This document shows positions 1 through 64,000 of a DNA stretch of 64,000 nt, piece after piece; within the stretch, counting starts at the first letter, position 1; every line of letters begins with the position of its first letter. Source of the stretch: a virus (lineage: Duplodnaviria; Caudoviricetes); the IMG/VR virus record IMGVR_UViG_3300028591_000143, positions 1-64,000 of that record; one strand, 5' to 3'. The notes under the pieces were generated by a model. It was not told the origin of the DNA. It did no database searches and was given only the letters and a program-made list of their open reading frames with translations. The translations under genes and the position numbers were made by a program.

Positions 1-2
1 TA

Positions 3-380
3 ATTTTCTGAGAGTTTCATAAAAATAGAACCCTCTTCACCAACATATACGAGATCTCCTATATCTGAAGATAGGGATTCCCGCTCTTCTAGGGTTTCTA
101 CCTTTGTTACACCAGCTCCAATTTTTGATTTTACCCACTCATATTCACCTTCTCCTGTTTTTAGATATTGATAAGTATGAACGTTTTCTTCATCATTTAT
201 CACATAAGCGAGCATTCCCTCCTCTAACCTCGCTTCTGGGATATTTAATAGATCTTCCTTATTATTTACTGTTCTATATCCACCTTTACCATACTTAGCC
301 TCATGTGTTGCATAAGTATCATCAGAAGTAAACGGTACTATAGGAGAAGCTACATTTGTTCCTTTAAGTGCTTCACTCAT
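3..380 (-). CDS. 5' part of a virion/tail fibre-type protein that runs off the left edge (not in ORF track)
   Basis: ATG at 380 overlaps the stop of the 373..1599 gene. Open frame reads MSEALKGTNVASPIVPFTSDDTYATHEAKYGKGGYRTV...IPEARLEEGMLAYV to the window edge; motif style typical of phage fibre-associated proteins. Confidence 0.75.
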   Translation of the reverse strand, partial: MSEALKGTNVASPIVPFTSDDTYATHEAKYGKGGYRTVNNKEDLLNIPEARLEEGMLAYVINDEENVHTYQYLKTGEGEYEWVKSKIGAGVTKVETLEERESLSSDIGDLVYVGEEGSIFMKLSEN

Positions 381-1599
381 ATCCAAATGTTTGTTTAAAA
401 TTATTTATGGTTACCTGATCTTTTTTATGATAAATTTTATAATATACACCATCGATAGTATTAAGAACCTGATCCTCTATATAATAATCATTTATATAAT
501 TAAGTCCGTGGGTATCTTTTATTGATGTAAATACTTCTTCTTGTAATTCAATAGGAACAGCTAATACAGTAATTTCATTATTCAAATTTGTAATAAATTC
601 TATATCACCATTACCATCCCATAGAGTTTTATCGGGTAGATTGAATGTTCTATATATACTAAACTCACTCATCTTTCCAAAATATGTGGGACTTACTATA
701 CTAATAGTAAACATCTCTCTTAGTGTGGTATCCTCATTAGTAGCAATCACTTCATATGTTGAAGTCTCTGTTATTGGTCCATTAATACTATAACTATTAT
801 TATCTATTTTGGTTATATTTACTATGCTCCCGTTCTTTAATACTCTTATCATAAATTGACCGGTTATATCTTCATCTTTATAATTGTTGATTTGTAGATT
901 AAATCCAAGGTCAGTTATTACAGCTCCGTGTGGATATATATTTCCCTCACCCTCTAAATAGCTTTCATCTCTAATTACTTCAAAGTGAGAGATTGTTGGT
1001 GGATCTATATTATTTTCAACATCCTTTAGTTTTTCTATTAAGTTTTCTGGTGTTATGAAATTGTCCTCTCGTACTAATTCACCTTTTTCATGGTTATAGT
1101 AATATTGAAACCCATCAGCGAGATTTCTAAATATAGAGAGACCTTCAGGAATGTCAATAAAAATTCTAGAGACCTTATCTGGCCCAAGAAGCTCTATTTT
1201 CCAAATTCCACCCATCTTACACAAAAACCTCTGACCCTGTACTAAGTCAGATACATCTCTCGGTACATCATCCTCACAAATATCATAGATAACATAAGAT
1301 TCAGCGGTTGATATAAGACTATAACAATTTCTACCTTCACCATCCTTAACTCCAACAGCGAAAAGAGTATCTATGTTTGGCTTACTAGGATCATCGTCTG
1401 TGTTAAATCCAGTTTTATATTTTACCATTACTAATCTACCTGCTGTATGTTTTACCTCAGTATCAAGATAAACCATAGCAGACTCTAGATTTTCTTGTAT
1501 TGTAAAATTTCTCTGGATTAGTATATCTGTAGAAACTTCGCTATTTTTCATTCTTTTATTTATTATTAAAGGGGGATAACAGTAAACAATTGCTATCAT
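373..1599 (-). CDS. Putative virion structural protein with Ig-like C-terminal region (true start probably ATG 1551, MKNSEV)
   Basis: Long ORF in tail cluster with beta-rich C-terminus (YFG...DTHGLNY...YKIY). The first 16 codons overlap a terminator-like hairpin. Confidence 0.6.
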   Translation of the reverse strand: MIAIVYCYPPLIINKRMKNSEVSTDILIQRNFTIQENLESAMVYLDTEVKHTAGRLVMVKYKTGFNTDDDPSKPNIDTLFAVGVKDGEGRNCYSLISTAESYVIYDICEDDVPRDVSDLVQGQRFLCKMGGIWKIELLGPDKVSRIFIDIPEGLSIFRNLADGFQYYYNHEKGELVREDNFITPENLIEKLKDVENNIDPPTISHFEVIRDESYLEGEGNIYPHGAVITDLGFNLQINNYKDEDITGQFMIRVLKNGSIVNITKIDNNSYSINGPITETSTYEVIATNEDTTLREMFTISIVSPTYFGKMSEFSIYRTFNLPDKTLWDGNGDIEFITNLNNEITVLAVPIELQEEVFTSIKDTHGLNYINDYYIEDQVLNTIDGVYYKIYHKKDQVTINNFKQTFGYE

Positions 1600-1604
1600 C
1601 CCCC
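1571..1604 (-). terminator. Rho-independent terminator-like hairpin
   Basis: Minus strand GGGGGAT...ATCCCCC followed by TTTAAT, just downstream of the 1615..2223 stop. Confidence 0.55.
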
Positions 1605-1614
1605 TGATTTTTTG

Positions 1615-2223
1615 TTATCGATTAGCAACAATTAAGAGTGTTTCAACAATGTTTTCACCCCAAAGGATAGAAATTCTATGATCACGATTCATGTAAAAAG
1701 TAATTTGAGTTTCAGCAATGCCTGAAGTGTATTCTCTTCCATCAATCACAATATTAGGAGCAGGATTAACTTTAAGCATAGACGGGCTTAAGGATATAGA
1801 AGCTTTAACTATGTCTGTGGATACTAAACTGGATGGATCAGCTGTTCCACTCTCTATCTTACACTTACTATAGGTAAGCGAATCACCAGTTCCGGTAGAA
1901 TAAATTTTTCCTAAATAACTTATTCCTGCGGTCGGAAGTTCTCCTACATTCACTATTTCCTCACCTTCACCAGGATTATAGTCTGCTAATGTTTCCCAAA
2001 TATAAACTACCTCATTATTGCCTGTTGAAATAACAAGTGTTGATCTCTCTTCTGTATAATTATCAATAAATAATCTTTCGTCACCATTTCTATCAAAATA
2101 CTGTCCCATAGAATAAATCTGAGTTTTTAGACTAGGAACTAAATTTTTATTATCTATCTGATTTTTATTGAAATTTGCACAAGCAGCCTGCTTCTGCTGC
2201 TCAAGAGTTAATTCATTGTTCAT
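1615..2223 (-). CDS. Hypothetical virion protein, paralogous to 39732..40454
   Basis: LKTQIY...GDERLF and HRISILW match LMTQIY...EDESLF and HRIVILW in the 240-aa ORF. Confidence 0.6.
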   Translation of the reverse strand: MNNELTLEQQKQAACANFNKNQIDNKNLVPSLKTQIYSMGQYFDRNGDERLFIDNYTEERSTLVISTGNNEVVYIWETLADYNPGEGEEIVNVGELPTAGISYLGKIYSTGTGDSLTYSKCKIESGTADPSSLVSTDIVKASISLSPSMLKVNPAPNIVIDGREYTSGIAETQITFYMNRDHRISILWGENIVETLLIVANR

Positions 2224-2236
2224 AATTACTTTATTT

Positions 2237-2935
2237 TTAGTTTGTTGTTTTGGACATAATAAGCCCGTTTATTCTAGATAAATAAGCCTTCTTTCCGTGA
2301 AGTATCATATTTAATCGTTTATAATCTATTGTCTGTTCTTCGCCAACCCACTCAAAGACTAAAAGTCCTATTGGTTGATCTACTCCAGGGATACCGACAT
2401 AAACCTGTATATCAGATCCATCATCAAATAATTCGTAAATCCCCGGATATTTAACACAAAATAAAGAATCTTCCGAGGATATTAATCTTTCATGCATTAA
2501 ATCATTATAGAGGGATATAATTGTTCCTGTATTTATATCTCTAAAATCACTTTCTGGAACATTATGAACTCCATAACTACTTGATTGTAAAACTAAATCC
2601 GCATACTTAAAAGGAATTCCAATTAAATTTTCTTTTGAATTATGATATTCAAAATATAGGATACGATCAGCTGATGTTTCTGCCCTAAGATCCCCAAGAA
2701 GTATGTAAAGATCTCTAAGTAACTCATCCCGTCTTTGTAAACCCTCATCATGCCTTTCAGTAGCTATTTCAGATACAATCTCCATAGTTCCCCTTACAAT
2801 GTTTTTAAAGTTTAAGACTACAATAAGTGAAAGTATAACTAAAATATATAGGAGAAATTTTCTAAATCCTACTTTCTGGTCAACTTTTATTATGAAGTCT
2901 GAGAGTTCTTTTAGTTTAGTTAATAAGTATTTCAT
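2237..2935 (-). CDS. Putative holin (single N-terminal TM helix plus GAF-like soluble domain, T4 T-like layout)
   Basis: Hydrophobic FLLYILVILSLIVVL followed by LRAETSADRILYFEYHN...IPF, a layout seen in Bacteroidota phage holins. Confidence 0.5.
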   Translation of the reverse strand: MKYLLTKLKELSDFIIKVDQKVGFRKFLLYILVILSLIVVLNFKNIVRGTMEIVSEIATERHDEGLQRRDELLRDLYILLGDLRAETSADRILYFEYHNSKENLIGIPFKYADLVLQSSSYGVHNVPESDFRDINTGTIISLYNDLMHERLISSEDSLFCVKYPGIYELFDDGSDIQVYVGIPGVDQPIGLLVFEWVGEEQTIDYKRLNMILHGKKAYLSRINGLIMSKTTN

Positions 2936-5900
2936 ACAGTTTTTCTAATGTAAAGAGTAAATAAATTTTCTATCTCCCTATAGCTTTGGGGAATGCTGGG
3001 ACCAGAATAATTATAATTAAGTACTAATTTTATTGTCGTCTTTATAGTTATCGTTGAAGATTGATCTGCTTGTTCAGAGAAATTGTAAGTTGTTTTTAGA
3101 TATGGAACGAGATTAGGAAGATTAGTACTAGAATAGATGATCTCTGGGGATAAAAAGTATAATACCTCATCACCCTCATAAATTCTATCATCATAATCTT
3201 CAGATATTCCACTATAAAGCTCTGTATTATAACTTAATCTATAATTACTAGCCAAGTTAAAAATAGTGTTTGTTAACTCAGTTGTAGAAGTATTTCCTAT
3301 AGAATCATACTCAAACTGTGTTACTTTTAAATGAAATTTTTGATCATTTTCACCAACAGAATCAATTTCAACTGGAATATCTGTTGTTCCATATATAAAT
3401 CCGGAAGTAATAAAGTCGGCATAAGTATAATAATAAGCATTACCAATTTTATATAATAAACCACTTTGTTTTTCTAGATATATATTCGGCAAGTCAGAAA
3501 CAATAGTAGCAATTGTGTCTAGATTTTCCGCTTCAGATATACCTAAGGCTAATCTTAAGTCGCTAATTTCTTCCGGTGTTTCAGCTCTTCTATACTCAAG
3601 TCCTGTAGAATTATTAAAGTTAGAAGTTTTTTTGGGATTAAATAAAGCGACTGAATAATAGCCTTGAGAACCACGAAGCGAATTACAGACACAAACAATA
3701 TCTCCAATTTCAGCAGATGATGGTAAAGTTGTTACATAATTTTCTAACCAGGAAGGAGTATAATCAGACCCAAGTAAGCTCCAACCCTCTTCAGTATACA
3801 TGTAAAAACTACCATCACCTAGAATTGTTCTATCTGTTACTGTGTTTCCTACTATTTTTCCAATCTTAATTCTAAAATTATTTATTGGTTGATTAGATGT
3901 ATTTGGTTTTAATTTCAAAAATGCACGATACCTAACAGATCCATTAGAAGTAGAGATAGGATTGACATAAGAAACTATATTATCTCCATCCCCTCTATCT
4001 AATATATCCTCTCCGATATTATTTAAAATTTCTATATTATTTAAGTTAATATCTAATGTAGAATTAAAATCTAAAAATCCAAAATTTCTTGAGTTTTGAA
4101 GAAGACCGTTACTTAAAAAGAATAAATTAGATGAACCGATAACTACCACCTCTCCAGGATCAGACTTTTGTATAATATTAAGAGAAACCCTAGTATTAAA
4201 TCCATCCTCACTTGTATAAAATTCTAGAGTATGAATTAAATCTTGATCCCCATTGTTTGGATCAAAGGTTATTTTAAAATTATCTACTTGACCACCATCT
4301 AATCTTGGTAGTGATTGATTCGATACAATATTACAACCGGGACTAGAGGTTATTGTATAGCTAGGAAGTATTCCAGTTAATCCTGAATCTGGAGTTAATA
4401 GTGAGGTAGTATTAAATATACCAATCATTCCAGAAACTTCAGTATCTTCAGGATTTACGGTTATAGTTATAGTATTCTTTTGTTGGAAATCCCCTAAATA
4501 AAGTCTATAGTATTCTTTAGAAAGTTCTCCGAAATTAGATATTATTCCTCTGGTAGCTCGTTTCTGGAATAAATTAATCTCTTCTTCGAAAGATTGAATC
4601 TTATAAGAGAAGTCATTAAAATCCATAAAGAGTGTTCCGGGGAAATTACTAACTGACTTACCATAACCATTTTCAGAAGTATCTCCAACTAATAATAGAT
4701 TTCCCGGATATTCTGAATTTCCTAGGTAACCATTAGAGGAACTTATTGTAGATCCATTATAATTTACAGAAGCTAATAACTCCTCTGGATTCTTTTTTAG
4801 TTGGAAATATTTATACCCTCCTCCATAATTTACTTTGAATATCTTTCCTACATAAACTTCAGAAGTACTAGAATCATAAAGATCTGAATTAGGTATATTT
4901 ATTTGTTTTCTATAATAGGAATAATAAGACATAGATAAAACACCATTAGAAAACGTTGGGAAAGATTTTCGTGCATACTCCTCACTATTTTCATCTACTG
5001 TATAAATACCAGTCAACTTTCTATACGATACTCCTAAAGGAAGTCTATTTATTTTAAAATAATTATATCCTGGATTATCTATCTGAGTTATTCCTATAGT
5101 AGTTTCTGGATTAGATATTGCTACAACCCCATATATTGGCTCAGTTGTACAAACAACTCTAGTAGCTTTATAACAATCATTTCCAATAACAAAATATTTA
5201 CCTAAAGAATCACCTATTCCTATCTCTCTAGGAAGATCTGAAACTGATCCACTTATAAAAGTTTCATCAAAAGTAACAGGTGTTTCTTCTTCCCACTGAG
5301 ATGCACTACTTGAGGGTGTTATTCCAGATACTGAATTCTGTTTACATCTCCAAATCTTATGTGTAGTTCCGGAAGTAGTTATTACTAAATCATCAACGTT
5401 ATATGTTTTTGAAGATGAATAATTAAGGATCTTTTTCCAATACCAAAAATTACTTTCAAAATTATTACTTGAAGCTAATGGTAATGATAAGTTAATAGGA
5501 GTAGTATTATATCCAAATCCAATCAAAAGAGGTGTTTCATTAATTTCTTTCCATATAAAATTAGTAGCTATTCCTAAATCTACATAAGCCTCTTCAATAG
5601 AATTTACACTTTTCCATCTCGGTTCTCCTATATAAAATAAATCTGTATAATTTTGATAGGTTAGATCTTCTCCACATGGACAAAACTTTTTATAGCTCTG
5701 ATTATCACTAGTATAAAATGTTCCAAATTGGGCTAGTTGTGGTAAATTAGTACTATCTAGTCTAATAATAGGATCACTTGGAGTTGGAGTCTCAGTCTTA
5801 TAATATCCAAATCCGATTATATCATCTGCATTTGTTGGTAATTCATTTTCTGGATTAGAGTAAAGATTATTAACATCAATTCCTGTTAATCCATATAAAT

Positions 5901-8900
5901 TAGATATATCAACATTATCAGTATACTTAGTATTATGATCTAAGATATAATCTAAAAAACTAGATTGATTTTGTGATCTATTAAAAATATTCCAAGAAGT
6001 TCGTTGATAATTATAACCTGTTCCTATTAAATTTTGAGGATCTCTTTTAATAGGCTCAAATCTTTCTATAGTTCTAACAAACTTCCCTAATTTTGAATAT
6101 TCATCTCTATAATAGGTATTATTTACATCTTGTAACCCGCTTGTTCCTTGAATTGGTTTTGAGGCCAGATTCATATAAGTTGAAGAGATAGATGATCCAG
6201 GTAATAATTGCATTGAAGTAAATGCATCTTCTATATTACTAGATCTAACGCTATTTACTAATACACTAAAGGAAATAGGGAGTTTTTCTTTTAGTTCAAC
6301 ATAATAATCATCAGAGATTAATTTAGGTCTATAACCTTGAATTCTTGAAGGTACTGTCATTGTAATCTCGTTAGAAGAGCTATTATTGGTTATTGAACAA
6401 TTTCTCTTATTTCCTATAATATAATTTCCAGACCAGCTAGTTCCCCGTACAGAAAAGTTATAAGTTCTAGTTTCTCCTAAAAAGCTTATATCATTAGTTT
6501 TATCACCTAAAATCTCAAATTCATAACTACTCTTTTGAATAACTGATACTCTTCTAATATAGACCCCATATTCCTTATCAATCTCTTCTTGAGAATAGTA
6601 GTATCTATCTGAACTATCTACGTTACTATCTTTTACGAAATTATATGGAATAGCTACAAATAGATTAGTAGAAAGGTTTCTTCCGGAATCTAAAGTAGTA
6701 TTCAAAATATTCCCACCGATAATGCTAAAAGAGTCATCTAAAATAGCATCTGACCTACCTCTATAGACAAGACCTGGAATTGCTTCCTCTAACCTAGGTA
6801 AATATGCAAGTCTAATTCCACTAAACGTTCCAGTATTGTCAGAGTCTAAATCAAATATTTCAATATCATCGGTTCTTAATATTTTCTTTAGTATTTCAAT
6901 TCCAGTAGCATTATCATCCACAACTACCCACTCTATAGGATTAGTTCCATTTTTCCAAATCCTAGATACAAAACTAAGGGTTCCTAATTTAATAGGAGTA
7001 GCATTTAGACTATTATTATCAGACGTTGGAGTTAGTGTTAATACATAATGATAATACCCATCTCTTTCGACTCTAGGATTACTTAATTTAAATGTAAACG
7101 TGGATAATCCATTAATAATTTGGCTATTTAAACTATAAGACTCAGAATTTAATGATCTAATTAAATTAGTTATAATTACTGGATGTGGTGATATTACATC
7201 TATAGTGGTAGTACATCCTGATATATTTAAAGGACTATAAAAATTCTCTAATGTTATTGTAGTAATTTCATGTCCATTTTTATATAATCTTATTGAAGGA
7301 TAATATGGTTCTTTATAAAGATAATAATTTATCTTTGTATTATCTGACCGAAGATCTGAAAAGAATGCAACGTTTAATACACCAAAAATATTATTAACTG
7401 AAGGAATTATTGGTGTAAATGAATTTGTCTGGTTAACTGGATTAGCTAATATTAATTTTCCTTCAAATTCAGTTTGTACTTGAGGAATATTATTACTTGC
7501 TCTAGTTAGTGTCCCTGCATCATCATATAAACTCAGTCCTGTATAATGATCTACATAATGATTATTTGGATAATCCTCATTATATTCTGGGGTAGTTAAT
7601 TGTGAAATATAGGCTCTATCATTTCCGGGGGTATTTTGTATTGTTTCTGTTGGAGTTTTTCTTGTATAATACTTAACTGTGGTATAATCCATTGAATACT
7701 CTGGAATGAATATATACTTATTAGATCCTATATTATTAAAAATATACTTGGAATTTAAATAATAATATTCACCACCATTTAGTGGATTTTTTATTAAAAC
7801 ATTAGAAAATCCTTTACACAGGAAATAATCTTGGTTCTTAATAAATGGTTGAGATCCTTCATACTGTGATATAGTAGTTATTAATGCGTCTACCTCAGTT
7901 TGCGTAGTAGGAACATCAACAACTGTCCATATACTACAATAATAATAAGTGGTTCCGATTTGTATAATATCCCCTAATTTAGGTTCATTATTAGTTATTT
8001 GTCTTGTAGCATCGAATAGGGTTGTTCCATAATTAAACTTTCCTCTAATTCCAATATTTCTAGTAAAATTTAAGTTAAGATAACTAGGCCCAGTTACAGT
8101 TCCTATAGCATCATTATCTGTAAGAATATTGGATGGTAAGGCTGTCCAAGTAATACATAACCAATCTCCAGTAGTATCAGTAGACGGATTAATCCCAGTA
8201 ACACCATTATGTAGACAATAATAATAAACCTTAGATCTCCCAAGATTAGAATAGCAAACAACATCTTTTGTTCGATATATGTAATTTGAGTCCCATTCTC
8301 CTTTATATACGATTCCTGGAGTCGTTGGATCATTTGGGTCATCTGGATAAATTGGTCTAAACTGATTAGATAGGTTTGGGTTTATTATTGTAGCCCGCAT
8401 CTTTCCACCATCAGAAATTCTACATATTAATTTAAAAAAGTTATTATTAAAATCTCTAACAATACAATCTAGTCCGGGGAGATTAGAAAATGAAGAATAG
8501 TATGGAAATAAACTTGATATATTTTGTTTTTCTGTTTGATCCACTATATCATCTATAGAAGAACTTATTATGCAGTCTTGAAGAGCATAAACAGATCTCA
8601 TATTATCAGGGGGAATCAAATAAGAATAATTAACTTTATTATAAAACTCCTCAGAAATAATTTGTCTTCTATTTACTCTAAAGTAAGAATCATAGAATTC
8701 CTCACCAAGAATATTAGATAAGGAATACATATCAGGTTGTATTATCCAAGTATTATCTCTTGTAATAAAAAAGTATAAATCTTTATTATTTTGAAGTTGA
8801 TTTCCAGTGGTTCCAGGATTATTAGAATTAGTTATTATATTACGTTGAAATCTTAATGATAATCCTGTTTTAAATAAAGTTGGATGTTCAAGAATAAAAT

Positions 8901-11900
8901 TAATATCATTTACATAATCATCATTCAAATTATTATTTATTTCTTGTTTTATCTTTTCTGGAGTTAGTTCTGACATTACATTCAGACTCATATCCATAAA
9001 CTGATAAACTCTTTCACTAGATCTTATAGCAATAAGTCTCTTGTTTTTAGGAAGATCTATAAAATCGTTTGAAATTACACACCAATCCGAATTATTATTT
9101 ACATTTGGCGTTATTCCATAAGAATCCCTTAAACTTATAAAACCTATATATGGATAAATTTCTTGCCAATAGAGTTGCCAATTCTCATCAACACCAGGCA
9201 TTACATTAGTTAAATATCCCGAATTATTATATCCGATACACCTATAGCACTCATAAGGATCAGAGGTCCCAATAAGAACGACATCATTAATATGATATTG
9301 TCCGATAGGGTTAAATACAGTAGATCCAGCTGGAGTAGAGCCATATCTAACAATATCACCACACCCATAACGACGATTAGGATCATACATTGGGGCAGTA
9401 TTAACACTAGTTACCCTATTATTTAAATCCTGAAAGTCATCAACAGCTGCTATTTCTTGCCAGAATGAAGTATGTACTATATAAGTTAGACTTGAAGAAT
9501 TTACTTCTAATGGAGTAGTAACTGGATCTCCTAATATATTTGAGGTAAACTGTGATATACATACAAAATATTTATTATCACAGCTCCACCAAGATCCATT
9601 CTCAAAACTTGGTATATTACCTTGATTTGATGATTTAAGACTCACCCACCAATTACCAAGATAATAAACTAACTGTCCGCTAGTATAAGTATCTACAGCA
9701 TTCCAAACTGGAGCATTTACATTAACTGAATACTTTACTATATCACCCGGGGAATATATAGTACTGAAATTAAATGCAGAAACATTTAAAGTATTTGTGC
9801 TGGCTCTAGAAAATCTATTTACCCATTCATATTTCTGATAGGGGATTGGTAATTCTTCTGATTTTGTAGTACATTTCCAAGTTCCATTTGAATAGGGTTC
9901 TCCATCAGGTTTTAGCTTATAAATAGAATCTGATACTAATGACTGATCTATTATTATATCTCTAGTAATAGTTCTATCTTCCTCTATTGCAGTTATTGTT
10001 ATTGGCCCTCTAGTTGTAGGCGCTGTTTCTGTTACTATGTGGACTTGAATCCATTGACGAAAGTCTTCACCAGTAGCATATCTAGTGTCATAATAAGAGG
10101 GACTATCATAAACACTGCTATATCCACTTTCTCCTATACCTCTAAAATAAATTCCAGAATCATTAGAACTAAGAGTATATCGACAATTAGATCTTATAAT
10201 TAGCTCATATAATCCAATTCCACTAGTATTCAATGAAATGGGGTATGTAGAAAACAAAATAGTTCTTCCATACTTCATAAACCCAACATTGATTTGTGCT
10301 ATATCGACTAGTAATCTCCAATTTGTTGTTGTCATTAAATCTTCGGAAATACCAGACTCTTTTATTCTAGCTATTTTTATATCAGAGAGATGAATATTTT
10401 GAGCTGTAGTTGATCTTGTAGGGTAATTTACAATTATTCTATTTTCAGGTGAGTAGCCAGGTTTTATTTCAGCTGATAAATAGCCATTATCACTCAAAAA
10501 TGATACTCCGGCTGGGTACTCAATTACTTTCCATGCAGGCCTATTATCAAAGTCTGTATTTGAATCTTCTTCAGGATCACAAACCAAGTAATATGATTTA
10601 CTAACCTCGCTATCTAACATTTTTATCTGATTAACCGTATTACCAGATAAATCAACCAGTTTTAATGATCCCTCTACATTTGGTTTTTGTACTAAGTATA
10701 TAATAGAGAAATAATCTTTGTAACTTATCTTAGTATAAAATAAAGTAGAAACTCCATTTAAAATAGGTGCCCAATTTATTGTATCTGTATTTGTAGTTAA
10801 TGCTGATAATCGAATTATGATATCTACAAAATATGTTCCATTTTCATCGGTGTAAGGACTCAGACTAAGACTTATATTAAAGAGGTTATTTATTATATCA
10901 TTTTCATTAGTTATTGTTATTTGATTGACGTCTGTTATTGGTTCTAGCAGTCTTGTTCTAATAACCAAATATTCACTTCCACTAGTATCATAGGGGAACA
11001 TAAAAACAGGAACTTCTCCAAATTCTTCAGTATCCTCAACGAATTTGGAGGACTTATCTAAAATAAACCAATCATCAGCTAAATCTCGTCTAACTAATTT
11101 TATTTGATTAATGGACTCTAGGATAACTGGTTTTTGTTCTTTCACATCATAATATCTTATCTTAAGACCAAAGATTCCATCAGCTCCATAACTTCCTGGA
11201 TGATCATTTTTCTTATATTCAATCATCGAGGAGTAATTATTTGGAGTAAAGATATTAAATGCTTCACTAACTTCTTGTCCTAAATCATTATGTCCACTTA
11301 TATAAACAATTTCCGAGCCCGGGATATCTTCTATTGAGACTTCCCCTCTAATCGTTTCTGTAATAACACCACCAAAAACTTTATATTCTATAAAATCCGC
11401 AATACCAACAATAGGAACAACACCACCATCATCTGAAAGACCAAATCTAGTATGAGGAATTGTTGTTTTTGTTAATCCTGGACAACTTATTCTTAAATTA
11501 GAGTATGTTTTATAAGTATAATTTTCAGTTATTAGTTTTCCATTCTCATCTAAAATTGGAAGATCTGTGGTGTCATTTTCAGTTGTTTTTATTCTCCAAA
11601 AAACATAGTACGTATTCTTAGAAGTTAACGCACTTTCGTTTGTGGTCAGAAAAATATTCTTTCCTGGATTTTGTCCGAATGTCTCTAAAAATATCGTATC
11701 TTCACTAGTATCAATCATTTTTATTCTAGCTTTGATACCTGAAAATTCTATATTTATTAGATTTCTTCCTAGGCTTAATGGTTCGTCTAGGTCATATAAA
11801 ATAAAGGCTGGTTCGTCGCTGTTTGTACTGGAGAAGAAATAAATAGCTCCGTATTCCTGCCTTTGATCATTCTTATTTAATATATGTTCGTCAGGTATAA

Positions 11901-12084
11901 TAACCAGAACTTTAAGTGTAGAATTTTCCTCCTCCCAAATTCCATTAGCTGGTATTTGAATGAGACTATTTTTATTTGGTGTAAAGCCTTGATCAGTTTC
12001 CCCTAACCAAGCTTCACCTATTATAACCTTACAGTCGACTCTGCTCATTAATCTGCTAAATGAGTCACTAACCTTTATATTCAT
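2932..12084 (-). CDS. Giant (3050 aa) tail fibre/adhesion protein with repeated CBM5/12-like aromatic modules
   Basis: Repeats such as WNAVDTYTSGQLVYYLGNWWVSLKSSNQGNIPSFENGSWW, YKGEWDSNYIYRTKDVV...PSTDTTGDW and YSSSKTYNVDDLV...PSSSASQW; lies downstream of baseplate genes. Confidence 0.65.
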   Translation of the reverse strand: MNIKVSDSFSRLMSRVDCKVIIGEAWLGETDQGFTPNKNSLIQIPANGIWEEENSTLKVLVIIPDEHILNKNDQRQEYGAIYFFSSTNSDEPAFILYDLDEPLSLGRNLINIEFSGIKARIKMIDTSEDTIFLETFGQNPGKNIFLTTNESALTSKNTYYVFWRIKTTENDTTDLPILDENGKLITENYTYKTYSNLRISCPGLTKTTIPHTRFGLSDDGGVVPIVGIADFIEYKVFGGVITETIRGEVSIEDIPGSEIVYISGHNDLGQEVSEAFNIFTPNNYSSMIEYKKNDHPGSYGADGIFGLKIRYYDVKEQKPVILESINQIKLVRRDLADDWFILDKSSKFVEDTEEFGEVPVFMFPYDTSGSEYLVIRTRLLEPITDVNQITITNENDIINNLFNISLSLSPYTDENGTYFVDIIIRLSALTTNTDTINWAPILNGVSTLFYTKISYKDYFSIIYLVQKPNVEGSLKLVDLSGNTVNQIKMLDSEVSKSYYLVCDPEEDSNTDFDNRPAWKVIEYPAGVSFLSDNGYLSAEIKPGYSPENRIIVNYPTRSTTAQNIHLSDIKIARIKESGISEDLMTTTNWRLLVDIAQINVGFMKYGRTILFSTYPISLNTSGIGLYELIIRSNCRYTLSSNDSGIYFRGIGESGYSSVYDSPSYYDTRYATGEDFRQWIQVHIVTETAPTTRGPITITAIEEDRTITRDIIIDQSLVSDSIYKLKPDGEPYSNGTWKCTTKSEELPIPYQKYEWVNRFSRASTNTLNVSAFNFSTIYSPGDIVKYSVNVNAPVWNAVDTYTSGQLVYYLGNWWVSLKSSNQGNIPSFENGSWWSCDNKYFVCISQFTSNILGDPVTTPLEVNSSSLTYIVHTSFWQEIAAVDDFQDLNNRVTSVNTAPMYDPNRRYGCGDIVRYGSTPAGSTVFNPIGQYHINDVVLIGTSDPYECYRCIGYNNSGYLTNVMPGVDENWQLYWQEIYPYIGFISLRDSYGITPNVNNNSDWCVISNDFIDLPKNKRLIAIRSSERVYQFMDMSLNVMSELTPEKIKQEINNNLNDDYVNDINFILEHPTLFKTGLSLRFQRNIITNSNNPGTTGNQLQNNKDLYFFITRDNTWIIQPDMYSLSNILGEEFYDSYFRVNRRQIISEEFYNKVNYSYLIPPDNMRSVYALQDCIISSSIDDIVDQTEKQNISSLFPYYSSFSNLPGLDCIVRDFNNNFFKLICRISDGGKMRATIINPNLSNQFRPIYPDDPNDPTTPGIVYKGEWDSNYIYRTKDVVCYSNLGRSKVYYYCLHNGVTGINPSTDTTGDWLCITWTALPSNILTDNDAIGTVTGPSYLNLNFTRNIGIRGKFNYGTTLFDATRQITNNEPKLGDIIQIGTTYYYCSIWTVVDVPTTQTEVDALITTISQYEGSQPFIKNQDYFLCKGFSNVLIKNPLNGGEYYYLNSKYIFNNIGSNKYIFIPEYSMDYTTVKYYTRKTPTETIQNTPGNDRAYISQLTTPEYNEDYPNNHYVDHYTGLSLYDDAGTLTRASNNIPQVQTEFEGKLILANPVNQTNSFTPIIPSVNNIFGVLNVAFFSDLRSDNTKINYYLYKEPYYPSIRLYKNGHEITTITLENFYSPLNISGCTTTIDVISPHPVIITNLIRSLNSESYSLNSQIINGLSTFTFKLSNPRVERDGYYHYVLTLTPTSDNNSLNATPIKLGTLSFVSRIWKNGTNPIEWVVVDDNATGIEILKKILRTDDIEIFDLDSDNTGTFSGIRLAYLPRLEEAIPGLVYRGRSDAILDDSFSIIGGNILNTTLDSGRNLSTNLFVAIPYNFVKDSNVDSSDRYYYSQEEIDKEYGVYIRRVSVIQKSSYEFEILGDKTNDISFLGETRTYNFSVRGTSWSGNYIIGNKRNCSITNNSSSNEITMTVPSRIQGYRPKLISDDYYVELKEKLPISFSVLVNSVRSSNIEDAFTSMQLLPGSSISSTYMNLASKPIQGTSGLQDVNNTYYRDEYSKLGKFVRTIERFEPIKRDPQNLIGTGYNYQRTSWNIFNRSQNQSSFLDYILDHNTKYTDNVDISNLYGLTGIDVNNLYSNPENELPTNADDIIGFGYYKTETPTPSDPIIRLDSTNLPQLAQFGTFYTSDNQSYKKFCPCGEDLTYQNYTDLFYIGEPRWKSVNSIEEAYVDLGIATNFIWKEINETPLLIGFGYNTTPINLSLPLASSNNFESNFWYWKKILNYSSSKTYNVDDLVITTSGTTHKIWRCKQNSVSGITPSSSASQWEEETPVTFDETFISGSVSDLPREIGIGDSLGKYFVIGNDCYKATRVVCTTEPIYGVVAISNPETTIGITQIDNPGYNYFKINRLPLGVSYRKLTGIYTVDENSEEYARKSFPTFSNGVLSMSYYSYYRKQINIPNSDLYDSSTSEVYVGKIFKVNYGGGYKYFQLKKNPEELLASVNYNGSTISSSNGYLGNSEYPGNLLLVGDTSENGYGKSVSNFPGTLFMDFNDFSYKIQSFEEEINLFQKRATRGIISNFGELSKEYYRLYLGDFQQKNTITITVNPEDTEVSGMIGIFNTTSLLTPDSGLTGILPSYTITSSPGCNIVSNQSLPRLDGGQVDNFKITFDPNNGDQDLIHTLEFYTSEDGFNTRVSLNIIQKSDPGEVVVIGSSNLFFLSNGLLQNSRNFGFLDFNSTLDINLNNIEILNNIGEDILDRGDGDNIVSYVNPISTSNGSVRYRAFLKLKPNTSNQPINNFRIKIGKIVGNTVTDRTILGDGSFYMYTEEGWSLLGSDYTPSWLENYVTTLPSSAEIGDIVCVCNSLRGSQGYYSVALFNPKKTSNFNNSTGLEYRRAETPEEISDLRLALGISEAENLDTIATIVSDLPNIYLEKQSGLLYKIGNAYYYTYADFITSGFIYGTTDIPVEIDSVGENDQKFHLKVTQFEYDSIGNTSTTELTNTIFNLASNYRLSYNTELYSGISEDYDDRIYEGDEVLYFLSPEIIYSSTNLPNLVPYLKTTYNFSEQADQSSTITIKTTIKLVLNYNYSGPSIPQSYREIENLFTLYIRKTV

Positions 12085-13655
12085 AAGTATTTTAATAATT
12101 TATCATTAGTGAGGAAGAATATCAATCCATCACAAGCACCTATAATATTTGGGATTGTGTTCTCCTCTATATCATAATAATTTTTTCTGAATAGATTTAA
12201 TATAGAGTCATGAACGGGATAAACTTTAAATATTCGTTCTATTTTCCCTTCATTAAAGTACGACCTATATAAATTATCCTCCTCTTCTCCATTACAAAAC
12301 AAAACATCTAATCTTGAGTCTAACTCTAATTCTCCACCTCTAGTACTTCTAGCTCTTTCTGTCCAATACTCTCCTTCTCCTAAAAGATACATTAGATAAT
12401 AATTATCTTCTTCAATCATAAATACTCTATCGTTTACTATAGTAAGATTTTGATAATCTGTTTCCGTTAAATAAACTCTAGTACATTGATTTACTAAGAT
12501 ATATAATACTTCCCCACGTAATACTCTCTTTAATATAAACCAAGATCCTATTTTTCTCACTATTTTCAAGGAGTATGTTCTCATATATGTCTTTAGGTCT
12601 AGGTATATATTAGATAGTTCTGGTACATATTGATATACAGTATCATAAACTAGCGGGGGTAATTCATAGATATTACTTTTGGGATCTAATGGGTCTATTA
12701 AGTTAGTGTATCCAGTTCTTCCTTGAACAACTATTGAATCATTATCTAAAGTATCCAATATAGTACCATCCTTACAGACTATATAATGACCACCAAAATA
12801 ATCTATTTGATAATTATTTGGAATAACTCTTGAAGCAGTATCAGTTCTTAGATAATAATACGCAGTTCCAAATATATTTCGAGAAGTTAATGAGATTATA
12901 CTATACTCTCCATCCTCTTTCCAGGTATATAAAGCTAAATCATCTCCGTAATATGAAAACTGGTAATGATTAAACCCTCTAACATAAGGATCTGCTTCAA
13001 TAAATCTTGTAATATCTATTTTATTTAATTCTAGATCTCCCTCTTTTTGTCGGAGTAAGTAATTAGATAGATAAATATTTTTTGCTGAATTGTCTCTATT
13101 AAAGGCGGTTAAGTGTGTAGTATATTTAGAAATAGGTGTTATCTTATCAAGTTCAGATTTTATATTATTTGAAGAAGTAAAGTCCCATAAATTATCACCT
13201 ACAAAAACGCGCTCCAGGCTTCCAGAATTACGAAGGGGAGCTAATGAATTTTTAAGATTAACCTCTATTCCTCCTTCTACTGTTGTTTGGAGATCTATAA
13301 TTATGTTTATATTGCGTTGTTTTCCTTGGGTTCGTAAAAACTCTGTATAACCTATGGGAGAGTTATCAAAGTTGGATAGGTAAATTATAACATTAAAACC
13401 TTCAGTATGAGAATTTGAATATCTATAGTGAAATTTATTATCATCCAAATCTTTATCTAATGTTAAAGATAGTGGAGAAGAAGATACTACTTCATAAATT
13501 CTTTCAATATTATATACTGAGATTCTACTATATGCACTATTACTTGCAAACTGATACTTATTATATAATATTATTCTTTTACTCTCTATTACCGGTTTTG
13601 CTGTACCTACGACATGTGTACGATACCCTAGACTAATATCTTTAGAGGTTGCCAT
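12081..13655 (-). CDS. Hypothetical baseplate/tail-associated protein (524 aa)
   Basis: Long ORF overlapping both neighbours in the tail operon; no recognisable motif. Confidence 0.5.
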   Translation of the reverse strand: MATSKDISLGYRTHVVGTAKPVIESKRIILYNKYQFASNSAYSRISVYNIERIYEVVSSSPLSLTLDKDLDDNKFHYRYSNSHTEGFNVIIYLSNFDNSPIGYTEFLRTQGKQRNINIIIDLQTTVEGGIEVNLKNSLAPLRNSGSLERVFVGDNLWDFTSSNNIKSELDKITPISKYTTHLTAFNRDNSAKNIYLSNYLLRQKEGDLELNKIDITRFIEADPYVRGFNHYQFSYYGDDLALYTWKEDGEYSIISLTSRNIFGTAYYYLRTDTASRVIPNNYQIDYFGGHYIVCKDGTILDTLDNDSIVVQGRTGYTNLIDPLDPKSNIYELPPLVYDTVYQYVPELSNIYLDLKTYMRTYSLKIVRKIGSWFILKRVLRGEVLYILVNQCTRVYLTETDYQNLTIVNDRVFMIEEDNYYLMYLLGEGEYWTERARSTRGGELELDSRLDVLFCNGEEEDNLYRSYFNEGKIERIFKVYPVHDSILNLFRKNYYDIEENTIPNIIGACDGLIFFLTNDKLLKYL

Positions 13656-14505
13656 ATGTCACTGTGCATCTACTTATTATACATTCATCTATATCAGATC
13701 TTAATGGATTTACTCTGATAGTGTTATTTAAGTATTCTATCTGTATATCATCATTTATCTCTGTAAAATAACTATTTACATCAAGAGTCGGTATATCAGA
13801 ATCATTGGTGGGTAAATATTTAAAAGCTTGAAATGAAAGATCTCTAACATAAATCTGTCCAGCCTTTGAATATTCCACTGTCAAGTCTAATAAACCAGTA
13901 AGTCCTGGTTTAGCGTTATAATAGATTAACTCAGATATATTTAGAATATTTGTATAGCTATCAGAGTTATATTTTATAAGCTCTATTTCTGTAATGTCAT
14001 CTATTAAATTTATAGAACTCATTGAGGAACTATAGAAGCTTATTTCATTTCTAGTATTCATATTGCTTTCATCGAATATTAAATTATACTCATTTTGTAT
14101 TTCATCTATTGGTAAGTCTGATCCACAACAACTAAAATCTAATAGTGGACGAATAAAATTTCCATTATCATCTTTATAATTTTTGTCGAGATTATTCTGT
14201 TGTGTTATTATGACTGGTATCTGATTTTGTGAAGGAGATAAATCATAACAAAGTTCAGAAGAGAGGGAACCAGAGGTTCTTTTGATAAACTTAGTTCCCA
14301 TTAAATTATATCCTCTTTCTTTTAGTCGTTCTGTTAACTCTGAGCAATGGATTGGTCTAAAATGAGATGACCCCTCTGTAAGGCCAATAGTATCCCCATC
14401 CTTTTTATAAGCAAGAATAGATGACTCATTACTATCTATTATAAAAAGCTTATCATTACTATTAGCTTCTTCTGAGGTTATTATGTTTAATGTATTCCTG
14501 CTCAT
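13642..14505 (-). CDS. Hypothetical tail-associated protein (287 aa)
   Basis: Translationally coupled ORF in the tail operon. Confidence 0.5.
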   Translation of the reverse strand: MSRNTLNIITSEEANSNDKLFIIDSNESSILAYKKDGDTIGLTEGSSHFRPIHCSELTERLKERGYNLMGTKFIKRTSGSLSSELCYDLSPSQNQIPVIITQQNNLDKNYKDDNGNFIRPLLDFSCCGSDLPIDEIQNEYNLIFDESNMNTRNEISFYSSSMSSINLIDDITEIELIKYNSDSYTNILNISELIYYNAKPGLTGLLDLTVEYSKAGQIYVRDLSFQAFKYLPTNDSDIPTLDVNSYFTEINDDIQIEYLNNTIRVNPLRSDIDECIISRCTVTYGNL

Positions 14506-17500
14506 ATTCTATATCTATAATAAATATTTCGTATAGTTCCTCCATGAACTAATATCGTTCTTGTAGTATTATCTCCGCCTTCAACGGATAACCAGGTATT
14601 ACTATCTATATAATACTGTCCTTCTATTTGTAAATCTATAGTAAGCGTTTGTGTTTTTAGCATGGTTGTTCCAGGAACCGGAATTTCTATAAGAAAAGTA
14701 GCTATACAAGAAGTTCCAAAATCAGAAGAACGTGTATTAGTAGCTACGAAATAACTATGTTCTGTACCTATTTTTGTTACTAGTTTAAAGGGAACCGTTG
14801 GATTTACATTGGAGATAAGGAGGGTTTCCGAAGGTATATAGGTTAGGGCATCAAAAATAGGATCTCCTGAATAAGCCCAATATATAGAACTATCACTAGG
14901 CTCTTCACCTATACAGTTAGATAAACATTTCCATTTCTTACTATTCCAAATTATTTCATCTCCAACTTGATATGTTTTATCTGATTCATAAACAATACCT
15001 ATCCATTTATCAGTATCATTTGGATGTACAACAAAACAAGTATGAAGATAATCATGTAATGCCTCATCTATATTTATATAGCCGGTTCTATTTGTTGTCC
15101 ACCAAGGATATACATAAAATCCAAGGTTTTCATCATAAAACTGACCGCCTTCACCTAAATTTATATCTAACCAGCCTTTAGTGTTTTGAACTACATACCA
15201 ATTCATCTCTCCACCTTCTTGAGTTTTTGCTCTAACTTTTCCCAAGTTAAAAGCATCTGGAAGATCATGGTATGAGGTAAATATATAATCACCAGGTATT
15301 ACACTTGGGTATTCACTATCATCTTCAGGAGGATTTCCTAAAGCCCAATAGTTTCCATTTATGTAATAGTGTTCAATGTCATCTATTACTTTCTTACAAA
15401 TAACACGTATGGATAGATTTGGATAAGTCATAAGATCTGCTAATCCTATATCAGAACCAGTAATATCCAATCCTTCCGCCATATTATCTTCCCCAAGAAC
15501 CCCTAGAACTTGTGTAAGAGGACCTTCTCCTGTAACCCAACCAGCAGTTCCTTTCCGTGTAATCTCTTTATTATAAGCTAATTTATATTCTCTTGGGAAA
15601 GTATGGTCTGCCGTATATTTTATTAATGTAGTTGGAAAATAGAATTTACTTATGTTGCTTAATAATGATCCATTACTTACAGAGGAAGCAAGACTCTCAC
15701 GATTTGGAGATGTCGTACCTAAATCTACTACTGTTCCATTTCCATATCTATAATAATTTGTACCATCAGTAACTATTATATTAAAACTTGGTAAGAAACT
15801 AGAAAGAACTTGATTTAAATCTTCTATACTATTTACTGATAATATACTTGGAAGATTTGAAGAGATTTCATTAAATCTAGTATCCGGTATTAAGGATAAT
15901 GGAGTATGATTATAAACATCATTATAAGTATCTATCAATGTTGAAAAGCTACCAGTAGAAGAAGTTAAGAAAAAATATCCACTAGACTCTTTAAGAATTA
16001 GATCAGTACTAGAATTTACATTATCATAGTAATAAGTTCCTGGCAATGAACTTTTATCAGTTCCTCTATAATTATAATTACTAAGTAAAGAGCTATCTGT
16101 AATATAATAATTGTAATCAGTCGTTGAATCAGACCCAATTCTAGCAACTAATTTTATTAACTCTCCTTTAAAATCACTAATTTCAAGACTACATAAGCCT
16201 AACCAATTACTCGGTATTGTTGTTGAATTACTAAATGATATATTCTCCGGTAATATATTAGACAAGATATTACTATTAGATATTATAGGATTATGCTCGT
16301 CTATTCCCTGATAAATTTTAGTCTCAACAAAAAACTCATTATCATCATCAGTCTTACTACATAATTTTATAAAAACACTAAGTTCTGAAGTAAATAATTG
16401 ACTAAAATAATCTATACCAAGAGAACCTGATATGGCACTTTCTATGTTTACTTCATTTATAGAACTACCAATCATTCCCATAAAAGAATTAATATCCATA
16501 TCAGTACCATATAGATGATTACTAATCTGATCTAAGAAACGAGTGGCTATTGATCCATCCAAGTCTAGATTCCCTTCATCACTAGCTCTCATCAAATAAC
16601 ATAAATTTTCACTAAAATTGAAGAAAGCATAATAAGAGTTTTCTACTGAGAAAGCATCACCACCATCTAAGCTAAGATGTCTTCCTTCATCACTGATTTC
16701 AATAGTTGGATAGATAATACAAAACATACCAGTAAATGGTGTGATCGTAGGTACAGTTGCTCCCCCTAAGGTTGGGTCATTATTTATATAAGCATCGAAA
16801 TGAAAATAATCACGATTAAAACCTATAACAGAAAATTCCTGATTAGTAGTATTTATTATAGTAGGAATATCCTCTTCATTAAAAATATCTATAAATGAAG
16901 GTATATAATTATCAACATCTACAGAAGACCCAACAGAATCCCAATAAGAAGTATCACTTATTGATGGAAATGGTTTATTAGATGTCTGAATACATCTATA
17001 TAGTTGTCCTGGATTAGCAGGATCAAATACTATAGAACCAACATTATATTTAACATCAGTAAGATATACTGTTGGACCCATACCCAGATAATTCCAGATT
17101 GAAACCCTACTATTATTATATCCACTCTTCAAATCATCTACTATAAGTTTATCATCAAAATATATGTATTCTTGACTATTTAATAATTGAAGATCTCCGG
17201 GATTAGTTGATACATCTCGGGTGACTCTATGTGATAAACTACCATTAAACTCTTCAACATTATAACTACAATAAGGACGAAGGAAACATACAGGCTCTCC
17301 TAACATCGAAATATATGTAATATATGGTGCTATAGTGCAGTAATTCCCTCGTGTTTCACTTATACAACCTGTTTCCACTAACCATGGATTGCCTGTCGCA
17401 TGTAATAGAGAAGAGGATGATTTTATGAGATTTTCATTAAATAAAAGATCTTCATAAAAAACTTTAGTTATCTTTGAACTTAACTCAGAGTTTTCTATTA

Positions 17501-19154
17501 AGCTGCTTCCTATAGTCCACTCTTGAGTTACAGGAATAAATTTAGAGACGCTTAGATCATTTGTCACAGCATCTTTTACTATAACTGTGTATGGAAAATC
17601 TGGACTTAGTAATAATAAGTTATTATATTCTTCATGTGTTACCTCAAAAACATTAGATAATTCATTAACCCCAAAATCATTAAGTACATCATCAAGAGTT
17701 TTTCCATGTACCCAACCGTTTCTATCTCCAGCTACATGATAAGAATAGGTATAGTTAGTTCTATTACCGACTTTAATAACAGAATTAACCATAATTGCTT
17801 TAGGATTTAAACGAGTATTTGCAAAAGATTGAGAACTCACTAAAGTAATGGCATCACTAAGAGTACTAATTCTAAGTGAGTTTAATAATTCCCCCTCACT
17901 ACTTCTTATGTATTGCCAAGAACTATGCATCCTAACGTTAACTCCTGCCTCTAAGTCATACTCTGTACCATCCGTCACATCCCTACTTTCTACTAGATCC
18001 ATTTCTACTTCTCTATTACAAAAAGTACCTGTAAGTTGTTGACGAGTGGCTTCTAATTCTTGTAATTTTTTAGCATAGAATGATCTAATACTATTAAGCT
18101 GCTTTAATACTGTTCTAGAGTTATTTTCGTAATTACTAACCCAACCAGTAATATTATTATAGGCCCAATCTCCGTCATATTCTCTCCAATACCCATCTTC
18201 TCCTGGTGTATGTCCTGAATTATCTGAAAAATTAGATATCCAAGCTGACCTATTATAAAAAGTTACTTCATTAAATCCGTAAACCCGTGAAGAAGAGTAT
18301 GGTAGTGTGTTTATGCCAGAACCCTCAGCCCACCTATACTTTACGCTCCCTATAACAGGATCAATTATTTCTTGTATTCGAATTCTTTTATTTCCCGCAC
18401 TTGAATCTATGTAGGTATATTGCTTTACTAAAACACTTTCTATTTCAGAGTTTCTATCAACTAATGTAGCAATCTCAGATAAAGATCTAGAAACATTAAA
18501 CATTCCATTATTTAGGTCCGGGGATTTCATTATCGCATTTAGAATTTTACCATTTTCTATATTTGCTAATGATCCCCCTATAGAATATTCAAGAATCTCA
18601 TCTCCATTATCATCAAATCCATTAGAAGAAACATAATTAGTAATAATACCACTCTCATTTACTCCGAAAAAAGTATTTTGTAAAATTTCATTAAGAACAT
18701 TACCAGAAATGTACTTATCTTCATGGTATGGTATATATGCATACTCAAATCCGGTAGCTGGAGTTCCTACTTTATATGCATCTCCCTCATGAATAGATCT
18801 AGGAAGAGCATTTCTATCCGTAACTACATTTTCTATCGGAAATGTTCCAGGTTCCATTCCTAAAGCAATCTCTACCTCCTGTGCAGAATTCTTAAACTCC
18901 CAAGAAAGCCTACCATTCACATAATTGTAATACTCTTTTGCCGTAGAAACTTTATCTCCAGGATATATCTTAAAATTACCCGTCGAATCTTTGGCAGGAT
19001 CTATCCCTTTTACAGTAAAATTCTGTTGATTGGTTGGATTTGCCGCAGTACAGATATAAATACTATCTCCGGACACTACAAAATCTCCACGCTCATATTC
19101 TACATCTTGTGAATAAATAAAAATTCCTTGAACATGTGTATTATTTATTATCAT
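14502..19154 (-). CDS. Large (1550 aa) tail fibre-like protein with CBM5/12-like modules
   Basis: YSQDVEYERGDFVV...YIC, YSSSRVYGFNEV...PGEDGYW and YESDKTYQVGDEIIWNSKKWKC...PSDSSIYW; shares segments with the 3050-aa protein. Confidence 0.65.
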   Translation of the reverse strand: MIINNTHVQGIFIYSQDVEYERGDFVVSGDSIYICTAANPTNQQNFTVKGIDPAKDSTGNFKIYPGDKVSTAKEYYNYVNGRLSWEFKNSAQEVEIALGMEPGTFPIENVVTDRNALPRSIHEGDAYKVGTPATGFEYAYIPYHEDKYISGNVLNEILQNTFFGVNESGIITNYVSSNGFDDNGDEILEYSIGGSLANIENGKILNAIMKSPDLNNGMFNVSRSLSEIATLVDRNSEIESVLVKQYTYIDSSAGNKRIRIQEIIDPVIGSVKYRWAEGSGINTLPYSSSRVYGFNEVTFYNRSAWISNFSDNSGHTPGEDGYWREYDGDWAYNNITGWVSNYENNSRTVLKQLNSIRSFYAKKLQELEATRQQLTGTFCNREVEMDLVESRDVTDGTEYDLEAGVNVRMHSSWQYIRSSEGELLNSLRISTLSDAITLVSSQSFANTRLNPKAIMVNSVIKVGNRTNYTYSYHVAGDRNGWVHGKTLDDVLNDFGVNELSNVFEVTHEEYNNLLLLSPDFPYTVIVKDAVTNDLSVSKFIPVTQEWTIGSSLIENSELSSKITKVFYEDLLFNENLIKSSSSLLHATGNPWLVETGCISETRGNYCTIAPYITYISMLGEPVCFLRPYCSYNVEEFNGSLSHRVTRDVSTNPGDLQLLNSQEYIYFDDKLIVDDLKSGYNNSRVSIWNYLGMGPTVYLTDVKYNVGSIVFDPANPGQLYRCIQTSNKPFPSISDTSYWDSVGSSVDVDNYIPSFIDIFNEEDIPTIINTTNQEFSVIGFNRDYFHFDAYINNDPTLGGATVPTITPFTGMFCIIYPTIEISDEGRHLSLDGGDAFSVENSYYAFFNFSENLCYLMRASDEGNLDLDGSIATRFLDQISNHLYGTDMDINSFMGMIGSSINEVNIESAISGSLGIDYFSQLFTSELSVFIKLCSKTDDDNEFFVETKIYQGIDEHNPIISNSNILSNILPENISFSNSTTIPSNWLGLCSLEISDFKGELIKLVARIGSDSTTDYNYYITDSSLLSNYNYRGTDKSSLPGTYYYDNVNSSTDLILKESSGYFFLTSSTGSFSTLIDTYNDVYNHTPLSLIPDTRFNEISSNLPSILSVNSIEDLNQVLSSFLPSFNIIVTDGTNYYRYGNGTVVDLGTTSPNRESLASSVSNGSLLSNISKFYFPTTLIKYTADHTFPREYKLAYNKEITRKGTAGWVTGEGPLTQVLGVLGEDNMAEGLDITGSDIGLADLMTYPNLSIRVICKKVIDDIEHYYINGNYWALGNPPEDDSEYPSVIPGDYIFTSYHDLPDAFNLGKVRAKTQEGGEMNWYVVQNTKGWLDINLGEGGQFYDENLGFYVYPWWTTNRTGYINIDEALHDYLHTCFVVHPNDTDKWIGIVYESDKTYQVGDEIIWNSKKWKCLSNCIGEEPSDSSIYWAYSGDPIFDALTYIPSETLLISNVNPTVPFKLVTKIGTEHSYFVATNTRSSDFGTSCIATFLIEIPVPGTTMLKTQTLTIDLQIEGQYYIDSNTWLSVEGGDNTTRTILVHGGTIRNIYYRYRI

Positions 19155-21481
19155 ACTTTTATCATTATATTAATATCATGTATTATATTTGTGAAGATAA
19201 TACTATATATCCTCGTTGTTGGATCATATGATAGAGTACCTATATCTACACCCAACACAGTTTGAGTAGAACCATTTTGAATAACTACTGCACTCTGATC
19301 TTCTATTTCTATTTCAAGATGATCAACTACTGTCTGATCTGAATATGGCATGAAATAGAATGTATGAGTTCCACCATAAGGTATACTAACCATATTATCC
19401 TCAAGATCAAAGTAAGTATATCCTTCAATACAACTAACTATCATCTCATTCTTAGATATATAGAATGTATATGTAGCCTCTGAGAAGTAAATATAATCTA
19501 CTATTTTATTTCCAATGACCTCTAGCTCTTTCTCTCTAGTCACTCCATATCTATCTTTATACACTGAAACAACACGAGAGAATTTATTATTTAATAATTC
19601 ACTCACTGGCATTATTTCTATAGTATCTCTCGGAGTTACTAAGATATTATTTGAATTTATAACCTGATTATTTAACTTTAGCTGAATACCCTCATTATTA
19701 AACCTATTACTCCATGTCATATAAGGATATAATGTTCCTCCATAATATCCCTGAAGTGTAATATTTGTTGTAGTTGTTCTAAAGTTAAAAATCAATCTAC
19801 CAGTTTCTATAATATCATCATAACTACTAGATGGTATTGTTATTGTCTTTTTATCTAATGAACCATCAAGAACTGGTATACTAGATATAGATATTGAGGT
19901 ATTAGGAAGATATGTATTATTATCTGCAGAACATACTTTATCTACGGATTCAAGAGCATAACCTAGATTCTCATATACAACAAAATTTTTTTCTGTTGTC
20001 GAAGTATCTATTCTTACTTGTCCACCGGGTATTACTCGCCCAGCACCAGAAGGATTAATTATGATATTTATCCTGGAAGTAAACATATCTTCAGTACTTT
20101 CTGCTATGATCCATTTTTTTGATATATCTGGTCTTCCTCCAATATTATCATCACACAAACTCTCCCAGATTAAGTTATTATATAATACTCTATCTCCCAA
20201 TCTATAGGAACAATATGGAGAAAATCGTTGTAATTTTTCTTCCCATTCACAGCCTTCTTCTCCAGGAATTGTTGTATTATTATCTGAAACTGATTCCCAA
20301 AGTTTTCCATGATATCTAACTTTATCCCCACTAGAATAACTTAGATTACTATTAAATGGACTCAGATCAAACAACTGTAATTTTCTTGAGAGTATGGGGT
20401 GAGTATCTACTTTGGCAGTACTTAATATAGTATTACTTCTACCATCTAGTAATATTCCACTTTTATCATTAATTATCTTAGTATTATTCTTTGTAGACCA
20501 AAATTCATCGTTACGTAGACTATATTTCCATTTATTTCTCTCTGGATTTACTTTATCAGAACTCCAGGAATTATAGGAAAGATTAATATCTAAAAGCTTT
20601 CCAGAATCTGTAATAACTAACCACAAAACCTTATCAGACTCTATCTCATCTAAACCCCTAAAATAATCTTTGGGATCTGCTAACATTCTATATCCATTAT
20701 CCCAAATACCAGGATCTACTAAGTACTGTCCCGGATCATTATTACTCCACCTATAATCTGGACCTAAATATATACTAAGAACGGGTTTTTCTGTACTATC
20801 TGTATTCTGTTCACATAATAATCGATAGTCATAATCAACTCCTATAATATTAAGATCCGTTTTTGTACCTTCATATAACTCTACTTTTCTTATGCCCCTA
20901 GGAACTGGAAATAAAAACAATGTATAAGTTCCTATAATAGTCGTTCCAAAATATTTTATCTCCCTATTTATTTCGTCTGTCTCTAATAAGGTGGGGAATA
21001 AAATATCTTCAATCTTAGTTAATTCTCCTACATTTAAACCTATGAGATCTTTTGAAGCATTATCTAAGAATCCTATCTTTAATTTATCATTGAACTTATA
21101 CTTATCTACCAAGAAGGAAAAATCATATTCTGCAAAATCTCTTAATAATATTTTAGACTTTGAACCATGATATAATACGTCCTGATATCTATATCCCGAT
21201 ACTGGAATATTGGCTGGATTTAGGTATAGAAGCTCGGGGGTTGAAAATGCATAATATCTCTGAGCATCTACAGTAAAATAACCAATCTTGTCTGTGGTTA
21301 TAAAATTTAAGGGGCTCTCAAGATCATTAGGCATCTCAACATCCCCGTAATTATTATACCTAGTTTCTTCCAGCCAAAAATTAGTATCATAGATCCATCC
21401 TGGAAAAAATTTATTACCTCTGTTATAATATAAAGCAGTTCCTATATCAGAAAAGTCAGTACTATTAATTACTAGCTTCAT
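19151..21481 (-). CDS. Baseplate/fibre-associated protein with two CBM5/12-like repeats and C-terminal beta-sandwich repeats
   Basis: FNSNLSYSSGDKVRYHGKLWESVSDNN...W and FSPYCSYRLGDRVLYNNLIWESLCDDN...W; follows the wedge genes. Confidence 0.6.
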   Translation of the reverse strand: MKLVINSTDFSDIGTALYYNRGNKFFPGWIYDTNFWLEETRYNNYGDVEMPNDLESPLNFITTDKIGYFTVDAQRYYAFSTPELLYLNPANIPVSGYRYQDVLYHGSKSKILLRDFAEYDFSFLVDKYKFNDKLKIGFLDNASKDLIGLNVGELTKIEDILFPTLLETDEINREIKYFGTTIIGTYTLFLFPVPRGIRKVELYEGTKTDLNIIGVDYDYRLLCEQNTDSTEKPVLSIYLGPDYRWSNNDPGQYLVDPGIWDNGYRMLADPKDYFRGLDEIESDKVLWLVITDSGKLLDINLSYNSWSSDKVNPERNKWKYSLRNDEFWSTKNNTKIINDKSGILLDGRSNTILSTAKVDTHPILSRKLQLFDLSPFNSNLSYSSGDKVRYHGKLWESVSDNNTTIPGEEGCEWEEKLQRFSPYCSYRLGDRVLYNNLIWESLCDDNIGGRPDISKKWIIAESTEDMFTSRINIIINPSGAGRVIPGGQVRIDTSTTEKNFVVYENLGYALESVDKVCSADNNTYLPNTSISISSIPVLDGSLDKKTITIPSSSYDDIIETGRLIFNFRTTTTNITLQGYYGGTLYPYMTWSNRFNNEGIQLKLNNQVINSNNILVTPRDTIEIMPVSELLNNKFSRVVSVYKDRYGVTREKELEVIGNKIVDYIYFSEATYTFYISKNEMIVSCIEGYTYFDLEDNMVSIPYGGTHTFYFMPYSDQTVVDHLEIEIEDQSAVVIQNGSTQTVLGVDIGTLSYDPTTRIYSIIFTNIIHDINIMIKV

Positions 21482-22010
21482 ATTCTACTTCGTATTCTTT
21501 GTAGCATATAACATCAGCCGCTACATAATTTGTTATTTCATCTTTTATAGTGAGACCTAATTGACCTACATTTGTTATTAGATCTTCGAATAATAAAAGA
21601 GCTCCTAAAAAATTAACTAATGAGGTATAAAAATGCTCCTCATCAGTCAACACTATATTTCCAAAAGTGATATTTATGTACTGCCCTGTATATACCGGAT
21701 CTCCTTGTATATCTAGAAAATCATTTAGGTACTTTTTCATGTAATCAAATACCTTCTTCGTTCCTTTAACAGCAGTAAACATTCTACTTATGTAGTTAAC
21801 TATATCATCATAAGTATCACCTAATACTTCCTCATCTAAACACATCCCTACAAAATACTTTACCGGATCTCTCTTTAATGATTCTTTATAGTCCTCTAAA
21901 CTATCCTTCTCTTTAATATTATAACCACCTCTATAGTATCCGTTATAAATATCAACGAATTGAGAGATAACTGGTATTTCTCTTAGGTATACGGGAACAT
22001 AAATATTCAT
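21465..22010 (-). CDS. Baseplate wedge protein (T4 gp7 / P2 gpI-like)
   Basis: AVKGTKKVFDYMKKYL (KGT motif); immediately after the gp6-like gene. Confidence 0.55.
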   Translation of the reverse strand: MNIYVPVYLREIPVISQFVDIYNGYYRGGYNIKEKDSLEDYKESLKRDPVKYFVGMCLDEEVLGDTYDDIVNYISRMFTAVKGTKKVFDYMKKYLNDFLDIQGDPVYTGQYINITFGNIVLTDEEHFYTSLVNFLGALLLFEDLITNVGQLGLTIKDEITNYVAADVICYKEYEVEYEASN

Positions 22011-23470
22011 GATACAGTCCTCACTATAGAATTAATAATAAAGTCTATGTCAAAATAAGTACTATCTATATTCTCATAGATTTTACCTATATTATCTTGT
22101 GGTACCTCTTCCCCAGCTTGATCTATATAAGTAATATTAAAATCACTGACCTTGTTTACATTTGATATTTTTGATATTAATGTCTTTATTCCCTCTTTTT
22201 CCTCTTCTAGATTAATACAGAACTTTTTACCATAAGACAATAATATCTTAGCTACATCCAAATCTACACTCTCATTTTCATATAGATCTAAATCTACAGT
22301 TATAACAGCAGTGTACATTTTTCCGGGTTCTACAGTAATTTGATCCGTCACATAATAAGCTCTCCGTTCATCTACAAATTTTGATATTTCTGCAGAAGTT
22401 AATGGATTTCTAGGGTCACATGGAACATAGTAGATTATAATATCTGATTGCTCTGTAGTATAGTTAAACTCAAAGTTCGTACTCTTTACTTTTTCTGGAT
22501 ACATCTCTTCAAGTACAACTCCTACATCAGAATTAGAACGGAGAATAGTATTTACAAAACGATCTTTATATGCCTTATAATGTATCGTATCTATGGAATC
22601 TCTAGAAGTTCCATCCATTATTACAACACCCCTTGCTACTTCATCTACCCCATTCCACTTATTATCCTTAAACTCTACCATCTCAGCACCTCGTAAGTTT
22701 ATACTCTTAAGCTCTGAAGTAGAATAATCAGAAAGTCTAGAATATCTAAAATAAGATGCTAGGATTGATGTACTAGGATCCATTCCTCCAGTATAAAGAC
22801 GAGATCCAAACGAAGTTAGTGTAAGATCAAATAAGTAACCCCTAAGAATGTGCTGTGAAAATTCTCTAGTAACTTCTGATAAGGTACCATTTACTGATAC
22901 ATACATATCATTACTCAAATTTTCTTCAATACAATCTACATAATAGGGATTAGTAGAGGTTAATGTCCATGATGCTCTGACAATATCTGGTGCTAATAAT
23001 CCTATAATAGTTAGGGTATCATCACCTGGAGAAGTTGTTTTTCCGCCATAAATACACTTTCCACCACCAAGCTCAGAGGAAACATACTCCATCCCTAAAG
23101 CATTAGATGTATTATCCTCCGAATCTTCTGGAACTATATACCCAAGATAATAGATACTAAAATTATTACTGCTTATTATCTTATCAAAAGGGACAAAATT
23201 AAAATACTTCCTCGGATTGATATGAAGAATGACTCTTGGACACTGACCACGATATACAGAATACATCTCATTCATACAAAGTTGAATCTTAGAATTAATT
23301 AATGTTGCCTTTTCTAAAGATGATTCTTGTGCATAAATAATATTCTCATTCTCCTCAATATAGGAAGCATAAGAGAGAAGCTGAACTATCATTTCTACAC
23401 TATCTCCGCGTAGTCCTAAATTAGTTGCTATCTCCCTGTAAATATCTTTATAAGTTTGTAATGATCTCAT
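22007..23470 (-). CDS. Baseplate wedge protein (T4 gp6 / baseplate J-like)
   Basis: N-terminal GDSVEMIVQLLSYASY...QESSLEKATLINS resembles the gp6 signature; gene order gp25-gp6-gp7. Confidence 0.7.
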   Translation of the reverse strand: MRSLQTYKDIYREIATNLGLRGDSVEMIVQLLSYASYIEENENIIYAQESSLEKATLINSKIQLCMNEMYSVYRGQCPRVILHINPRKYFNFVPFDKIISSNNFSIYYLGYIVPEDSEDNTSNALGMEYVSSELGGGKCIYGGKTTSPGDDTLTIIGLLAPDIVRASWTLTSTNPYYVDCIEENLSNDMYVSVNGTLSEVTREFSQHILRGYLFDLTLTSFGSRLYTGGMDPSTSILASYFRYSRLSDYSTSELKSINLRGAEMVEFKDNKWNGVDEVARGVVIMDGTSRDSIDTIHYKAYKDRFVNTILRSNSDVGVVLEEMYPEKVKSTNFEFNYTTEQSDIIIYYVPCDPRNPLTSAEISKFVDERRAYYVTDQITVEPGKMYTAVITVDLDLYENESVDLDVAKILLSYGKKFCINLEEEKEGIKTLISKISNVNKVSDFNITYIDQAGEEVPQDNIGKIYENIDSTYFDIDFIINSIVRTVS

Positions 23471-23817
23471 ACAATATTATTTTCATTATAAAGGTTAATA
23501 TAAATTTCGTCTGAGATACGATTCACTTTTATTACTATCTTTACTTTTTCCTCTGATATAATCTCTAAAGATACCAAAGACATAGTAATTCCTGTAGTAA
23601 AACGATCCTGTAATTTTTTAATAAGCTGATTTATCCTAGTAGTTAAAACTTCGGGAATATCAGCTTTTTTTGTATCTCCTAGGTTAAAATTAAACCCAAG
23701 ACCAGATGCTCCCGGAATATCACCAGGAAAAACTTTAAGGTGAAGCTTAAATAAATCTAGAACATAATATTCTACACTATCTGTTGCTTGACCACTAGAT
23801 AATAAATATTTTTTCAT
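23467..23817 (-). CDS. Baseplate wedge / sheath initiator (gp25-like)
   Basis: 116 aa with GDIPGASGLGFN motif and C-terminal beta strands; upstream of the gp6-like gene. Confidence 0.6.
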   Translation of the reverse strand: MKKYLLSSGQATDSVEYYVLDLFKLHLKVFPGDIPGASGLGFNFNLGDTKKADIPEVLTTRINQLIKKLQDRFTTGITMSLVSLEIISEEKVKIVIKVNRISDEIYINLYNENNIV

Positions 23818-23877
23818 ATAATATTATGAAATTAAATGAGAAAAGCTCTTCAACCCTCTCATGTACTATAATAAATA

Positions 23878-24522
23878 CTAATATAAGGAAATTAATCCTT
23901 TATGATTGCATTTTTTAAATTTTAAAAAATCAATATAGAACTGATCTATTAGATTTTTTCCAACCTCAAAATTAATTCCCTTAGCTTCTAGCATTAACTC
24001 AATTCCACCACCAAAACTAGACAAATCCCCTCTATAACAAAAAATATCCATTAAGTTTTTCTTTCTTATGCCTATATAAGAAGATACACCTAAGATTGAA
24101 TACCTTGGGGGAGTTACCTCTATTACTAGTATATAATTAATATCATTAGATCTAAAATTAATTCTTTGATCTAATGGAATATTTTTTAATAAACTATTTA
24201 TATTATCTCCTAATTTAAAATTCTTCTTATAATTTACTATTAAATGTTGATGATATAATCTATAGTTATGATCACTTAAATAACAATAAATATTACAAGG
24301 GTTTTTAAAATAGGAAGGCATGTTTGTAAAAAATACTATGTTATCTAAATTATAACTATCAAATCGTATATTAATACTCAAACCCTCAATCAACTCTAAA
24401 TAAAGATCCCCCTTTCTTAGAGTTAGTTTTTTCCTATTACCTTTAGATAACTTGTCTATCTTTTTAATTAAGATTATTACGTTCTTTAACCTTTTAACTA
24501 TCCCTATTGTTTCTCTAAGCAT
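23878..24522 (-). CDS. Hypothetical accessory protein
   Basis: Very AT-rich 214-aa ORF in an insertion between structural genes. Confidence 0.45.
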   Translation of the reverse strand: MLRETIGIVKRLKNVIILIKKIDKLSKGNRKKLTLRKGDLYLELIEGLSINIRFDSYNLDNIVFFTNMPSYFKNPCNIYCYLSDHNYRLYHQHLIVNYKKNFKLGDNINSLLKNIPLDQRINFRSNDINYILVIEVTPPRYSILGVSSYIGIRKKNLMDIFCYRGDLSSFGGGIELMLEAKGINFEVGKNLIDQFYIDFLKFKKCNHKGLISLY

Positions 24523-25171
24523 AATAAGGCTATTATCACTGGTATAAGCTTTTCTAGTCGGTCAGGTTGTGAAGAAATATTTACCCTTTTTGTCAGAACC
24601 TCACCAGAAATGGGAGATAGATTAGCAGTGTAAACATAAAATCCTGATACCGATTTATAATCCGACAGAGAAACCCTAAAATTAATCCTTAAGGCATTAT
24701 ATTGGGTATAAAAACACACGAAACCATTCTTACTTATACTAACTGAGATAGCGGATGACGGCGGAAATATGGGAGTAATAGAATCAAATAACCCATCTAA
24801 TTATTTCGACTTCTTCTTTAAGTGAAACTCCTTATATAACATAATACTTTGAGACAAAACGTGATAAGATTCAAGGGCAATACAATGAACCGAGGCCAGT
24901 AATTCATGCTCATCATCATATTGACCAATTTCTCAAGAAAACGTAGATCTATTCTACAAGTTATATGTATGTTCCTGATAATCTGTATAATTAGGATATG
25001 TCGTCGAGTATTAATAATTCTTAGTCGCGTTATCTCCGGACAACACTTAGCTATTATATAAATCAAATCCTCTAAGTATCCAAAGTTTTTCTTTAAGGGT
25101 AATAAACAAGTCACCTGTTTCTTTGGTAAAACCTCATAAATCTTCCTCAGATTCATATAATATGTTTCCAT
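24504..25171 (-). pseudogene. One or two disrupted accessory genes
   Basis: 24818..25171 appears to shift into a frame reading GQYDDEHELLASVHCIALESYHVLSQSIMLYKEFHLKKKSK*. That frame continues past the TAA as LDGLFDSITPIFPP... into the 24504..24719 ORF. Confidence 0.4.
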
Positions 25172-25452
25172 GCTAACAGTTTTTCAATCTCATCGAAAGC
25201 TTCAGACAAAGAATGAAATCGATGAGAACTACCAAAACAAGAAACAAAGAAAATATTTACGTCGGGATAATAAGGAACTAATAATGAAAGCATATCCGAT
25301 CCGTCATAATCTGGACCAAATACTAACTTTAACGTAGCTACATTACCAATCACCTCTACTATTTCTAAGTTACGTTGTTGTAGTTGTTCATTAATCCTAT
25401 CTAAAAACTTCCATCTCTTCTTTACGGAGACAAAGTTATAAATATTTGTCAT
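25153..25452 (-). CDS. Hypothetical accessory protein
   Basis: 99 aa; N-terminus MTNIYNFVSVKKRWKFLDRINEQL resembles MTDIYSLFRKKKVYKIKFFDEVNEHL of the neighbour. Confidence 0.5.
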   Translation of the reverse strand: MTNIYNFVSVKKRWKFLDRINEQLQQRNLEIVEVIGNVATLKLVFGPDYDGSDMLSLLVPYYPDVNIFFVSCFGSSHRFHSLSEAFDEIEKLLAWKHII

Positions 25453-25847
25453 GATATGGTTATTCCAATACCACCTCCCATAAACATAATACGGGATAGT
25501 GAATTTTCATTTTCTTTTTCTTCTTTTCTTACATTTACCTTTTGAAAATGCTTATTCATTTCACAAAGGGCTTTATCTAGTTCATTAAAAAATTTGTAAG
25601 TTGAAGCTGGAAGTACTTTAAAAAACTCTATACTTATCCCCTGTTCTGTGACCCAAGGATATGGAATTCGTAAAATACCAATAAAACAATGTAAAGAAAT
25701 GTGAGTCTTGTATGCTATCCCAGCATAAAAATCTAGATTTGGATACTTGCTTAGATGTTCATTCACCTCATCAAAGAACTTAATCTTATATACTTTCTTC
25801 TTTCTAAATAATGAATAAATATCTGTCATATTATACAGGAATAGCAT
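25449..25847 (-). CDS. Hypothetical accessory protein (likely start at MTDIY)
   Basis: Overlaps neighbours; probable paralogue of 25153..25452. Confidence 0.5.
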   Translation of the reverse strand: MLFLYNMTDIYSLFRKKKVYKIKFFDEVNEHLSKYPNLDFYAGIAYKTHISLHCFIGILRIPYPWVTEQGISIEFFKVLPASTYKFFNELDKALCEMNKHFQKVNVRKEEKENENSLSRIMFMGGGIGITIS

Positions 25848-26370
25848 CTAGGGCCGTTTTTACTCCGGCAAGGGATGTTATTACGGCTATTATAGAATCA
25901 GGAAGTTCTATATTCAGGAACACACAAGAATTTAATATCTGTGTGGCTTGGGAGGTTAATGTTCCTATTTGTGCTTTTATTCCTGAGATTAAGCTAGGAA
26001 CACAATTTAAGGTTACAGGATTTGCAGCTACTGTGGTTATTTGGGCTACTATTGAACCTACTAATGTCGGAACAGTAGTCATAAAGGAGGTTAGATTTGA
26101 TTTTAAGTTATTTATTTCTACATCAACCTGCGCACCCATAAAACTGTTAGCCGATTGTTGAGCCATGGAAGTTAAATTATTATCCCAAGCTTGAACTTTA
26201 CTTGTGTATTCCTCTAACGTTTCCTCCCCTCGTGTCGGCATTTGTATACTTTTCCCTAACAAACCCTTCATTATAGTGATTTTGTCAGGAATTATAGCAC
26301 TTATATCAATTCCTACTGGCGGAGAATTTAATATATCTAATACACTTTTAATTTTTTCTATATTTGCCAT
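25831..26370 (-). CDS. Hypothetical helical, probably baseplate-associated protein
   Basis: 179 aa, amphipathic Ala/Thr/Ile-rich helices, between the gp5-like and gp25-like genes. Confidence 0.5.
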   Translation of the reverse strand: MANIEKIKSVLDILNSPPVGIDISAIIPDKITIMKGLLGKSIQMPTRGEETLEEYTSKVQAWDNNLTSMAQQSANSFMGAQVDVEINNLKSNLTSFMTTVPTLVGSIVAQITTVAANPVTLNCVPSLISGIKAQIGTLTSQATQILNSCVFLNIELPDSIIAVITSLAGVKTALDAIPV

Positions 26371-26819
26371 ATTACATTTATAATATCTTTAATTCCAATC
26401 CCCACCCAAGGAATATCATTACCGTTATAATCTGTGAATCTGAATAAAACTTCTTTGGGGGCTGTATCAAATCGTATCTCAGTGTAAATTCGGTTATATT
26501 TGTCAAACCTTTTTCCTTTTATCACAAAACAATGATCTTCTGGTATTATTCTAAGATAACGTGTGTGGAAAGGAGGAAATACACCCAACGCATAGATCAG
26601 TTTTATAATTACCTGCTCTTCTGTCAAACCTTTCTCCTTTACTAGTTTTTTGATGAAGGATTTTATGGTTCGGGTTAATATTTTTTGTTGCTTAAGGAGT
26701 ACACGGAATAAGACCTTCGATGTTAAGAAAACCGTGACCTCAGTGTATAACTTAACCCTCCAAAGATCAGGCTTATTTTCTATTCTTTCTACCCCTATAA
26801 TTCTTGGTATTTTTCCCAC
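26358..26819 (-). CDS. Hypothetical basic protein downstream of the toxin
   Basis: 153-aa ORF with GTG start overlapping the toxin 3' end. Confidence 0.45.
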   Translation of the reverse strand: MGKIPRIIGVERIENKPDLWRVKLYTEVTVFLTSKVLFRVLLKQQKILTRTIKSFIKKLVKEKGLTEEQVIIKLIYALGVFPPFHTRYLRIIPEDHCFVIKGKRFDKYNRIYTEIRFDTAPKEVLFRFTDYNGNDIPWVGIGIKDIINVIWQI

Positions 26820-27333
26820 TTAGTATTGATTCTGGTTTTCTGTATGGTGCGTTCTTTCTCATTCTGTCTTTTCTTTCCCGGAGCTCTTTATCGTTTAAAT
26901 AATCTCCCTCAGTAGTTTCATGACCAAAACAGGAATCTAAAACTACTCGCATTAGATGTACTGCCTTTCCAGATATTATATATTTTTGAGGAGGATATAT
27001 TCTATAATTCAACCTATGCTCCTCCGTGATCTTTTTAGAAAACGTGTGGTATTTTCTAAGTCTAGAATAATCCCCTAAATAATGAGTTTCACCTCCAGCT
27101 GGACCATCAGATATTAAAAAGCCATTATGGATATCCCTCTTTAGTGCCTCTAATCTATTTCGATCTGGAGTTCCCTTCATACCTAATTTAGAAATGTCAT
27201 TATTATACTTCCTTGAAACTTCAATACTTAATTTAGAGGGCCCCAATTCTTTTACTAGTTCTGGATCATCCAATAAAAAAGGATAATCAGTGAACTCATC
27301 CCTCCTAAATAACTTTTCTCTAAATATTATCAC
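26773..27333 (-). CDS. YoeB/Txe-family (RelE superfamily) mRNA interferase homologue with N- and C-terminal extensions
   Basis: FSKKITEEHRLNYRIY...VVLDSCFGH matches the YoeB core WSRRITEEHRLVY...IAACRYHY; overlaps the last array gene by 4 nt (GTGA). Confidence 0.8.
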   Translation of the reverse strand: MIIFREKLFRRDEFTDYPFLLDDPELVKELGPSKLSIEVSRKYNNDISKLGMKGTPDRNRLEALKRDIHNGFLISDGPAGGETHYLGDYSRLRKYHTFSKKITEEHRLNYRIYPPQKYIISGKAVHLMRVVLDSCFGHETTEGDYLNDKELRERKDRMRKNAPYRKPESILSGKNTKNYRGRKNRK

Positions 27334-27512
27334 CTCAATCTCCTTTTTATTAAATATCTCTTTTTTTCTTTATTTGAAAAAGACTTAGATACTAATTTTT
27401 TAAATCCATCATTAATTCTTTTTCTCATTACTGGAGTTATATCATAAATTCCTTCTATCATGGTCTCAATTCTTTCTCCAGTTTCAGCGTCAATTAAAAC
27501 AGTTCTCTTCAT
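27330..27512 (-). CDS. Array unit 7 (60 aa)
   Basis: MKRTVLIDAETGERIETMIEGIYDITPVMRKRINDGFKKLVSKSFSNKEKKRYLIKRRLR. Confidence 0.8.
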   Translation of the reverse strand: MKRTVLIDAETGERIETMIEGIYDITPVMRKRINDGFKKLVSKSFSNKEKKRYLIKRRLR

Positions 27513-27667
27513 TATGATCTATTTTTTTTGTTATTATGTCGCTTATTTAAATGACGACTCTTATGTAATTCTCTATGTTCTGATAATATGGCTTTTCTGG
27601 TGTGTATACAAATTTCCCCTGTCAGAATATCACCAGTCTCAGGATCAATAATTGTCATAGTTTTCAT
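27512..27667 (-). CDS. Array unit 6 (51 aa, not in ORF track; lacks FSN)
   Basis: MKTMTIIDPETGDILTGEICIHTRKAILSEHRELHKSRHLNKRHNNKKNRS*; TAATG overlap with unit 7. Confidence 0.7.
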   Translation of the reverse strand: MKTMTIIDPETGDILTGEICIHTRKAILSEHRELHKSRHLNKRHNNKKNRS

Positions 27668-27683
27668 ATTAATTTCTTTTTAT

Positions 27684-27857
27684 TTAACTTTTCTTGTACG
27701 TACTTTGCTCAACCTTATTAGAAAATGTCTTTTGTCTAGCAATCTTTCGGTACTTTTCAACTTCTCTCTCATCGGCTTTAGTCGGTTTATATACCTCAAT
27801 TACATCTTCGAGAATTATCTTCTCTCCATTAATTATCCATTCTTCTCTGTGTCCCAT
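27684..27857 (-). CDS. Array unit 5 (57 aa, not in ORF track)
   Basis: MGHREEWIINGEKIILEDVIEVYKPTKADEREVEKYRKIARQKTFSNKVEQSTYKKS*. Confidence 0.75.
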   Translation of the reverse strand: MGHREEWIINGEKIILEDVIEVYKPTKADEREVEKYRKIARQKTFSNKVEQSTYKKS

Positions 27858-27863
27858 ATTATA

Positions 27864-28049
27864 TTAGTTTATTTGTTTATTATTTTTAATTAAATACCTC
27901 TTCTTTTCGGAATTTGAGAAAGTTTTTAGATAATTCCTAAGGTACTTTCTACGTACTTCCTTCAATTGTTCTGCGGTCATCTCATTAACCCCATCAATAT
28001 TGGCAGTAATAACTTCTCCTGTATCATCTATAGTAAATGTCTTTTTCAT
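27864..28049 (-). CDS. Array unit 4 (61 aa)
   Basis: MKKTFTIDDTGEVITANIDGVNEMTAEQLKEVRRKYLRNYLKTFSNSEKKRYLIKNNKQIN. Confidence 0.85.
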   Translation of the reverse strand: MKKTFTIDDTGEVITANIDGVNEMTAEQLKEVRRKYLRNYLKTFSNSEKKRYLIKNNKQIN

Positions 28050-28071
28050 ATCAATAATTGTTATTATGTTG

Positions 28072-28242
28072 TTATTTATTTATTAGATATCGCTTTTTCT
28101 CAGAATTAGAAAAATATCTTGTCTTATTTCTTCTACCCCATCTTTTTGCTTCCTTCAATTGTTCAGCAGTCAAACTACTTACGCTATCAATATCAGCTGT
28201 AATAACCTCACCAGTTCGTTCTATAATAAATGTCTCTTTCAT
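28072..28242 (-). CDS. Array unit 3 (56 aa, not in ORF track)
   Basis: MKETFIIERTGEVITADIDSVSSLTAEQLKEAKRWGRRNKTRYFSNSEKKRYLINK*. Confidence 0.85.
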   Translation of the reverse strand: MKETFIIERTGEVITADIDSVSSLTAEQLKEAKRWGRRNKTRYFSNSEKKRYLINK

Positions 28243-28265
28243 ATCAATAATTGTTATTATGTTGT

Positions 28266-28433
28266 TTATTTATTAGGTATCGTTTCTTTTTCGGGGTTTG
28301 AAAAGAGACGTAATCTAGCTTTCTTCCTTGCTTGTTCAACTTTCTTTCTATCTTCTTCAGAAAGCTCATAATCACCTTCTACATCGGCAACAATTTTTTC
28401 TCCGGTGTCTTTAATATAATAAGTCTTAATCAT
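28266..28433 (-). CDS. Array unit 2 (55 aa)
   Basis: MIKTYYIKDTGEKIVADVEGDYELSEEDRKKVEQARKKARLRLFSNPEKETIPNK* (C-terminal half of the 139-aa track ORF). Confidence 0.8.
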   Translation of the reverse strand: MIKTYYIKDTGEKIVADVEGDYELSEEDRKKVEQARKKARLRLFSNPEKETIPNK

Positions 28434-28456
28434 TTTTTTATTATTATGTTGTTTAT

Positions 28457-38018: not shown

Positions 38019-39730
38019 GTAGGTTTTGTTCCCGTTAATTTTTTGTACTTTCCTGTTGATGAGTCATATTGATAATAATCGGTATGACCACCACTATCCC
38101 AATTAGATGGCTTTGAAGTTTGAAGAGAACACCCCGTCCAAATATCAATACCATGCCGGAAATTAACAAAAGAACATTGAGTAATAGTTATTGGTCTACT
38201 AGGTCCTCCTGGAGTACTCCACCAAACACCATCACTTCTCCACCGTCCTTCAAAATATATATTTGCTAAGCTTGCTGAAATGTATGATGCGGGAGTGCCT
38301 GTTATATATTTACTAGTGTGTTTTGGATGTAAGTCATCGTTTCCGACAAAATTATCATCTCCAGAATAGTATCCTCTAACATCTAGTATACAATCAATGT
38401 GATCCGATGCAGAAGAGTCTTTTGCTTTTAGTATAGTTGAATTTGCACCCTTAGCATTATAGTTCGTATTAAAGTTATCTTGTATACTTTGTCCCTTCAA
38501 TGAAAAAGACCTTTGAATAATAATCGGACGCGTGATATTATATTGTCTTGCGTATAAGGAAATATTTCCAAAAACTGCTATAGCTCTTTCAATTTTATCA
38601 GCATCGTTTCCTCGGAACCAATCTGCGAAAACCTCATTTTTAACTTTTCCACTAACAACAAGATCTTCGCCTATCCATTCATTAGTACCCTCTATTTGGC
38701 AATTGTTTAAATTAAGATTTCCATTATTAATAATGCCGCCGTTTATTTTTAAAACAGAATTAGCTGGCATAGTAAAAGTACCACCACCTAGGTCGAAATA
38801 ATCTTTTACTTCAAACACCGTATTTGTGATCGGTATAGCAGTACCATCAACGGTGGGTGCTAGTTGTTCTTGAAAACTCGTTGTACTATCTCCTTCAACG
38901 GGTGCTTTGAGTACTTTATAACCCATACTGCGAAGCTTGGAAACACCATCAACCTCAGCACTGACAGCCACTCTATCATTAAGAGCTGCAACTACGGGAA
39001 ATTTATCTTGCATCTCAGGAATATCCTCTTGAGCCCCAATGTTAGTTCTTGCAGTTTCTTTTTGATTATTCGTAAAAGATTGTTGAATAGTAACATCAAT
39101 GGATTCAATACCATCAGCTACAGCCTTAGTAGTGGGAGCTTTAGTTTGAGATTTAGTTTCCAGATTAGTCTCTAAGTTTGTAGTAACGAATTTATTTCCA
39201 CTATCTTGCCAATTTCCCCCATCACCCTCATATAGATAAATATAGTAGACATTAGGATCAATACTAGATACATAAGCATATCCTTTTTCAGATAATTGAG
39301 AAGTATCGGGGAGACTTTCTATATTATCATACTGACCATAATATCTTCCAGTGGGTAGTTTATCTACTTTACCTGCTAATTCATTTACTTCAGATTTAGT
39401 AGCAGCTCCTAATTCAGATAGAGATACGTTACCATCTAATTCAATATTATTTATTTTCGGTTTGTTATCTAAGCTATTATAGTCTATTTCTACATCTGCT
39501 TGTTTTTGGGTAAGTTCTAATGTACTTGTCTGAGGATCTAATTGATACCAATACTCCTTTATTCCTCCACCCCTTTGTTTAATTCCTACGGTTAGTCCAA
39601 GAACCTTATAATTATTTAATGATGTATTAGCCTCCTCGATGGAATTATAAGGACCGTATCTAAGATCGACATTAGGAATATTTTCAGAGTTAGTTATTAT
39701 TCCTCCATTATTTATAGTTAAATTTCCCAT
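37964..39730 (-). CDS. Tailspike/fibre N-terminal part with pectin-lyase-like beta-helix start
   Basis: DLRYGPY..IEEA and YNSLDNKPKINNIELDGN fibre motifs; FDLGGGTFTMPANSVLKINGG..NG and ADWF..DADKIERAI precede the beta-helix. Confidence 0.65.
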   Translation of the reverse strand: MGNLTINNGGIITNSENIPNVDLRYGPYNSIEEANTSLNNYKVLGLTVGIKQRGGGIKEYWYQLDPQTSTLELTQKQADVEIDYNSLDNKPKINNIELDGNVSLSELGAATKSEVNELAGKVDKLPTGRYYGQYDNIESLPDTSQLSEKGYAYVSSIDPNVYYIYLYEGDGGNWQDSGNKFVTTNLETNLETKSQTKAPTTKAVADGIESIDVTIQQSFTNNQKETARTNIGAQEDIPEMQDKFPVVAALNDRVAVSAEVDGVSKLRSMGYKVLKAPVEGDSTTSFQEQLAPTVDGTAIPITNTVFEVKDYFDLGGGTFTMPANSVLKINGGIINNGNLNLNNCQIEGTNEWIGEDLVVSGKVKNEVFADWFRGNDADKIERAIAVFGNISLYARQYNITRPIIIQRSFSLKGQSIQDNFNTNYNAKGANSTILKAKDSSASDHIDCILDVRGYYSGDDNFVGNDDLHPKHTSKYITGTPASYISASLANIYFEGRWRSDGVWWSTPGGPSRPITITQCSFVNFRHGIDIWTGCSLQTSKPSNWDSGGHTDYYQYDSSTGKYKKLTGTKPTWTTNTYYVRRSPILQTV

Positions 39731-39731
39731 A

Positions 39732-40454
39732 TTATCTAAATATTATTTTTATATTATCTGTAGGATCGAATTCAGCAAATCCTGGATGACTAATTCCCCA
39801 AACATGATAAGTTTTTTCGTTTATTATAATATCCTCGTGTTCTGCAGTATTATCAGTTAATAAGTTTTGAGACATTATTTGTCCTCCTGAAGTAAATAAT
39901 ATTTCTTTCGGAGTACTATTTTCATTATATACCAGAAACACTAGGGAGTTTTGTCCAAATTCTTGATAGTAGGTTGGCATTTCTTCAATATTATATCCAG
40001 ACATCAAAGTTTTTAAAGTATTTTCATTAGTCGAGAAAAAATTATTTCTAGACATATTAACCCAACCTACATAATAATCAAAAATAACATCTTCTTTTTG
40101 ATCATAACTAAATACTTCTATAACATTGTCTGTTCTGCTCCATAAAATAACTATTCTATGAAGATCATTTTCTGTTATTGTGATTGTAGTTTTTAAAGAA
40201 TCCAGTTGTTGGTTATCTATATACATTATGGCATCTGGGTATTCTGATAGGAGAACTGGATCGAAAATCAATTCAACAGTATTTCCAATTATAGTGAATT
40301 TAGTTCCTTCACAGTTTTTTGGTATATTAGTTTTTAAAAATAAACTCTCATCCTCCCCCGTTTTTAAATAGACTGGTTTATTATAGATTTGAGTCATTAA
40401 TTCTAGTATTAAGTTTTCCATAATATTTCCTGTTCTTTCTGTGTTTGTGTCCAT
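39732..40454 (-). CDS. Hypothetical virion protein (likely start MENLILE), paralogous to 1615..2223
   Basis: Shared TQIY..DE.LF and HRI.ILW motifs. Confidence 0.55.
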   Translation of the reverse strand: MDTNTERTGNIMENLILELMTQIYNKPVYLKTGEDESLFLKTNIPKNCEGTKFTIIGNTVELIFDPVLLSEYPDAIMYIDNQQLDSLKTTITITENDLHRIVILWSRTDNVIEVFSYDQKEDVIFDYYVGWVNMSRNNFFSTNENTLKTLMSGYNIEEMPTYYQEFGQNSLVFLVYNENSTPKEILFTSGGQIMSQNLLTDNTAEHEDIIINEKTYHVWGISHPGFAEFDPTDNIKIIFR

Positions 40455-41494
40455 CCTCCATCAATAATACCTCTTAATTCAGTGTGCCATCCGAAGGGTT
40501 TTCCTGTAGTTCTATCAACGACTCCACAATTTCCATTACTAAAAAATACTTCATTACTATAGACTAAGCATTTTGTGTAATCTTCTGGATCTTTCTTCTC
40601 ACTATCATCAGCTCTTTTAAATTTTACTAAATCCCCCAGTCTAAAATTGTTAGGCATTACAATTCCAGAGAGAGTATAGTTTGCATTATAATCTGTATTA
40701 AATAAAGTAGTATTATAGAGAAAATTATCTATTAAGTTATCATATCCGGATCTACATATAAAATAATCAGCCCCTAATACAGAAGTTACATTTTTGGGAG
40801 GAGTATAACTAGATTCGGTCCAAGGATTTATGATAGGATAATTTTGTGTACGAGAATAAGTTAGGGTATAAGGTTCAATATTAGTTAAGTCCCCAGTACC
40901 CCCTCCTAAAATTTCTGGTATATTTTCATCTATATTTTCGTCCAACATTCTATGATTAATCCCTATAATATCTTTTATAACTAATCCATCCCATCCAAAT
41001 CCGAAGATAGATCCTTGCTTATAAGAATAACAAAGACGTTTACAGAAGTTAAATGGTGTTTCGCAAAGTTGATGAAGGAGTTGGTTATTATTTTGATCTG
41101 AGTCGGTTCTTATATCGAGGTTAGAATAGAGATAATTAAGAGCATCATTAATATCCTCATAAGTTCTAGATTCTCGTATACTAAAAAAACCAGGATCAGA
41201 ACAACAAATAAAGCCAATCTGAAGATTATTTCCGTCGTATTCTCTATGATTAATAAACATGGGGACTTCAAAACAAAAACCGCCATCATTATTGTCTTCG
41301 ATTATAATGGTTCCCGTATTTTGTTCTGTGATCCATTCCATTACACCTTCATCTTGTGGGAATATTAATGATGCTGTTCCCGTAGGTAAATCCCCTCCTA
41401 AAACTTCCTTCATTTGCAACCATTCTATACCAAAACCCTTCTCTGTCCACTCTTTAATATCAAAACTTATATCTTGAGAATTAGTCTGTTTCAT
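40409..41494 (-). CDS. Baseplate hub protein (T4 gp27 / P2 gpD-like)
   Basis: Size, position after the LysM/gp53-like gene, and HQLCETPFNFCKRL and FRLGDLVKF segments. Confidence 0.55.
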   Translation of the reverse strand: MKQTNSQDISFDIKEWTEKGFGIEWLQMKEVLGGDLPTGTASLIFPQDEGVMEWITEQNTGTIIIEDNNDGGFCFEVPMFINHREYDGNNLQIGFICCSDPGFFSIRESRTYEDINDALNYLYSNLDIRTDSDQNNNQLLHQLCETPFNFCKRLCYSYKQGSIFGFGWDGLVIKDIIGINHRMLDENIDENIPEILGGGTGDLTNIEPYTLTYSRTQNYPIINPWTESSYTPPKNVTSVLGADYFICRSGYDNLIDNFLYNTTLFNTDYNANYTLSGIVMPNNFRLGDLVKFKRADDSEKKDPEDYTKCLVYSNEVFFSNGNCGVVDRTTGKPFGWHTELRGIIDGGWTQTQKEQEILWKT

Positions 41495-41796
41495 ATCATT
41501 CCTAGTATTGAATCAAGTGTAGTTTTAGGAAGAACTCTAAGAATTGTGCCCTTTGAAAAACTTGATAATGGAAGTTTAACTTGCAGGAGAAGTAATCCGA
41601 GATAAGAAGAAGAACCGTAAATATCCTGTGCTATAAGATCTGGGCGAAATTCATGTATAGTGATCTCAAAACTCTCCCTATATAAGCTTTGATCGTTTAT
41701 CAGGGAGAGTAATAGAGAATCATATACATCATACCCGGAGATATAGTTGCTAGGATCATTCTTCGCTGTTATTATTTTATTCTTTTTTTTAAACAT
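41491..41796 (-). CDS. Baseplate wedge LysM-like protein (T4 gp53-like)
   Basis: EFRPDLIAQDIYGSSSY...KGTILRVLP signature. Confidence 0.75.
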   Translation of the reverse strand: MFKKKNKIITAKNDPSNYISGYDVYDSLLLSLINDQSLYRESFEITIHEFRPDLIAQDIYGSSSYLGLLLLQVKLPLSSFSKGTILRVLPKTTLDSILGMI

Positions 41797-43141
41797 TGTA
41801 ATTTCTCCTTAGGTATTCTTGTTGTTTTCTAAGACGCTTTGTGTGATATCCCTCTCCTGCCGTACTATACCCACTTCCTGGAACAGGATTTGTGTTTGTA
41901 AAGTATATGTTGTTAACACCAGTAATAAAACTCACTAAAGAATCATTTGAATACATAGTGGCTGGAGTTAATGTGAGATTAATATCGCAATAAAGAGGTG
42001 ATAATTTTTCTGTAAATGGATCTTTTACCATAACTTTAGAGAAATTCATAGTAATATCCTGACAAAGCAATGAAGAGATAGAATAATTTGTTCCTATTCT
42101 CAGTTTCAATGTTCCTTCTTGTGGGGCATCTATATCTTTATAACTTGGTTTATATCCCCCCGGTGCTTTTTGCCAAGATATTAAACCCTTAAAGTATTCA
42201 TCTACCCTAGCTAGAGTATCATCTGCTATATTTTTGATTTCTTCATTCATAACCCCAAAATGATTAACTATAGTATCACCTATTGAATTGGCAGACTCTA
42301 CTAAACTTGGTCGAGCCTCTTCTATAGTTTTTCCTCTATTGGACCGTACATTAGATAAAGCACTGTCGATAGTTGTAAAACCTTCATTTATATATTCCTT
42401 AAGGGACTTTCCAGCTTTATTTGCTTTGTCTTTTATTTGAGCTAATCCCTCATCTGTATTAGCCCAGGAACTTATTGAACTCTTAAGTAACCCTAATCCG
42501 CTCTCTTCAAAAGTTCCATTTACATAAGGAAGAATGATTTTTACTTGATCGACCGTACTAATCATTGTATGTTTTTCCACGTCAAACTTAGGAAATATTG
42601 TATATTTAAGACCAAGGTTACCAAAAGCAGTTCCAGATCCTGAATAATAGGTAAATCTAGATCCCTGTATTATTAAACTATCATTAATACGGGAAGATAT
42701 TAAATTTATTCCCCCTTTTGCTAGTGTTGATACAGTTCCTAGTATATCTGTAGCTGTTGATGTGACTGCATTTCCTTCCTCGGCTGATTTTATACTCTGA
42801 TTTTTAGAAGTAGCTGTAATAAGGGAAAGCATATCTTGTACAACTGGAATATAAGGCCCAATTGTTCTAGCTCTATTCCATATTTCTGAAATGGCATTAT
42901 CTCCAACAGGTGTCCATCTATTAGCTACAGCCACATTAAAATCATCCTGAAGTATAGCCTGAGCAATAGGAGTAGAACTATAACCACATGTTTCAGATTT
43001 ATCACCCTTAAAATAAGTCTCTGTATCCCCGTCTTCTACATTTTTCCAAGTTTTTGTTTTTGTATCATATTGTTTGTTTGGATGAAGAGATACAGATGTT
43101 AAAGGATCATTTAATTGTCTATCGTAATACCATCCTTTCAT
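41789..43141 (-). CDS. Tail tube initiator / baseplate-tube junction protein (gp48/gp54-like)
   Basis: C-terminal LKLRIG...LCQDITMNFS...PLYCDINLTLTP tube-fold pattern; lies between tape measure and gp53-like gene. Confidence 0.55.
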   Translation of the reverse strand: MKGWYYDRQLNDPLTSVSLHPNKQYDTKTKTWKNVEDGDTETYFKGDKSETCGYSSTPIAQAILQDDFNVAVANRWTPVGDNAISEIWNRARTIGPYIPVVQDMLSLITATSKNQSIKSAEEGNAVTSTATDILGTVSTLAKGGINLISSRINDSLIIQGSRFTYYSGSGTAFGNLGLKYTIFPKFDVEKHTMISTVDQVKIILPYVNGTFEESGLGLLKSSISSWANTDEGLAQIKDKANKAGKSLKEYINEGFTTIDSALSNVRSNRGKTIEEARPSLVESANSIGDTIVNHFGVMNEEIKNIADDTLARVDEYFKGLISWQKAPGGYKPSYKDIDAPQEGTLKLRIGTNYSISSLLCQDITMNFSKVMVKDPFTEKLSPLYCDINLTLTPATMYSNDSLVSFITGVNNIYFTNTNPVPGSGYSTAGEGYHTKRLRKQQEYLRRNYNV

Positions 43142-46100
43142 ACTTGTTGATTTTTAGTATTTGTCTTAGCAGGACTCTTACCTCCACTATTCTGGTTATT
43201 CTGTACTATAGCATTATAAATAAGTGGTAAATATTGTGCAGTAGCTTTTGTGTGTTCAGCTGTTTCTGCTGTCATCTGTGCTGTAATAAGACTTGATGTT
43301 TCTGTCGTACTTACACTATTAGATGAATTGTCTGTCATTTGCACAGAATTTTTATTTCCAGCTTTTACATTTTTTCCAGCAGTAGTAGCATTAGATATGG
43401 GGGTATTTGTTTTTGTTGTGGTTCCTCCTAATATTGAATAGGCTGTTGGGTAAGAATCGGGCCTTGAGAGAAGACTTAAACCATAAGAACTCGAGTTTGG
43501 GGATTCTGTAGTTGGTATAGATGTATTATTACTATCTTCAATACTTCCCACAAAGGAGTTATAAATTCCACTTGCGTTTTTTAATCTAGGCCTCCATATT
43601 GTATCTTCATAGCTCACAAAATTCTTATGATGTTTTCTATAAGTATCCTCCATACTCTTTTTTGTAGCTGGACCTGCATTAGACCCATTTTCAAATCCCC
43701 TAGTAAAAAGATCTACGGTTTGTTCTATTATTTCTTGTGGTGTGAGATTATTTGTAGATAACGCACGAATTGAATTATATACACGCCTCTTCTTAAACTC
43801 CTGCAAGAAAAACTCAAGTTGATCCTCTAATGACACAGCATGTATTCCAGGAAATGATCTTCCAGGATATTTATTTTTCCACCAAGCTTCAAAATCACCC
43901 TTTCTACTATTTGACCATTGACAGATTCCTTCTCCAAAGGGCTTTCCAGCTTTATATTCTCCAACATTAATAGCTCCCGGATTAAAATTAGACTCTTGCT
44001 GTATAACACCTGCAATACCAGCAGCCTGTTCATCAGTAAAACCATCTTTTTTTAGAAAATTAAATATTTTTCTAGCATTAGCCTCTCTCTCTTCCTTGGT
44101 TATCTTTTTTATGGTTATATTCCCCCTATTATCTAGGGTACTGAAGTCTCCACCACCTAGATTAGCCCTGGCAGAACTAGAATATTGAGGGTCAGAACCT
44201 GATCTTCTTTGCTCATACATTTCTGCCTCATACTCTATATCTCTAATACTACCCATAGATTTCTCATACTTACTATCGTGATCAAATGTATCTAGGTGTT
44301 TTTGAGTAGCATTCATTCTTCCCTCGGTAATTATTCCCTGATTTTTTAAGTTTCTGAGAGCTAATTCTTGAGTATCTATAGTATAATCCTCTATGGAATT
44401 TGATCCTACAAGTTTATAAATAATTCCTCTAATAACAGATGAATCTATTTTTACAACTCTCCAATGATCTTGACCTGTTCTACTATTAAAGTCAGGCTCT
44501 TCTACTAACTTTATTTTATCTCCCTCAGCACTTTCATAAACAATCTTTCGATAATAAGTAGAAAAATCATAACCCGATTGATAAAATTCTCTTTCTCTAG
44601 TTCCGGAAATTGATTTATTAATGAGTTTTATATTAATTTGCTCCAAATCTGTGGAAGGGACTTTAAATAATGTTGTAAATTTTTCAAACACGAGAATATC
44701 ATTGGCCTTAGATAGTAGTTTAAGTAAATATAATAACTTCTCCATATCAATGTCAAAATTATGTTGACTTTTTGGTCTTCCTATAGTAGTATACATAAGG
44801 CCATAATTACCTGTTACTTGGGTCCTAACTGCCTGACTTGACTTCCCCCAACTATACTCCCCTCTTATCTGTTTGTATATATCCAAAGAAGCTGCTAAAG
44901 TTCCTCTATACGAGGCAGTAGATAATCTATCTCCAAGGGGTGTTAGATCTATTTTTCTTAAGGTACTTACTCCACTTGCATTTTTATATACACCATTGCC
45001 AACTCCTGTAGTAGTTACTGTTCTATGTAGGTTGTGAAGTCTTAGTGTTAATATATCCGCTTCTCCAAAATATGAAAGCAAATCACTTCCTCGTTCTCTT
45101 AAAAATCGCTGTTTGGTTGATTCTTTTGATCTATCTTTTTCTTTTATTCCATTTTTATTTGCCCAATCTTGATATTCTTTTTCTATATCAACTCCACCGC
45201 CATTCTTTTTTACTAAAACAGCATTTCCACTATTATCTGTTAGGCTTATTCCTTTTCCTTTTCCTAGTTTTGCAGCTAATTCTTTGGAACCACTACTTGT
45301 ATCTTCACCTAAGGCTAAACTATCTCTAATCTCACTCTCTCTTTCTTTATTTAACATGGCTCGGGCGGCTTTTGTTCCCCCAAAGAAAACACTAAGCCAA
45401 TCTAAGAGACCCTTTACTGCTTGTCCCGGTCTTAAGATACTACCCCAATCATGATCTTTTAAAATATTATCTGCTAATTGTTTTCTATCATAAAGCGCCC
45501 TGGATAATTTTTCTAGGATTACATTAAATACACCAGTTTCCTCTTTATTCCATAACGCAAATCTAATCTTTCCTATAAATGTTTTCGGATCATCTAAATC
45601 AATCTTTCCATCACCTCCAAAAATTCCCCCTACTCTCTCTCCTATGACATCAATCCATCCCCTTATCTTAGTCTCTGCATTATCGATAAAGTTTAAGATC
45701 TTGGGGAGTCTAGTAGCTAATCCGATAAGTCCTATGGTTTTTAGCATGTTCATAAAGGGATTACTCATACGCTCTGCCATTCTTCTAGGATCCATGGCTT
45801 TAGTTATATCTTTTCCTAATCCCTCTAATTTTCTCATCATCTTATTCGCATTTCTCGTTAAGCTGCTCTCTCTTCTCTGATATTCTAAGTTTTGTTTCTG
45901 AAATTGAGCATCTTGACGGGCGAATACATTAGTTAACCAGGCTTTAAATTTTCCTTGTGTGTCTTCCTTCGGCCTTATACTAACATCCCTTCCTTGTACC
46001 GGACCACCTTGTATGTTAGTAGTATTATTATTTATGGTTATGTTTTGTGGTCCCTGTCTTACTACCTTTGTTTCTTTTATGACTCGAGGCTGATTTAATC

Positions 46101-46353
46101 CATAACCCCCGAGAACATTACGTGTGGTAGAATTCAATCCATCCATAGCCATAATCTCTGCAGCCTGTCCGAGAGTTTGTCTTTGGGCTTGCATATTCAT
46201 AGCATTATTGGCCTGGAGTGCTAAATTTTGTTGTTGTTCCGCTTGTATTGCTAAGAGTTGGTTTTGAGCCTCCTGATAACTTTCAAACTCTTTTCCAGAC
46301 TCAACCCTTTTCTCGGCAATTCTTCTCGTTTTTTTATCTGTGCTCTCTGCCAT
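43138..46353 (-). CDS. Tape-measure-like protein with phage tail lysozyme (Phage_lysozyme2-type) domain
   Basis: Gln-rich coiled-coil N-terminus; KIFNFLKKDGFTDEQAAGIAGVIQQESNFNP...GICQW...R...LEDQLEF...FTRGFE catalytic domain. Confidence 0.75.
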   Translation of the reverse strand: MAESTDKKTRRIAEKRVESGKEFESYQEAQNQLLAIQAEQQQNLALQANNAMNMQAQRQTLGQAAEIMAMDGLNSTTRNVLGGYGLNQPRVIKETKVVRQGPQNITINNNTTNIQGGPVQGRDVSIRPKEDTQGKFKAWLTNVFARQDAQFQKQNLEYQRRESSLTRNANKMMRKLEGLGKDITKAMDPRRMAERMSNPFMNMLKTIGLIGLATRLPKILNFIDNAETKIRGWIDVIGERVGGIFGGDGKIDLDDPKTFIGKIRFALWNKEETGVFNVILEKLSRALYDRKQLADNILKDHDWGSILRPGQAVKGLLDWLSVFFGGTKAARAMLNKERESEIRDSLALGEDTSSGSKELAAKLGKGKGISLTDNSGNAVLVKKNGGGVDIEKEYQDWANKNGIKEKDRSKESTKQRFLRERGSDLLSYFGEADILTLRLHNLHRTVTTTGVGNGVYKNASGVSTLRKIDLTPLGDRLSTASYRGTLAASLDIYKQIRGEYSWGKSSQAVRTQVTGNYGLMYTTIGRPKSQHNFDIDMEKLLYLLKLLSKANDILVFEKFTTLFKVPSTDLEQINIKLINKSISGTREREFYQSGYDFSTYYRKIVYESAEGDKIKLVEEPDFNSRTGQDHWRVVKIDSSVIRGIIYKLVGSNSIEDYTIDTQELALRNLKNQGIITEGRMNATQKHLDTFDHDSKYEKSMGSIRDIEYEAEMYEQRRSGSDPQYSSSARANLGGGDFSTLDNRGNITIKKITKEEREANARKIFNFLKKDGFTDEQAAGIAGVIQQESNFNPGAINVGEYKAGKPFGEGICQWSNSRKGDFEAWWKNKYPGRSFPGIHAVSLEDQLEFFLQEFKKRRVYNSIRALSTNNLTPQEIIEQTVDLFTRGFENGSNAGPATKKSMEDTYRKHHKNFVSYEDTIWRPRLKNASGIYNSFVGSIEDSNNTSIPTTESPNSSSYGLSLLSRPDSYPTAYSILGGTTTKTNTPISNATTAGKNVKAGNKNSVQMTDNSSNSVSTTETSSLITAQMTAETAEHTKATAQYLPLIYNAIVQNNQNSGGKSPAKTNTKNQQV

Positions 46354-46406
46354 CTCTCTTTATAATTAATAATAAAAATAAAGAACTATAACAAATTAAT
46401 TCATTG

Positions 46407-46805
46407 TTATAATTCTTTACTTATCGTCTTATCCCAGTCTATATCCCCTCCATTCATAAATTCACTCATCTTGTGGTTTTCTATTTCAAGAGAGGAAATA
46501 AGTCTGGTAAAAAATCTCCTCGAAGACTTTGATTTTAATAATTTTCTCATTTCAGGATAACACTCAAAATGTATACCAAAATGAGGATGTAATTTAAGGG
46601 GCACATCTATTAAACCTGCACTCCTCTCATACCTCCCTCCATATACCATTATTATCTTCTGCCCTTCACATTCACTTACTACTATGGTGTCTTTATGTTT
46701 GTTCTTGTAAAAAAGTATTATCCTAGAATCTCCTCCATAACCATACTTCTCTTCTATACTTTTTCTTCTGTTATTTCCCATAGTTTTCTCCAATCTAAAT
46801 AACAC
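46407..46805 (-). CDS. Accessory paralogue 3 (likely start MGNNRRK)
   Basis: KYGYGGDSRIILFYKNKHK...FECYPEM...RRFF aligns with the two upstream copies. Confidence 0.7.
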   Translation of the reverse strand: MLFRLEKTMGNNRRKSIEEKYGYGGDSRIILFYKNKHKDTIVVSECEGQKIIMVYGGRYERSAGLIDVPLKLHPHFGIHFECYPEMRKLLKSKSSRRFFTRLISSLEIENHKMSEFMNGGDIDWDKTISKEL

Positions 46806-47158
46806 CCTCTGATCATATAATCACCTATCCGATGACCAAAGACAACTAATTCTCGGATGATTCTTATAAATTCCCTCCTTGCACATTTTCCCTTTAGCTG
46901 ATCTAACATGTCATGGTAGTCTTCAAAGTATACAGTTAATCCACCGAAGGGAGTTTTATCTGGAGTAATTATAGCTCTTCCATAAGTAAATTTCTTTGGC
47001 CCCGTATGAACCTGAATATATAATTTCTCGGAGGTATTGGATTTACTTATTGAGATTCGATTTTTATGTTTATCGTGGTATAAATAGATTAAACGCGTGT
47101 CGGATCCAAAACCATATTCTTTCTCTGCTTTTTTCGAAAATTTAGTCTTATCTCTCAT
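46754..47158 (-). CDS. Accessory paralogue 2
   Basis: MRDKTKFSKKAE..Y...D..LIYLY.DKH.NRISISKSN; near-duplicate of 47198..47599. Confidence 0.75.
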   Translation of the reverse strand: MRDKTKFSKKAEKEYGFGSDTRLIYLYHDKHKNRISISKSNTSEKLYIQVHTGPKKFTYGRAIITPDKTPFGGLTVYFEDYHDMLDQLKGKCARREFIRIIRELVVFGHRIGDYMIRGCYLDWRKLWEITEEKV

Positions 47159-47197
47159 ATCATTAATAAGGAAAATAAAGAACTATAACATTCTCAG

Positions 47198-47599
47198 TCA
47201 TAATTCTTTACTCTCTGTTATTTCCCACAGCTCATTCCATAGCAACCTGTCTCCAATCATATGATCCCCTATTCTATGACCGAGAACAACTAACTCTCGG
47301 ATAATTCTTATAAATTTCCTCCTTGCACACTTCCCCTTTAACCGATTTAGCATATCTTCATAATCCTCAAAGTATATGGCTAGTCTACCAAAGGGAGTTT
47401 TTGTTGGGGGATCTATTAGTCCAACAGAATAGTTATGCGGCTTGGAAAATACTTTTATATATATCTTTTCTGAGTCATTGGATTTACTTATTGAGATTCG
47501 ATTTCCATGCTTGTCTCTGTATAAATAGATCAAGTGCGTATCAAATCCTGTACAATATTCTTCCTCTGCTTTTTTCGAAAACTTAGTCTTATCTCTCAT
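47198..47599 (-). CDS. Accessory paralogue 1
   Basis: Shares an identical ~30-bp upstream/start sequence (TCCTTATTAATGATATGAGAGATAAGACTAA) with paralogue 2. Confidence 0.75.
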   Translation of the reverse strand: MRDKTKFSKKAEEEYCTGFDTHLIYLYRDKHGNRISISKSNDSEKIYIKVFSKPHNYSVGLIDPPTKTPFGRLAIYFEDYEDMLNRLKGKCARRKFIRIIRELVVLGHRIGDHMIGDRLLWNELWEITESKEL

Positions 47600-47600
47600 A

Positions 47601-47612
47601 TCATTAATAAGG
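47601..47612 (-). promoter_or_regulatory. Putative phage promoter motif CCTTATTAATGA (identical copy at 47160-47171)
   Basis: Variants directly upstream of genes at 31541-31552, 33726-33737, 50042-50053 and 23877-23888. Confidence 0.5.
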
Positions 47613-47852
47613 ATCTGACTTTGTTGAATATCGTATAAATCCCGTCCGTAGTGCTTCTTCTTTTGTCATAGTAAATACAATCTTAGTATCCATTTTCTTA
47701 TATTTTCCGGACGACATTAATACACCCTCACGGATTTTATAGGTTGTTTTGTTTCTCGTTTGTTTTCCTTGGGGGTATCGTAGTTTGAATCCTATATACC
47801 CCCTGTCGGACTTTATTTTTATTCTTTTCTGTATTTTGCGTTTATTGTTCAA
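47604..47852 (-). CDS. Small basic hypothetical protein
   Basis: 82-aa Lys/Arg-rich ORF overlapping the helicase B stop. Confidence 0.45.
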   Translation of the reverse strand: MNNKRKIQKRIKIKSDRGYIGFKLRYPQGKQTRNKTTYKIREGVLMSSGKYKKMDTKIVFTMTKEEALRTGFIRYSTKSDPY

Positions 47853-49942
47853 GGTTCAGTTAGGTCTTTTATTGTTTCTTCTTTTATCGAGACTATTAGA
47901 TATCCTTTGTCTCGTTTTCCTGTCTCTTCGTTTTTTATGTCGACGGTTTTGATTATAAAGTAATCTCCAAGATCCACTGCCTTCGGAGTTTTTGAATACC
48001 CAACAGAATCATATAGATGTTTTAGTTTCTTTTTTATTTCTGTCTTTGTATATTTTTCTCCAACAGTAAAGGTATCTATAATTAATGTCCCTATATCTAT
48101 TGATTGATTCCCTATTATTCCCTCATATGCTTTCTTCATGTCTGTTGCATCAAATCTTAAGGCTCTCATTCTATCTGGCCCTAAAACAACATAGTAATTA
48201 TTAAATGATTCAGGTAAATGTGGTAATAATGAGTTAGCAACACTTTCCTCTAGAGAACATAGGTACCGTAATTTATCAGGAAGGTATTTATAAGAATATA
48301 GTTTATCGAGATAAAAATTAATATCATCTACTTCTCCTATTGTTTTTGATAACGAAGAAAATACATTAAACCTATCCTTATAATCCACTTGTTGTACATC
48401 GAAAGCCCTCATTTCTGATATCATCACCAATTTATTAAAAACTGGTTGTAAATCTGATCCAGCATGTTTATTTACTGCTACAAAATTCTTTCTATAACTA
48501 CTTAATTTTGTTAACTCTAAATATGCACTTGCTAAATCATGTTTGGCACTACTATTAGAGGTATTATATGCATCGAGTAGATTATTAGTAACTCTCTCTT
48601 TATTATCTAAATAATCTTTAAACTTTTCAGTCGTAATTACTTTCGTATTGAGTTTATAAAATAATTCTGCTCTGTTTTTCCAAGGATTCTCATCTAATCT
48701 CTGTCTTCCAAGAATCTGTGGTAAGTCTAGAGTAATATCAACTGATAAACAATCCACATTAGCATCAGAAAATATAAAAGACCTGGCATTAGTAGAATAA
48801 AAGTCTGCTCCAAGGTACACTGTTCTGGTACAAAGGGTAAACATTTTGTGGGGTTCTCCTTCTTTTGGAACAGTACCTATACACCTCTTTGTCTTATTTA
48901 CTGACACATCTCCTGCTTTCTTTAGTGCAGTTTTTATTTTTCTCTCATTTTCATCATTTCCTGAACAAAGAATATTAGCTTCATCTAATTTGAGACCACA
49001 CTTTTTAATTATATCACAGAGATTTTTGACAGAATTAATATAAAACACAGCCTCTTTACTATATACTTCCTCAAAACTGCCATCTTCTTTTTGTCGTGTG
49101 AGCTTTTCAAATTTGCCCTCTCTGTAGGTATTAATGATCCTCTCTACTTCTCCAATCATACTTTTCTTTGAAGAAATTAGCTTGGTTTTTATATAAGGTT
49201 TAATAACTCTTCCTGGATTTTCACTAGTCCAATCAAGCTCATAGTAGGGAAGGTCTTTGTATTCATCAAGTTGTTCCAGATATGTGTCGATCATTGGTGT
49301 AGCAGAAAGATAAATTACATTATCTAATCCTTTTAGATTATACATGAATTCATTTTCAGTATCGGGCTTGAAGCGTGAATCACAGAAAATACTCTGAAAC
49401 TCATCAACTATAATTTTATATTTTTTTATTGAATCTCCAAGCGTCTCTTTTATCCTCCGAAAAGAATCATAGGTGACCATAAACTTCGGAGACCTATGGT
49501 ATTTGATATAACAAAGTGAGACATGATCTTCTATCTTTTTCTTAAGTTGCTTGGTGTATTCCTCTGCCCTTTTCTTTGTTTTTTCTTCTTTTTCCTTCTC
49601 TGTGTCTCCATCTAATAAACCTTTCTTGGACTTTGAATCCTTTGAAATGTCCTTATCATAATTCTCAAAAGAGTTATATTCATTCCTTAGGTATAGTAGA
49701 TTTTCTTGATCTTTATGTTGTTCCTCTTTATTTTCAAGAAGGACTAATCTAGGACTACAAAGAATGACTGGATAACTGTTTGTGAGCCAATACTCAGTAT
49801 ATCCACATCCGGTAATAGTTTTGTTCATTATGTAGGATTGATTCTCCGGAACTAGGTCCCTCAATCTTTTACCCTCTTCAAGGTTGTCCCAATCATTGAT
49901 ATACCTAATATCTCTGGGAACTTTAATTACGTATTTCTCCAT
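47849..49942 (-). CDS. SF2 (DEAD/DEAH-like) helicase paralogue B
   Basis: KTITGCGYT, ILCSPR, VTYDS, VDEFQSIF, YLSATP, HKMFTLCTRT.YLGADFYST, DLPQILGRQRL and KTPKAVDLGDYF, all shared with paralogue A. Confidence 0.8.
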   Translation of the reverse strand: MEKYVIKVPRDIRYINDWDNLEEGKRLRDLVPENQSYIMNKTITGCGYTEYWLTNSYPVILCSPRLVLLENKEEQHKDQENLLYLRNEYNSFENYDKDISKDSKSKKGLLDGDTEKEKEEKTKKRAEEYTKQLKKKIEDHVSLCYIKYHRSPKFMVTYDSFRRIKETLGDSIKKYKIIVDEFQSIFCDSRFKPDTENEFMYNLKGLDNVIYLSATPMIDTYLEQLDEYKDLPYYELDWTSENPGRVIKPYIKTKLISSKKSMIGEVERIINTYREGKFEKLTRQKEDGSFEEVYSKEAVFYINSVKNLCDIIKKCGLKLDEANILCSGNDENERKIKTALKKAGDVSVNKTKRCIGTVPKEGEPHKMFTLCTRTVYLGADFYSTNARSFIFSDANVDCLSVDITLDLPQILGRQRLDENPWKNRAELFYKLNTKVITTEKFKDYLDNKERVTNNLLDAYNTSNSSAKHDLASAYLELTKLSSYRKNFVAVNKHAGSDLQPVFNKLVMISEMRAFDVQQVDYKDRFNVFSSLSKTIGEVDDINFYLDKLYSYKYLPDKLRYLCSLEESVANSLLPHLPESFNNYYVVLGPDRMRALRFDATDMKKAYEGIIGNQSIDIGTLIIDTFTVGEKYTKTEIKKKLKHLYDSVGYSKTPKAVDLGDYFIIKTVDIKNEETGKRDKGYLIVSIKEETIKDLTEP

Positions 49943-50670
49943 ATATGTAATAGTTTTTAATTATTTTAATTTCTGTTTAATACAGATTCCAGTTTTAATA
50001 AAGGAGCTTCTTATATAGAAACTTCCTTAAATATTTTTATTACATATATAAGGGTTTGAGAAAAAATGAGGGTAAAAAAGTGGTCGAAGAGGTTTTGTTA
50101 GAAGAGAAAATAACTAAAAACCCCTTAAAATACCCCTAAAAGTGCTATTTTAAGTGGTCGCTGCGACAAAAGGGTGTGAAACAAAGGAGCTATCCTAATA
50201 TAATACCTATCTATTAAAAATGTCGCAATATTATGTAAGAGTACTTTATTTTAAGTGGTCATAAAAAATTGAGGGTACACTTTTTCGAGCTAACAGAGGA
50301 GCATCCGGTAATATAATGGAACAAAAAGTGTATTTAGTGCAGTTATAAAAAAGTAATATTGTTTCCCTCGTTATAATCCCCTTTGGGGCTTACAACTTCG
50401 AAAATTCCCCAATAATTTTGTAGAAGAGGCGTAGCCTATTCCTACAATGATAACCCTGTAGCAACTCAAGTGGGTCCCACTGAAACCGACGTAGGAGGTT
50501 TTATGGGCTTGAGTTGTGGAAGGGTGTCAGGAGGGAAGCTCCTGTGTTAGCGAGAATTAGGTCCGTAGTTGTAATCGAATACCACGCCTTAAAGCGCTAC
50601 GGACGATATGAAAAAACATATAATTAAAGTTCCCGACCGATATCACATCGACCGAGAGTGTGATTAGGTC
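49943..50670. other. Structured non-coding region upstream of helicase B (origin-like or ncRNA)
   Basis: Direct repeats TATTTTAAGTGGTC (50146, 50247), two inverted-box pairs and nested hairpins over 50418-50604. Confidence 0.65.
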
Positions 50671-50671
50671 A

Positions 50672-51418
50672 TTAGAGGTTATCCCAACTTCTTTTGAAAT
50701 GCTCAAATGCCAAACTAAGTTGGACATCAGATCTATCGGTTCCATCTGCATCTACTCCGTTTTCCAGGTTTTAATAATAAATTTTGTTTATTACTTAGAC
50801 TATATCTTTTTCTTCTGTACATAGTCGTTGAGCCCATAAAAGGGTTGCTGATTAAGTTTTTCCTTTTCCAGCAGTTCTCAGATTTCTTAATATTTTTTTT
50901 ATATTAAGGACAAATTATTTATCGAGCGGAGCGTCCATAATCACGCAGTTATAGAAGTGGATAGTACGGACATCTAGACGAGAGGAGTTAGTGAGATAGA
51001 GTTCGCAATCCGTAACCAAGTCATCTTTACGGAAGCTATATTTAGTATCTCTATCAGCAATTTTTTGTTTCCAGTCATCCACGAAATAGGAGATAGCCTG
51101 ATCTTCTCTATCCACGAAGCTGAGGGTGAGCTGACCGGAAGTATTCTGACCTGTTTGTTGTCTAATCACGAAATTTCCTCTCATTCTTTTTTCGAAGCCA
51201 GACACAGAACTATCTATACCGACCTGAACGCTATTAAGTCTTGCGTTTATAATAGTGTCGCCGGGGTAATAAACAATTCTAGGGCCGTTATTCAGGAACT
51301 TAAATTCCCACATATCACCCCTTAGAAACTCTTTATTATCGTCTCTATAGGTGGATGTGTAGTCAATAAAGTGCATACGTCCATTACTTTGACGGACTAA
51401 TTCTGTTACTGTTGCCAT
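50672..51418 (-). CDS. Tail tube protein, split gene: exon 1 51418-50921 (166 codons) + exon 2 50764-50672; 196 aa spliced
   Basis: gp19-like motifs (LTLSFVD...FVDDW...RTIHFYNC). Joining gives ...MDAPLD|ENGVDADGTDRSDVQLSLAFEHFKRSWDNL*, restoring the terminal beta strand of the tube fold. Confidence 0.85.
50765..50920 (-). ncRNA. Miniature group I intron (156 nt), no internal ORF
   Basis: Exon ends in U, with U.G pair in P1 (GAU|AAA-uaa-UUUGUC). Conserved blocks: P GAACUGCUGGAAA, Q AAUCAGCAA, R CUCAACGACUA, S AAGAUAUAGUCU. P2 and P9 hairpins, terminal G, and in-frame exon joining. Confidence 0.9.
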
Positions 51419-53889
51419 TATTCACTGTAATTAATTGTTATATCGAGACCTATGTTATTGTTTATTAGGTCTTTTACTCCTGTTTCTATTCTCATCGCCA
51501 GTTTATTTTGGGTATATGAGATAGAGAAATCGGTTATATTTATGTAATCTATTATAGAGAAGCTTTGTTGGAGATTGTTTAGTATAGTTTCTAGGATTTT
51601 TCTAACCTCGATATCACTTCTTTTAGCCAAGTAGTTCCATTTTTGTTTTTTCAATTCTCTAGTTATTTTACTTATAGCGAATCTCATCCAGGCAGTACTA
51701 TTATAAACCTCCCCGTTGCAATAGTCTTTGTAATAATAGATTTGGTTATTTGTGGTTAAGTAGTTGCTTTTATAGTGTTTTAGTGTTTTTTCGATTTCTT
51801 CTCCGTCTTCTGTATATGGATTAATAAGAAAATCCAGGTAATTTATATATTGGACAGAGACGGAGTATATATCAAAGAATAGACCTGTGAGATAAATATA
51901 ATAAGCTGGTCTAGGTCTTCTATAAACTGTCATATCCTGGAAGAAATATATGAGTCTATTATCAAGGTCGCCGAGGTAGTTATAAATAAAATCGCCCTTA
52001 TTTTCTGCTACCTCTATAGTTTCGATATCAGTTTCTTGAATCAAACTATCATCTCCTTTTTTATAATATTCATCATTACGTTTCCAGAGTATATATGGTT
52101 CTAGATCTTTATTCCATTTAGGTAAATTTTCTACTTCATTGATTATAAAAGTGCTTGGATTATTTTGGATAAGTACTTGAAAATCCCAACCCTTAGCATA
52201 GTCAAGGAATTTTTGTTGATATTCTAGGTCTGATAATTTGTTTGTGTAGAGTTTTTTATCTGGGACCAAGAAATAATCTGGACTTATATTATCTTCCGAG
52301 AACATCACACTCATAGCTTTCCAATACATTTTAGGGTTATAGTTTTCAGTCTTAGCTCCCTGTAATATCCAATCTCCTTCACGTAATCCAGAATTTATAT
52401 TATTAAATCTTAAGTGAACCAGTTTAGATTCCTTAGATACCCTATAGTCCAATCTTTCTTCTCCTGGTTCTGGATGAAGTTTACCCTCAAATATCTCAGA
52501 GTAGTTAAACCTAGAAATTGTGATTTGGTATACTTCTCCTGGGGTTACTGTAAAAACACTAAATTTTATATTATCCGTATTATAATCCTGGTCGCTCTTT
52601 CCTATAGTTTTGCTCCATACTTCAAATCCCCAATCATTTTCAGGGAGTTGAGAGCATAGAAGGTTTTGTGTTTCTCTATAATCAGCGGCCATATTAAAAC
52701 CGGGAAAATCAAAGTAATAATCGATAGGGATAGGAATTTGGGAATATATTTTATCATCCTCAATATAATATCCTAATCCTTCTATAAATCCAAGAAGATC
52801 TCCCCATCTTGTTATATTTTCTCTTCGATTATTTCCTGAATCATCTCTTTCTTCTGGAATAAACCTTTTAGAAACCCTATTATCAACTCTTTCGGATTCT
52901 TTAAGCCATCTAGATCCGTGGAAATTGTAATATTCATTATTATATAAATATTTTTTATTTGTATCTAATTCTGGTACAAGTTCATCTACCTCTCCACCAT
53001 CCTCAAGATCATCCCAGTCTGCATCATTATAAGCCAGATAGTAATTATTTTTTGTAATAGGATCTGGAATAACGAGATAGTAATAGTCGGGGAGTGTATC
53101 TTGTTCAGCATTGTTATAAGAGATAGATGCACAATAGGTAGAGTTCAGGTTTTCTAGTTTTATAGGTTCATCCGGGTTTATAGTAGGAATATTAGAATAA
53201 TTCTTACTAAAAACGCCGAGTCTTTGTTCATGATATTCAGGATTACATTCGATTATATTTCCTGTGTATTCTGGTTTTGGTATAAGTAATGTATCTCTAT
53301 TTTCCTGAGATATTGTAGTTTCTTCTGTATTTTGTGGAAGATCTTTTTCAGAAACCCAAGAATCAAAAATCCATATATACCAACAACCAATACTATCATT
53401 AGAAGTTATCCATTGTCCTCCTATATTCACAACCCAACAATTCTCCGGTACAACAAAGTACTTAGTATCTGGGTCGGGATTTTCAGGATAAGTCTCTACC
53501 TCTCCACCGTCCATAAGAGAGTCCCAATCTACCCTAAGACCTCCGACCCAATATTTAGTACTAGGATCACCGGAGGAGGGTAAAGATTCGGGGGTTGGAT
53601 AAGTTTCATTAGCGGGAGTATATTCTGAAAGATTTATATATTGATCATCCTTTATTTTTTCCTCAGATACAGGTTTATAGAGATAAAGGGATATATTTCT
53701 TTCTAGGAGTTCTGAGAAATAATCATAGTCTGTGAAGTTTTTTCCGAACCATATATCAAGTTCATCTTTATTTCGAATTATCACAGGTTTTTCATAACTT
53801 AACCCAGAATCAGTAACTTCAGATAGAATAATATAGTCGTTAGTATTCTGTAAATATTGTATACGTATTGAATTAAGTTTTATGTACAT
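51418..53889 (-). CDS. Second tail sheath-like protein (823 aa)
   Basis: N-terminal PVIIRNKDELDIWFG...LYLY and C-terminal MRFAISKITREL...NKLAMRIE...LDITINY follow the sheath pattern; directly upstream of the tube. Confidence 0.65.
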   Translation of the reverse strand: MYIKLNSIRIQYLQNTNDYIILSEVTDSGLSYEKPVIIRNKDELDIWFGKNFTDYDYFSELLERNISLYLYKPVSEEKIKDDQYINLSEYTPANETYPTPESLPSSGDPSTKYWVGGLRVDWDSLMDGGEVETYPENPDPDTKYFVVPENCWVVNIGGQWITSNDSIGCWYIWIFDSWVSEKDLPQNTEETTISQENRDTLLIPKPEYTGNIIECNPEYHEQRLGVFSKNYSNIPTINPDEPIKLENLNSTYCASISYNNAEQDTLPDYYYLVIPDPITKNNYYLAYNDADWDDLEDGGEVDELVPELDTNKKYLYNNEYYNFHGSRWLKESERVDNRVSKRFIPEERDDSGNNRRENITRWGDLLGFIEGLGYYIEDDKIYSQIPIPIDYYFDFPGFNMAADYRETQNLLCSQLPENDWGFEVWSKTIGKSDQDYNTDNIKFSVFTVTPGEVYQITISRFNYSEIFEGKLHPEPGEERLDYRVSKESKLVHLRFNNINSGLREGDWILQGAKTENYNPKMYWKAMSVMFSEDNISPDYFLVPDKKLYTNKLSDLEYQQKFLDYAKGWDFQVLIQNNPSTFIINEVENLPKWNKDLEPYILWKRNDEYYKKGDDSLIQETDIETIEVAENKGDFIYNYLGDLDNRLIYFFQDMTVYRRPRPAYYIYLTGLFFDIYSVSVQYINYLDFLINPYTEDGEEIEKTLKHYKSNYLTTNNQIYYYKDYCNGEVYNSTAWMRFAISKITRELKKQKWNYLAKRSDIEVRKILETILNNLQQSFSIIDYINITDFSISYTQNKLAMRIETGVKDLINNNIGLDITINYSE

Positions 53890-53891
53890 GT

Positions 53892-56624
53892 TTAATGCGG
53901 GGTTAAGTATGGTATTATTCTATTATCCTCCCCAATAAAGTTTAGTTGTTGTGCTTTATCCGGAGTAATGATTTCTTTCTTTCGTCTTTTTTGCATTTCA
54001 TTCCAGATTTCCCAATTTTGATATTCATTTCCTAAGGATGAATCGAAATCAGGTCTGTCATCAGGATTAGGAAACCATTCTTCAGGTTCTATTATACTTT
54101 TTAGTCCTCCATCCCCAAATACAGGTCGAATTGTTAGTGGAAGTTTATCTTCACTTCTAAATGGTTTTTCTTCTAATTCTCCGACAATAGAAAAACTAAC
54201 ATTAAGATCTGAACCGCCACTATCTACTTCTCCTGTATAATCCTCAGAAAAATCCTTAAGAACACATAGAAGATAGAAAGCACGAGCGGTAAAGAATTGT
54301 GGGGTCATTATATAAACACTGATGAGGAATGTTATGTTTTTATAAAAGGCAGCACATACAGTTTCTTTATCTACGGCTGTCGGAATTGGATTTATTTCGA
54401 AATAATAGTCTCCAGTGTGTGCCTCTGAATTATATACAGCAACATCAGCACATTTTTGGAAGTAATGTTTCCAAGATTTCCACTGATCATCTACTATAGT
54501 CATTCTGAACTCGTTTGTATATTCAGAAGTAACCGGATAATTAATTTCTCCGTCGAATAATCCTAAACTTTTCGTAGTTAATTTTGATTTCTGTAATTCA
54601 AAACCCGATAAAGGAATCCACTTATTATATTCTGTTTTAGCTCCATGTTCTACTAAGTTTATAGTATTTATTTCCCTTGGGCTTGGAAGGAATGAATATC
54701 CACCATTTATGGCTTCATATACAATACTTCCATCATTTACCCAAGGCTCCATAAGTACTTCCCAATACATATTTGAATCTAATGTCCTTGAAATTCCCTT
54801 ATTTACTTTTCCGGCGGTTGTTATATAGGGGCTTTTTTCTAAGATATCTAATAACTTATCTGCTGAATCCACATCAATGACTTTAGTATCACATAAGTCT
54901 TGAAGGGTTAGGTTTAGTCCGGTAGGTTTTTGTGAGTAATATCCCCCAAAATACTTTAGAAAATCAGAGTGGTTTTCATAAGAATTAAATACTTTATTAA
55001 CTTCATCCCCATATTTCAATCCCCTATCATTTTCGCTTTTTTCTGGTCTTCTTAAGGGACTTGGACTATTTTCTCCACTAAATATATTTTCTAGTCCTTT
55101 TTTTACTACACCACGGATCATATTACTTGCTAGATTTCCTATACCGCTTTTTTGATCCCAGCCTGTATATCCTAGATTACCCAAAGCTCCTGATAATCCT
55201 TCTGTTATAGCCTTATGTACTATACTTCCACTATCTCCGGGAAGTCTATCTTTATTTAATTTTAAAGCCCTTTCGGTTTGTTCTCTAGCTTCTATTAATA
55301 ATCCTAAAGTCTCGTTTATTAATGTGGCTCTCAAAGAACCTTTAACCCATGGACCTAATGTATCTTCTGCTATTTTTCTTAGAAGTCCACTAGCCCCATT
55401 TTGTAGAACTGTTCCAAGACCTGACCAATAAAAAGGAACTCTAGTATAATTATTTTCTAGATTTTCTATAGGAGGTTTATCTGATTCTGTCATTTCCATT
55501 ATTCCTTCTGGTAAATTTTCAATATCACCATCCTCCTTAATCAGTTCTTGTCTTTCTTCTGATAGTTCTTGATCTTCTCCTGTCTGTTGAAGAGGAACTA
55601 TAAAAGAATTTAATAATCTTTCTTCATATTCATCTGCTCTTTCGGGACTTATTCTAGATCCGGATAAATAAGCAGACATAAGAGAGGCTATCCTTTCTGA
55701 CCATTCATTCCCCTCATTTTCTCTAAGTAAACGAATGGCTAATTCATACAATCCCTCTTCATCCAGCCTATTATTAGCGTCCTGTATAATAGCCCGTAAT
55801 TCTTCGCTCCTAGATTGTCTTAGGTCTTCAAGCTCCTCCGGATTTATAGTTTCCTTATGATCTTCTAAGTTCTCTGGATCTTCTGAGGGGGTATGATTAA
55901 TTATAGTATGATCAAGTTCTTCTATATCATCTCCAATCCTTAATTCCTCACGCTGATCCTCTAAGTTTTCTGGAGCGTTATTTTGATTCGGGCTGGAACT
56001 AAGGACGACATTACTTAGGCTGGGGATATTCTTTTCATCTCCAACAATAGTATAAATATCATCCACTAGTTCAGGATCACGTGTTTCTGTTGTGAGGGAT
56101 TCAATATAGTCTGATAAATTCCCACTTTTTAATTCTCCCCCTAATTTCTCTGTTTCTGTTTCTAGCTTTGGATCATCAGGGGTTTTCTTTAACCTGATGG
56201 GATTTTTTTCTAATTCTACCTCTTTTTCTTCCCCGCCTAATTTTTCAAACTTATTTTCCAGACGTGTATCCCGAAGATCCTCTAGTTTTCTCGTCTGTGT
56301 TTCTAGTTTGGGATCTTTGGCGGGGTTGAGGTTTACTTTTTTATCCACAAGCTCAACCCTCTTATCACCATCCAACTCTATTCTCGTATCTTCAAGTTTA
56401 GGGTTGTCATTGGTAGAGAGTTTTAGTTGTTCTTCAGGGAGCTCATTTATCTTAGGAACTTGTGGGGTATCTTTTCCAGGGACTTCTAAACTATTCTTAT
56501 CTAATTCTATGTAAGGATCTTTTTTTATTTCCTTTAGATATTTAGATAGAGCAGCAATTTCTTCAGGTCGTGTAAGTTGATTATACCCTGGAATTTTATT
56601 ACTTTTTCTAATATCCGTATCCAT
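53892..56624 (-). CDS. Protein with acidic repetitive N-terminal half and tail-tube-like C-terminal domain
   Basis: Degenerate DPKLE.../LED.R..L repeats; C-terminal INYPVTSEYTNEFRMTIVDD..KSWKHYF...DLNVSFSIVGE resembles gp19/gp54-type folds. Confidence 0.5.
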   Translation of the reverse strand: MDTDIRKSNKIPGYNQLTRPEEIAALSKYLKEIKKDPYIELDKNSLEVPGKDTPQVPKINELPEEQLKLSTNDNPKLEDTRIELDGDKRVELVDKKVNLNPAKDPKLETQTRKLEDLRDTRLENKFEKLGGEEKEVELEKNPIRLKKTPDDPKLETETEKLGGELKSGNLSDYIESLTTETRDPELVDDIYTIVGDEKNIPSLSNVVLSSSPNQNNAPENLEDQREELRIGDDIEELDHTIINHTPSEDPENLEDHKETINPEELEDLRQSRSEELRAIIQDANNRLDEEGLYELAIRLLRENEGNEWSERIASLMSAYLSGSRISPERADEYEERLLNSFIVPLQQTGEDQELSEERQELIKEDGDIENLPEGIMEMTESDKPPIENLENNYTRVPFYWSGLGTVLQNGASGLLRKIAEDTLGPWVKGSLRATLINETLGLLIEAREQTERALKLNKDRLPGDSGSIVHKAITEGLSGALGNLGYTGWDQKSGIGNLASNMIRGVVKKGLENIFSGENSPSPLRRPEKSENDRGLKYGDEVNKVFNSYENHSDFLKYFGGYYSQKPTGLNLTLQDLCDTKVIDVDSADKLLDILEKSPYITTAGKVNKGISRTLDSNMYWEVLMEPWVNDGSIVYEAINGGYSFLPSPREINTINLVEHGAKTEYNKWIPLSGFELQKSKLTTKSLGLFDGEINYPVTSEYTNEFRMTIVDDQWKSWKHYFQKCADVAVYNSEAHTGDYYFEINPIPTAVDKETVCAAFYKNITFLISVYIMTPQFFTARAFYLLCVLKDFSEDYTGEVDSGGSDLNVSFSIVGELEEKPFRSEDKLPLTIRPVFGDGGLKSIIEPEEWFPNPDDRPDFDSSLGNEYQNWEIWNEMQKRRKKEIITPDKAQQLNFIGEDNRIIPYLTPH

Positions 56625-56627
56625 TGC

Positions 56628-57065
56628 TTACTCTTCGATGGTTTCAATAATACTAGAGAGAGTGTATGCAAATAAGGTTTCAGCAGCCTCAGAATAAGCT
56701 TGTTTCATAGAGATTTTAAACCTGTATGTTCTCTTATCCCTCGTATACTGTAATTCATCTCCCACCTGTAATGAATCATCCGGAGTATAAGATTCTATAG
56801 TATCCCGGTTTCTATTCCATACATCTCTCATCTCATTCATATTTATTATAAGCGTTGTTGTAAATTGCTCATAATCATTTTCAAGAGTCGTATCAGAGGA
56901 ATATGAGCCTCCAAATACATTCCTCCACTTATCATTCTTAGGACGAAGAACAACAAACTCAGTACCCATAAGTTTCATTTGTACTTTTATATTCTTCATT
57001 CCTATCGAGTAGAATTTATTGGCCTTTTCTAAGTTTTTGGAGGCCATACTTTCTGCATTACTCAT
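56628..57065 (-). CDS. Putative head-closure/neck protein
   Basis: 145 aa; LQVGDELQY...YRFKI beta-barrel pattern typical of stopper proteins; position in head-tail region. Confidence 0.4.
   Translation of the reverse strand: MSNAESMASKNLEKANKFYSIGMKNIKVQMKLMGTEFVVLRPKNDKWRNVFGGSYSSDTTLENDYEQFTTTLIINMNEMRDVWNRNRDTIESYTPDDSLQVGDELQYTRDKRTYRFKISMKQAYSEAAETLFAYTLSSIIETIEE

Positions 57066-64000: not shown

Follow-up and report, generated by a model that had tools for sequence, protein, structure and literature searches.

Evidence for a spliced, P8-less group I intron in a tail tube gene from a giant ruminant-gut phage

The stretch of DNA analyzed here (64,000 nt, hereafter referred to as the window) belongs to a 97.6-kb parent record that was estimated to be 26% complete and derives from a ruminant gut phage with an estimated genome of about 375 kb. 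On the minus strand, directly after an 823-aa ORF that probably encodes the sheath and returned no family match, Pfam included, lies a tail tube gene whose first 166 codons (exon 1, 50921-51418) end in ...CTC GAT. When read without interruption, the listed ORF (51418 to 50915) encodes 167 amino acids with the C-terminus ...IMDAPLDK before the stop codon, and it matched PHROG 45 ('tail tube') with E=2.7e-8. Translation of positions 50764 to 50672 in one frame (exon 2, 30 codons plus TAA) yields ENGVDADGTDRSDVQLSLAFEHFKRSWDNL followed by a stop codon; excision of the intervening 50920 to 50765 lets GAT meet GAA and affords a product of 196 aa, and exon 2 is in frame in 10 of 10 intron-bearing loci. 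An earlier note on this DNA, made from the sequence alone, had proposed exactly this joining of a tube ORF that stops at DAPLDK to a downstream exon, and its coordinates and sequence were confirmed. A DNA search of the tube region against 50,697 GenBank phage records gave no match.

At the protein level, a search of 5.8 billion proteins retrieved 390 matches to the tube, nearly all of them 195-196 aa in length. Uninterrupted homologues read ...DAPLDENGVDADGTDR... straight across the proposed joint (DAPLD↓ENG; ...DAPLD↓ENGVDADG..., with the arrow marking the joint), and the closest of them, P0001, is collinear with the joined exons at 98% identity and reads ...IMDAPLDENGVDADGTDR..., while P0004, P0010, P0011 and P0015 comprise 166 aa and end in DAPLDK as the window ORF does. 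The intron boundaries coincide with the boundaries of the protein alignments to the base. For P0001, an AlphaFold model (mean pLDDT 65.8) matched the contractile-tail tube chains of T4, P1, AFP and PVC with a Foldseek probability of 1.00 and TM values of 0.5-0.68; exon 2 supplies residues 179-193, two C-terminal beta-strands located in the best-predicted part of the model. Judged by the PHROG match and this predicted structure, the host gene falls into the contractile-tail tube family, either as the main tube or as a tube-like baseplate or cap paralogue. One 220-aa homologue, P0034, departs after ...KYEHYSANY into an unrelated C-terminal sequence, a break that may reflect a further insertion close to the 3' end of the gene encoding it.

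The segment between the exons (50765-50920, minus strand; 156 nt) contains no ORF and can be arranged as a group I intron without P8, an assignment to which Rfam RF00028, a custom covariance model (R1) and an RNA contig contribute. P1 (50909-50923) is formed by GAU↓AAA (50923-50918) and UUUGUC (50914-50909) around a UAA loop and is invariant in the nine variants described below. It includes the wobble pair U50921.G50911 at the 5' splice site, in which the U is the last base of exon 1, and P10 (G.U, A-U, A-U) can form between the guide bases U50914-50912 and the GAA with which exon 2 opens. P2 (50886-50908) abuts P1 and consists of 8 bp, CUUAAUAU / AUAUUAAG, closed by an A-rich loop; both the fold and a compensatory change support it. 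After J2/3 (AAA), the 5' strand of P3, UCUG (50879-50882), pairs with CAGA at 50817-50814 and is invariant among tube introns. J3/4 (AGAAC) leads into a region (50846-50873) comprising the 6-bp P4 (UGCUGG/UCAGCA), J4/5 (AAA), P5 (AGG/CUU) and J5/4 (AA), followed by P6 (50833-50844; CCC/GGG with a 6-nt loop), for which a compensatory change was likewise observed. J6/7 (CUCAAC) precedes the 5' strand of P7, GACUA (50822-50826), and matches with it the Rfam consensus UCAAaGACUA. J7/3 (UGUA) is followed by P3' CAGA (50814-50817), by the 7-nt linker AGAAAAA (50807-50813) at the place where P8 would be, and by J8/7 GAUA with P7' UAGUC (50798-50806), identical to the Rfam consensus GAUAUAGUC. The 3' part is made up of the P9 hairpin (50775-50793; UAAUAAA/UUUAUUA, 7 bp), again supported by the fold and a compensatory change, and the tail UUAAAACCUG, whose last base is the terminal (omega) G at 50765, a G in all variants.

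Several hallmarks of group I introns are thus combined in this short segment. P3 (UCUG/CAGA) and P7 (GACUA/UAGUC) cross each other and form a pseudoknot, and the P4-P5-P6 domain is recognizable from P5 and P6 helices of 3-4 bp each and an A-rich J4/5. The P8 helix of the group I core is missing, as only 7 unpaired nt separate P3' from J8/7, and the tube intron also contains no P7.1/P7.2 and no other peripheral domains. The intron RNA has a G+C content of 29%, P3, P5 and P6 measure 3-4 bp, and P1 includes 3 bp with the exon. Folding of the intron alone gave a minimum free energy of -29.2 kcal/mol (z=-4.1) and recovered P2, P4-P5, P6 and P9, which constitute the nested part of the structure. All helices described by the earlier note (P1 with its U.G pair, P2, P3, P4, P5, P6, P7 and P9) as well as the terminal G are present as proposed there, and its central observation, that nothing except AGAAAAA lies between P3' and J8/7, is upheld by the sequence, by the RF00028 alignment and by nine of nine variants. 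Model alignment, splice boundaries, fold and recurrence among variants together go beyond a chance resemblance.

In a 1.5-kb search, RF00028 aligned over model positions 1-253 with 21.3 bits (E=0.009), with the strongest agreement in P4, J6/7-P7 and J8/7-P7', while the P8 stretch of 59 model positions was aligned to 1 nt of the tube intron. The window intron lies below the curated gathering cut-off of RF00028 (50 bits), as does a variant in G002 scoring 40.6 bits; Rfam yielded no group I match when the gathering threshold was applied, nor when the whole window was searched at E<=0.5. Because the RF00028 match is lost at both the gathering threshold and the scale of the window, routine annotation would miss the tube intron. 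The custom model R1, applied to the 97.6-kb parent record, recovered the tube intron with 177.6 bits and found no second copy of it there; another R1 match at 41442-41590 (11.8 bits, E 1.4) was regarded as noise. Within the window, the motif AAGATATAGTC has its sole exact match in the intron. Four matches of an IMG/VR pattern scan (L009-L011 and L034) lie inside coding sequence and were rejected as chance hits.

Nine distinct variants of the tube intron, 154-164 nt in length, were collected from ENA, Logan, JGI and IMG/VR assemblies of separate samples, starting from contigs that code for the 166-aa forms and from pattern scans of IMG/VR and JGI metagenomes. The spacer from P3' to GAUAUAGUC amounts to exactly 7 nt in all nine and reads AGAAAAA, AGAAAAU, AGCAAAU or AGCGAAU. 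Standard pairs occupied 98.4% of pair cells in the model-based alignment A4, compared with 31-51% when the 3' partners were slid. Compensatory changes between A-U and G-C were found in P2 (four of nine variants) and in P9, and between C-G and U-A in P6 (three of nine); in P7, a C to U change in one variant preserves pairing as G.U. Apart from this change, P1, P3, P4 and P7 are invariant in the tube set and hence show no covariation within it, although P3 covaries across introns, with UCUG/CAGA in the tube gene and UUUG/CAAA in an RNA polymerase beta' intron described below. The second exon was compared across 10 intron-bearing loci, where 22 of its 32 variable sites fall on codon position 3 and pairwise codon differences comprise 373 synonymous and 122 non-synonymous changes. 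The open frame together with this synonymous excess led to the conclusion that exon 2 is translated in intron-bearing genomes.

Further contigs of X1, the DNA run of the likely source sample, and of the RNA runs X4 and X17 match only a 35-nt core of the intron, extending from P7 to P7'. The flanks of such core-matching contigs led to G001, a complete 353-kb phage record, in which an intron without P8 and without P2, again with an AGAAAAA linker, splits an RNA polymerase beta' gene at a site shortly before NADFDGD (about 169.3-170.0 kb of G001; about 6288-6995 of L012, with variants in L016, L019 and L020). This intron carries a 192-aa ORF in the loop of P6; a Pfam search of the ORF gave no match, and its C-terminal half looked GIY-YIG-like by eye. 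Another P8-less and P2-less intron of about 165 nt with the linker AGUAAAA (L035, about 2330-2165, minus strand) resides in an unrelated gene on a 76.5-kb IMG/VR contig of another phage from another sample. A sister intron of about 179 nt was located in a relative's tube gene (L022, about 811-989), where it is inserted after ...FFNC, 8 codons upstream of the site used in the window; it retains a 4-bp mini-P8 (UUUG..CAAA) and scored 30.3 bits with RF00028. Across the tube, L022, RNA polymerase beta' and L035 introns, J3/4-P4, J6/7-P7 and J8/7-P7' are near-identical. This comparison suggests that the P8-less form arose through loss of a mini-P8 hairpin such as that seen in L022. All P8-less members have 7 nt in place of P8, and the possibility that P2, located at the same end of P3, generally stands in for P8 was discarded given that the RNA polymerase beta' and L035 introns contain neither helix.

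G001 holds at least six further group I matches of 140-340 nt and consequently at least seven group I-type introns altogether. The G001 alignments that were inspected exhibit short P8 hairpins and P7.1/7.2-type insertions between P7 and P3'. Some of the G001 introns occur in clusters (L026, L028 and L030-L033) of two to three within about 2 kb, around 161.9-162.7 and 219.0-220.9 kb, and a single one of the clustered introns exceeds the Rfam cut-off. The tube intron is not a one-off and is a member of a family of P8-less mini-introns with at least three gene contexts. The earlier note had described it as a miniature intron lacking P8; it is indeed real, P8-less and unusually small, though not unique, being one of this family of phage introns.

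The introns in T4 td, nrdB and sunY, in orf142 of Staphylococcus phage Twort and in the SPO1 DNA polymerase gene are of the phage type (IA2-like), which RF00028 represents, span 250-1000 nt and possess P8 and usually P7.1/P7.2. The tube intron resembles them in J6/7-P7 (UCAACGACUA), J8/7-P7' (GAUAUAGUC), the A-rich J4/5, the U.G pair, the terminal G and its position in an essential phage gene, whereas it differs in its length of 156 nt, in the absence of P8 and P7.1/7.2 and in its covariance-model score (21 bits vs the cut-off of 50). Among small natural group I introns that self-splice, the one usually taken as benchmark is the 205-nt IC3 intron of Azoarcus pre-tRNA-Ile, which features GC-rich helices and uses P8 as the receptor of the L2 tetraloop. 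P1 abuts P2 in both, but the tube intron has no P8, is rich in A and U and falls about 50 nt short of the Azoarcus length. The minimum number of helices needed for group I catalysis has been probed with engineered RNAs such as the sunY mini-ribozymes and the Tetrahymena deletion series; in contrast to these laboratory constructs, the tube intron is natural, conserved and apparently functional. Full-text literature searches retrieved no account of a group I intron that naturally lacks P8, and searches for smallest, minimal or miniature phage group I introns found nothing relevant. GIR1, finally, is a branching or hydrolytic ribozyme within a twin-ribozyme intron that has no P1 and performs no exon ligation of its own. 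A GIR1-like or lariat-capping reading of the tube intron was rejected, as P1 with its U.G pair, the terminal G and the ligated exons contradict it.

Short introns are already on record for jumbo phages of the gut. According to the 2026 Sci Adv report on the Jug phages, 2513 group I introns averaging about 206 nt occur in 136 genomes, and metatranscriptome reads back the splicing of 37 out of 76 (PMC12880540). The genomes are given as 360-402 kb, with essential genes split by many short group I introns (PMC12880540; preprint PMC12363816). Its text reports counts and lengths, compares the introns with 'group I-like ribozymes' of the GIR1 type, and contains neither secondary structures nor a statement on P8 nor a tube-gene intron, the word 'tube' having 0 occurrences (PMC12880540). 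The phage studied here comes from ruminants and resembles the Jug phages in its estimated giant size and in a short intron within an essential gene; G001 likewise carries at least seven introns of group I type. With small introns already described as common in gut jumbo phages (PMC12880540), the tube intron is not a singular case.

Support for splicing came from metatranscriptome run X4, which originates from sheep gut and from a study other than that of the likely source sample. A 562-nt contig of this run corresponds to 51363..50921 joined to 50764..50646 with 0 mismatches to either exon, skipping exactly 156 nt at a joint without positional ambiguity (no base could be assigned to both exons). 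Precise exon ligation is accordingly represented by one assembled contig, in an RNA library that could contain DNA. The joined form was not found in the DNA source run X1. In the RNA runs X16-X18, only parts of exon 1 or a divergent allele were covered, which makes these runs uninformative for the tube intron, and X17 includes a joined form whose junction (TTA GAC) carries synonymous changes. Since its exon 1 junction codon ends in C, this form most likely stems from an intron-less relative. The simplest reading of the X4 contig, by contrast, is a spliced mRNA of a phage with the genotype of the window, and in vivo excision of the intron from the tube mRNA is almost certain. The junction CTCGAT↓GAAAAC that the earlier note had predicted for RNA is thereby present in X4. 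Of the other checks that it had suggested, comparison with intron-less tube genes shows homologues of 195-196 aa running through the proposed joint, and a group I covariance model, RF00028, aligns end to end, though with 21.3 bits it stays under the cut-off of 50.

Taken together, we consider it very probable that the tube gene of this giant ruminant-gut phage contains a genuine, spliced group I intron without P8 and without an ORF, and three other accounts of the locus have to be weighed against this conclusion. The X4 contig might have been assembled from an intron-less allele, as mRNA or DNA, with the intron-bearing gene making a 167-aa product or being a pseudogene. Such alleles do occur (L007 and most homologues), the X17 form with TTA GAC is probably one of them, and carry-over of DNA into Logan RNA contigs is conceivable; yet the X4 contig is identical to the window exons over 562 nt, while L007, the P0001-encoding allele that is the nearest intron-less DNA found, departs from the joined exons at 46 of 591 nt (7.8%), and L005, the closest relative with the intron, still shows 17 differences from the window exons. 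As exon 2 is moreover under coding selection in all intron-bearing genomes and encodes the conserved C-terminal strands of the tube fold, we regard this account as improbable. Still less credit is given to translational bypassing, in which the ribosome would skip the 156 nt as in T4 gene 60, or to separate expression of two ORFs: the stop codon two codons past the take-off position superficially recalls gene 60, but a matching landing codon is missing, the gap is three times that of gene 60, the insert holds the full set of group I core elements, and an RNA contig without the insert exists. The chance that a longer intron with intact P8 was collapsed during assembly appears close to negligible. 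Copies of the intron core exist elsewhere in the community, and it is at this repeated core inside the intron that the Logan unitigs of X1 break, leaving parts of the intron without contig cover, but the nine variants from ENA, Logan, JGI and IMG/VR all contain exactly 7 nt. As these variants are independent, an assembly deletion at 50805-50815, which the earlier note had wished to see eliminated, is excluded.

For the spliced P8-less intron, we propose that a phage-type core has been pared down to P1, P2, P3, P4, a 3-bp P5, a 3-bp P6, P7 and P9, with the 7-nt purine-rich linker taking the place of the P8 hairpin. The pre-mRNA is cut at GAU↓...G↓GAA, presumably by guanosine-initiated two-step transesterification, in which P1 (3 exon bp and 3 intron bp, with the U.G pair) sets the 5' site and the terminal G together with the 3-bp P10 sets the 3' site, and the 196-aa tube protein is thereby restored. 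We infer group I chemistry and an RNA core that is sufficient by itself or needs only general chaperoning. The main competing view, an alternative already raised by the earlier note, accepts a real intron that is spliced in vivo and holds that the P8-less core depends on a phage or host protein, such as a maturase-like factor or a chaperone, or on another trans-acting factor. The core lacks P8 and all peripheral stabilizers and is built from very short, AU-rich helices, from which marginal stability can be argued, so that folding may need help; in addition, the other G001 introns that were inspected retain P8 and P7.1/7.2-type insertions, and the L022 sister intron keeps its mini-P8. On the other side, the same core recurs in different phages and at least three genes, whether P2 is present or not (two of the introns have none), which argues against a dedicated, gene-specific partner; no candidate cofactor was found, and the phage group I introns studied to date (T4 td, nrdB and sunY, Twort, SPO1) self-splice in vitro. 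Dependence on a trans-acting factor is consequently a serious possibility, albeit one we would expect to fail somewhat more readily than to hold. Protein-independent self-splicing of the tube intron in vitro could, in our estimation, turn out either way. The far-reaching version, according to which the tube intron and its P8-less relatives would be fully self-sufficient and the smallest natural self-splicing group I introns, with P8 being dispensable and replaced by a 7-nt strap, is put forward tentatively, its prospects being just short of even.

Much work on how RNA folds and catalyses uses group I introns as its reference system, and their P3-P8 stack is treated as part of the invariant core. 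If the tube intron is self-sufficient, P8, a helix of every textbook core, would be replaceable by a purine-rich strap of 7 nt. A natural P8-less intron would offer a ready-made minimal scaffold for structural work (cryo-EM, chemical probing), and the tube intron could suit the engineering of compact splicing or circularizing ribozymes. For annotation, the consequence is that the tube gene is mis-annotated as truncated because standard covariance models miss the intron (21 vs 50 bits), and the same error is expected in many genomes of giant gut phages. The tube intron is therefore of interest to ribozyme specialists and useful for annotation, while being neither unique nor categorically new.

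Beyond the intron, the sequence downstream of the tube gene displays features of its own. About 730 nt, including 49943-50360, separate the tube gene from the next ORF on the minus strand (49942..47849; 697 aa, no PHROG match), an unusual length for an intergenic gap in the late region of a phage. An unannotated segment of about 300 nt that begins directly behind the tube stop codon (50360-50675, minus strand) reaches a G+C content of up to 49%, compared with about 30% in the surroundings, and is predicted to be very strongly structured (MFE -99 kcal/mol, z=-4.5), with no Rfam family assigned to this segment. The element is common to the window and L005, and other lineages have two simple hairpins instead. 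A 30-nt piece of it recurs twice elsewhere in the parent record (G000), at 77328-77357 and 78189-78218, with 87% identity.
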